A stretch of DNA of 64,000 bases from the human T2T-CHM13v2.0 reference genome, Homo sapiens. A model generated the notes under the pieces. It did not search any database and was not told the DNA's origin. It was given only the letters and a program-made list of their open reading frames with translations. The stretch's first letter is position 1. Each line of letters begins with the position of its first letter. A program made the position numbers and the translations under genes. Location of the stretch: the NCBI RefSeq assembly GCF_009914755.1, contig NC_060938.1; one strand, 5' to 3'. Shown piece by piece: positions 1 through 64,000 of this stretch.

Positions 1-170
1 CCGCTAAACCCGTAATCCTGTGGTACTGTAACTGGCCACAATGGACTCGCCCTTTAGGCTTCCCGGCCCTCTTTTGCCCAAATGCAGTTCTCAGCAGTGC
101 AGTTCACTGTGATTCACCACAATTCGCCATGGTTTGTGATTTCATGGGTCTTGGTGATTCTCAGACCACA
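1..170. promoter_or_regulatory. Distal end of the IG-DMR (paternally methylated germline imprinting control region)
   Basis: Lies about 15 kb upstream of the MEG3 TSS. gtgatttcatgggtcttggtgattctcag (136-164) matches my recollection of a commonly used IG-DMR bisulfite primer site. Boundaries cannot be defined from sequence. Confidence 0.65.
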
Positions 171-1379
171 GGTTATCTACGGTCCTCAGGCAACTTCCTG
201 CTTGCCCATTTGGAGGAAAGCTGCTGCCAAATTGCTCCAGGCTTGTGTCCTGCACCTCCCCCATCCGAAACTCTACATTTCAAGAGAAATGGAATCTTGA
301 TGCTTAGGCAACCCTCCCCCAATGCTCTTGGTTACAATGAATTAGCCAGAACTCAGCCCAAGGAATCCCTGCTGGAGGCCAATGGTGGGGGATGGTGGAG
401 ACAGAAGTGGGAAGGGCGGCACCTCCCATGCCCAGGTCCGCTTCTGCGCTCTCTGAGCTGTTTGAGCAGAGGTGGTGGAGACTGGGGGTCCTATCATTGA
501 GGACTAGGTGGGTGTGGTACTTCTGCAGGCGCAACCCTGAGCTATCATAAACTGCAGCCCCAGCCTCATTCTCATTCCAACACACAAGAGCGCGCCATGG
601 CCACACGCACACTCACACGTATAACGCACATGCACACTTTTGTCTGGAGCAGCTCCATCGCCATGAGATACATATTGATTGTTTCCTGGATCAAAAGGTG
701 CAGGGGCTCAAGCTGTGTGTTGTCTGAGGAGGAGAATGAGTTATTCCTGTTCCCCGCCACTGGACAGAACTGTGGATCTTGCTTTTCCAAAGGGGAGAGC
801 AGCAAGGCTGTCAGGAGACAGAAGAGGCTGGGAAGACCCGAGCTCACTGGGCAGAGGACCCCTTGGTTCTGTGGCCCCTGAAGCAACTGTCTCAGTGGGA
901 TGAGGTTTTTGGGACAGTGGTGTCTCTCTCGGGGAGAAGTCATAGCTTGAAGAATTCTCCTCCGCCCTTGACTTGCCCTACCTTCCCTGAGCTCTTTGTC
1001 ATCTTGTTTGTGTCAAAAAGGGTGGATCTTGTCCTCTGTTTGAAGCAAGAAAAGGAAGTATCTGAGTGGTTAGCCCTGAGGGAGCCTTTTCCTTTTGACC
1101 TTTGACATTTGATCTGTTGCCAGTGATGGCAGGAGAGAGATGACGCTACAGGACCCGGCATGGCAGGGCCCCGGTGCTGGGCCTACTTGTCCTCTTAATG
1201 TCTCCTTCTCAAGCTGGTCACTTCCCTTGGGGCAGTGGAAGGAGGAGAATGACCTGGATGGCCAGATTGGCACTATCTCAGTGCTCCCATACAGAGCTGG
1301 GGCAAGTCTCTGGGCCTCTGTAAACCTCTCTTGAGGCATCTGTAAAAGTGGAGGATGGAAGCTCTGTTGGGGAGGATTT

Positions 1380-2262
1380 GGTAGTAAAAATAAATTTTAA
1401 GAGGAGTCCCGAACTAGTAGCACAGGGAACCCTAAAGAGCCCTGCTCTCCACTGGATGGAGAGCTGGCTCTTCCCAGGTCCCAGGAGGCAACACCGACTT
1501 TGCTGAGTCCCAAGCCTATCATGGGCTTTCCCACCCAGCCTGGGGCAAGGAGTGGAATACGCTTAGCCCAGGCAATGGATGGAAGCAAACTCCCCCAAGG
1601 AAGGTGGTATTAGTCTCCCTGGCCATTCCCAGTTGGAGTTGATTTGTTCCTTTAAGAAGGGGAAGGATTCTCGAGCACTGGAGTTTTCAGGTCCCCTCCC
1701 AGTCTTGAAAGTTTGCAAATGACTCTGTTTTGCGGGAGGGCTGAGGCTGAAGTCCTGTCCATCTCTATCCTCTGACTCTGAGGACTGAAGACTGGGCTTT
1801 AGGATCTCTGGGTCTTGAGGAGGCTTGGCACCTGCAGAATCCACTCCAAGACTGCCTGAAGCCTCTCGAGCACTTCTTGCCAGCCACATGTACTCTTTGA
1901 GCAAATGAAAAGGGGACTTGGGGATGTAAACTTTCAAGACTGGGAGGGGACCTGAAAACTCCAGTGCTCGAGAATCCTTCCCCTTCTTAAAGGAACAAAT
2001 CAACTCCAACTGGGAATGGCCAGGGAGACTAATACCACCTTCCTTGGGGGAGTTTGCTTCCATCCACTGCCTGGGCTAAGCGTATTCCACTTCTTGCCCC
2101 AGGCTGGGTGGGAAAGCCCATGATAGGCTTGGGACTCAGCAAAGTCGGTGTTGCCTCCTGGGACCTGGGAAGAGTCAGCTCTCCATCCAGTGGAGAGCAG
2201 GGCTCTTTAGGGTTCCCCGTGCTACTAGTTCGGGACTCCTCTTAAAATTTATTTTTACCACC
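1380..2262. repeat. Long inverted repeat: arms about 1380-1714 and 1928-2262, spacer about 210 bp
   Basis: Manual reverse-complement comparison gives ~335-bp arms with about 5 mismatches. The ORF track shows mirror ORFs at 1397-1588(-) and 2054-2245(+). Confidence 0.97.
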
Positions 2263-2951
2263 TATCAGTGATTTCAAGCCAGCGGTGGGCCACGGCCGGT
2301 GCACCGGGGCCTGCCAGTCTGCTCTCCTGTGGCTCAGCAGGATTCACTATTGCTGCCCCGTGGCCCCGAGGTCCCATGGTTGGTAGTGCACAGGCACCCT
2401 GTGGCCCTCACTGTGGGGTTGATGTTGATGATCTTTGTGCTGTGATTTGCGGTGTCCCACCATGATTCCTGTGGCAGTGGGTCTGGAATGGCATGCTCCC
2501 CCTGGGTGTTTGATGAAGAGTTTGAATGGAAGCTGCCACAAGACTTTCTCCCGAGTTAGGGAAACTGAGAGGCTGCAAGACCCAGCTCCTCTGCGGAGAG
2601 TCACCTCGAACTGTGATTTCTGCATTGAGCCGTGTACACCAGAGAGCGGCTAGGATACGGTGATGCCCCTAACCTGGGACAAGTGTGTGTGTGTGTTTTG
2701 GGGGGGGCTTATGAGCCTTCTCACAACTGAAGGGAGAATGCTAACTTTCCAATCGGGAGGTTGTGCGCAGATGACACCCCAGCTTCCTTTGGGGTTCTCT
2801 GTTATCCGTGTGGCCAAGAACTCAGTTCAACATCCTGAACTTTCCAGTGTCCCTGCCCTCCCAGCAGGCAAAGGGGATGGAAGGATTGTGAATCCAGTTC
2901 AGCAGGGTGATGCCTCCTGGCGCAGATGCCAGGCCTGCTTCTTGCTGGGTA

Positions 2952-3085
2952 GATCTGTGCCTCAGTTTCCTCATCTGTAAAGCGGGCATGGTCAAGGACC
3001 TACCTCTTGGGTGAAGATTAAATGAGCTATTAATAAGGATAAAAAGCTCTTCAAACCCTGCCTGGCACATACTAAGTGCATGCTA
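2952..3085 (+). mobile_element. MIR SINE fragment
   Basis: MIR core-like tctgtgcctcagtttcctcatctgtaaa...acctacctc...gaagattaaatgag...cctggcacat; boundaries approximate. Confidence 0.7.
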
Positions 3086-3378
3086 AATGCTGTACTCAGT
3101 TTGCAGACTGATAACGCTGTGCCGGATGTCCTTGTCGCTCTGTGTCTCTTTGCGCTGTGCAAGTATTTCTGCAGGGACAATTTCTAGGAGTGAATGTCTG
3201 GGCTGAGACTCGTGTGCATTGAAATGCTGGGTACATATTGCCAGAATGCCAACCGAGAAGTCACACCTAGTTAGACTGCAGACATAGTGTAAAGTTGATG
3301 AGAGAAGCTTCGTGGGATGGGGTGGCCTTCTAATGGTATCTTAAGGAACTAACAGTAGTCCCGCAGGAATATTTTGAT

Positions 3379-3462
3379 ATGGTCCCTCCCAATCCAGCCA
3401 TTCCTCAGACCAGGTGGCTCCCGAGCCACCCCAGGCTGTAGGATGGGGGTGAGAGGTGCTAG
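3379..3462 (+). ncRNA. MIR2392: pre-miR-2392
   Basis: Contains the mature sequence TAGGATGGGGGTGAGAGGTG (3439-3458); position relative to MEG3 fits the known locus. Confidence 0.88.
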
Positions 3463-5725
3463 ATAGTCACAAAACTGAACTAGCCTGAGCGGGGTGAGGG
3501 CCTAAAGCAAACACAGCCTCAGCACACGGTCATGCTGGGGGGATTTGAATCTTGGTGTAGAGTGGCAGAGATGGGGAGTTTCCACTTTATTTAAAGGGAA
3601 CGTGAGTTCAAGTGTGAAAATCTTGACCTAAGGGAACACAGCTCGGCTTCTGTGCTCTGTTCAGCATAAACTTTTACTTGGGGGCTTGCTGGCCAGGCTG
3701 ATCTCAGATCTCTGGCCCAGGGATCCCTGACCCAGCCTGCCAGGAATGTGGGCTGTGGGGATGAGGCCATCTCGACTTGGCACAAAGGGCTCCTAGAAGT
3801 CATTCAAACCCCGTTTCTGCCGTGCATTGCCTTCCCCTGGATTTGGGACCTAGGTACGGCATAGACTTCACTATGCAAATGAGTGATGATTTCCGCCGAG
3901 TGCCCAACCCCCTTCCCCAGAGGTCTAAGCTGTAAAGCAGAGGGTGGCCCAGGAGGTGCCCCAGAAGGGTTGTAGGCTAAGCTGCTTCCTTCCTACCTTC
4001 TGGTCAAACGCATACCCTCCCATGGTTCTTGTGCCTTCAGGCTCCCAATTCACAGAATACACAAGGACTTGGGATGAAGCCGGAGTGACCGTGGGCTGCC
4101 CTGCGTCTCCCAGGTTTCTGGAGCTGTGTGGCTAGGGGCTCCTTGGAGCCAAAATAGTTTCTCATTGGGGTGTCTGACCCATAGGCCTAGGACCCCCATT
4201 TCTCCTGGCCCAATCACTCACCAGGGAGGACATGGCACACGCAGAGTCAGCATGGCTGCCAGGTTCCAGGCCCTTGTTACATCTTTGCCTTGTTCATTTG
4301 GGGTTGCTTATTTCAAGCCTTTCCCTCCAGGAAGTACTACCTTATGTTCTAAACAAGCCCCATGATGCTACATGTATAATTTGAGATGCTATGATTGGGA
4401 TGTGGGAGATGGAGCTAGCGCCTGCCTTCTTACCCCTTCCAGGTCCACATTTCTGTGGCCCTGGGATGGGCAGGAGGGAGCCTTCCCATTCCAGGTGGAC
4501 GTGCTCTTCCCCTTTGGTCAGGATGGCAGGCCTGCGGAAACCCCTGCCAGAGAAGCGGTTACCGAAACGGGAGTTGGAGAGGTCTCACCAGGGAGCGCTG
4601 GAGACCTTAGCCCGTTCACCTTCTCCCCTCATCTTCCTCCCTCTACCTCCTGCCCCTACACTCACCCTAGCCTCCTGCCCAGCCTGGTGGGAGAGGTCAG
4701 CTTATATAAGGTCCCCTGGCCACTTCCTGACCTCCTCAGGGGGGATCTTCAGCCTAGGTCCACTCAGATTTCTCCAAATTAGGGCCCCGGTATGGGCTGT
4801 GGAAACCAGCCCTAAGTCTGGGCCTGAGTCATGCCTGCTGTTCAGGGCTTACGGGAGGGCCCTTTGTGTAACTCCAAAGCAGGGGACCGGGATTGCACAC
4901 TCAAGCCTTTCAGGAACAGCTGAGGCTGGGCAACCAGACAGTTTTGCTTGGATCTCTGGGGTGGCCACGTGGCCATACATTCAATGCTCTGAGATGCCTG
5001 TGCCCTAAGCTAGGCAGGAAGTGACTTACAGCTGAAAACAGGATTTGAATGACTTCTGCTCCGGGGAGGCCCCTCAGTATAAACAGTGAGAATTTCTGGG
5101 AAATGTACATAAGGCCAGACTCTCGGGAGGGGATATGGGCCCAGATTCCTGATGCTCCCACCGAAGTGAGAGGTGCCAGCTCTTCCTGGGCATCCCAAAC
5201 CTCCACGGGCTCTCTCTTGTGGTTAAATGACAGCGTCTTACTTCTCATTTCATCTTCCCAGGGAGAGCGTTCACTCACTCTCAGGGCCTGGGCTGAGCAA
5301 GCTAGCCATCTAACATCTAAGCAGAGGCATGCAGAGTGCAGCCTGAACACAGTAGGTGTGCAGCTCAGCTCCCTTGTTGGCTCTGAGCTCAGTGAGGCAG
5401 GGAGCTTGACCCATCACTTGTCATTTTATCCCTAGCCATTGGCATGTAAAATAATGCCAGCCCTAGGCACCCAGGAAGTACTTCCTGAATGGAATGAATG
5501 AATGGATAAGTAAGACAATCTGGAATTGTCTTTTAAAGTTGCCAGAACTCAGGCTAAAGGTGCAAATGCTCTGCTGGTGTATTTTGAAGCAGCCTCTTCT
5601 GAGTGTGCCTGGCCTGGCCTCCCTGCCTATGTTCCCTGTGCTCCCTACTCCAGAGTTCCACCTCCCCAGCCCTGGACCTTGACCCTCAACATCCCTATTT
5701 AGTTGGGTAACGTGTGAGGCTTTTA

Positions 5726-6071
<346 letters not shown>

Positions 6072-7638
6072 TCAGAGCAAGCCTGTGGCATGAATATCAA
6101 CTTTCCTGTTTTTGCAGGGGGGAAACCGAGGCCTGGCAGGGCGAAGTGGGCAGGACCCTTCTCAAAGGGCCAGGGTGCTAGTGGCCACTGTCCTTCCCCC
6201 ACCACCTCCACGCCCCCATCCCCCCACAGTTCACGACTGCAAAGGCAGCTTTAGGTTGGGAGCTGGTGGAGCAAAAAGGCCGTTCAAAGGCAGCCTTCGT
6301 TTGCTTTTCCTTATCATCACATGTGCAAGGGCAGCTCCGTTTACCTAGAGGCAGGCGTCTTTGAGCTCATCCTTTCCGCAAACACCTAAAGGGTATGTTG
6401 AACATTTGAGCCCCTGTCTCAGAGGGCGCAGCGTTTGCACAACATAAGCCCTGGCGGCTCGGTAGACGGGTATGGGGGGTAGACTCAGGTTTCTGGATGA
6501 AGCACTGAGAGCCAAGGTGACCTGCGGTGTTCCGGGATGACCTTTGGTGACCTTCGGTCCTGTCCAGTGACCTGGGGTGGTGAAGTTACCCCAAATGGGA
6601 GGAAATGAACTCTGGGTGGGCGAAGGCTGCAGGACGTGTTGGCATGATGGCTGTAGAAAGTGCACACCAGGGCTGGTGTGGAGGGCGCCTCGGCTGCTCT
6701 GAGAATCTTCCACTACCCCGGCCTGGGATTCCCAGGAAAGGCTGGTGGTGGAGGCCAGAGAGGCTCACAGCCCTTGTCAGCCAGGCCTGGAGCCGTTCCT
6801 GCAAACAGGAGCCCGATGTAAAGGTTCTGAGCTCTGCATTCTTGTGGAGTGGGTGGCACTGTGAGGCCTGCTCTCCTTGGGGCAGCGGGGGCTCTCTGCA
6901 GGAGGAGGGAGGATGCCATTTGGGTTACTGAGCACCTACTGTCTCATTTAACCTTCTCAACACCCGGGGGTGGGGGGGTGGGGGTAGGTACTATTATCCC
7001 TATTTTACAGGTGGAGAAATTGAGGAGAGGTGAAAGGATCCCAGCCAAAGTCAAGTGGTGGTATCAGAATTCAAGCCAGGCTGTCTGAGTTGGGAGCCTG
7101 TGTTCTCACCCACCTTGCCTCATGGCCTCCTCACTGCCAAATGTCCCATGCCAGGCTGCAGAGTCCCCACCCCAACCAGGAACAAGAGAGCCACAGGAAA
7201 GACGGCAGGGGCAGGCCAAGTGTCATGGGAATATTTTTATCTGGAATATTTGTTTTCCCACTGAGCTTGTAAATGACATCTCAGATCCCACACTCTGAGA
7301 CAGGAAGTCCTAAGTAGGAAGAGAGCACCCTACCCAGCCCTTGTTGGCCACAAGGAGGGAGGGCAAGGGGCCAGGTGGCTGTGTTAGGGTGGCCAGCCTA
7401 GGCTGCTGATGGCCAGTGAGGCTCAGCCAAAAGGCTGGGAGTGGGGATGCTTGTTTCTCTTTTCCCTCTGACCGATTATGGGGACTGGCAGAGCCCATCC
7501 CCAAAACCACAGAGGGGCGCAGCTGTTTTGGAAGGCATTTCAGAGGAAGCATTCAAGTCTGTCCCAGACTGTCCCACATCTGTGGGAAGGGAAGGGCAGC
7601 AGGGCACCCATGGCACAGGCCTTTGCTCATGGACCTAG

Positions 7639-7964
<326 letters not shown>

Positions 7965-7967
7965 AAA

Positions 7968-8319
<352 letters not shown>

Positions 8320-8838
8320 TAACTTTTACGAAATTACAAAATAAAATTTTTCTTCTTACAAAATAAATGCAAACTACATGGAAGACAAGAAGGTCTCTTC
8401 ATCCTCACTCCATGTCATATGGCTAGGGCCTGCCATAAGTACAGCACACATTTTTCCCCAATTTAATCTTCTCAACTGAAGAAGGTATTTTGTCCCCATT
8501 GTACAGATCATGACAATGAGGTTCAGAGAGGTTAAGCAACCAACCCAAGACCACACAGGTAGCAAGTGGACTAGCACCTGCAGTCTGATGTTGGGGCCCA
8601 AACCTTCAATCACCAGGCAAGACTGCCGGTCACCCTGCAAGCTGCACTCAATGGTTTGAAAGAAAGGCTGCAATCAGCATTTGTGACATTGTGTTTATGG
8701 GGTGGTCAGCCATCCCGCCAGGTGCACAACGTGTGGCTCGGTAGACTCTGGGCAGCACAGGCCACTGCATGGAGTGGCACTCACCCTGCACTGCCATGTG
8801 CTGCCCTCTGTTTGATTCTCATCTCCTTTCAGCGTCAG

Positions 8839-9341
8839 ACAGCGGTGGCAGGCAGCGGTGGCAGGCAGCGGTGGCAGGCAGCGGTAGTAGACTGATGCGG
8901 TAGGCAGTGGTGGCAGGCAGCGGTGATAGGCAGCGGTGGCATTGGTGGCAGGCAGTGGTAGGCAGCAGTGGTGGCAGCAGTGGAGGGCAGCAGTGGCAGG
9001 CAGCGGTGGCAGGCAGCGGTGGCAGCAGTGGTGGCAGGCAGCGGTGATAGGCAGCGGTGGCAGTGGTGGCAGGCAGTGGTAGGCAGCGGTGGCAGGCAGC
9101 AGTGGAGGGCAGCGGTGGTAGGCAGTGGTGCCAGGCAGCGGTGGAAGGCAGCAGTGGTAGGCAGTGGTGGTAGGCAGCGGTGCCAGGCAGCAGTGGTAGG
9201 CAGCGGTGGCAGGCAGTGGTGGTAGGCAGCAGTGGCAGTGGTGGCAGCAGTGGCAGTGGTGGCAGCAGTGGTGGTAGGCAGTGGTGGTAGGCAGCGGTGG
9301 CAGGCAGCGGTGGCAGTGGTGGTAGACTGCCGTGGTAGGTG
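8839..9341. repeat. G-rich minisatellite, ~13-bp unit GGCAGGCAGCGGT and variants
   Basis: Visible tandem GGCAGCGGTGGCA/GGCAGTGGTAGGCA units; repetitive ORFs at 8819-9352. Confidence 0.95.
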
Positions 9342-10597
9342 GAACTCATCATCCTATCTCCCAGGGATTGTCACTTTCCCCCGAGCCCTCATGAGCTTCT
9401 GAGCAGCTCTACGAAGCAAGAGTCACATGGATTTGGGCTTTTTGAAGAAAGTTCAAGGAGATTCCTACCTTTGCTGGTACCCTCCTCTGGGCGTGGGCTG
9501 CGACATGGACATCAGCAAACTTAAGCTCAACGAGGGAAGATTGTGTGCCCTCTGGAACCTCTGACCGCTGCCTCTATGTGCACGGGCCCCTAATCACAGT
9601 GCGTCTCCTACGCACCCTTGGCTCCCCCAGGAGCTGGTGGCTTCTGGGTTAGCTCTGAGACAGAGGTATCACCAGGCTTGGCTCAGGGAGGCCAACTGTG
9701 TGCTCTGGAACCATCCAGACCCTCAATGTTTAAATTGAAAGTGTGCCCAGCCTCGGCCCCCTTCCCTTTGACATTAAGACTTAAGAAGTTTCTAGTCCTT
9801 GTTGAAACCTAGTACAAATGCCTCCTCTAGGAGCCTCTTGGGTGGGGTGGGAGTTTTTCAACTGTCAGCAATCTTTTAGTTAAAAAAAAAGAAAAAAAGA
9901 GCAAACTTTCCAGTCCTGTTCTACCTGGAACACAGTTTCTCCTCTGGGGCCCCTCCCCAGGCCTCTGCAGTTCTCTGTCAACACAGCAAAAGCCACCCCC
10001 TCCCTAGCCGCAGGCAGTTGAATGGAGCAGTTCTTTGCTCCACCGAAGGAAATATTTCCATAGAGTGGGGCCAAGAAAACCCCTTGCTTGAATCTGGGGC
10101 TGGCCCACACCCAAAGCCAGGGGGCCCCGGGTGGGGGTGGGGTGGGCAATGTGGCTGTCTTTTCCTAGTGTCAGGATGTGACTTCTAAAATCCAACCCAT
10201 GGCAGTGGTCTGCTTCACCAAGACCCCGTTCTTGGCCTGCTTGGTCTTCTCGGAAATGGATTTCTCTAGGTCCCCCCAGTAGGAATGAAATCATTGAAGT
10301 GCACTTTTTTTGCTTTTACCAGCTTGGAATTTGTTCACCTCTGTGGCAGGTTCAGGAGAGTCCTTCCAAAGATTGGGCGCAGCTAGGTGACTGCCACTGG
10401 CACCCACCTCTGTGCCCACCCCACAGCTATCACTCATGCATGAATGCCTCTGTCCAGGAATGGGGACTTATGCTATGCAGGACATGAATCCTGGGTCTCT
10501 TGATTTTTATTTACTTAACAGGAAAAGATTTTTAAATTGAGGTCAATAAAGAAGAGGCTAAAATGGTCACTTTTCTTGTACCGTTACATTAAAACGA

Positions 10598-10728
10598 ATT
10601 TTTTTTTTTAACAGTTGGGGTCTTATTATGTCACCCAGGCTGGCCTTGAACTCCTAGGCTCAAGTGATCCTCCCCGCTTCAGCCTTCTGAGTAGCTACGA
10701 CTATAGGCATGTGCCACTGTGCCTGGCT
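10598..10728 (-). mobile_element. Alu monomer (FLAM-like)
   Basis: Poly-T followed by a single antisense Alu arm. Confidence 0.8.
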
Positions 10729-13700
10729 TTGGACTGCAGCATTAAAACACACAAACACACACACACTATAAGAGGAATACATGCCAGTAAAGGAATTCAT
10801 AAAAGTAGAAAGGAAGAAGAAAATTCACTCAGAATCTATCCATCCAGCACAACTAATGGTACCATTTGGGGGCATTACCCTCCAGCTCTTTTTCATTGGC
10901 ACTAGTTATTATAAAAAGTAGTCCCAAAGAGCAATGTCCCCTGCCTGTCCACATACCACGCTCCTCCAGAGGCTGATGAGGAAAAGGGCAACTCTGTGGT
11001 TGAACATTTACTCTTGGGTTACTGTTAGTCAACGGGGAATGGCTGGAAGTCTAGCTAACTCAAATATACAGATGCGCTGCCTTGAAACCCAGCAGTCTAC
11101 CTGGAATTAAACTTCATCCTTGGCCGTCTGTGAAAGGCGTTGAACTTTATTTGTCTTTTAGTATCTACAATTTGGCAAACTCTTCCATGCAAGGTTGGGG
11201 CTGTGCCCAGAACTCTGGTTTTAAGGGGAGCAGAGTGTTCCCGGCACTGGGAGCTGGGGTCGGTGTGTTTTCTAGAAGAGCTGCTGTCAATTTCAAGATC
11301 CCAGAAGATAGGCCTGGTGTGTTTGATCATTTCCTCCAAATCCTTGACTACTTGATGTCAAGCCTCACCTCTTATGGGAGGCAGACATTGTATTTGACAA
11401 TGACAGGCTTCCCCTTGTCCCACGAGAAGGAAAAACTCAGCCCCATGGAAGACCGCCCATGCGCTCAACTGCTTCTCTGACTTGAGCTGAGGTCTATGGC
11501 AGAATGGGAGGGGGTTCAGTGATGTTCAGAGGCTTGAAGGGCCAGAGGCTGGCACTAGAGCTGGGGATTGGGACTGCAGTGGCAGCTTATATAGGAAGAA
11601 GTCAAAGCAGCCTCCCTATCCCGGCAGCCCCCTGGGGGGAGTGCAGAAGAGGAACTCAAGAGATCTCTGGTGCATGCTAAATTTCAAGGGTACGGGGAAA
11701 ACTGGGACGTCGGCTTAGAGGGGTAGGCACTTGGGGTTTGCTGTTTGTAAAAGTTCAGAGTATGCTTTTTGAGAAGAGAGTATATTTGCCCATGCCTGGG
11801 AGATGGGTATAGGAGGACCTTGTCTTCATTTCCTGGCTGGCTCTTAGGAGGTTTGTCCCCTTGCCCATAAGTATGTACATGTGGATAGGAGGCTGCTCAC
11901 ATGGCTTTTGAGGGTTCTCAAGTATGAATTAAAAAAAGAAGAAAAATGTGTGCTTTGAGTTAGATCTGAGAAAAAAAAAAAAAAGGCAGCAAGCTAAGCC
12001 ATGCGTCTGGGACACTGGCTCGCCTCCAGGATTTCAGGAGAGTTGGGTTTCAGCATGCACAGAGAGAAAGTGCTCCATTTCTCAAACCTGGATTTCCTTG
12101 TCTGTTTTCCCCTATAGATACAAATCTGAGCCCTTGAATGGCCTTTTTGAGGGAGGAAGGCATGTATAGCATTGCTCAGATTGAGAAATAGTTCAGATCC
12201 AAATATTACTATAGGTTTGGCTCCTTCAAGAATTTCTTCCATTGCTTTGGACCAATAAATATTTAAAAAGTTAGGTTCTGAGCTCCAGAAAAGCCAACAA
12301 AAACATTTAAACATATGGATTTTTTTTTTAAATTGTGGTTAAACCATGTTCAGTGGAGATTAGTTTGCAGCAGTCTTTTCTTTCTCTCTTTGCCTCGCAT
12401 TCCTGCTCCCCCCCCTCATCATTTTCTTTCTTTCTTTTAGGAAGCCAGAAGGGTAAACATGTTGCCATGGAGTTCTGTTTAAAATAAAATACAATGGAAA
12501 GAAAAGCAGCATGATGAAGTAACCACATGGACTGCAGGATACACCTGATACTAATTACTGTCATGCAGAATGTTCTGGAAGACATTTGACTCGCCTGATG
12601 TATACATTCAAATCAAGCAAAGTAGGACTGGAAGGCTCCTTAGGGACCATCTTGTCCAAGTCTTTCCTTTTTCCAGATGAGGAAGTAGGGGCCCACAGAG
12701 AGGGAGGGCCTGGACCTCAGCCTCCCAGCGCGGAGGGAGCAGAGCCGGGATTCAAACCCGTGGTGCTTTGTAGGAAACCCGTAATTTCCACGGTCTTTTT
12801 CCTTGGGCTGTCAGTAAGGCCCTGAAATAGGAGAGTGGGGTTTACTGTGAACCTCGAAGGAGCAGGCTCAAGAGCCAGGGGGCCCAGAATAGGGCAGAGG
12901 CTGGCTTCTCACTGGGAGGCTCAACTTCCCGCAGGGGCGCCAGGCCCTGACAGGAGAGACTGGACATTAGGTGTCTGGAAGTTTCTCCTTCTAGGGGCTC
13001 CAGGAGCATCCCACCTGAGGCCTGGGGCTCCCACCGGAACGTCAACTCATGCCCTTGTGGGGCTGCAGGGCTGACGCGGGCTGGCACTGTGTCTACGACA
13101 GCCTCCCGGGCCCCCGGGTGCGTGGCTGCGGATGCTCTCTGGCGGCCACCACAGTTCCCACGCGCGGCGGGTGAATGCGAGCCCCTTGTCAATGCGTGCC
13201 CCTCGCCTCTGCCCCCGAGAGGCTAGCAACCGGGCCTGCCGGCGTCTGATTGGCCGTGGGGGCCTGACGACAGGGGCTCCTGGTTGCTGATTGGCCCCGG
13301 CCAGCTCTGGCTGTTTCCTAGCTATTAATACTGTGGCTAATAAACGTTCTCCTGTTGACGCGGGTGCTCGGAGCCATGATTTTTTGAAGCGTTCTTGACG
13401 TCTGTGGCTGGTGCGGGCGTTTCTGCTGTGCAAGGCCTGCTTCCGGGGCTCTAGTCCCTGGGGCTCCTGGCAAGCTCCACAGGCTGTAAAGGGGGTGTTT
13501 TCTTTCTCCTTCGTGTTACCTGACATATTAAAGCAGCGCCCCATGAGGACCCCAACGTCCCACGTCTCTATCTCCCCAACAGTGCGCCTGTTTATGAAAA
13601 AACGAGCCCCCCACACGCCGTCCCAAGGCTCGGCGCCTCTAGTGACCTGACGGTCAATGTTCACCTCCCTAGTCATTAGCTGTGGACGTAGAAATAGCCT

Positions 13701-14902
13701 TTCTCCCTTCTTTTCAGCCCTGGAATCTCCCGTCTGCTTTACAGTCACCTTGTGGGATCGTTGGGCATGGGGGGCTCCCTCTGACGCCGCTTAAACCCCC
13801 CAAAGAAGTGCGGGGGAGCGATTCTGACTTGATGCCCTCGGCGGGGCCTCTCTGCTGTCCTCTTTGGGGCCCCTTGCTCATCCTCACCTGCTTTCTGTCA
13901 CCGAGCACTCCATCCTTGTCCTCCTGGCTGCCACCCACCTGTCACCCTAAGATAGATCCTCGGTCCCTTTCAACAGCATTTTGACCTTTGCGAGAGGACA
14001 TTTGATTGACGGCCCTGCACGCTCTGCCACTCAGAGCCGGGCAGAGCTGCCGAGGGCTCCCACCTGTTAGGGATTAACTCCCATGTGCCAGCTCCGGAGC
14101 CGAGGCCGCGGCAGGGCTCGGCGCAACATGTGTCGCTGCCTGTTTTTCGGGGCGCTGGGGCTCTTTCAAAGGGCATGTGTGTGGGGATCACCCCAACTTT
14201 GAGGGGTAGCTCAGGCATCTCCACATGGGACACAGTCCGCCCTCTAAAAGTACTTTCCTTAGAGGGCACGGCTCCTGTCTGGATTCTTATTACAACCCTG
14301 GTGTGTGTGGTGGGGGGTACCCCTGGTTAAGGTGGAGGAAGCGGACCCAGTGGAAGAGGAAGGGGCATAGCGGGTTCCGCGAACATGAGTTGTAAGCGGC
14401 AGAGCCCGGGACTCCACAGCCAGGGTTTTCTGACTCGGAGACGCGGAGCTCTGTCTCCCATGTCAAAGAGAACCAGTCAGAAACGCACGGGTGGGCTGGG
14501 AGGGGGTGACAGCCTCTGGCTTACATCTGGGAACCAGTTATGTCGCCCGGGCATTTTATTTTCCTGAACAATAAGAGAAAGCATGATTTTCTTTCGCTAA
14601 GCCCGCATCCTCCGATGGATGTTCCGAAACCGCCAGGTGTGGGATCTGCGCCCCGACAGCCCCACCTTGGCCATCGGCCGCCTGAGGACGGCCAGCCATC
14701 GGGGCGATTCCCCCCACACATTGTGCCTGAATTCACCCTGCCTGGCGAGCCGGGCTCACGCAGGGAAAAAGCACCCGCGACCACAGGGTGTTGGTCATGG
14801 CGGCCAGGGGCACTGCGGCAGAATTTTTTCCTCCCTTCTTTGCTGCAATCTGGGTGCGGCTAGAGCAATTTGTCATAGAATCTGGGGGGCTCATTTTTCC
14901 GG

Positions 14903-14983
14903 CCAATCACTTTTAGAGAAATGAGCGCATTGCAGCAGAATGCGCTGACGTCAGAGACCACCCCTTCTGCGCCTCCATATAAA
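14903..14983 (+). promoter_or_regulatory. MEG3 core promoter: CCAAT (14903-14907), CRE TGACGTCA (14946-14953), TATAAA (14978-14983)
   Basis: Motifs read directly upstream of exon 1; a cAMP-responsive element in the MEG3 promoter is established. Confidence 0.9.
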
Positions 14984-14995
14984 CCCCACCCAGCC

Positions 14996-15105
14996 AGCCC
15001 CTAGCGCAGACGGCGGAGAGCAGAGAGGGAGCGCGCCTTGGCTCGCTGGCCTTGGCGGCGGCTCCTCAGGAGAGCTGGGGCGCCCACGAGAGGATCCCTC
15101 ACCCG
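14996..15105 (+). ncRNA. MEG3: MEG3 exon 1 (includes GA-rich triplex-forming segment 15014-15033)
   Basis: AGCCCCTAGCGCAGACGGCGGAGAGC...ACCCG|GTGAGT donor. Confidence 0.95.
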
Positions 15106-16184
15106 GTGAGTGGTTGGCCATCCTTGCCGCAAAGGATGTGCAAAAGGAAGACGGCATCCGCTTCTGGGATGGGCTCTGTCCTCCTGGACATGCCGAGAGC
15201 CTGCCTGATCCTGGGTCCTGCTGCTGGAGGCGGCCACTTCGCCTGGTCCCCGAGCGTCCGCAACAAAATTTGTCAGAAAGAAAATCTTGAGGCACATTTC
15301 CCTGGGGGGAAGTCAGGGCTCCTCTCTGGAGGGTCCAGTCCTTAAGGGTGGGCTGGGTGGTAGGGACTTCAGTTCAGAGGAGCGGGAGGAATCAGATGGA
15401 ACTCCTCTTGGATTCGGGTATACGGCAGTCACTGGGGGGCGAACCCCGGATTTCCTGTATTAGAAGCCGCCTCTAGAATCGCGTTAATAGTGGGAGATAT
15501 GGCGGCGATGCCTTCTGCGTGCCCCATGAATTAGGGGGGGAAGCACCCGAATAGAAGGGTCTCCCGGGCATATTTGCCTCGCCAGCTGTTGGCCAGGTTT
15601 TTGGTGGATCGTGGGCGGGAGGAGTGGAGGTTCCTCTTCGCGAGGTTTTCCGAATCCAAATACACAGGTTTAGTGCAGTGTGGACCCCAGGCAAAATGTG
15701 GAGTAAAATTTCTACCCGATATCATCTGGTTCTGCCCTGATCAGCCACTTTCACAGTGGAGAGAGATGGCGCCCAAGTGCAAACCTGCCAGTAGCCCCCT
15801 AGGATCAGTCCTTGCCGAAGGGGGGTCGTGGGATTGGGGGCACTGGGAGAATAGATGCAGGGGGTGGGTTGGGGAGGAGAGAAGGCCGTGTCCTTGGGTC
15901 TGGGAAGAGGGAGGAGAGAAATGCAGAAAAGGGGGTGTGTTGCTGGGGTCTGGACGCTGGGAGCTGGGGATGGGGTGCCGCGGGGGTCTTCAGAGCGTTG
16001 CGTGGTGGTCGCTCGAAAATCCTGACATGTTGCAGTCTTGGACTTTTGGTCAAATCGCCTTTTGCCATTTCCTTTGTCAGAGTCAAGCCCCCCCAGGCCG
16101 CCCCCTCCCACCCTGGGCCGGCGGGCCTGGTGGGGGCGCAGGCGGGTGGCTACGTGGCAGGTTTCTGGAAGGTTTCCTGGCTGG

Positions 16185-16200
16185 CCGCGAGAGGGCGCTG
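16185..16200 (+). promoter_or_regulatory. Candidate CpG-containing CTCF site in MEG3 intron 1
   Basis: CCGCGAGAGGGCGCTG resembles the CTCF core; it abuts the ZFP57 hexamer at 16201. Confidence 0.6.
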
Positions 16201-17217
16201 GCGGCACTGCGGAATTTTGGGGGGCGGGGTGGGGAGGGGAGGTGGCCTTTGTTCTCCTGATGGAGGGGGTCGGGCGCGGGATCTACTGGAGGATCCTGGA
16301 TTCGTTTACCCAAGAGGGAACAGTTTTGAGACCCCCCGGATTCACTGCGGAGTGGCCGCAGAGGCCGGGGTCGGCCTTTGCGCCGTGGCTTCGGGTGTTG
16401 TGGAGGCGCACAGAGGCACGTTAGTTGATTTCCAGTGGTTTTTGGTTTCGGGGGTCTTAGGAAGGTGTGGCTCATTTGAGCAGGATGGAGAGAGAGGCTG
16501 TGACAAGGTCAGTGAGGGGCCATCGTGCGGGGGCTAGAAATTGTTGTTGTGGCGAAGGAGGGAGGCACGACTTTGGAGGCGTGATGTTGATGCCTGGGGG
16601 CGAAGGCGGGGAGCGGCGTGGTGGCCCCCTTTGCGTTACTTTCCAGCGATGTCACAGGTTCTGTCTCTCGTTCCGAGACCACCCACATGCGTGACAGCGG
16701 TGCCTGGAGGACTGGGTCTTTCTGACTTTAGTGAACGTGTGTTTAATTGGATTGACGAAGGTGGGAGTCGGGATTTCTGCTTTTCCCTGTAGCAGGCGGA
16801 GCGGCGCTCCAGAGGGGCCTGGCGCAGGTCCGCTGGGTGGCCCACCTTCCTCTGGGGCTGGGGCCCGGTGGCTGGGGGCGCAGGAGGCGCCTGGTGCGGG
16901 CGGGAGGCGCTGCGCCGCAGCCACAGGTGGGCTCTGGCTGGTGGTGGCTGGAGAGGCGTCGAGGGGGCGTAGCGACCTGGCGCGGTGGCCTGGGGTGGGC
17001 TGTGGAGCCCTTCCTAGCCTGAGACCTGTTGGGCACCCCCTGTCCATCCAGGCCCGCCGGGCGCGGGCCGGGGCGCCGCAGGTGGCTGCTGCACTCCTGG
17101 GTTACGGGTGCGGGCCGCGCGCCCCCTAGCGGTGTGTGCCAGCCCCGCTACCTTGGGTTTTGAGTTGCGCACACGCACACAGCTAACACTTGTGACCTGT
17201 CAGTCAAATCATCCTTA

Positions 17218-17530
17218 CCCCCTCCCACTCCTCTCCTCCACCTCCCATTTCTCCTCTCCCTCCACCCTTTCTCATTTCCTCGTCCCTCCTCCCCCTCCTA
17301 TTTTTCTTCTCCCTCCTCCCTCTTTCCTCTTCCCTCCTCCCTCTTCCCCCCTCATTTTCCTCATCTCTCTTTTCCCCTCCCCTTCTCTCCTCCCCTCTCC
17401 CTGCCCCCCCTCCTTCCTCCCTCCATACCCCTCCCTCTTCCCTCCCAGCCCCTCCCTACTGCCTTCCTCAGTCCTCCCCTTTGCCACTCCTCCCTGCCTT
17501 TCCCTCTGCCTGCCCCCTTTTGCTCTCTGC
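17218..17530. repeat. Polypyrimidine (CT-rich) low-complexity tract in intron 1
   Basis: About 300 bp almost exclusively C/T on the + strand. Confidence 0.9.
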
Positions 17531-17596
17531 TGTTCCGGTGCTGGCCGTTAGAGGTCACGAAGATGGTTTCTAACCTGCCCCCCTCCCATGCCATAG

Positions 17597-17705
17597 GGTC
17601 TCTCCTCAGGGATGACATCATCCGTCCACCTCCTTGTCTTCAAGGACCACCTCCTCTCCATGCTGAGCTGCTGCCAAGGGGCCTGCTGCCCATCTACACC
17701 TCACG
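17597..17705 (+). ncRNA. MEG3: MEG3 exon 2
   Basis: ccatag|GGTCTCTCC...CTCACG|gtactt. Confidence 0.92.
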
Positions 17706-17922
17706 GTACTTCAACCCTCCTGCTATCATTTCATAACCAACGTGGCGGGCAGAATCTCCCAACCCCACCACCATCCTTGCACCACCCCCAGACCCACTAG
17801 CAATTAAAAGACAATTTTAAATTTTAACTAATCAGCTTTAATTGTAATTAATGAACTTAAACTGTAATTATGATCTAGGCTTGGGCTTTTAAGCAGGTTC
17901 TCTAACCTTTGATCAATTGCAG

Positions 17923-18638
17923 AGGGCACTAGGAGCACGGTTTCCTGGATCCCACCAACATACAAAGCAGCCACTCACTGACCCCCAGGACCAGGATGGC
18001 AAAGGATGAAGAGGACCGGAACTGACCAGCCAGCTGTCCCTCTTACCTAAAGACTTAAACCAATGCCCTAGTGAGGGGGCATTGGGCATTAAGCCCTGAC
18101 CTTTGCTATGCTCATACTTTGACTCTATGAGTACTTTCCTATAAGTCTTTGCTTGTGTTCACCTGCTAGCAAACTGGAGTGTTTCCCTCCCCAAGGGGGT
18201 GTCAGTCTTTGTCGACTGACTCTGTCATCACCCTTATGATGTCCTGAATGGAAGGATCCCTTTGGGAAATTCTCAGGAGGGGGACCTGGGCCAAGGGCTT
18301 GGCCAGCATCCTGCTGGCAACTCCAAGGCCCTGGGTGGGCTTCTGGAATGAGCATGCTACTGAATCACCAAAGGCACGCCCCACCTCTCTGAAGATCTTC
18401 CTATCCTTTTCTGGGGGAATGGGGTCGATGAGAGCAACCTCCTAGGGTTGTTGTGAGAATTAAATGAGATAAAAGAGGCCTCAGGCAGGATCTGGCATAG
18501 AGGAGGTGATCAGCAAATGTTTGTTGAAAAGGTTTGACAGGTCAGTCCCTTCCCACCCCTCTTGCTTGTCTTACTTGTCTTATTTATTCTCCAACAGCAC
18601 TCCAGGCAGCCCTTGTCCACGGGCTCTCCTTGCATCAG
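17923..18638 (+). ncRNA. MEG3: MEG3 exon 3 (conserved core, contains H11 and H27 motifs)
   Basis: ttgcag|AGGGCACT...GCATCAG|gtaggg. Hairpin caatgccc-tagtgagg-gggcattg at 18061-18084; CTTGC/CTTGT/CTTAC/CTTAT repeats at 18561-18584. Confidence 0.95.
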
Positions 18639-19230
18639 GTAGGGGCTTTGCAGAGACCATCGACGGGCTGACTTGAGTAAGAACACGAATTATGCATGTG
18701 GCCATTTCCAGAGCACTTTCTATGTGATATGAACATGTGATTTTTATGTAATATGTGTATGTAAACGAGGCAGCCTCATTTCCAGGTGAGGATGCATTTG
18801 GTAGTGTTGATTTTTGTAATTTAAAGAAGCTGAAAGGGAGAGAGGACCCGTGAGGACTGAACTCTCTGTCCCATGGGGTAGGGCTTACATTTACATTAAA
18901 GAAACAGAAACTTGCTGGGAGGTGTAAGTATTTGGTCACATTGCTGGCAACAGAAGGGGTTGGAGTTGGACCCAGGGTGCCACGCTAGCTGCCCTCACCC
19001 CTTCTTCCCCTCTGGCCCAGAGTTATACTAAGAGTCCTTTTATTTCAAACCAAATGTTTGACAATGGGACAGTCTGTTTGAAATCCCAGCTGCCTGGGGT
19101 GGTCTTGGGGGTCTGGGTGGCCCCAGTGCTGGTACCATGTGCTGGCTTCACCTTTTAATAACAGTGTGACCTTAAACAAGTCGCTTAACTACTCTAAGTT
19201 TCAGTTTCTTTCATGGTCTAAATGGAGATT

Positions 19231-19233
<3 letters not shown>

Positions 19234-19280
<47 letters not shown>
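19234..19280. repeat. (CA)n microsatellite
   Basis: About 23 CA units. Confidence 0.97.
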
Positions 19281-19284
<4 letters not shown>

Positions 19285-20315
19285 CGTGTATCTACCCCAC
19301 AGGGCGCTTTTGAAGACCAAATGCTGTAACTACTATGAAAGTGCTTTGTAAATTGCTGTGGAAAGTGTGAGCTACTCAAGCACCCGAGGCTGTCCCTCCT
19401 TGCTCACATGTCCAGCCCAATTCTCCCTTAGTGAGAACAGCACTCAGTAGGTGCTGTGTGTGTTTGTGTTCAATTAAGAAATTCCAGAATAAATAAAAAT
19501 GAATTAATTCAACAAACATTTTCTGGGGCACCGACAATCTGCCCAGTGCACCAGGCTAGGTATCTGATACAAAGATAATGAAAACAGTCTCTTGGAACCT
19601 AATTGGGGTCCTCATTTGACCAGGAATTTCTTTCGTCCCGTTTTAAGCCAACCAGTTTTGTCCGGACAAGACAAAAACAACTTGGGCTGCTTTAGAGAAG
19701 CCCAGCTCAGTGTAGACAATAGCTGCCCAGCCTCTGAAAGGGGCTGATTGGATTATGTGGCAAATGGAGGTGCAAGGATGACTTGGACGGTGACAAATGA
19801 AGTGGGCGGAGACCTGCTTTGAGTTAATCCAGGCTATTAGGAGGGGACCTTTTGTCTTCCAGAGACTGGCAGGAGCTTTTACCAGTGGTTTTTACATCCT
19901 TAATGTTCAGGACGAATAATTTATGGTCAGTGAAAATCCAGGCCCCAGTGAGATTCGAGTGGGCTGTAAAATCGAGAGTCCTGCTCCCAGTGAGTAATGG
20001 TAGTGAATGTTCCTGTCACTTTTTGCAACCGTCCATTCATTTGATCCTCACAACTCCCTGTCCTGAGCCAGGGCCGGCCACTGCCACTCCCAGGGAAACA
20101 GAGGCTGTCAAGAGGCTCCACAGATTGGGCCCCACTGGATCATTGAACCCCTGTTCCCTGAGTTCTAGAGGAAGAATTGTACCTGTCTCAGTCCCGGCCA
20201 CCTCCAGAAGGCCTCCCTCTGCATTTCTGACTTTGCTGTGCCGGCAGCCTGGAGCCTCCCAGGTCCCTGCTGTCATCTTTTCTAGCCACTACAGTCTCTG
20301 TCTTTCCTTTCACAG

Positions 20316-20429
20316 CCAAGCTTCTTGAAAGGCCTGTCTACACTTGCTGTCTTCCTTCCTCACCTCCAATTTCCTCTTCAACCCACTGCTTCCTGACTCG
20401 CTCTACTCCGTGGAAGCACGCTCACAAAG
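20316..20429 (+). ncRNA. MEG3: MEG3 core exon
   Basis: ttcacag|CCAAGCTT...CACAAAG|gtaaag. Confidence 0.92.
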
Positions 20430-21408
20430 GTAAAGACTTTTCTGTGGCTTAATCCTTGTCATGTTTTCGGCTCATGGACACAAGGACACATTTTCATGCC
20501 TTCTCTCACAGGGCTCTGCGGCTCCGGTTCACTTCTGTGTCTTTACACTCCCTTCACAGAGACACTTGCTCCCCCTTCTCTCGTTCTTGGCATCCCCTAG
20601 GAACTTGCACACCCAGGTCTCTCGACTTCTGGACCTGCTTCTTACCATGCCGTCTTAAGCAGTCAGGAGTCGCTGCCTGGGTTCGAGTCCTAGTTAAATT
20701 ACTTAGTGCTGAGACCTTGGGGTAGGTAAACTTTTCCAAGCCAGGTTTATCTCAGTTTCAAAATAGGGTTAATCGTCTTTATCTGGCAGGTCAGGTGGGA
20801 TGTCTCACAGGTAAGCACCAGATGCCATTTGAAAGGCTTGAAGCAAAGTCAATAAAGCATTCATGGGAAAATACAACTGGAGGCACCACTAGATTTTCGT
20901 ATACATTAGGTTCCCACGGGGAGGACCGAAGAGAGAAGAAAGAAGTGGAAAGGGAGGAGCGTGCAGGAGAGACAGGAGAAGAGAATAACTAAACAAAGAC
21001 ATTAAAGACAAAAAAAAAAAGTAGGAAAGGGAGACTTAGAAAATATTAAAAGCCACCAAAAACACATCCAAAGACGGTTTCCCCTTACGTTAGTTGGGCT
21101 AAAAGAAAGCAAATGGGAAGAAGGTTTTAAATTGATTATCCCAGTGACAAATCCCAGGAAGCTTTCACATCAAATCACCCTATTCTGGGTTTTTAACTCC
21201 TTCCATCGAGTTTAACCTCTTTACCTCCCACATCCTGGTAAACCCTGCCCCCTCCCTACCGCCCCCTTTGCTGGTGATTAAATCCTGAAGGTACACGAAG
21301 TATTTCAGTGAATGAATGGCTAACAGAAAAGGGCCTCCCCTCCCCCTTACCCTGGCGGTGTTTTTCAGTTTTATTCCACTTTCCGCCCTTTTCCCTTAAT
21401 GAACACAG

Positions 21409-21538
21409 GGCTAATCTCGGGCCTTGTCGAAGGAAGAGGCTGCAGACGTTAATGAGGTTAGCTGCTGGATTCCAGTATTCGTCGCATAAGGATCCTTCTT
21501 TGTCTGCGAAGGAAAAACACACTGATTATCATAATGAG
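21409..21538 (+). ncRNA. MEG3: MEG3 alternative exon
   Basis: acacag|GGCTAATCTC...ATAATGAG|gtgaac; recognised from MEG3 splice variants. Confidence 0.75.
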
Positions 21539-21992
21539 GTGAACTGGCCACCGCCGGGCTGGGGCGATGTGGCTTCTTAAGCCACACTTCTAATTTTGGT
21601 GATGGAGCCGACATTTCTTTGGCTCCTCATTTAAGTCTTTGCCTCTGTCCCAGTGCGAAGTCCATTCAGCGGGGTTGAAAGTTGCAGGCAGCTTTGGGAA
21701 GGGGGGCGTCGGACAGGGTTGCATTGTAGAAAGTGGCTTTGTTCGATCCTTCGCACAGATGCAAATGGCCAGAGCATTCATTCCCTTTCTTCAAGAGCTG
21801 AGGACTGGGGGGGCCACTGGTGATCAGTTCCCAACTCTAGCTCTCCTCTGACTCATCTCAGGACCCATTGAGGACATCCAAAACTCACTCAAGATCACCA
21901 AGTGGTAGGAAAGTACTAACTCCTGGGCATAGCCCTAGGGGAGTGACTACAATGTGAATACTCATGGAATGCCTAGCCAGGTGAAGAAGTGA

Positions 21993-22454
<462 letters not shown>

Positions 22455-23529
22455 CCTATAGTAGTTCTTCTTTTGCCCCTTAATATCCTCACCCACATGT
22501 CCTGTACCCTGCCTGAACCCTCCTCCTCTTTTTGTTCTGATCTTTGAGCTCCCTAGAGCCCATAATTCTTTAGAGCAGGTATGTCCCGAGTCTGAAACAT
22601 GCCCTTATTTGTCCCAAGCTCTGGACATTTCTCACCCCAAGGCGGATCAATCATGATTAAATCACTCCAATTAAACTTTAGGCTCCAGTCAGACCTTCAG
22701 CCAAATGGAAAAAAAAACTAGGGGATAAGGGAGGTAGTTGGAGCAAGAAAATGTTATTAGTTGAAACCTTACGGGACCTTCCTCCCTTAGTGAGTCTGTT
22801 GGCTAAAGGTTCTCTGGCTTCGTGAATTAGAATCGGATACTGTTTCCAAGTTAGCAAAACCAACTCTACCCCAGCACCCCACGAGGAAGAATGTGGAAGG
22901 ATCTCCCATTGGCCGGTTGGGGCAAAAGCCTGAGGCAATCTTTCATCCCCTTTTGCCAAGGCGAGACTTTCCCAGTGACGGTGATGTAGTTGGCCACTCT
23001 GACTATGGGTGGACTCGGGTGTAGACCTCTGAAGCTGAGATCACACGAAAACCTGGCCTCCCCGCCATGTAGCTGTTGGAGAGTAGAAAAATAGAGCACG
23101 CCTGATGTTTCTAAATGAGAAGACTTTGAATAGTAATGAAGAATCCATGGCACTCTCCTCACCCTCAAACACATGGCAGTCATTCACATACAGGCCCCAA
23201 AGCCACTGTTAGTGCTGCAGTAGCTCCTGTGGACATTGGAAAGCCCGGAGAGGGCGTGGAAGAAATCAGCTGGCCCCCGGCAGGTTCTCTGGGGTTTTGT
23301 GCCCAAGGCTCCTGGAGCCCTAAAAACTTTCAAAAGTTAACTCCCCACGTCCCCATCCTGCTTGGGTTTCTGGACTTTTCTGAGGCACCGGCAGAGGGGT
23401 CTCGTTGCTCCCTTGAGTGTAGGGGCAGCCCTTTAACCTGGCTCCTTGAGTCCCTGCTTTTTCTGCTTCTGTTGCCTTCTTCCTCGTCTTCCTCTCTCTC
23501 AATATCTCCCTCTCTTTGTCCCTCCCCAG

Positions 23530-23649
23530 TTCCTGACCTGGCCATCCCGGGGTGCCCTTGACCAGCCCCGTGTCTCCTCAGGGTGTCCCAGCACCAGCCT
23601 GGCACAGAGTGGGGCTCAGTTAGAGTATGTGGGATGTTGGTTTCGCCAG
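23530..23649 (+). ncRNA. MEG3: MEG3 alternative exon
   Basis: Long pyrimidine tract then ccccag|TTCCTGACC...TTCGCCAG|gtgagt. Confidence 0.7.
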
Positions 23650-25064
23650 GTGAGTGAATGAAAGGACTCGACCACCACAGCTGAGCCACTAGCTGGGCCA
23701 TGCGAAGAGTTCTAGGTGCAAAGGCTGGAGGGTGGAATTCATTTTTGAGAGGTGTGTGAGCAGCTTCCGACCCCTGCCCCATTTGAACGGGGGCCTTGCT
23801 GGTCGCGTCCCTGCATTCACCCGCGCGGCCATCCCGTCATCCAACAGTTGATCCTAACTGAGCACGCCCACGGCCCTGGTCTGGCCTGGGCACCGGCCAC
23901 CGTAGCCCATCCCTTGATGGCCTCTGTGTCCCCAGGAGGGCGGGCCGGGGGGTTGCCCAGGGGCTGGAGCAGTGGACTGTGGCTCCATAGAGGTAGGCCG
24001 GAGGGTGTGAGGGCAGATTCAAGCTATCCCCAGGGCTCTGCTCTGGTCGGAGCCAGCCCCTTCTCCCTCTCTGCCTTCCCCGCCCCATTCCTGATGCTGA
24101 ACTGTTCTGGACCCCTGGCCCTGAGTCTCTCAGGACCAAAGTGGGCACGGGAACAGCTGTAGTGTGTGCCCCCCCGGGCTTTGGCCACAGGTCTCCCTCT
24201 CGAGGTGTGGTTGTGACTGCGACCCTTCCCTTGCCGTGATGCCTTCCTCCCCCGGGGCTTGGTCCAGCTCCTTCACTCTCTAGCAGCTGCTGGGGCCCAC
24301 CTCCCATGCCGAGGACCAGCAGGGGAAACCTCCAGGGAGCATCTGCAGGCTCTGCTTCTGCCCGGCTGCTGGCTTGCTCTCCCTGGTGGCTCTCCAGCGG
24401 CCAGCTTCCTCACCCACCCGGCACTCTGCTTTGCTCTGTCTCCTGAGGTGGGCCTGACCAACCTCCCCTTCTCTGCCTCAGTCCCTGGGCTCCAGGGCTC
24501 AGCTCCACAGCCCTCTGCCTAGCAGGCTGGTTCTCCCTGCCAAGCCCATACCTGTGGTCACCTGGCCCTCCTGTGGTCTGAGTACCACTCCCCTGCCCCA
24601 GGAGCCACTCCCACTCCAGCTGCCTGTTTCCAGCAGGTTCCCAGTGCCCCCGACAAGCCCCTGCTGGTGTCTCCATCTCCTGCCAAGCATCCTCCAGTGC
24701 CTCCTCCTGTGGGCCTGGCCTCAGGGCTATGGACAGACTCCTGTCCCATCCCAGAGACCCCTCGTGATCGTGCCCTGGTGGGTGTTGCCCCCGCCTGCCT
24801 TTGCCTCCGCCGTGGCCCTGAGAGTCCTGGGCTCTGCCCCGCCCGGTCCCTTGCTCCCCACTCAGTTCTGGATTTGGGGCTGCCCCTAACCCAGCCCGTT
24901 GCTGCTTTGCACCTTTTCCTGTCATTGGGCATCCCCCAGTAGTCACCCCACTCCACCGAAAAGTAAACTGCAGGTGAGGCCGTGCCCCGAGTCTTTCTTC
25001 GGTGTGTTTGGCTTTTCCGGGGCGCTTGCCTTGCCATGATTCTAACTCTCTGCCCTTCCCCAAG

Positions 25065-25198
25065 GCACGTGGGCCGTGGCCCGGCTGGGTCGGCTGAAGA
25101 ACTGCGGATGGAAGCTGCGGAAGAGGCCCTGATGGGGCCCACCATCCCGGACCCAAGTCTTCTTCCTGGCGGGCCTCTCGTCTCCTTCCTGGTTTGGG
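25065..25198 (+). ncRNA. MEG3: MEG3 core exon
   Basis: ctaac branch point, cccaag|GCACGTGGG...GGTTTGGG|gtgagt. Confidence 0.92.
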
Positions 25199-28100
25199 GT
25201 GAGTTTCTTGCTTTCTTGAGACCCAGGATTTTATTAGGGTCAGCTCATGTCTCTCCTCTCTGATCAACAAGAGTGTCAACATTTAATTTGGGGAGGAGGC
25301 ACCCTGCCAAGGTGAATTCTCTTCACATCAGCCCCAGGGGTCTGGGGGCCGGAGAGCTGCCTGGAGTGGAGACCCTTGCTATACCCAGCAAGCATGTGTG
25401 GGGGTCCACCCTGGCTGATGGCATGCTGTGGGCCGGCGACGGTAGGTGGGGAGTGTCCACCTCCACTCTAGACCCCCGAGAGCGGCTCGGGCCAGGCACT
25501 CAGGAGCCCTCAGTACGGCTTTGCTGAACACATTGCAAAAGGGATCCAGGGGGCACTTGCCCTGCCCACACCCGGCCCAGGGACCCCTTCGGAGAGGAGG
25601 AAATGGGAATGCTTGCCTGCTCCTCAGCTAGGAAGACATTTCTTTCCACCAGCCATGGTAGCGTCACCCCCTGTGAGAACCGTGGTTTCTCACACATGAG
25701 GCTTTGATAATGTCCTTTAATCAAATAGTGGTTTTTGAGCAAGTTCTTCTCTTTCCTCCTTTCCTCACCCCTGAAATTGCAATGAGACGGGAATGTTTTT
25801 GTTTGTTTAAATAAAACAGCAATGGTAGAGAAGAAGAAAGCGGGATTGGAGCCACACAATTCACTCGAGGACCCATCATTTGTTTATTTGTGTTTTACTA
25901 ATTCAAGATGCAGCCGGGAGCTGTCCAGGGCTCGGGCCTGGGGTTGTTCTGGGGCGCCTAAGGCTGGGCTTTGCACTAAGGACCAGAGGGTCTACTTGGG
26001 TGCCGTGGAGCACCCATGCAGCAAGGTGGCTTGCACAGCAGCCAGGCGAGGTGTCGTCGAGGGCGGGGGCTCAGGGTGGCATGCTGGACGGCCATGCCAG
26101 GCTGAAGTTTGGGCTGGCAGGAAGAGAGGAGGCTCAGCTGAGGCCACTTTCCTTTCTGGGGGTCCCAGGGACTGAGTCTGTGGCTCACTCAGGGCGATGG
26201 GGTGTTTTTAGAGCCACTGCCCTGGGAGGCAGTGTCAGGATCCTGGCACCCCTCATATATGACGCCCCTGGGGTGGCCATTGTGGTGAATGAGTGCAGTT
26301 AGACTTCCCAGAGAAGCTGGGTGGGCGCTGAGAAAGGTCTGAACCGTGGGGTGAGGCTGGCTCCATTCCCCCAGACATTTATGGAGGCTTGAGGGGGCCC
26401 TAGCACTGTCCTTGGCCCAGATGCCAATACTCCCCTCTGGACGCCCACGAATGGGGTCTCTGAGAAGGAAGTGGATGAACACAGCTGCACGCTGGGTGGG
26501 GCCCAGCCTCTAGTCCTCAGCCATGTGCACGCATCAGCCCTTGTGCAGGCCTCCGCCCTCCGCCACCCCCCACCCCCGGAGTGTCTCTGGTTTCCGACGC
26601 AGCCTCGTAATGCTCTTTAATCAAACAGAGGATTTGGAGACAGCTCTCCTGCAGCCCTGCACTTCTCCCCTGAAATTGAAATGGGATGGGGATATTATTT
26701 TTAAACAAAATCTGGCAGCGTAGGCAGAGGGGGCAGAGGCGCTCTAACCTGGGGCTGTTGCCTTTGTCTGCTTGTTTCTGCTCTCTGGAGAGCCCCAGAG
26801 CCTGGAGAGACGGGGAGGGGAGTGTGTGCCCAGGGCTAAACCCAGGGAGGGGGCCCAGGAAGGCTCTGCCCCGTGACATTTACTCCAAGGCTAGCATTTG
26901 CTGAGCCACCTGCAAACACAGTGATGTGGAGAAGAGGCCCGGGAGGGGAGGTTTGCACAGGGGCAGGCTGCTGGGGTCCTGGGGGGATCCTGTCCCAAGC
27001 TTACTAGAATGCATTCGAGTAACTGGTCTGAGCCAGATGCCCTCAGCTCTTGGACTGGTTTCTCACGGACATCTCAGGACTTTCCCAAGGTGGACTAAGC
27101 CCAGGGACAAAGTCAAAGTGAAGGCCAGGGGCACACAGGAGAGGCCCAGATAGGACCAAGCTTTGGCAGCCCCTGGCTCTCAGGGGTTGAAATGGAACCC
27201 TCTTTGCACTGAGTTGTATTTCAGGTACTCATGAGTGTTTCGGTCTCAGGCAAACACGTATTTGGGGTTTTGTGTGTCATTAGGTATAAAATAGGTAAAA
27301 TATGCCACGTTCTCAATGAAAGAAGTTGAAACGTGACTTACTACGTCAGCCTTGCTGGTGATCTTCTCGGGAACTGCCGAAAGGCCACTAGTAAGTGCTG
27401 AAAGACATGATCATTTTCAGGAAAATTCTATTTTGATGGATTGGCCAATGCCTGAGCCATAGCGGGTGGAGATGAGACCCTGACTGACTAGGCAGTGAGC
27501 CACAGAGGACCCTGTCACATCAGCGGAGGGCGGTGAGGGGTCTCTGGCCATTTGTCATCGTGCTGATTCCTAGGGGGCTGCCTCTAGTGGGACTCTTCTG
27601 GGTGGGTGCAAGTGTCAGGGTAAAGACGGCGGTCTGGTCTGGAAACTGGCTCTCCTCTCGCACCTGCCCGCCCTGGGTGGTTGGGAAAGGAAACCAAGAG
27701 GGTAGCTCAGGCCTGAGCTCGTGGAAAGGAAGAACATGACCCCTCATTCGCTCACTCGCCCCCACATTCTCTCACCTGCGAGTTGCTCATTGCTGCTTTC
27801 AGGGCCCCTGACCTCATGCCTCCTGAGTTGTGATTCAAACCCCAAATGAATTTCCAAGTACATTTCTCCAAATAATGTCAAAACCTGGCAAGACTTAAGG
27901 GCAACAGGATGCATGTGTTTCTTATTCATTCATTTACATAAAATAACTTAAGTGTGTTTTTTATGAGCAATCTGACTTCCAAAAAGAATGAAAAGGAAAA
28001 TCTACCCATCTTTAATGAACTTGCTAATGAATTTTTCCTTGCAAAGAGGAAGGGAGCTTCCTACAGAAGGGGGTGTGGAGGGAGACAGATTCAGGTCCCA

Positions 28101-31099
28101 AAGGGTTAAAGGGCAGTGGACAATGCGGAAGCCAGCATTGTGAGCTGCAGTGGAAAAGCCCTGGGTCGCTGGGAGTGGCTTCTTTTTAGGAGACTGGAAT
28201 TAATGAGTTGTGAAGTGTCCCAAGGACTGGTTCCCCCTCCCTGCTGTTTCTCTGAGCCCTGTCCCCTCTTCCAAAGGAGGAATAAGGAGGTCTAGCTTCG
28301 TCTCCCATCCCCGATTTGAGCAGATGGAAGAGTCTAGAAAAGAGGTGTACCTTTTGAAACGAGGCCTCAGATGTGGGGTTCCTGGTCTGGAAAGGGGAAG
28401 GATGAATCTGGGGTAGGAGAGGGTCTCGTATGGAGCCCCATTCAGACAGGGCAGTCCCACACCTGGGCTGCCCACAGGTTCTTGGGGGAGTCTAAGGAAA
28501 GGGGAGCCACAGAACAGGCTTGCCTCCTTGGCATGGATTGGGTCAGTGTTTCAGAGCCAGGAAAGGTGGGAGTGTGGGGGGCCCTCGGGGCTGATGAGGG
28601 CGTGCAGACCCTCCCCTCCCACCTCCTGTCCCAGGAGCCCTGCAGACACTGCAGCAGGAGGGCACTCTGCCAGAAGAGGGGTTCCAGCTCCAGCCGGATC
28701 CAGCAGACATGGAGAGACCCCTTATCTTTGCCAAGACGAGCTCTGCGGTGCCTGAGAGGCCCGTAGGTCTGGAATTCTAGGGCCTTCTGGGTTTGAGTCA
28801 GGTCCTGAGGCCAGGGCCTGGGCCCTGATCCTCACCATGGAAAACTGGTCACTTTACTCAGGATAAACTGTGATGAGGACTTGGGACATATCTCTGTCTG
28901 TCCTCTCAGCTCGCGTCACCCCTGAGCCCTTGGCGATCGTGGGCGGCCCGTGTACAGAGCAGGTGCTGGGTCACTGGGGCCGCCGTGGGCCTCCCAACAT
29001 GAGGGACTGTGTGTGAGAGAGGAGTTCATTAAGGGAGAGGATGGTGGTGAAGGGTGTAGCCATGACTTTCTTAACTGCTCTCCAATTTCTTTGAGCTTAA
29101 AAATAAATCCAGATGGAGAGTTCTTAAGTCCCCTATCCTGGGAGAAAGGAAGGCTGCCCACCACCTTCGGCTTGCCTCGACTCTGAGCAGTGAATAGGGT
29201 CTTTGGCAGGGGCTTAAGGAGGAGACTCTTAGCCTGGGAGCTCCCAGGGCTGTTTCAGATGGAAACAAAGGCTCAGGCCGAGAGGAATGTGGGGGAGCCC
29301 CCCGTGGGGAACAGCCACCTGGGGATAATTGGGAGGGCTGAGCGCAGATGAGTTTTCCCAGGTTCTGTGAATGCGCCCTTTCAATGGAAGGTGCCTTTTT
29401 TTCCAGATGAAAAGAAGAAAACGTCAATTACCTTCCCCTGAAACGGAGTGTGTGTGTGTTCCCTCCCAGGGGTTGTGTGGGGCCCCTTGCCCTTGTGTGT
29501 GTGTCGGGAGCTCCAAGGCTGCACAATGACGCACTTAACCAGCCACTGGGTTCGCGCGACCCTGGGATGCTCACGCTCTTAGATTCTAGGGCTTGATTTT
29601 GAAAGTTTCTTAGCAAAGGGGAATCAGAGTGATTGAGCCTGTAAACAAAAATTTGATCAACCTGGGCCTGATGCCTGAAATATAGCCAAAGAGACAGAAT
29701 GGGGCTGCGGGGAGAGAGGTCCAGGATGGAAAGTTGGGGAAGGAGGACAGTCGGGGGCCAAAGGCTGACCGCATGTCTGCGCCGGCCTCCGCGCTCACAG
29801 CTGGGCTGCTCCTTCTGCCACCCCAGCCCTTTCTCTGGGCCTTCCTGGCAGTGGACATAGAGTGATTCCCTACTCAGGAAGTTGGCGGTAGGGGGCTCAG
29901 AAATCCACAGGGCTGTTGTTTCACAGTTAGCCAGGAGAGGAGGGGGTCATGGTGGCCCGCAGGGATGGTGGGCAGCTGCGAGAGAGGGGACGCTTCAGGT
30001 TAGAGCGAAGCTGTTTGCACCACCACTGCCCCAGACTGCCGTAAGGGTAGGGCCACTCCAGAGGCACCAGGGACAAAGTCCCTGCCGTGACAGGAGGGGG
30101 GCACAGGTCTCAGTCTTGGCTGGTCACTGACTTTGCTGCTGCTGGCTTCTGAGCCTCAGAGAGGTCAGCAGTCTTCCAGAGACCTGGTTAGAGCCTGTGC
30201 TCAGCCCTGACTATGGGTGTGACCTTGGCCCCTGTCTCCAGCCCCTTAGGCCTCAGTTTTCCCGTCTACGAAATGGGCGAGTGCAGGCCCATGGTCGTCC
30301 GAGTGGCTCGGGGTTTCTTCAGGCCTCCCTGGAGGTCATCTGTCGTTTGTTTGCTGGGTCTTTGGAGTTGTTGGGACTTTGGGGGTCACTGGTCCGCTGC
30401 CCCCTCTGCTTTAGAGGTGGGGAAACCAGCGATCCCAGAGGCCCGGAGCCTTGCCCGAGGTTGCACGGTGAGCCGGCAGCAGGCCCTGGAGGTGAAGCCC
30501 CTGCCAGTTGCCAGCTCCTGTGTGACCTGTGTGGTCGGGGGGGGTCACAGTCACCGGTCATTAGTGTGGGTCAGAGCTCTTGCCCAAAGAAGGTTCCAAG
30601 GGGCTGCCCCATGAGCTGGGATGCAGGGATCGTGTTTTATGGGGCATTATTCCAAACAGGCAGGCTGCTGGTCTGGTCTGGAACACCTTTTTGGTCTGTA
30701 GAGTGACTCTTGTTTAATGAGACTGGACTTGTGGCTTCAGAACCAGGAGATGTTCGTTCCCCCAACCCCCGTGGCTCACCTTGTGCCTTTTGGGTCCTGA
30801 GACCCTCGCCAGCGCCTCTGTTGGCACGGTGGCCCAGTCGGCTGAGAACTTCCTGAAAAAGCCAACAGGATGACAACTTCTGGAAAAGTGATCATCACCC
30901 GCCTGCACTGGCTGCCCATCTTAGACTCAGCTTTGCCAACATCCCCAGCTATCTCTGTGTGCTGCAGTGTGTAGTAATGAACAGCTCACAAAACCTCCGG
31001 CTGGGCCTGCACCTGGTTATTACCGTGGTGGGCTGCAGCTTTTGTTTTGTGACCTTGGTTGCTACAATACCTGCGAGCTGAAATGAGGAATCGAAAAAT

Positions 31100-32040
31100 T
31101 GCCAGCTTCAATTAGACGGGCAGACTGCTTTCCCAAGGCTGCCTCCGCCACTCCATCCATTAACGGTAAACAGGCACCAAATAGGCCCTAATTCTCTCTA
31201 ATTGCCCACTCCTGAAGCAAAGAGGTGAAATTCCGGGAAGAGGCGTATGTAAACATCCTCTGTAACCTGACCAAGTAAAATTAGAGGGCTGATGGGGGCC
31301 TGCGAGAGAGAGGGGACATGATTTCAAAAGATGTCCCAATTACCTCTCCTATTTTCATAAATGGGTCTGTAATGTCCAGGGCCCCGGCCTCACAAAGGTA
31401 CAGGAAATTAGCTCTGCAAAGAGCTTGCATTTGTCAGGGGAAGTTGTAAGGGGGTGGTGTTTACTCAACAGGTAGGAAGTACGAGATCTGAGGCAAGACT
31501 GATTATTTGTGTAACGACGGGCTCTATTTCTTGAGATCAACATTTTAATAAAAGTCATCCTTTTAGGTCCTTTTGTGTTTGAAACAGCCATAAGTTGTTT
31601 ATACCAAAGACATGCCAGATCAGTTAGGTGCTGTTTGCCTCCAGAAAAGAGGAACTTTTAAAATCCTAAGATGCAGAGCTAGAGTTTTCTAATCCCATTA
31701 AGCTGTGGAAGATGTTTTTGGAGTGTTCACCAATGCTTTCTGCGTGGGTCATGAGCTCACTGCACGCACTTATGAGGTCTTCCATCAAATGCTTGTGACA
31801 ATTACTCCTCTGGACTCTATAAGGAGGCCTCGTGTTTTTCTTTGGTTCCAGACAGTGACTCATCTCTGCAGCTTTTCTGACATTTGTTAAGATTCTAGCC
31901 CAGCACTGCGTTATTAACACATCACAGCAAGCCCAGAGCTGGCACACGCAGCTTTTAAACCAAGGCACGAATTTGCTGGGGCTTCTCTGTAGCAGAGCAG
32001 CCTGCGGTCTGCACACAAGAGTTAATTAAGGACGGTCAGG
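31100..32040. promoter_or_regulatory. Candidate intronic enhancer (forkhead, homeobox and STAT motif cluster)
   Basis: GTAAACA at 31166 and 31249, TGTTTAC at 31458, TTCCGGGAA at 31231, several TAAT cores. About 16 kb downstream of the TSS, where I recall an islet enhancer being reported. Confidence 0.55.
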
Positions 32041-32731
32041 GACTCTGAGGTTTCATGGGGTCCCTGGAGCAGAAGCAGGAAAAAACCCAGATGCTCCTTC
32101 CTGCTTCTGATTTCTCCGCTCCTATTAAAAACACAAAAAAGAACAAAACAAAAACAGCCAAACAAAGCACCCGCCTCTGATTCCTGCGGGAAATGGCAGT
32201 GCCTTTGGTCGCGCTGTGTGTTCTTGGCCTGAGTCTCGTTGCCACCTTAGGACGTGGCGATGGTGAGAGGCCACCCCAGCCACGCACAGTCTCGGAGGGA
32301 GGGTGGGAAACGGTCTCGAGTGGTGGTCAGTAGATAATGGGTGGTCTGGCAGCCTTTAGGTAACCGAAGTCGGCCCCTCAGTCACCCATGCACTGATCAT
32401 TGCTTCACTAACACTTATTTTAAGACTTGTTGTTTCTTGGTTATCAAATTAACCAGTTATGGCAGAACAGGGTTTATGAAGGGCAAGGCCAGGGAAGGAG
32501 ATTTTAGGAAGATTTGGAGGCAAGAAGTGTCCCCAGTGCCCTGGCCGGGTCTTGGACATCCTGGCTGGAGACATGACTAGGAATAGAGAGGCAGAGGCAG
32601 CAGGGGTGGCCCAGATGGCAGGGGTGGGTTGGAGAGATCCCTGAGAGGCCTGAGGACAGGCGGCAGTCTTGGGAGCCCCTGAAGACCTGCAGTGGGGCAG
32701 GCAGCTGGAGTCAGGTGTCTCCCGGGACCTG

Positions 32732-33027
32732 TTTTTTTTTTTTTTTTTTTTTTTTGAGACAGAGTCTTGTTCTGTTGTCCAGGCTGGAGGGTAGTGGCGC
32801 AATCTTGGCTCACTGTAATCTCTGCCTCCCACGTTCAAGCGATTCTCCTGTCTCAGCCTCCCGAGTAGCTGAGACCATAGGCACATACCACCACGCTGAG
32901 CTAGTTTTTAGTAGAGACGGGGTTTCATCATGTTGGTCAGGCTGGTCTCGAACTCCTGACCTCAGGCGATCCACCTGCCTCAGCCTCCCAAAGCGCTGGG
33001 ATGACAGGCATGAGCCACCCCCCTGGG
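32732..33027 (-). mobile_element. Alu (AluS-like)
   Basis: Poly-T plus antisense Alu body. Confidence 0.93.
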
Positions 33028-33354
33028 GCTGGTACCTGTGGTCTGTGGCTTCTGCCTGCCCTGGTGCCCCCACATCTCTCTCATGGCCTTTCTGTTTCCT
33101 GGGTGGCTTTGTGGGGGTGTCCCATGGTCTCCCCCTGGCTTCCTGTCTCCACCTGTGCCTAATCCAGGAAACGGTCCCCAGAGATGGTGTTTTCAAACAG
33201 ACCTTGGCCCTGTCCTCCTGGCCCAGCCCCTGGCTGCCCTATCACCTAGCTTGCTGCGTTGGTGGGACCTCAGCTGTCACAGGCTACCTTTCTATGACGC
33301 CTCCTCACCTTAAGTAGACTCTGAACAGATTTTAAAAGCCATTCATTCAACACA

Positions 33355-33620
33355 TTTTTTAAATGAATAAACTTTTTTTCTGTGTAGTTTTCAGTTTACA
33401 GAAACATTGGTGGGAAAGTACAGAGAATTCCCAGATCCCGTCCCCACCATCTCCCCTGTCATTCACACGTTGCCTCCGTGTGGTGTGGTCTGTTTGTTCC
33501 GATCGATGGAACGACTCTGATACATGATTAACTAGAGGCCTTGGTTCACATCATTAGGGCTCACTCTTTGTGGCGCACATCCTGTGGGTCTTGACAAATG
33601 TGTCATGATACGTGTCTGAC
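33355..33620 (-). mobile_element. Old L1 (L1MC-like) 3' fragment
   Basis: tttacagaaacattggtgggaaagtacagagaattccca...ggttcacatcattagggctcactcttt...ggtcttgacaaatgt resembles an L1MC 3' UTR; family assignment tentative. Confidence 0.55.
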
Positions 33621-34355
33621 ATTGCTGAAGTCACCTTTTCTTAAAGCTTAACATTTTGGGAGTATTCTGAACTATGTTTGGCCCAGCCTGCTGCCCGATT
33701 TTTATAAAAAAGAAAAAACAAAACAAAACAAAAAAACAAGTTAAAACGTAAGGCAGATCTTGACACTGAAGACTCGATGTGCCTGGCCATGGTGCTTCCC
33801 GGGGCCTACTGCACTGTGAACAAAATTGCCACAGTGGAGTTGTCTGTCCAGGCACACAACGTGTGTGCCATGGTTTTGGGAAACGCTGCCCATTAATAGC
33901 CCTGCAGCCCTCTGTGGGCTGCCCTCCCGGCCACACCCCGCTTCCCTGGTCTCCTCCAGGGCCAGCCATCCTGCTCGCCGACCTGGGCACCTTGCTTCTG
34001 CCAGAGCACAGGTTCATGCCCTGTCTTCAGGGCCTGGGCCACCCCCGTTTCTCATCTATGCAGGGTCCTAAGCCTTTGGGTCCCACAGAGCACGACTTCG
34101 CTCCGTGAACAGCACCAACCCAAGTCTGTTCCATGTCTCCACACCTGCCCCTTCCGCTCCATAGGCAGCTGGTGGGTGAGTGGAGTCAGGAGAGAAATGC
34201 GTGGCTTCTCCAATTCCACACTTGCTGGAGGTTGGGGAGTCTCTGCTCCAGGCCACCCCTGCCCGCCCCCCAGAGCTGTTGTCCTCATCTGCCCTCCTCC
34301 TCCTCGCCGGCCTGAGTGAGGTTCTACTCTGTGACCTAGTGCCTTCTTGTTACAG

Positions 34356-34431
34356 CGGAAGCCATCACCTGGATGCCTACGTGGGAAGGGACCTCGAATG
34401 TGGGACCCCAGCCCCTCTCCAGCTCGAAATC
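34356..34431 (+). ncRNA. MEG3: MEG3 penultimate core exon
   Basis: ttacag|CGGAAGCC...CGAAATC|gtaagt. Confidence 0.92.
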
Positions 34432-37400
34432 GTAAGTGGCTGGAGTGTAAAGAACACACATGTGGCCTTGCTGCTGAGGGTGGGGCCAGCTGCCCGGAGC
34501 ACACCGCCAGGCGGACCTCGTGGAGGGGCTGGCGGGCACTGGCCGGGGGTCTGTGTACCGGGAGGTGGGTGCCCATCGAGTCAAGCCAAGTGCAGACCTG
34601 GGGGCTCCTGTTTTCTAAGACAGGAGCCCCCTGCCTCCTTGTGTTGTCTCTGTGGCAAAAGAATTCTATAGGCGGGCTTCAAATGTCGGACCCCAAAAGA
34701 ATTTCTTCTTTTTCACTCTTCTAAATGAATGGCTCTTTCATTATTGAGTCTCCCTTTGGCTCTTGTGCCGCAGGGCAGACTAGGATGGAAGTGCCCTGTG
34801 AGCTGGGGGGCCCTTCAAAGGGCCAAGGAGAAAACGCAGGCCGAGGGACCAGCCTTCCAAATGGGCTTCAAGCTCCAATGACCTCCGCTCGCCCCCTCGA
34901 AATGTCTGGAAAACATAATGGGCAGATTTTCTGTCTTCAAAGTTTCCGGCTAAACCTCTTCAAGTTCTTTATTGTTTGGGACTGAGACACTCAGCCATGT
35001 TAATGGGTAGTTTCTTTTGTATTTGCCTTGAAAGGCCAAAATATTTTTATATTGCCACAGACAAAGCCACCTATTTAAAAATGAACTCCATGTCCGTCGT
35101 TTCCCACCAGGAGACTATGTACCATGTGTGTGTCTCTATGTATTCTGGGGTCTTGAAACAGGTTTCTCATGGGGATGGTCATTCACCACGGTCCAGAGGG
35201 GCAGAACAGGCGGCGCTTGCCTTGCCCAGGGGGCCTGGGGAACGTGGGCCCTCATCTCAGATCTGCCCCCAGTATGTTTAGGACGCGAGCCCCAGAAGGA
35301 TCTGGGAGTAAACTTAACATTCACTGTGTCTCTGCTCTGCATCCGCCATTTGTGTGTGTTTCTGGACTGTGGGCTGTGTGTACCTTGGTTGGTGACTCAG
35401 TGAGAAGAAGCAGGAATGCCAAAGATACTATGAATGTTCTGAGTTTTGTTGCTGTTGTTGTTGAGAGGTTGTTTCACTGGTATCTATTGCATTGTATAAT
35501 AAATGACCAGATGAATGAATGAGTGAAGCAAGAGAGAATGAATAAACAAGTAAATAGGTAAAGAAGTAAGCAAGCCAGGATGAGAGTGTGTGTACACAAG
35601 ACCATGGTTCATCCGCTTTGATGGCTAGGCAATCAATATATAAATAGAAAAAACCCAGTGAATCACTAAGTAATAGGGCAACACACAAAGCGATATCAGG
35701 TGATTATGGACTAAGGGGTATGTGTAACTCAAATATATGCCTCTGACATTTGACAATGAAAAAGAACCTAAATGAAAGAAAGAATGGATGTATGAGTAGT
35801 GAAGTGCAGAATGAGACATAGATTTTGAGGCCCGTCAAAATGAAAAGATGCAAGTTAGGGAACAAGTGATCAAAAGGGAGAAGGGAAAGGTTTTTTTTAA
35901 AAAACCAAAACAACAAAGAAAGGTTAAAAAAAAAAACAGACTAGAGGATGAGTAATGAGTAACTCTGTAAGGAGGACCATGTCAGACTATTGTAAGCTAA
36001 GCATTAGGACTGATACAAATAATATATGCTCCTGGCATAGAAAAATAAACCACAGAGAACGAGTTCAAAGAATAGCAAAGAAAGAAAGAGGACCCAGTGG
36101 GCGAAAGATGAGAGTGTACTTTTACCAAAAGTTATCTAAGCCTGAGCACTTGAAGTCTGCACATAAATAAATAAATGACAAAAGAAAGAAAAAAAGGCCA
36201 AAAAGTCTACATTGCGTGTGTGGATGGATGAATGAGCAGTGGGAGTGCAGCGCCAGGTGACAAGATGTTGTGAGGGGTTTTGAGTCATCCAGTCCTGGGC
36301 ACTGAGGTCTGTTAGATGAAAGGATATGAGAAAGGTAATATTGGTAAATAAAGAAATAGGAAACAATGTAACAAATGTTAAGTACAGAAATACATTAATG
36401 GGTGGTAAATAAAGATGTAAAAGAAGGCAATGCGATCGATGGTGGCAAAAGATCATCACAGATTAAGGGCTATGGCTGGTCCACTTCTAGAAAACCACAG
36501 GCTGTCCATTAAATAATGAACATCTAAGTGAACAAGTCAGTGAGTATCTAAATAGACAAGGATGAGGTGAATGAGAAGACATGGCCCCATGGGTCCTCCT
36601 GATGAGGGTGTTGGGGTCCCCCCTGGGCACCCCAGCTGCATGAAAATGAAGGACAGGAGGTATGGAAAGCTATGACAGAAGAGAGAAAGGAACGGTAAAA
36701 AGAAATAACAACCAAATGGATAAATGGGTAGATCCACGAGAAGAGTTAGGCTAGGACTTGTCATAAGGGCACCTGACTCCACTAATAGAGGAATAAATGC
36801 CTAATAAAAAGAGAGCAAGCAGGAAGGAAGGATGCTATGAATGCAGGAAGGAAGTAATGAGTGAGACGTGGAACCGCACGGCCAAGGATGGACGTTTGCG
36901 GGTGGCTTTTTGATGCGTACAGCCAAGCCACTCCATGGCAATGAGCTCCGAAGACAAAGTGCAAGAGAGAATGAGTGAGAGAGTGAGAGAGAGAGAAACA
37001 ATAAAAAATGGGAAGAAATGTAAAAAGGAAGAAAGGAAGAGAGGTAATATATTAAGGAATAAATACATGCATGCAGATTTAAGACAGAGCCATGCTAGAA
37101 CAGGAATGAAAGGCTGTGTGAACCAAGCAGACCGCTTAATTGGCACCAGTGCTGCTGGTATGGTCAATCACCTACTCAACTAAGGAACGGCTCAAAGCAT
37201 ACACATGGGAGGGAGGAGTGGGGCCACAGAGAGAGGGCCCATTAGTTGCAGATTACGATGTATCCAGTTAGGTGCACCTGCCTTCGAGAAGTGTAAAAAT
37301 AAGTATTTACATAGAAAGAAAGACTGAATGGATGCACGGTGAATGCATGAATGATTGAACGACAGAAAAGATTTGCATTGACCGATGAGGAGGGCATTGT

Positions 37401-38206
37401 AGACAGGGATGAGGGTCATTGATCCTGGGTGCAGATCTCCAAAAGAATGACAGAAAGAAAGAGGGAGTGGTGGAAAGAAACAATAGGATGGGAAAAAATG
37501 AAAATAGGAAAAAAGGAAGTGAAAGAGATAATAAATAATTAGATCAAATAAGTTGATGAAAGGGGACTGGTTTAGCACAAGCCATCCACATTAATTCAAA
37601 CCTGTGGCTCTGAAGTTTGTTTTTTAAATGACCACAAGTGTAAGACTGAATGAAAGAATAAATGCGTGCATTCCATAGGATGCAAGAAAAGGAGTGAGGA
37701 ATGGGAAAATTGGAAGAACGAGAGGGGGAGAGATGTAAGAAAAGAAAGGAAAAGTGAAGTAGGCATATGAAAGAAAAGGCACTTCTTGGACAAGCACTGA
37801 AATATAATGAGACAGTTTTACCCATTAAATATAATAAACAGTAAACGTTGAGGTTCATCAATAAAAGCACAGATACCTGAATAGAGGAGTGACCTGAATA
37901 GAATTCGTTCAGCCGAACGAATGAGAATGGATGATTTTCACTATCCTGTGCACTCAAGGCCCAAAAGAGAAAGCAAGAGAGGAGAGAATATGGAAACGTA
38001 TGACAGGATGTATATAAGCAATACAAACATATTGAATGAATACATAAAGACATAAATATGTGGGAGAGTGGACCACGCAAGGACAAAAAGAGGAGAGAAG
38101 GCAGCAAGAATTATGACTAATTCAAAACTGGGTTCCTGAGATAGTTAAATAAATCCTGCACCAAATCCCCAGGGGGAGAAATTAACAAACAAAAGACAGC
38201 CCCACA

Positions 38207-38276
38207 CGGACCAGTGTGCAGAAGGCTCCGGGAACCGCAGATTATGGTTAATCCAATTCTGTGCACCTGAGGTCCA
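38207..38276 (+). pseudogene. Best-preserved SNORD112-like copy
   Basis: Terminal stem GGACC (38208-12) / GGTCC (38271-75), D' CAGA, C' ATGGTTA, box D CTGA (38267-70); box C decayed to GTGTGCA; 70 nt. Confidence 0.8.
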
Positions 38277-39202
38277 TAAATAAAAGAATAAGTATTGAAA
38301 TGAAAGAATGACAGAAAGAATGAATGGACACATGAACGACTGAATTAGAAATGGAAATGCCTGGCACAGCCAGGAAGGAGCTGCCCATGGGATTGTCATT
38401 CATCTCACTCTGGGCACCTGAGGTCCATAAGCGTGAAAAGAGGCAGGAAGAGAAGTGTCAGGGAGTCAAAGATAGAGCTAAGGAAAGGCAAAAATGAAAC
38501 TAAATGAAAGCGAAAGGGAAAATAAAGAAAAACCAATAAAAAAGAGAACGAATACGTGGGTGTATCTGTAAGAGTAGGATCTGTTAGGATTAGTCATAAG
38601 ACTGTCAGTAATCCTGAAGATGGATGAGATAATCCAGGCCCAGGTTCCCAGGGGGAGGGAAAATGGAGAAAATATAAAAAGATGTGAAAAAGGAAAAAGG
38701 AAAGGTAATAAACAAACAACCAAAGTGATAAATGGATAGTTAAGGGAGGTTGTCTGAACAGGGATTATAATTAGTTTACATACATACTCCTTAAACAGAT
38801 AAATACATTACACCTTTCAAAGAATAAATGAAAAATAGAGAGACATACCTGGCTCCAAAACAAGGCTGTATCTTCTGCCACTGTAATAAAATAGATGCAA
38901 TTGAGGTTCATAAATAAAAGAATAAATACTTAAACGTGAAAGGTGACTAAATGCGGGGAAGAAAGATTGCAAATAAATACATGGGCCAAAGATGTTTGGT
39001 TTGCCCATGGAGTTTTAATTAAAAAAATTAATAAGGAAAACAAATACCCAAAATAAGGAAGACTGACAAATGAGTGAGTAGATGAGAGAGTGAATGGTGC
39101 TTGACGTAGGAGCAGTAGTGCTTTAGGGACCAGCATGAAGGTGGTGACCGGGAGCCCTGATTCATGGGATTCTGTCCACCTGACTTTATAAGAACCAAGA
39201 AT

Positions 39203-39513
<311 letters not shown>

Positions 39514-39631
39514 GAAGGAGAAAGAACCAGAGAAACATAAGGAAGAGTGAGAGGAAGAAAGAAAGATGCAATTTGGGAAGAAATGAAAAAGAAATGAATA
39601 AAGAATAAAATAATGTAACGGTCAATAAATA

Positions 39632-39698
39632 GGACTTGTGAATGGAGGCCTTTAGGCCAAAGGCTATGATTAATTTCAAGCTATGTTACTGAAGTCCA
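39632..39698 (+). pseudogene. SNORD112-like copy with intact stem, C' and D boxes
   Basis: GGACT (39632-36) / AGTCC (39693-97) stem, C' ATGATTA (39666-72), D CTGA (39689-92), C-like GTGAATG. Confidence 0.7.
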
Positions 39699-40205
39699 TA
39701 AACAAAGGACTCAGATCTAAATGGATGAACGAATGACTGGAAGAAAGGGTGGTAGGAAGGTAGGAAGAAAGGAAGGAGGGAAAAAGGGAAGAGAGGAAGG
39801 AACCTTCTTTCCAGTCCTGTGTTCTAGACAGTGGAATGAAGTGGTCCCCAGGGAGGGTGGCTGTAGGCATGTCATGTGCTTGTCACATGCACTTGCCCTG
39901 GCAGGGAGGAGCTGGCTCAGGAAGACCCTGGTCTTGGGGTGCTGTTGCCCTATCTTGGCTGTGTGGGCCATTTCACTGCATCTGTCTCTTCCTCAGTTTC
40001 CCCATCTGTAAACCTGGAGTGGCACCAGCTGCCTACTAGAGTTGATCTTATGTGTCTCTGTTGATGGTACCCCATCTATGGCCTGGATAGGCAGGAAGGG
40101 CTTGGACCCTGAGCCCCGCAGAAGGTTGCATGAACGAGTGGTGTGAAGCCTGTTGGGTAGCTTGGCCACTCCCGCGGCATGGGTCACCTGCACAGGAGGT
40201 TTTGC

Positions 40206-40220
40206 CCACCAGGGGGCAGC
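40206..40220 (+). promoter_or_regulatory. Consensus CTCF motif
   Basis: CCACCAGGGGGCAGC. Confidence 0.65.
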
Positions 40221-41279
40221 AGAGGGTCAGGGAGCAATAGGCCCTGGGTGGAGCATGGGCCCCGCCTGCTGTGTGCCACCCTGGGTGTGGCACCTACTCA
40301 CATCCAGGGGTTGGTGCAGGGAAAGGCCAGAAGGTGGCCAGGCACACCTGAGAAGGGGGACCCAGAAGCCCCGGGACCCAGGAGCCCTGGGCAAGCCACC
40401 AGAAACCTTGTTCTTGCAACTCTCTGCAGTGTGCCCAGGCCACCCTCTGGCCTGGTCTTCCATGGGGCAGGGCGCCCACCCTTCTCAACTCAGGTTTCCC
40501 TGGGCAGCAGGTGCACCTCAGCACCCCTGGGGTTGCAGAAGTGGTCCGGGGACCCTGGCTTCCTTGACATGCCATCCCCAGAGCCTGGTTCAAGGCCTCT
40601 CTGTCTTCTCGGCTGTTTCACGACGTGTTTTGTAACTTGGCGGGATTGCGTTTCGCTGTGTCGAGGTTGTCTCTTCTCTGACTCGCCCTCCGGGGGACTG
40701 CCGGGGTAAATCTGGAGAGTTGCTCGTGCTGACAGTCCTCCCCCAGGGCCTCCCCGGTTCTGTTGAGTCTCCTTTCTCTGTAGTGGAGGAAATGTGTGTA
40801 GTTTTGTGTTGTGTGCCTGTGTTTGTCTGTAAAAGCAAGGACCAAAGTCTCCCTTGTTGACCTGTCAATTCCTATTTGGGACATATAAAAACACTGGATT
40901 CTTAACAAGCGCCCGGAGCAGTAGGAGCACAGCTTGGATGGACTCAGGACTTGTGGCAGGGAGCACGTGGGAGGCAGGGGAGTGGGGTGGGGCCAGGCCA
41001 TCTGGAGTGGGAGGCGTCATGCTCAGAGTGACTCTGTAGACGCTGGGTGGGATGGGGAGTGCGGGCGCAGGCATGGATGGGGCTGTTAGCTAGTGTGATG
41101 CTTGAGGTCTGAGCTGATGGCAGCAAAGTGGGGTGCTCAGGAATCAAAGCTATGGGGTTATAGACAGGATATGAAGGAGGGAGGGAGGCAAGAAGAAGGG
41201 GGTGGTTCCCACGCTTCTAGCTCCGGCCGAGTGGATGGCAACAGCATTTGGAAGGCGGAGGACATGGAATTCATGTGTC

Positions 41280-41377
41280 AGGAGCCACCTTCCGAGCCTC
41301 CAGTACCACGTGTCAGGGCCACATGAGCTGGGCCTCGTGGGCCTGATGTGGTGCTGGGGCCTCAGGGGTCTGCTCTT
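41280..41377 (+). ncRNA. MIR770: pre-miR-770 (intronic in MEG3)
   Basis: Mature 5p TCCAGTACCACGTGTCAGGGCCA at 41299-41321, with a complementary 3' arm (gggcctgatgtggtgctggg). Confidence 0.96.
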
Positions 41378-44300
41378 CTTCTCTTTCAGAATCTGGGGCT
41401 CCAGGCTATGCCTTGGCTGGACTGAGGTCTGGGGGTGCACTTATTATCCCTGGGGACACCTGCTGAAGCTTCTCCCTGACAAGCTGTGTCACTGTTGGAT
41501 GAGGATGGGGCGGGAGGGGTTCAGGGCAGAAGAAGACCGGGAGGGTCTTTCAAAAGAACTCATGTACGGCTGTTAAAAAAAGTCAGCAGAGGCTCAGGAA
41601 GACTTAAAGTGTGCAGAAGGCGGGGAAGGGAGGGCCCATTGCATGCACCAAGAGGAAATTGGAAGGAACAAGCGACGTTGGCTGCTAGGAGAGCCTGCTC
41701 CCAACATCTAGGGGCTGTCCTGACGGGTCACAGTGGGTCGAACTGAGCCAATGAGAGCAGCTCTGGGGAGACCCACTGGTGCCCTGGAGGCTGGGTGGGT
41801 TTGGGTTGGATGAATTCTGTGTGTCCTTTTGGAAATGTGGAGGCCATGAGGGGGGATCAGGGCTCTTAGGGTTTTGACCCTTAAGAGTTTTGTATCTGTA
41901 ATTCAAAGGTTCTTTAGTTCTGGGATGCTGAGATTCGGGATAGGGTTCCTAATGGCACAAAAGCCAGAGATAAAACGTCCTTCACGTGCTCCCTACCCGG
42001 TTCTTTCTGTACCAGACCCACAAGGTCCGAGTTGGGATCCTAGTGCTCCTGTCTGGTCAGGGCCTATCTTTATGTGTTCGTTAAACTTTTAACAATGAGA
42101 ATTAATTCTGTCTCTTGACATTGTCATTTGCATGCTCCCCACACACAAATCCTTTCCTGGTGACACCAGGAGCTACAACTCTCCTTGGCCTCCTCTTGTG
42201 ACTCCCAACTCCCTCCTTGGGAAGCTTGGCCTCAGGACGTCTGGGATAGACAGGCCACGAATCCTGCTGTGTCCCGTTGTGTTCCTAATATAAATGGTGT
42301 GGATGGCACTTGACCTAGAGCAGTGGGAAATGCATGCACCACTCAACATTCTGACATGTCACCCATTTTACATTCTTACAGGCATACTTTTTTTAAAAAA
42401 AGAGTGTCTATTCTTTAATGAGCATCCCTTCTTTAAAAAAACCTAATTGCCATTATTCACCACATACACTTTTTTTTTTTTGTATCCTGCCTCTTCTATT
42501 TAATTTTCTGTCATCAACATTTTCCCTTGTTCCATGAATCTTCATAACCTCACTTGCTGCGTTGTGCCTTGTTGAGTGGCTATGGCGTCATTCACAGAAC
42601 CATTCTGTTATTCTTATGTATAACCACCTTTTAAAAATATTATGAATAATGCCACAACTAACTGCTTAAAACACCCTTTTTTTCATTCTTAAGAATTATG
42701 TTCTTCCACCCAGAAATTATCATTGCTTCACTACAGATCAGTTTCCCCTGCTAGACTGTGAGCCCCATAAGGGCAAGGAGCTTATTGAATTGGCCTTTGT
42801 ATCTCTGATGCCCAACATGTTGTAGACTATAAATAAATGATGAATGAGTGGATGGAAGAATGGAGGAAGGAGCGAGTGAGTGAGTGTTTGGCTGATGGAT
42901 AAGAGGGTGGAAGGATAGGCGGAAGGATGGATTGGTGAATGAATGAATGAATTTCCTTTGGTTAAGTCTCTTGAAAGAAAGGCTATGGATCTTTGTATGG
43001 ATGTTGAATAATTTCAGTAAGCTTACAGCATTTTACAATGTTCAGCAATGTATGACCACTTAATTAAGATATGGCTAGTTTGTCTCTGTTATAAAGTACT
43101 TTTGCATTACTTTAACTTGCATTGCTTTAATTACTAATGATGGGTGAACACTTTGACCTATGTTTGTTAACAAATTGTATTTTATCTTCTGTGAACTGTT
43201 TGTCCAAGTCCTTTGGGTCATGGCTTTCTGAAGAGACTGGTCCCAGATGTCCTTGGGATGTAGGGAGCCCATAGCTCACTGGAGGCATTCAAGGAACCAG
43301 CCAGGCAGCCCTCAGAGAAAGTAGTGTTTAGGAGATTCTCATGGTGTGGGGTTGGCCTAGGTGGCCTTTCAGGTCTGTTTGATGTTAGGATTTGCTTCTC
43401 CCTGGGAAGTGGGTGATGGGGAAAAAGACACCTTCCATTGGCAGGTGTAGACACTGCAGGCTGGACCTCCTGGGTGTGCTTGTGGACTCCGATCTTGCCC
43501 TTGATAAAACCCCTGTGGGACAGGAATAGCTCTTTGAACCTCCAAGGTCCAGACAGCCACATCCTAGCACCCTGTACAATCAGTTAGTGGCCTTCCCACC
43601 AGCGCAGTCACTCATTCCTATTAGATCCCGATGAAGCCAGGCCCTGGGGTTTCCATTTTCCCACCTCTTAGGGGAATTGGGTTCCCCGCGTCCTGTGATA
43701 TGTCAGCAAATGTCCTCAGCCCTGGCCTGCACATGTGGCCTCAGTGGTGGTCTTTGGGGTTTAACTGACGAATGGAACATTTTGGATCAGGACTGATGGG
43801 AGAATCTCCTTTCATTTTTCTTCACCTGGGGCAATTACATTCTAAGGAGCGGAATAAAGGGCATGTTCTGCCCAAAGCATCAGGGCTCACAGGTCAGTCA
43901 CAGCCATTTAGGGAGGGCATGTCACCCAAGGAGGGCTCGCCCTTCTTTCCAGAGCATCCTCCGCTCTCAGCAGAGCTGCTTCTGCCCACCCATCCCTCTA
44001 CTATAGCACTGAGCACTGTTTGCCCGTGTCAGAATCCCTCACCCACATGTTTAGCTTGGTATCCAAGCTTGGGAGGCCGGCAATGACTTTCAACATGAAT
44101 TGCTCCATCTACCCATCCATGCATTTGGCCTACTTATCTTGACCCCGTGCTTTTGGCCTTTTCTTCTCCTGAAAGCAAACCCTTTCATTTTGGGTGGGCT
44201 GTGTAGCGCCATGGGCTGTGGTTATGAAGCAAACACCCTTTCTTGTAGCTGCCTCCTCCGGGGTTACTGCCCTGAGCACGTCCCAGCTGGATCTCGTCTG

Positions 44301-47300
44301 CCACTGTCACCCATAGCTTCTTCCCCATGGTGCTTTCCATATGTCACACACCACGACTGTGACCCAGGGTCGGGGTCAAGAGTAGCCTGGGGCCAAGCCC
44401 TCCCACCCATGAGCGGAGAAGTCCTCCCCAGGCCTCACCTTGCCTGGCGCATGGTCCCTGCCATGAGCTTTGCTTTCAGCCTTTCAGCTTCCTCCACAGG
44501 GTGGCAGTGGTTGTAACTCATCCATTCATCCCTTCATCCCTTCATTCATTCACTCACAGCCAACAGACGTTTTTAAAAAATTAGCCAGTGCTATACTAGA
44601 GCTGGCTCCCAAGGACCCGCTGCCGCATTGCCTTTTGAAACAAAACAATGAACACGTTGGTAAAGGGGCCGTGCTTGTGTGTCGGTGACAAGGCGAGATC
44701 CCTGAGTCAGGTCAGGCTTGTAGATTCGAGTTCTGTTGCGAGTTTGATTGCCCCTCTGACTTTGTCCCCTGTACAACTAGGTTGATTAGGAATCAGCCAA
44801 CTGTGTTCCCTGGGTGCTCAGAAATCACAGCCCATATCCTCGAGAGGCCAAAATGAGAGCCAGGGGGTTCCAAGATGAGTGGCTGCTTCTGGCCGGGAGC
44901 AGGTTTTCAAGTCATTAGAACACTCTGGCCTTTCCTGGAGGTGATCTTGGAGCCATTCCTGCCCCTTTCAAGAGGAGTTAATGCCCAGCTCTGTTTAGAG
45001 AAAATTGGGGGAGATGATTGCTCATGTGGGTGATAAGAATCACCTCCCGTGCAGGGGTCTGCATAGAACACTCCATAGGCAAACCTGGGTGTCCAAGGCA
45101 CGTGGCATTTTGCAAACTCTGGGTGCAGCTCCGAGCTGTCCTGCAGGTCCCAGACCAGGTGAGAACTCCCTGAGTTCCTGCTGCCTGGGTCGGGGGTGAG
45201 GCATAGGTCTTGGGGGTTCAACCTGGAATTCTGAATGTCATTCATTGCATTGGAGAGGAAGGAGAGTAGGCAAAGCCAAGACCCTGGAACTGGACAAACT
45301 CGTGTGGTTTAAAGTCACTGTGAGAGCTGGAGTTGAGTCTGCCTACGGGGGAGGACTGCGGCACCTACCTCGCAGGGCTGTTGTGAGGAGCAATGTAACC
45401 GTGATTTTGAACTGTGATTCTGGAAGGGCGGTGTGCGTGTCCCCGGGGGTGTGCCAGGGGAGTGAGGAGAAAAGGCCAGGGAGACAGCCTCACTCAGGCA
45501 GCTGAGTGGGAGAGCATTTATCTCTAAACCTGGAGGGGTATATGGTGGGACAGGAGGAATTTGGGCAGGAACTTTCATGCTAGGGGTTTGGGGGACTCGC
45601 TGGACAATGCCCCTGGACCCCCCGGGGGTACGCGTTCACGCTCACCTCTGAGAGGCTGGAAACGCCTGGCTGTGCTTTCTGAATGCTGTGTGCTTCCTGC
45701 CTCTGTGCCTGGCCTGTGTGCAGCACCTACTTGTGTCCGCCTTCAAAAGGCCCTTCTGGGTGGTGTCCTTTTCCCCAAAATATTAGGCACCAGCCATCAA
45801 AGATACTGCATTGTTGCCTCCCCCACCCCTCCCCCCAACTGACAACATTTGGGCTCAAATGCAGCAGGCTGGGTGCCCAACACAGTGCCTGGCGAGTGGT
45901 AGCGCTTACGTTTCTTTTCTGTTGAATGGATGGATAGCTAATGAAATTGTAACCAATGACAAGCCTTGATGTTTATAACCTTTACTAAGAGATTATTATT
46001 TTGCTCTTCATGGACCTGTTAACAACCACCATATTGTATCTTACGGACGTTTGTATGCCACGTTTGAAGAGCAGGAGCCTTGTTTCGGCGTCATGTTGGT
46101 GGAACTTGAGCTGTCTGATGCGAATCTGTGTTTTATGTTAGAAAGCGCGTAGCCTTAGGATCTGGCAGACCCAGGGGCCACTTAATTAACCCTTTGCCTC
46201 TTTGACCCTCAATCTCCTTTTCTCTAAGCCATAGGTCACCTGAAAGCCTACCTCACAGGGCTGTTGTGAGGGCCGAGGGTGGGTGTGTTTCAACAGTGTG
46301 CAGATGCTGGCTTTCCCTGGGAATGGGCATATGTTGGGATTTGTCTTGAAAGCATGAGTGATGGCTTTACTAGTCCTAAGTGAATAAAAAGTCAGCCCTG
46401 ACCTTACGCTGGGATTGCATTTCCCACAGTCAGTGGCATGTGCAGACCACTGGCAGAGCAGCCTGCAGGTGCTTAGCGATGTGGGCCCAGAGTAAATATT
46501 TGTTTGATTGATGAGTGATGGCTTTTTCCTTCCTCAGAGTTTGCCCTGCCCCCCATTCCAACGTGGGCTGCTGCTTCTCCCCAGCGGGTTGTAGCTGGCA
46601 GGGCCGTTGTGCTTTGGGGTTTGCTGTACCTGTCGCTGCCGTGAGGGGACGATCTGTCTGCCCGGAGGGGTTTCTGCAAACATTCATGTATGCCCCTGCT
46701 TTCGTTTGTTAGGGAGAAGGAGTGGGGTGACCTAGAGAGAGGATGAGGAAGGGGTTCTGGGTGGCATCCTTGGGGTACCAACCCTGCTTCCATCCTGCGC
46801 TCTGAATTTCCTCACAGCCCTTTTCTGTCTCTGGTAGAAGGTGCAGAAGGTAGGCTTTGCCACCTTCCCTGGGCCTGGCACCAAGCTCGGGGGTCTTGTA
46901 CACACTTTCCCTTCTCTAACTGGGGTGTGGGCCCATTTCCTAGATGAGCTTGCTGAGAATCAGGACAGCTGGTATCAGAGCCAGGACTTCCCAGTCTTGC
47001 ACAAACAACCTGTGCATTTTTGAGTCCACCAAATAAGGCCTCCTGCCTGGTCCGGCTCACCCCTGCCAGCCCCCAGCAAATGCAGCCTGGTGCGTCCCCA
47101 CCCCTGCCAAGAGCCCAGGAGTGCTCTGGCAGAGAAGTGCAGGGATGAGGAAGGAGGCTGTGCCCTCCAGGGGACTCAGCTGCGTTAGAGGAGGTGCTGC
47201 TGCAGTGGCAGGGGTCTCCAGACATCCCACGCAGGGGTCCTTTCAGATCAGGCATCTCTTCACCAGACCACCGTATTCCTTTTTCAGCCCTCGTCTCTTG

Positions 47301-49580
47301 CACGTGGGGGTGCAGTGTTTGGCTCTCACATCCCCACATTCCAGCTGGTGGGGGTTTGAGCTGGGTGTTCCTTCTGCTCCCCACTCCCCACTCACGGCCC
47401 CCACCCCACGCAAGCCTCCCTTGCCCCCACTCTTTGTCTCCAGCTTTCACAGCCTTGGCGGGCAGGCTGCTGCGCCTGTTGCTGCCCCGGCTCTCTTCCA
47501 CCCGCCTCTTCTTTCTCAGCCTGAGCTTTACCGTGAGGTCTGGGCGCCACACCTTGGCCCCTGCCATGCCTGCTCCCAGAAGCACCCACGTGGGTCCCCT
47601 GATTCTCTCCTCCCCTGGGCTTTGCTAAGGAGCCCTTTCATTGTGGCCTTTGGTGTCTGCCTCATGCCCATCCCCTGTTCTTGAGAACTTGGAAGCAGAG
47701 GGGGCCCCTCCTATTGCTCCCAAGAGGCTCCACAGTAGGGAGCCCCTCCCAGGAGATTCTGAGTCTGTGTTTAGGTGTCGATTCCTGGGTGGGCCTTGGG
47801 GTCCCCTCAGGCCAGGCCTGTGTGTGACCTAAGGCTGGGGGGCTCTGTCAGGCACCTAGTGTCCCTTGGAGGTGGGCGGGGCTGGGTCCTGGTCTCCTGA
47901 GGACGGGTGGGGAGACAGGCTCAGGGAGATTTCCACGAAGCTGCCCTTGAACCCCTCCTCTGAGGCCCACACTGCCCTGGCCCTTTACACCCTGCCTCCT
48001 GCACTAGTAGGCACATAATAGATGCTCGCCACCTGTGGAGGGCAGGGTTTAAATGGCTGGAAAGAGCTGAGTGGGCTGTTTGGCTAGCGTACGCGCATTT
48101 GTTTAAAAGGAAAGGGTGTGTTTCTTGGCAAAGACTCTTCGGAGGAAACGCTGAACTGGGGATGGGTCTCTACCTGTTCTGGGGCCTCACTGCCCTTCCT
48201 GCCGGGGACAGGCAGTCACTGGTGGGTTTCCCCCCAGTGGAAACACAATATTTTGGAAATATTTGTATCTAGGATAAAACTTCATCTGGACCAACATGTC
48301 TTTGTTGGTGTTGTGGCCCAGGTGATTTTGAGAATGTAGAATACATTTGGCAATTTCCAAACGGAGTGATGACCTGCTCCTCCGCCCCCCATGCCCTCCC
48401 TGAGGCTGGAGGCTTCAGAAGCCCCTGCCTTGGGAGGAGGCTGTTCTACCTGAGAAGTCTTTGTCCCCACCGTTGGTGACAATCAGCATTGACCTGTGAG
48501 GCACCTGCCAGGTTTGGGACGCAGCTTTAGACATCCAGAAAACCGGGGGTGGAGGGGTGGGGTGGGGGCTTAAGACCCCAGAGCTTGATTCCTTTTAACT
48601 GTCTCATCCCCAAAGAATGGTACATGGGTACCAGGTAGGTTACTTGAATCACCCTGAGCCTCGATTTTCCCACCCGTTAGAAACAGGGTAATTCATGACA
48701 GTGTCCGCTTGGGAGACGGCTGTGACCCCTGAGAATTCTCGCTGCATGCCGTGGGCTGGCTCGTGAGACTCAAGGTCTGGGTTCGAGGCCCCCGCAACCC
48801 CTTCTGACTGTGTGGCCTGGGCGAGTTTGTTGTTTGTAACCTGGAAAGCGTCACACCTGCCTGGCACGGTTATTGTGGGCTTCAATGAGATTGTTTGTGT
48901 GAAATAAACGCTTTGTGACTGGCACACAGGCGCTCTCATCCCGGCTCTCCTGGTGGGCCCGGACCGCTGGGTGCTGGCTGCGGAGGCCCTGTGCTCCCTG
49001 GAACTGTCTGCGCTGGTCCCAGGGACTCTTGGGCAGAGTGGAGGGCAAGGGGGAAAGCACCAGCCTGCTCTGGGGAGACAGTGGCAGAGGGAAGTGTTTG
49101 CTTTTAAATACACTCAGCAGGTTCAGACAGGAGAGGATCCGAGGGGAAATGTTTAGAGCCCTCAGGAGGAGGAAGAGACCGAGTTTTAGGAAAAACATCA
49201 AAGCTGGATAGGTTGGGCAGAAGAGCTGGGGATAGCATTTAGAGAGGCTGAGAGTCCTGGGTTCTGGGTTATCAAGGTGAGAGAAACCAGAGGTTGCCAG
49301 TTGTAGGTGGGCGTCAGGACTAGAGTGATGCTTCCAGAAGTTTCTGCAAGTGGGCCGAGTCTAAGGTAGGGCAGGGTACGCCAGAAGTTGAGGGGCACTA
49401 GGTAGACAGGCCGAGCTGGTGGCTGGGTGCTCCCCTCACCCTCCATGCTGCTAGGAGCCCGTGAGCAGGGACTTGCTCTCCTCTCCCTCCCTCCTGGGGC
49501 CTGCCTGTCTGTCTGTGAACTCTTGTCGGCCAGCGAGGCCGGGAGCAGGTGGCCTTCATCTGCAACTGTGTCTCTCTCAG

Positions 49581-49916
49581 CCTCCACAGCCACGGGGACA
49601 CCCTGCACCTATTCCCACGGGACAGGCTGGACCCAGAGACTCTGGACCCGGGGCCTCCCCTTGAGTAGAGACCCGCCCTCTGACTGATGGACGCCGCTGA
49701 CCTGGGGTCAGACCCGTGGGCTGGACCCCTGCCCACCCCGCAGGAACCCTGAGGCCTAGGGGAGCTGTTGAGCCTTCAGTGTCTGCATGTGGGAAGTGGG
49801 CTCCTTCACCTACCTCACAGGGCTGTTGTGAGGGGCGCTGTGATGCGGTTCCAAAGCACAGGGCTTGGCGCACCCCACTGTGCTCTCAATAAATGTGTTT
49901 CCTGTCTTAACAAAAA
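49581..49916 (+). ncRNA. MEG3: MEG3 terminal exon
   Basis: ctctcag|CCTCCACAGCC...; AATAAA at 49888-49893; exonised MIR core at about 49800-49890. Confidence 0.93.
49888..49893 (+). terminator. MEG3 polyadenylation signal
   Basis: AATAAA about 20 nt before the known 3' end. Confidence 0.88.
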
Positions 49917-50683
49917 CTGATGGATGTGCTACTAATATAAGGAGGGGCGAGTGTTGGGCATCCTGTCTCGCTGGGTAGTGTGATGGGTGGGAGGGCGGGG
50001 GCCGACTTGAACCCCACACACCTGCCAGCACCCTACCCTGCCCACTGGGCTCTCAAAGGGGAGGGTGGCTCTTGGAGGTCCGGAGGTTGACACGTGCTTG
50101 GATGAACTAACATCTCTCTGGTCCCCTCCTTCTACTGATCGTGGGATGCCAGGCTTCTTTCCAGAAGGGACTGTACAGGAGGAGGTGGTGGTGGAGAGGG
50201 GTTCTGAGTTGAGCTCACTGCGTGAGTTCCTGGAGCCCCAGAGAGGAAGCTCCCCTGGGGCTCTGAGTCTTCCTCCTCCTCTTCTCACATTCCCCAGGGC
50301 TGGGCTGAGTGGTCATCATGCTTGAACTGATGTTGAGCGATGGCCAAGATGGCCCAGCCAGGCTGTGGCTAAACTCATTCCTCAAAATGGCTCCTGAGCA
50401 AGGCTCTGTGTGTAGGCTCCTGAGCAGGGCTGCAAAGGTGGAGCCTCAGACCCATCCCTGCCCGCGGCAGCAATGCCGGCTGAGCTGGGGAGGTGAGCCT
50501 TGCACCCCTCAGAGTGGCTTTCTGTGAGCAGCTTGTGGCTGGGCTGAGCGGGGGCACTGAGGGGCAAGGGGCCAAAGGGCACTAGACCCAAGTCAAGACG
50601 GATCCTGAGTCTGCACACCTGGCTTTGCTGCAGCGGATCATAAGGACATGCTCCCTATGGGGAAGGAGAGACCGACTGCTTTT

Positions 50684-51205
50684 GCTGCCACAGCCACCAC
50701 GGCCATCACAGCTACCACGGCCGCCACTGCCACTGCCACTACCACCACCATCACAACCATGGCCGCCACTGCCACTGCCACCTCCTCCCTCTTCTCCTTG
50801 CTCTCCTCCTCCTCCTCTTCTTCCTCCTCTTCCTCCCTCTTTTCCTTCCGTCTCCTCCTCCCTCCTCTTCCTCCTCCTCTTCCTCCTCCTCTTCCTCCCA
50901 CCTTCTCTTCTTCCTCTTCCTCCTCCTCCTTCTTCCTCCTCTTCCTTCCTCTTCTTCTTTCTCCTTCCTCCTTCTCCCTCCCCCTCTTTCTCCCTCTTCG
51001 CCTTCCTTTCCTGCCTTCTTCTCCTCTTCCTTTTCCTCCTTCCTTTTTCCTTTCCTTCTCCCTCCTCCTCCTCTTTCTCCCTCTTCTTCCTTTTTGTCCT
51101 CCTCCTTCCTTCCTTTCATTTGTTTCTCCCTCCTCCCCCTCCCCCTCTCTCTTTTTCTTCTCCTTCTTTCTCCTCCTCCTCCTGCTTCTCCTCCTCCTCT
51201 CCCTC
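50684..51205. repeat. (GCCACT/ACC)n followed by a long (CCT/CTT)n polypyrimidine tract
   Basis: Read directly; it explains the low-complexity ORFs at 50625-51447. Confidence 0.93.
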
Positions 51206-51489
51206 ACAGGGAGGTACCTCAAGAGAACTGCAGGCAAGTCCAGCCGTAAGTGCACAGGACTGAGCATGGCCCCTTTGCTGAGAGAAACAACTGCCTTGGG
51301 GATCATGGCCATGACCTGGCAAAGGAGACCTGACCCCAGCCCCTGATGGAGATGGTGACATGGATGGCGCTGAGTCAGCAGTGAGAAGAGGAGGAGATGG
51401 CCTTCAGAGTGCACCCCACCTAGATGAGTCAGTCTGTGCTCAGCCAAGACCAGGCTGAGAGTCCAGGAGAGTCCTGTGTGGTGAGCAGA

Positions 51490-52890
51490 GTATCAGCCTT
51501 TGATGAAGCTCAGGTGTCCAGAGCAAGCCACCCACTGATGTTCCAGAGCCAAGACCCCAGCTCCAGCCTCTGTTGAACCTTGGGCATTCAGAATGAGCCA
51601 CCCAACTTTTGACGTCCCAGAGCTAAGACTCAGTTCCAGCCTCCAATGAAACCCAGATGTTCAGAAAGAGGGACCTCCTTGATGTTCTAGAGCCAGGACT
51701 CCAGATCTAGCATCAGGTGATGCTCAGAGGTCTAGAAAGAGGAACCTGCTTAATGTTCTAGAGCCAAGACTCCAGATCCAGCATCTGATGCTCAGATATT
51801 CAGAAACAGGGACCTCCTTGATATTCTAGAGCCGGGACTCCAGATCCAGTGTCTGATGCTCAGATATCCAGAAAGAGGGACCTCCTTGATTTTCTAGAGC
51901 CAGGACTCCAGATCCAGCATCCGATGATGCTGAGATGTCCAGAAAGAGAGACCTTGATGTTCTAGAGCCAGGATTCCAGATCCAGTGTCTGAAGAAGCTC
52001 AGAGGTCCAGAAAGAGGGACCTCCTTGATGTTCTAGAGCCAGGACTCCAGTTCCAGCCTCCAGTGAAGCTCAGATGTCCAGAAAGAGGGACTACCTTGAT
52101 GTTTTAGAGCCAGGACTCCAGCTCCAGCCTCCGATAAAGCTCGGATGTTCAGAATGAAGGACGTCCTTGATGTTCTAGAGCCAAGACCCAGCTGTAGCAC
52201 TTAACAAAGCTCAAGTGTCCAGAAAGAAGTGCCTCTTTGATGTTCCAAAGCCAAGATAACACCTCTATCATTTGATAAAGATCAAGTGTACAGGAAGAGG
52301 GACCTCCTTGATGTCCCTCTTCAGCCAGGACTTCAGCTCTAGCTTTCGAAGAAGCGCAGATGTCCAGAAAGAGGGACCTCTTTGATGTTCTAGGGCTGGG
52401 ACCCAGTTCCAACATCTGACAAAGCCCAGATTTCCAGAAAGAGGGGTCTCCTTGATGTTCCAGAGCTGAGGGACCTCCATGATGTTCCAAAGCTAGGACT
52501 TTAGCTTTAGTTTTTGATGAAGCTCAGATGTGCAGAAAGAGGGACTTCCTTGATGTTCTAGGGCTGGGACTCAGCTCCAACCTCTGACAAAGCTCAGATG
52601 TCCAAAAAGAAGAGTTTCCTTGATGTTCTCGAACCCGGACTCTAGCCCTAGCCTCTAATGAAGCTCAGATGTCCAGAAAGAAGGACTTTCTTGAAATTCT
52701 AGAGCCAGAACTCCAGCTCCAGCCTCTGATGAAGCTCAGATATTCAGAAAGGGGGACTTCCTTTATGTTCCAGAGCCAAGACCCAGCTCCAACCTCTGAC
52801 AAAGCCCAGATGTCCAGAAAGAGGGACCCCCTTGATGTTCTAGAGCTGGAACCCAGATCTAGCCTCTGAGGAAACCCAGGTGTCCAGAAC
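51490..52890. repeat. Tandem repeat, ~71-bp unit, about 19-20 copies
   Basis: GATGTTC-like anchor at 51537, 51611, 51681, 51752, 51820, 51888, 51956, 52027, 52098, 52169, 52239, 52310, 52384, 52454, 52552, 52622, 52693, 52764 and 52834 (spacing mostly 68-74 bp). Confidence 0.95.
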
Positions 52891-55800
52891 TGGTGAGAAA
52901 ACCTCAAGCCTCTGGGCTTTCCTGGGCAGGGATAGGTGTGGCCAAGTTTGTCTTGAGACTGGAGAGGGCAGACAACACTCTTCTGTGCAATGGTGGCCTG
53001 CAACATTTCTCAATAGTGACACTGGCATAAAGAGGGGTCCCAGTTGCAGGAGAGATGTGGAGAGGGGACTCCTTGTGGGAGGAAGCATATTAGGAAGAAC
53101 ATGGCAGCAGAAATCATGGATTGCAGATGGGATGCCTTCGATGAAGCTTGCCTGAGGGCGTGTAACACCGCAGCAAAGCGCTGTTTTATGCCTTTTAGTT
53201 TTGCTGGACTCATGGCTGGCCACACATCAGCCTTGACCCACAGGGCTGCCAAATTGGCTGGACCCCGGAATGTAACCCAAGCTAGTTTCTGCGGCTTAGC
53301 TCCTCTCCCAGTGGAAGGTGCTAAACCCCCACTTGCCAGCCCAGTGTAAAGCTGCAACCTTGGGGCGAGTCAGATCTGGTTGCCTCCTTCTAGCAATGGA
53401 AGTTCATCTAGGTTAGGACTGGGGCAGGGCCAGGCTATCGCAATGGGTGTGAAGACAGCATGAACGGCAAAGGAGGCCCCCAAATACGTGGGGATATGGA
53501 TGCTAATGTCTCAGGTGAAGCTGCATTTGGGGCTGCAGCCCTGCCCTGAGCACCTTGACTCTACCACTTGCCCTCCAGGAGCTCCATTGACACCAGACTG
53601 TCCATTAAGCTGGAGAGAGATGGCAAGTAAAGAAATAGGCCAGGAATACTGACTTGCTCAGAAGCCATAAGAGCATTACAGGTAGATAGAATCCAAGGGA
53701 CGAAAAATGTAGACTTGGGGAGGAGAGAGCGCTGAATGCTATTTGGGATGTTTGAGCTCTGCAATATCCAGAATGGGAGAGAATCTTATCTCACCAGTTT
53801 TGCCATTCAGACACAGCTATGAGAATGGATCCTAGAGGACGACTTACTTCATTCAGCTGGAGTCTGGAGGAAAAGGGAGCAGCTAACAAGCATTCTTGAA
53901 AAACACGCCCTAATGATGCCACATCATTCTGGTGATATTTCCTAGAAACTCATTAGAACTTGGAACTGTGCAAACAAGAACTTCTTTGATGAGTAACTGG
54001 AACTCGAGAGTTGGGATTGCATGAAGGAGAAATGTCATCTTAGAGGACTGCCTCCCCGCTCCCCACCCTCATTTGGCCAAGTTATTTTAGGAAATTTCCA
54101 AGAACAAGCAATTAGAATCACTCATTGCTGATTTCCTAGAAGTCTCCACAACAGATTCTGAAGCCAAATGCAAAATGGGTGAGCCCAGCTTGTGAGGCCT
54201 GTGAAGAAAATGTGAATCCTACTCTATAAAGTCGTTGGCCTCAGGGAGCAAGACTCAGAAGTAGAGCTGCGTTAGGGAAAATGAGGACAGAACAGAAGGT
54301 CTAGATGGCCAGGCAGAGCCCCGTGGCAAAGACGAGCCTTGAGATGACTGTGGGCCCTCCCCTGCCGGCAGCCACAGCCTGTCTCAGACTCACTCCTCAG
54401 AGCCTGTTTCTCCATCACTCCCTTTGTCCTTCTGCCCATCAGAGGGATGTTCTCCAGGCTTCTGTGTTGCTATCTGGCTTCCGTGGGCCATGGCTTGAGC
54501 CAGGCTGTGGGCTCTGGGTGACTGTCCCTGAGGTATGGTGAGCTTCCTGAGTGGTGGCCACTTGGCAAAGTGAGTCCATCGCAGGGAAGTGGGCAATTAC
54601 CGGGGAGAGGAAAATCATGGCTTTCTTGCTTCCCAAGAGGGGCTGAACTGGGCTCCCAATTTCCCTGACACTCCCAGCTCAGCTTGTAGAGGAATCAGGG
54701 AATGGAGATGCCTTGGGCTGCAATTTTCTTTGAGATGACTGTAATTTTCCCCTCTTATCCTCACCGGTAGCTGCTGTGGGACAGAGGCAGGCGGGGCTCT
54801 GAAAGCTTTTCCTCAAGCTCCCCTTCAGTGCAGAGCTGTTTTCACGTGCCCACCAGCCAGCAGGAGGTTATGCTTCTGATTGTGACCCCCTACTTCTCAG
54901 AAGACACTTCGGACTCCGCCCCCGCCTCCATACCCAACAATGCCGTGCGGCATTTCGTGTGACTGGAATGGAAATCCAACCTGGCCCTCGAGGGCAGTGA
55001 AGCCAGTCCGAATCGCAGCAGATGATGCCCTCTGCAGAGGCCGGGCTCATGAACGGCCTGGGTGGGTGGAGGTGGGTTGACAGGATGGGGTGGGCAGGGC
55101 AGGGGAGTGCAGGACAGTGACCAGCTGGTCCAGAGAGTCCTGCCAAATTCAATCCAGATATTACTGGATTAATCAGCAAAGGAGGGGGAGCCCCGCCCCC
55201 ACCCCATGGAGACACTGATGAGCACCATGGGATAGCTGTGGCTTCCCAGGCAGCCCACGGACCTACAGCTGCCTATCAGCAGCCAGGGCCTTCTGGGCAG
55301 AGCGCCTCGGACCCCCAATTGCCCTGGGAGGGTGGGTTTTTGGTGTCAGCTTAGTTCAGCTCAGCTGGCTTTTATAGAGCATGCACTGGCTGGCTCACTG
55401 GGGTGATGCTGTCGTGGGGTAGATGAGCAGCAAGGCAGATTCGCAGGGTTGGGTGCAGGCAGCACTCCATGGGGGCATGCACGGGGCCCTTGCTTTTCAA
55501 GCAGAGGTGGACTGAAGGCTGGGCTTGCAAGGGGGTGGGCTGGGGTGGGCGCTGGTAGGGTGTTCTGAAACATTACCTATATACCTGCACTTTACAAAGC
55601 ACTTTATATGTTTGCCTGGTGTTGGCTGATGGTGGAAGGAGTGATTGGAGATGCCTGTCTGTGGCCTGGGTGCTGGTTAGTACCCCCATGTCAGAGGTAC
55701 TGACCCTGGGCTCAGAGCGGGTAGAGGCTCTCCCAGGGATTCTCGAGTGTCTACAGGGGGACTGGGATTCCCTTCCTGGGACCAGGAGGCGGGGCTCTTC

Positions 55801-57949
55801 CTGAGATGCTATGGCTGGAGGCCCTCCTCCCCCAGAATCACAGGGCCATATGCTAGGAGGAAAGACCCTGTAAACTCCAGACCTGACCTCCTGGGACCTG
55901 GGGTTAGTCACCCAGGTGGGGATCTGCCTCTCTTGCCCTTCATTTAGAATTGGCTGTGAGCCTCTAAGGGCCAGCCCTTAGCCAAAAGCCTCCATGCAGC
56001 CCGGTGCTCCTGCAGAAGTGCTGCCTCCGGAGGGTTTCTGCAACTTGGGACTCCTGGCAGTGGGGCTAGTGTCCTCCATTCACCCCTGCTCCTGCACAGT
56101 CCCCAGCCCTAGGTGTGCACCCTCTAGTGTGGGGCGAATGGGCTCCTATGCCCATTAGCTCTGGGTTAGGCTCAGATGTATGTGCCGGGCTCCTGTTATG
56201 GGAGGGCTCAGAGCACAGGGGCCCCTGGCCTGGGAGCGGGTAGCTGTGTGCATGTGTGTGGGTGTGTGTGCCTCCATGAGCCTGTGTGTGCCTTCGTGAG
56301 CCTATGAGTGTGTGAGCATGCCCGGTGTGCACGTGTGTGGGTGCGTGTGCCTGCCAGTGCATGCGTATGCAGCTCTATGCTTGTGTGTATGTGCATGCGT
56401 GGGAGACAGATGGTGGAGAGCGACTGGGAGTGGGCGACAGTGGATCTGTCCCTGAGCCTACAGCACCCTGGGTGCCGATGCCACATCCACATCCTGCCCC
56501 CAGACCTGCTTCCCGGAGTCACCCATGCCTATATCCCCTGTGGCTTTGCCCATCAGTCCGTCTTTGTGTCCAGGTCTGCCTCAGTGGACAGAAGAGTGAG
56601 AGTCTTGGCCCTTGAACCCCTCCTCTTCTCCATCCTTCTCCACCTCCCCCCCTGCCTCTTCTTGGCAAAGCAGCTGGAGTGAGACCTGGGCTGAGGCCAA
56701 GGTTGGGGGTACTGTGCTCCCATGAGCTGCAGACACCGTCCTCTCACCGGCTCTCCCTCCTGTGTCCTGGAGTGGAACCCACCCCCGTTGCCCACCCCTT
56801 AACCCCTGCCCCCTTGTCTGGGGTTCTGGCCATCCCCCCCACCCCCACCCCCTAGTCTCCAGCTTCCAAGGCAGCTCCCAAGACAATGGGTTGAGCAAGG
56901 GGCAGGCTGGGTCCTGTGCCTAGCCCCTCAGCTCCCCCAGCCACTGCATGGGGCTTCTGCTGCTCTGTGGCACTGGCTGGGGAACCTCAGGACCAGATGG
57001 GGCCTCCCAGGCCTCGGCTACTGCATCACGCTCTGGACAGGGCCTTGGGCCCGGACGACGCCTGTGCCCGCCATGCCCTCTGGCCAGATGCTGCACCCTC
57101 CACCCAGCCTCCAGGTGAGTTCTCGTCATACCCACGGTGCCCCACCCTCCTTGGCATCCAGGTGATGCATCTACCTGAGGTTCCGAATCCAGGGGGGAAA
57201 TGTTTGCCTTTGCACTGCATATTTACACACTGATTTGAATTGAGGGGTTCCCAAAATGACATCAGGCTTTTTCTGAAAAAGTCTGTTTTGCCCGATTGGT
57301 TTGCCAGTGAGGTTCAGAGTGGACAAATCAAAATGAGCTGATTCCAGACCTCTGAGGTTTTGACAAGTGCTCCATACCTAGCATTTGTCACATCTATATG
57401 CTATAGTATATGCCAGAGGCCACCTCATTGCAACTTTGTAAACTTCCTATTAACTTTTACGGCCCATTTAAAAATGGGCTATGGGAGGGGGAGATCCGTG
57501 GCTTTCCAAAATCCCTTCATGGGGTCTGTAAGCAGAAATGTCTGCTGCCCCCTGTTCCAGGGCACGTCCCACTCCTCACTGGCAGGGCTCTCGGGCTCAC
57601 TGATTATTCTCTGAGGATCACACAGGGTCGATTTTCTGTGAATGCAAGTGCGTGGGGTGGGTGGTGGGGCGTCGAGCTGAACGCTGGTCTGGACAGGAAA
57701 GGCTCCTGCTTCATGTCCCACCTTGACCCTCAGAGGTTTCCAGGCCCAGCTCTTGGGCCCTGGCTTCCTCCTCTCCCTCTCGTCTTTGGGGGGGGTCCAT
57801 CTCATGCATGTCTGTTACCATGGACTCCATCATCACGGCTCCCATCACCTCCATCTGGCCTCTGTCATCCTGGGCACAGCATCTCATCTCTGGCCATTCC
57901 AGCCTCCATCACCCGCCTCACCTCCATCATCCTCGCTTCGGGGCTCATT

Positions 57950-58038
57950 CTGGCCTCCAGGGCTTTGTACATGGTAGGCTTTCATTCATTCGTTTGCACA
58001 TTCGGTGAAGGTCTACTGTGTGCCAGGCCCTGTGCCAG
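57950..58038 (+). ncRNA. MIR493: pre-miR-493
   Basis: 5p TTGTACATGGTAGGCTTTCATT (57965-57986) and 3p TGAAGGTCTACTGTGTGCCAGG (58006-58027). Confidence 0.97.
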
Positions 58039-59019
58039 GCATCGTGTAGATGGACGTTGCCCTTGTGAGTGCACGCCTCGGGGAGACGCACGCCAGCCGG
58101 TGGATGGCAGGAGAGCCTGGGCCAGGGCTGGGGGTGGGGGCGTGGGTGTGGGCATGAGTGCAGAGGAGGGTGAGCTGGTTTCCAGAAGGGCGGGATCAGC
58201 TGGGGTGGTGGGCAGGGGGAGGAAGTGCGGGCTCAGCTGAGGTCCTGCTGTGTGGAGCCTGGAGGGAGAGATTGCATGTCCCCTCTCTATTCCCCATGGG
58301 TCATCTCAGTAATGGCTGCCGGAGTTCAGGGGTCCCTAGATTGCTCCCAAGGTCCTCACTCCCAAGTCCTTGGCAAGATTCCTGCGCCCCAGGAGCCTTT
58401 TGGCACCTGAACTCTGCCACCTAGTCTGCTGGTCAGCCTCTGTGCTGCCCGCGTTGGTGGGTGTCATTGGATTGTTAACGATGTACGTTTTGCTCTAAAA
58501 TGATGGTGATTGAAGATGGGAATTATTTTGTCAGTTGATTTTAATGTTTTCTTTTTTGTGTGTGAAGTGTTTGTTGTGAAATATCTATTTTGGAAGTTTT
58601 TAGGTGTTGGAAAGCCAGAATCTGGGGCCCTCTGGTGTCTAGGAAGAACCTGTGATGCCCTGGGGTGAAGGGATGTGGACTCCCAGGGACAAAACAGTGG
58701 ACTCTGAGGTCCTCAGGGTCACCTCCCTTTAAGGACTAGAGCACACTCAGTATTCGGGGGCCTCTGTGGTCTTTAAAGATGTCCCATGTTTGCTAAGGAA
58801 ATGTTACTTTTGCTGGAGAAACTTCTGAAAAATGTTTAGAATTGTTTACCTGCATGTTTTATCTCGTTCAGAATTAGAATTGGTGGCATGTAGATATGCT
58901 TCTGGGTCTACCGAGATGAGGCAGGCCTACTGGGTCTCCACCTTCAGCTCAGGACACCCATCATTCACCTGGGAGGGGCTTGCTTCATTAGATGTTCACA
59001 AGGCTGAAAAGTGTCCCAG

Positions 59020-61050
59020 CCTCAAGTGTCACGTGGAGCCTCTTCCACATGCATCGCCAGAAGCGCCTCCTCCCCCATCACTCTGACCCCGCCCCACACA
59101 GACGTGTCACACTAGGCTCCTCCTCGAGTCATGTGTCACATGAGACACCCCCGTGTGTCACTTCCAGCCCTGACTACTCAGTGTCACTTGGAGCCTTTTG
59201 TCCCTCCCCAATGTACCACTTGAACCGTCCCCAATCCATGTGACACACCAAATCTCTGTGTCCCACTGAGTTCCATCTGCACTCGTGTCACACAGTTCCA
59301 CCCTCATGTGCCACACTGAGTCACTCCTACATCATGTGTCACAGAGAGGTCCTGTCGCCTCCCTTGAGTCATCCTGAGAACCTCCTTTCTCCGCTTTGTC
59401 CCATGGAACCCTCTTTCACCCAGGGTTCCTCCTCAGCACCTCATCCACCCGTGTGTCCCACGGAGCTCTCTTCCTCCACCTGGGGTTCATCCTGAGCTCC
59501 TCCTCCTCCTATGTGTCATCCTCAGAGCTCCTCCTCCCTCGTGAGTGTCCCATGGGGCTCCTCCTCCCCCCATGTGTCATCCTCAGACACTCCTTCACCT
59601 GTGTGCCCCATGGAACCCCCTTCTTATCTCATGTGCCATATTGAGCGCCTTCTCCATCCTTGTGTCCCATGGAGCTCCTCCTCCTGCCATGTGTCATCCT
59701 CAGCTCCTCCTCCTTCCTGTGTGTCCCATGGAGCCCCCGCCTCTTCCCATGTGTCATCCTCAGCTTCCTATCCCTTCCGTGTGTCCCATGGAGTCCCTCC
59801 TCTTCCCACGTGTCATTTTCAGCACCTCCTTCCTCCAGGGTGTCCCATGGAGCCCCTCCTCTTCCTATGTGTCATACTCAGCACCTCCTTCCACCTCCTG
59901 TTCCATGGAGCCATTTCTCCTTCCATGTGTCATCCTCAGCTCCTCCTCCCTCCCAGGTGTCCCATGGAGCCCCTCCTCCTCCATCCTTGTGTCATGTTCG
60001 ACACCTCCTCCACTCATATGTCACATGGAGCCTCCACCCATGTGACACAAATAATTTCTCATCTACTTGTATCACACTGAATGTTCTATCTTTCTTAAGG
60101 GTGTCACAGCAAGCCCCACTAATGTGTCACAGGACGCCCCTCTCCCACTCTTGTAGCACACTGAGCTCCTTCCACCACTTAGGTGTCACTCTGACCCTGT
60201 CCTCTGCGTGTGTGTCACTAGGAGCCCCACCCATTCAGCTGCACTCTAAGTTCCTCCTCTAATCATGTGTCACACATGTAGTCTCTCCCCACACTCATAA
60301 GTCATACAGAATGCCTCTCCCCATCCATGTATCACATTGAGTTTCTCTTCAACATGTGTTACTCAGAGCCCTTCCCTGACTCATGTGTCACCTGGAGCCC
60401 CTGTCCCTGTCCATGTGTTACACCGAGTTCTTTCCTGCTCATATGTCACATGAAGCTCCTCCTCTACTCACAAGGCACACAGCACCCCCTGCCCGTTTGT
60501 CGAATGGACCCCTCACCTCATGCATGTATAACACTGAGCCGCTCTCCCACCCCGTGTCGTACTGAGCTCCTCCTCCACTGATGTATTGCATGGACTCCTT
60601 CTGACACGCGGAGCCCTCCCTGCACCCTTGTGTCTCACTGGGCATCTCTTCCCAACCTTGTGTCCCGTGAGATCTTCCCCCACCCACGTGTCACATCAAG
60701 TCCTCTTTCTTGTGTTACTCCAAGTCCCTGCCCCCATATGTCACAGAGAGACTCTTCCCACCCACGTGTCACACCAAGTCGCCTTTCTTGTGTTACTCCA
60801 AGTCCCTTCCCCCCATATGTCACACAGAGACTCTCTTCCCACACACGTCACACTGAGCCCCTTTTCTGTCTCACATTCCACCTCTCCTTCACTCATGTGT
60901 CATGAGGAGCCTTTTCCCTACTAATGTGTCACCTGAGCTTCTCTCACATGTCACTTGAAGTCCTCCCCTTCCCATGCATCACCCAGAGACCTTCCCCCCA
61001 CTCATGCATTGCCCTGAGCCCCTCCCTTACTTATGTGACATGGAGCCCCT
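59020..61050. repeat. Degenerate tandem repeat (~28-30-bp unit, CCATGTGTCAC...GAGC(C/T)CCTCCT), old flank of the VNTR
   Basis: Recurrent TGTGTCAC/TGTGTCCC and CTCCTCC motifs. Confidence 0.8.
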
Positions 61051-62960
61051 CTCCACACCCATGTGTCACACCAACCCTCTCTCCACTGATGTGTCACACC
61101 AACCCCCTCTCCACCCATGCGTCACATGGAGCTCTTCCCCCACCCGTGTGTCACACCAGCCCCCTCCTCCACCCATGTGTCACACTAACCCCCCCCACCC
61201 ATGTGTCACACCAGCCCCCTCCTCCACCCATGGGTCACACCAACCCCCTCCTCCACCCATGTGTCCCATGGAGCTCTTCCCCCACCCGTGTGTCACACCA
61301 GCCCCCTCCTCCACCCATGTGTCACACTAATCCCCCCTCCACCCATGTGTCATACCAGCCCCCTCCTCCACCCATGGGTCACACCAACCCCCTCCTCCAC
61401 CCACGGGTACCGCTAACCCCCTCCTCCACCCATGTGTCACACCAACTCCCTCCTCCACCCACGGGTACCGCTAACCCCCTCCTCCACCCATGTGTCCCAC
61501 TAACCCCCTCCTCAACCGATGTGTCCCACTAACCCCCTCCTCCACCCGTGTGTCACACCAACCCCCTCCTCCACCCGTGTGTCACACCAACCCCCTCCTC
61601 CACCCATGTCACACCAACCCCCTCCTCAACCCGTGTGTCACACCAACCCCCTCCTCAACCCGTGTCACACCAACCCCTTCCTCCACCCGTGTGTCACACC
61701 AACCCCCTCCTCAACCCGTGTCACACCAACCCCCTCCCCCACCCGTGTGTCACACCAACCCCCTCCTCCACCCATGTCACACCAACCCCCTCCTCCACCC
61801 GTGTGTCACACCAACCCCCTCCTCAACCCGTGTCACACCAACCCCCTCCCCCACCCGTGTGTCACACCAACCCCCTCCTCCACCCGTGTGTCACACCAAC
61901 CCCCTCCTCAACCCGTGTCACACCAACCCCCTCCCCCACCCGTGTGTCACACCAACCCCCTCCTCCACCCATGTCACACCAACCCCCTCCTCAACCCGTG
62001 TGTCACACCAACCCCCTCCTCCACCCGTGTGTCACACCAACCCCCTCCCCCACCCGTGTGTCACACCAACCCCCTCCTCAACCCGTGTCACACCAACCCC
62101 CTCCCCCACCCGTGTGTCACACCAACCCCCTCCTCCACCCATGTCACACCAACCCCCTCCTCAACCCGTGTGTCACACCAACCCCCTCCTCAACCCGTGT
62201 CACACCAACCCCCTCCTCAACCCGTGTGTCACACCAACCCCCTCCTCCACCCGTGTGTCACACCAACCCCCTCCCCCACCCGTGTGTCACACCAACCCCC
62301 TCCTCAACCCGTGTCACACCAACCCCCTCCCCCACCCGTGTGTCACACCAACCCCCTCCTCAACCCGTGTCACACCAACCCCCTCCTCCACCCGTGTGTC
62401 ACACCAACCCCCTCCCCCACCCGTGTGTCACACCAACCCCCTCCTCCACCCGTGTGTCACACCAACCCCCTCCCCCACCCGTGTGTCACACCAACCCCCT
62501 CCCCCACCCGTGTGTCACACCAACCCCCTCAACCCGTGTGTCACACCAACCCCCTCAACCCGTGTGTCACACCAACCCCCTCCCCCACCCGTGTGTCACA
62601 CCAACCCCCTCCCCCACCCGTGTGTCACACCAACCCCCTCCTCAACCCGTGTGTCACACCAACCCCCTCCTCAACCCATGTCACACCAACCCCCTCCCCC
62701 ACCCGTGTTTCACACCAACCCCCTCCTCAACCCGTGTGTCACACCAACCCCCTCCTCAACCCATGTGTCACACCAACCCCCTCCAGCCATGTGTCACACC
62801 AACCCCCTCCTCCACCCATGGGTCACACCAACACTCTCCCCGACACATGTGTCATACCAACGTCCTCCTCCACCCATGTATCACATCAGCTCCCTCCTCC
62901 ACCCATGTGTTACAGGGAGCCCCTCCTCCCTCCATGTGTCTGTCAATCTGAGCCCCTTTT
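61050..62960. repeat. VNTR, 29/27-bp unit CCACCCGTGTGTCACACCAACCCCCTCCT
   Basis: Highly homogeneous between about 61.5 and 62.8 kb; open in all three + frames (repeat ORFs). Confidence 0.97.
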
Positions 62961-63249
62961 CCATTCATGTGTCACTCTGAGCCTCTTTCCCACCTCCATA
63001 CCCTCCTGCCACCCCTACTTCTTAATCTTTAACCCCTTTCCCTAAAGGTTTCCCTCCATGGGCTCTTTCAGAGAATGTTATATTATCAGGTCATTTACTC
63101 ACAGATATTTTTGCACCACCTACCACGTGCCTGGCTGCGTGTCCCTGTGCATGTGTGTTGGTGGTGTGGATGGCTGGAGAGTGTAGGACGAGGCAGGCAG
63201 TATGGTGGTTGAGAAAGATGTCAAAGAACAAAGGAAGGTGTTTTGGGGT

Positions 63250-63470
63250 ACAACTTTATTGAGATGTAATCCACATACACACAATCCGCCCATTAAAGCT
63301 CACAGCGAAGTGTGTTTTAGTTATTCACAGATATCTGCAACTATCACCATAATCAATTTAAGATCATTTTCATCACCCCCAAAAGAACTCCAGAGCCTTC
63401 AGCTGTCACCTTCACCCTCCATGCACACCCCCCAGCCCTCAGCAACCAAAAATCTACTTTCTGTCTCTGG
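63250..63470 (-). mobile_element. Old L1 (L1MA/MB-like) 3' end fragment
   Basis: caactttattgagatgtaat...tattcacagatatctgcaactatcacc...tcattttcatcaccccaaaagaa...aatctactttctgtctct. Confidence 0.75.
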
Positions 63471-63928
63471 GAAATTCTTGAAGTGCCCCTGGACTTCATG
63501 AGTCCTCACTGGGTCCCCAGAGGTGCCTGTTGCAACCCATTTCACAGATGTAGAAGGCAAGGCTGGAGAAGTACCAGGGAGTCAAAGCAGTGGGTGGGTG
63601 GGGTCGAGTCCCCGATGTCCACTCACAGACCTGGGCCAGAATCAGGCCTGTCTCCCCCTTCACCTCCCCATCCTCCGTCCCTTGGCCTGGCTGCACAGTC
63701 ACCTGGGGGCTCTGTGGGGCTAAGGGAGGCCCAGGCCCTGGCCATAGGAGGCAGGTAGGGCAAGGCTGGGCAGGGTGGACAGGTACCCCAGCGCTGCAGG
63801 TGCCCAGCAGTGGGTGGCACTGCCTAGGCTGGCTGTCCCTTGCTGTCACTGCTCTAACCACTAGCAGCAGGCGTCCCCTCTGCCATCCGAGCGCTTGCAC
63901 TGCGCTTCCGGGAGGAGGGTTGCGGCCC

Positions 63929-64000
63929 GTAGTCAGTAGTTGGGGGGTGGGAACGGCTTCATACAGGAGTTGATGCACAGTTATCCAGCTCCTATATGAT
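63929..64000 (+). ncRNA. MIR337: pre-miR-337 (truncated by the window end)
   Basis: 5p GAACGGCTTCATACAGGAGTT (63951-63971) and start of 3p CTCCTATATGAT (63989-64000). Confidence 0.95.

What the first reader, a model, noticed from the sequence alone, without database searches (positions are those of the whole stretch)
38207..38276. Near-intact SNORD112 paralog with a broken box C
This 70-nt copy keeps the 5-bp terminal stem (GGACC/GGTCC), D' (CAGA), C' (ATGGTTA) and D (CTGA), but box C reads GTGTGCA instead of RTGATGA. Box C/D forms the K-turn that binds 15.5K/SNU13, so the human copy is probably unstable. It is the best candidate for recent loss of function or for activity in other mammals.
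Basis: partly seen in the sequence, partly recalled or inferred. Interest (0 to 1): 0.7.

Follow-up and report, generated by a model that had tools for sequence, protein, structure and literature searches.

The report
Dead snoRNA copy from LINE-1 tail
This broken SNORD112-like sequence in MEG3 is the best-kept unit of an unannotated decayed array and closely matches the shared tail of a dispersed repeat, likely an old LINE-1, that likely also seeded the neighbouring imprinted snoRNA cluster.

Summary
The element is real. Window 38207-38278 matches Rfam SNORD112 at 36.1 bits (cut-off 58).

It is the best of at least 10 same-strand decayed units in a purine-rich 4.3-kb stretch of MEG3 that has no acceptor-like splice sites. 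It is closer to a dispersed repeat tail (54/70, ungapped) than to SNORD112 (50/75). Those dispersed copies share upstream sequence with LINE-1 ORF2 and 3'UTR similarity.

The same upstream sequence precedes SNORD112, the head of the MEG3 array, and dozens of unannotated units among SNORD113/114. The imprinted cluster therefore likely arose by tandem amplification of a LINE-1 3' end carrying a C/D motif. I did not find this in the library searched, but repeat databases, which I could not check, may record it.

The human copy is predicted not to form a snoRNP. Its unusually preserved 3' half (35/36) is unexplained and needs mammalian alignments.

The parts
38207..38276 (+). 70-nt SNORD112-type C/D unit, best-preserved unit of the MEG3 array
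   Evidence: Rfam RF01169 36.1 bits; 37.8 bits with a model built only from 26 dispersed copies; 54/70 ungapped to their consensus
38208..38212 (+). 5' arm of terminal stem (GGACC)
   Evidence: sequence; predicted paired at 0.92-1.0 in the isolated 70-mer
38214..38220 (+). broken box C (GTGTGCA)
   Evidence: alignment
38214..38223 (+). rewritten segment that can pair 10/10 with 38257-38266 (the consensus pairs 6/10 in this register)
   Evidence: predicted pairing is lost when 50-nt flanks are added
38230..38233 (+). homologous D' position, degenerate (GGGA)
38244..38250 (+). C' position, one change (ATGGTTA)
38267..38270 (+). intact box D (CTGA)
38271..38275 (+). 3' arm of terminal stem (GGTCC)
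38279..38284 (+). AATAAA in the A-rich tail right after the unit, as after the dispersed copies
35434..39705 (+). purine-rich decayed array of at least 10 units in MEG3 intron 9 / long alternative last exon
   Evidence: 10 hits of >=6 bits vs 0.035 per shuffle; the ten best window hits all lie here on +; purine skew; 0 acceptor-like sites and 26 AATAAA in 4180 nt
35434..35517 (+). LINE-1-like 3'UTR remnant at the head of the array
   Evidence: upstream-only profile 8.4 bits vs maximum 1.1 in 500 shuffles of that 300-nt stretch; E 0.15 in the 388-kb scan
35577..35639 (+). degenerate unit
   Evidence: 8.2 bits
35703..35750 (+). degenerate unit
   Evidence: 9.2 bits
36099..36163 (+). degenerate unit
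   Evidence: 11.5 bits
36259..36314 (+). degenerate unit
   Evidence: 12.6 bits
37251..37281 (+). degenerate unit (3' part)
   Evidence: 8.7 bits
37590..37623 (+). degenerate unit (3' part)
   Evidence: 8.9 bits
38103..38149 (+). degenerate unit (3' part)
   Evidence: 20.8 bits
38390..38429 (+). degenerate unit (3' part, box D and stem arm intact)
   Evidence: 21.4 bits
39658..39705 (+). degenerate unit (3' part)
   Evidence: 15.8 bits

Best explanation
The 70-nt element is the best-preserved unit of a decayed tandem array in MEG3, likely made by amplifying the 3' end of an old LINE-1 that ended in a C/D snoRNA-like tail, and it is predicted not to form a snoRNP in humans because boxes C, D' and C' are damaged. 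Steps: (1, shown) dispersed SNORD112-like copies share several hundred nt of upstream sequence with LINE-1 ORF2 similarity about 280 nt before the tail. (2, shown) That upstream sequence also precedes SNORD112, many unannotated units among SNORD113/114, and the head of the MEG3 array, always on the sense strand. (3, inferred) A LINE-1/snoRNA junction in the maternal MEG3-MEG8 transcript was tandemly amplified. (4, inferred) In MEG8 the unit kept its 3'UTR flank, acceptor-like sites occur in that zone, and some units became SNORD112/113/114. In MEG3 only the A-rich linker plus tail was repeated, with no acceptor-like sites, and the units decayed. (5, inferred) The human RNA is transcribed with MEG3 but not protected by 15.5K/SNU13, so no stable 70-nt RNA accumulates.
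For: Identity 54/70 ungapped to the dispersed-tail consensus, vs 50/75 to SNORD112 and at most 62% to 45 other Rfam members. Array: 10 hits of >=6 bits vs 0.035 in 200 shuffles; no RTGATGA on + in 35400-39800; 0 acceptor-like sites vs 18 and 13 in equal flanks. Shared upstream flank: leave-one-out >=15 bits in 17 of 35 dispersed copies vs 0 of 35 downstream or reversed (19 of the 35 were picked by eye as seed). A 14-locus upstream consensus matches LINE-1 ORF2 aa 94-263 of the query, E 1e-4 (query identified against PDB). The flank also occurs in a multi-copy repeat end lacking the tail. Upstream-only profile: 35 hits at E<0.05 in the 130 kb beyond the window, all on +, 26 of 35 followed by a tail-like unit within 40 nt of the projected start (random 4.7, maximum 14); 34 bits upstream of SNORD112. 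Before box D the MEG3 units carry the dispersed-type base (G 10, A 1) rather than the MEG8 type (G 8, A 26), p 1e-4.
Against: The 3' half matches 35/36, more than any of 26 dispersed copies (maximum 34) or 116 unannotated cluster units (maximum 29). The binomial chance is 4e-5 to 2e-3 per unit, which neutral decay explains poorly. Flank homology for annotated SNORD113/114 is weak: 3 of 46 Rfam members reach 3 bits with bias correction; 19 of 43 vs 47 of 430 shuffles reach 10 bits without it; consensus vs consensus is reached by 3 of 2000 shuffles. No ORF2 remnant was found upstream of the MEG3 array or of SNORD112. Single-locus ORF2 hits are weak support: 5 sense vs 4 antisense loci at E<=1e-3 among 34. 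The 38207 unit itself has no 3'UTR flank hit. No repeat library, orthologue or expression data could be used.
Confidence: 0.7

Rival explanations
1. The unit was a working C/D snoRNA for a long time, with a constrained C'-D arm and a fast-evolving 5' half, and lost box C in the human lineage, perhaps in one template-switch event; it may be active in other mammals.
For: 3' half 35/36 vs 5' half 19/34, Fisher p 3e-5. Stem and box D are intact. It is among only 12 genome-wide matches to a 33-nt pattern designed on it at <=3 mismatches. In SNORD115 the C-D' segment diverges about three times faster than C'-D (PMC12429941, passages). The box C segment is 8/10 identical to the reverse complement of the 3' arm, vs 5/10 to the consensus.
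Against: D' and C' are also damaged. The array has no acceptor-like site, and the next exon of the selected transcript is 11.3 kb away. It is the best of about 160 units in the locus, so a selection effect applies. PMC4063771 (passages) found no significant constraint on the antisense elements of 14qI/II snoRNAs.
Confidence: 0.17
2. The unit was co-opted as a hairpin or protein-binding element in MEG3 pre-RNA or its long last exon; the new 10-bp helix and the kept 3' arm would be under selection for structure, not for snoRNP assembly.
For: 10/10 helix inside the terminal stem, pair probability 0.77-0.93 in the 70-mer. A helix of >=10 bp arose in 1368 of 200000 matched mutation simulations and occurs in 2 of 163 locus units and 0 of 35 dispersed copies. 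MFE -23.9 was reached by 15 of 2000 simulated mutants. z -2.3 vs shuffles.
Against: Pair probability falls to about 0.36 with 10-nt flanks and about 0.01 with 50-nt flanks. The feature was noticed after the fact. The stem is too short for a pri-miRNA (recalled), and no Rfam miRNA matches.
Confidence: 0.08
3. Donor-locus version of the origin: a founder snoRNA already sat in this domain, a LINE-1 landed just upstream, and 3' transduction gave the LINE-1 family its tail. The MEG3 array head would be the donor, so the dispersed copies descend from this locus rather than the reverse.
For: The MEG3 units are of the dispersed-tail type before box D. The array begins with an L1-like 3'UTR remnant. 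A complete C/D anatomy is more easily captured than evolved inside an L1 (inference).
Against: No ORF2 remnant upstream of the array head or of SNORD112, although a source element should be full length. The tree is star-like and cannot order events. This is a sub-case of the best explanation: the cluster units still descend from an L1/snoRNA junction.
Confidence: 0.3
4. The element is a solitary, ordinary repeat fragment or chance match unrelated to the neighbouring cluster.
For: It scores below the Rfam cut-off, and such tails are dispersed genome-wide.
Against: At least 10 same-strand units in 4.3 kb; 151 of 157 tail-profile hits in the next 130 kb are on +.
Confidence: 0.05

Closest known systems
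SNORD112 / 14q(0) (Rfam RF01169), MEG8 intron, 49 kb downstream
   Same: Homologous over the whole model; same strand; same stem and box D; 50/75 identity
   Different: Boxes C, D' and C' are damaged; it lacks SNORD112's extra ~4 nt before box D; it sits in an array without acceptor-like sites; it is closer to the dispersed tail than to SNORD112
SNORD113/SNORD114 tandem cluster (RF00181)
   Same: Tandem units of one ancestral type in the same maternal transcription unit; weak shared upstream flank
   Different: They form a separate branch (support 99/93); at most 62% identity; acceptor-like sites occur in their zone but not in the MEG3 array
3' end of an old LINE-1 (L1ME3-type; the subfamily name is recalled and comes from no call)
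   Same: 54/70 ungapped to the tail consensus; A-rich tail follows; 3'UTR remnant at the array head
   Different: Tandemly repeated instead of dispersed; only linker plus tail is repeated; no ORF2 remnant found upstream
snoRNA retroposons (Weber 2006, PMC1687206, passages) and LINE-1/small RNA chimeras (bioRxiv 2025.02.02.635956, passages)
   Same: A snoRNA sequence spread by LINE-1 machinery
   Different: Here the snoRNA-like sequence is the fixed 3' terminus of the LINE-1 itself, downstream of its 3'UTR, not a separately retroposed copy; '14q' and 'L1M' do not occur in Weber's text
Pseudogene units of imprinted snoRNA arrays (SNORD115/116; PMC4063771, passages)
   Same: Birth-and-death decay through C/D box mutations
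   Different: A different locus; here a whole sub-array is dead

Membership tests
SNORD112 (RF01169) functional C/D snoRNA | Rfam score at or above 58 bits | tested here: not met
   36.1 bits
SNORD112 (RF01169) functional C/D snoRNA | Significant homology to the family | tested here: met
   E 1e-4, model positions 1-77; 50/75 to SNORD112
SNORD112 (RF01169) functional C/D snoRNA | Box C RTGATGA | tested here: not met
   GTGTGCA; no RTGATGA on + in 35400-39800
SNORD112 (RF01169) functional C/D snoRNA | Box D CTGA and terminal stem | tested here: met
SNORD112 (RF01169) functional C/D snoRNA | D'/C' as in the family | tested here: not met
   D' position GGGA, C' ATGGTTA
SNORD112 (RF01169) functional C/D snoRNA | Own intron with a nearby 3' splice site | tested here: not met
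   0 acceptor-like sites in 4180 nt by a simple pyrimidine-tract rule; next annotated exon 11.3 kb away (gene table)
SNORD112 (RF01169) functional C/D snoRNA | Stable ~70-nt RNA bound by core proteins | not testable with these tools
   no expression or CLIP data
LINE-1 3' end with snoRNA-like tail | Tail identity to dispersed copies | tested here: met
   54/70 ungapped; 37.8 bits
LINE-1 3' end with snoRNA-like tail | L1 3'UTR directly upstream | tested here: inconclusive
   absent at this unit; present at the array head, 8.4 bits vs maximum 1.1 in 500 shuffles
LINE-1 3' end with snoRNA-like tail | ORF2 remnant upstream of the array | tested here: not met
   no tblastn hit at E<1 in window 30001-40000
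LINE-1 3' end with snoRNA-like tail | A-rich tail after the unit | tested here: met
   AATAAA at 38279-84; 6.2 per kb in the array vs 0.5 in flanks
LINE-1 3' end with snoRNA-like tail | Match to a named Dfam/Repbase subfamily | not testable with these tools
   no repeat library held; 'L1ME3-type' is recalled
LINE-1 3' end with snoRNA-like tail | Target-site duplication | not tested
   not attempted; unlikely to survive at this age (inference)
microRNA precursor | Long (about 30 bp or more) stable stem in context | tested here: not met
   5+10 bp helices only, lost with flanks; no Rfam miRNA match

The most novel reading that the evidence does not exclude
The whole imprinted SNORD112/113/114 cluster, long described as lying in a LINE-poor region, was born by tandem amplification of one LINE-1 3' end carrying a C/D snoRNA tail. 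About 150 such units survive in MEG8. MEG3 holds a second, failed sister array, possibly the donor of the tail, whose best unit stayed under selection long after its neighbours decayed.
Probability: 0.5. Interest if true: 0.75.

Novelty: new variant of a known kind. Interest (0 to 1): 0.55.

Why it matters
The element alone is probably a dead pseudogene. Its value is what it points to. The origin of the eutherian-specific DLK1-DIO3 orphan snoRNAs is open: PMC2408620 (passages) dates them to the eutherian stem and calls the region particularly devoid of LINEs. The data here suggest the cluster is itself made of amplified LINE-1 3' ends. That gives a reconstructable ancestor, a neutral outgroup (the dispersed copies) for measuring selection on each snoRNA, and an explanation for the many stray SNORD112-like annotations. 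It also makes MEG3 (no splice layout, dead) versus MEG8 (live) a natural test of what a repeat unit needs to become a snoRNA gene. A LINE-1 family with a fixed C/D tail also runs against the view that C/D snoRNAs are seldom captured by LINE-1 (PMC8178906, passage).

Tried and rejected
- All-against-all BLAST of flanks was swamped by Alu and was replaced by colinear filtering and profiles.
- Longer upstream flanks of the dispersed copies could not be read, so the ORF2 link rests on 1.5-kb flanks.
- Single-locus ORF2 hits were not counted as strong support: 5 sense vs 4 antisense loci at E<=1e-3 of 34.
- The upstream profile against annotated SNORD113/114 one by one mostly failed (3 of 46 at 3 bits).
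- The 94-row tree has 86 columns and few resolved forks; it was used only for the SNORD113/114 split. Its degenerate units were chosen by the tail profile, so their grouping is biased.
- pre-miRNA was rejected. An alternative longer snoRNA using an upstream box C was rejected, since there is no RTGATGA in the array.
- TRF does not see the array.
- A genome-wide copy count with my own model was not possible.
- Target complementarity to rRNA or snRNA was not tested.
- Cavaille 2002 and Paulsen 2001 are not held and may describe degenerate copies. No supplements were read.
- Earlier scan notes were not available.

Full report
Observation. The sequence at 38207-38276 is as described: GGACC at 38208-12, GTGTGCA at 38214-20, ATGGTTA at 38244-50, CTGA at 38267-70 and GGTCC at 38271-75. 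Rfam matches it to SNORD112 (RF01169) over the whole model at 36.1 bits, E 1e-4 on 5.6 kb, under the cut-off of 58. It is the only SNORD112 match in the window. The column that reads ATGA in SNORD112 and the dispersed relatives, and CTGA in SNORD113-type genes, reads GGGA here (38230-33). CAGA lies 2 nt from C' and aligns to AAGA in SNORD112. Boxes C, D' and C' are therefore all damaged; only box D and the stem are intact.

It is one unit of an array. Window 35500-39800 is strongly purine-skewed and holds a loose repeat family that includes this element. I built a sequence model from 26 dispersed genomic copies only, none from the chr14 cluster. Its ten best hits in the 64-kb window (E<=0.11) all lie in 35577-39705 on the + strand, with this unit first at 37.8 bits. 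An HMM of the same copies gives 10 hits of >=6 bits there, against a mean of 0.035 (maximum 1) in 200 dinucleotide shuffles. No RTGATGA occurs on + in 35400-39800. A simple acceptor rule finds 0 sites in the 4180-nt array, against 18 and 13 in equal flanks; AATAAA occurs 26 times against 2 and 2. By the gene table the array lies in intron 9 of the selected MEG3 transcript, 11.3 kb from the next exon, and inside the long last exon of other transcripts.

Closest relative. The genome search with RF01169 returned true SNORD112 (49 kb downstream of this unit) and many dispersed copies; 62 candidates were scored, so counts are lower bounds. I kept 35 distinct dispersed loci. Of the 30 loci fetched I kept 26, dropping SNORD112 and three chr14-cluster hits. 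Of the 12 I kept 9, dropping this locus and two duplicates. The MEG3 unit matches the consensus of the 26 at 54/70 without gaps, SNORD112 at 50/75, and the other 45 Rfam members of the cluster at 62% at best. SNORD112 itself matches the consensus at 60/75 with an extra ~4 nt before box D. At a column before box D the MEG3 units read G 10, A 1 of 11, like the dispersed copies (G 15, A 9 of 26) and unlike unannotated MEG8 units (G 8, A 26 of 50), p 1e-4. The tree separates SNORD113/114 (99/93) from the rest and is otherwise star-like.

The dispersed copies are repeat 3' ends, likely LINE-1. They share upstream but not downstream sequence. An upstream-only profile (19 of 35 loci, picked by eye) scored >=15 bits in leave-one-out on 17 of 35 upstream flanks, and on 0 of 35 downstream or reversed flanks. 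I took an ORF2 C-terminal fragment from a young L1 in L054, identified against PDB. It matches a 14-locus upstream consensus at E 1e-4, which places the ORF2 end about 280 nt before the tail. Single loci gave 5 sense and 4 antisense hits at E<=1e-3 among 34, so they add little. The last part of the flank also matches (13 bits) a repeat end in L005 that continues without the tail. That stretch has 39 other genomic matches, some spanning the point of departure. This suggests the flank is native L1 sequence rather than cluster sequence captured by L1, but it rests on one example. The label L1ME3-type is recalled; no repeat library was available.

The cluster carries the same flank. The upstream-only profile scores 34 bits directly before SNORD112 (the well-aligned part is the last ~100 nt). 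It gives 35 hits at E<0.05 in the 130 kb after the window, all on +, and none in the reversed control at that level. 26 of the 35 are followed by a tail-like unit within 40 nt of the projected start (random mean 4.7, maximum 14). The tail profile gives 157 hits there, 151 on +, with median spacing 320 nt; 46 Rfam C/D genes lie in the same stretch. For the annotated SNORD113/114 genes the flank signal is weak: 3 of 46 reach 3 bits with bias correction, 19 of 43 vs 47 of 430 shuffles reach 10 bits without it, and their flank consensus aligns to the L1 flank consensus better than all but 3 of 2000 shuffles. The MEG3 array has one flank remnant, at its head (35434-35517; 8.4 bits vs maximum 1.1 in 500 shuffles; E 0.15 in the large scan). 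No ORF2 remnant was found upstream of it or of SNORD112.

How it most likely works (0.7). It is a dead unit. Inferred history: a LINE-1/snoRNA junction in the maternal transcript was amplified in tandem. In MEG8 the unit kept its flank and some copies became processed snoRNAs. In MEG3 only the A-rich linker plus tail was repeated, without acceptor-like sites, and the units decayed. Without box C the K-turn cannot form and SNU13 cannot protect the ends (established knowledge, recalled). PMC10234308 (passages) links degenerate motifs to non-expression. Timing fits: the snoRNA clusters arose in the eutherian stem (PMC2408620, passages), and an L1ME4 locus is absent only from marsupials (bioRxiv 2025.02.02.635956, passages). 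Whether the junction formed here (donor locus, 0.3) or elsewhere cannot be told from these data.

What does not fit. The 3' half matches 35/36 and the 5' half 19/34 (Fisher p 3e-5). None of 26 dispersed copies (maximum 34) or 116 unannotated cluster units (maximum 29) is as well kept. The binomial chance is 4e-5 to 2e-3 per unit, before allowing for the choice of the best of about 160 units. The rewritten box C segment can pair 10/10 with the kept 3' arm and is 8/10 identical to its reverse complement. Matched simulations give such a helix in 0.7% of cases, but the predicted pairing drops to about 0.01 with 50-nt flanks. These leave room for a long-lived snoRNA that lost box C later (0.17; SNORD115 shows the same 5'-fast, 3'-slow pattern, PMC12429941, passages) or for a co-opted hairpin (0.08).

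Literature. Ten full-text searches found no paper linking SNORD112-114 to a LINE-1 3' end or describing this MEG3 array. 'SNORD112'+'L1ME' and 'snoRNA'+'L1ME'+'Dlk1' gave 0 papers. I read term-matched passages only, of PMC2408620, PMC12429941, PMC1687206, PMC4914119, PMC10234308, PMC4147309, PMC8178906, PMC13736004, PMC4063771 and bioRxiv 2025.02.02.635956; no supplements. Cavaille 2002 and Paulsen 2001 were not held, and most subscription papers are not searched. I recall that RepeatMasker L1ME3-type 3'-end consensus sequences end in a similar tail, so repeat curators may already know part of this; I could not check.

Verdict. Observation partly confirmed; interpretation partly supported. The element works like nothing today (predicted). 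It is a homologue, but not a member, of functional SNORD112. Its interest lies in the array and the likely LINE-1 origin of the cluster: new variant of a known kind, interest 0.55.

Noticed in passing
window 51494-52902: Unannotated ~71-nt tandem repeat just downstream of MEG3 (TRF 12.1 + 6 copies at 75-78% match; 18 copies in one family). Its minus strand weakly resembles the box D end of the tail model (3-6.5 bits); probably chance.
   Followed up: partly
G000:C14 about 95,147,300-95,153,400 (L017-L018): A run of unannotated flank-plus-tail units at about 300-nt spacing between SNORD112 and SNORD113-1, up to 47 bits; none has both C and D intact.
   Followed up: partly
G000:C14 about 95,232,300-95,235,400 (L026): Another run of units beyond the last SNORD114. 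One (L026:3878-3952) passes the Rfam SNORD113 cut-off; one at about L026:5101 has intact C and D but a poor stem.
   Followed up: partly
L016 about 3657-3730 (G000:C14:95,133,657): A second flank-plus-tail unit 300 nt after SNORD112 (flank 26.8 bits, tail 18.2 bits).
   Followed up: no
window 39200-39529: An Alu inserted into the MEG3 array near its 3' end (SRP-like Rfam hits; masked in the gene table).
   Followed up: no
L021:8778-8852: One SNORD114-type gene has an Alu directly upstream, replacing its flank.
   Followed up: no
L005 and L054 upstream flanks: Young L1 insertions sit in the A-rich linker between the old flank and the tail; several other copies have Alus there.
   Followed up: no
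window 4929-5132 and 18239-18343: Rfam Mico1 (178 bits) and MEG3_2 (128 bits) conserved regions; Mico1 has no row in the gene table.
   Followed up: no
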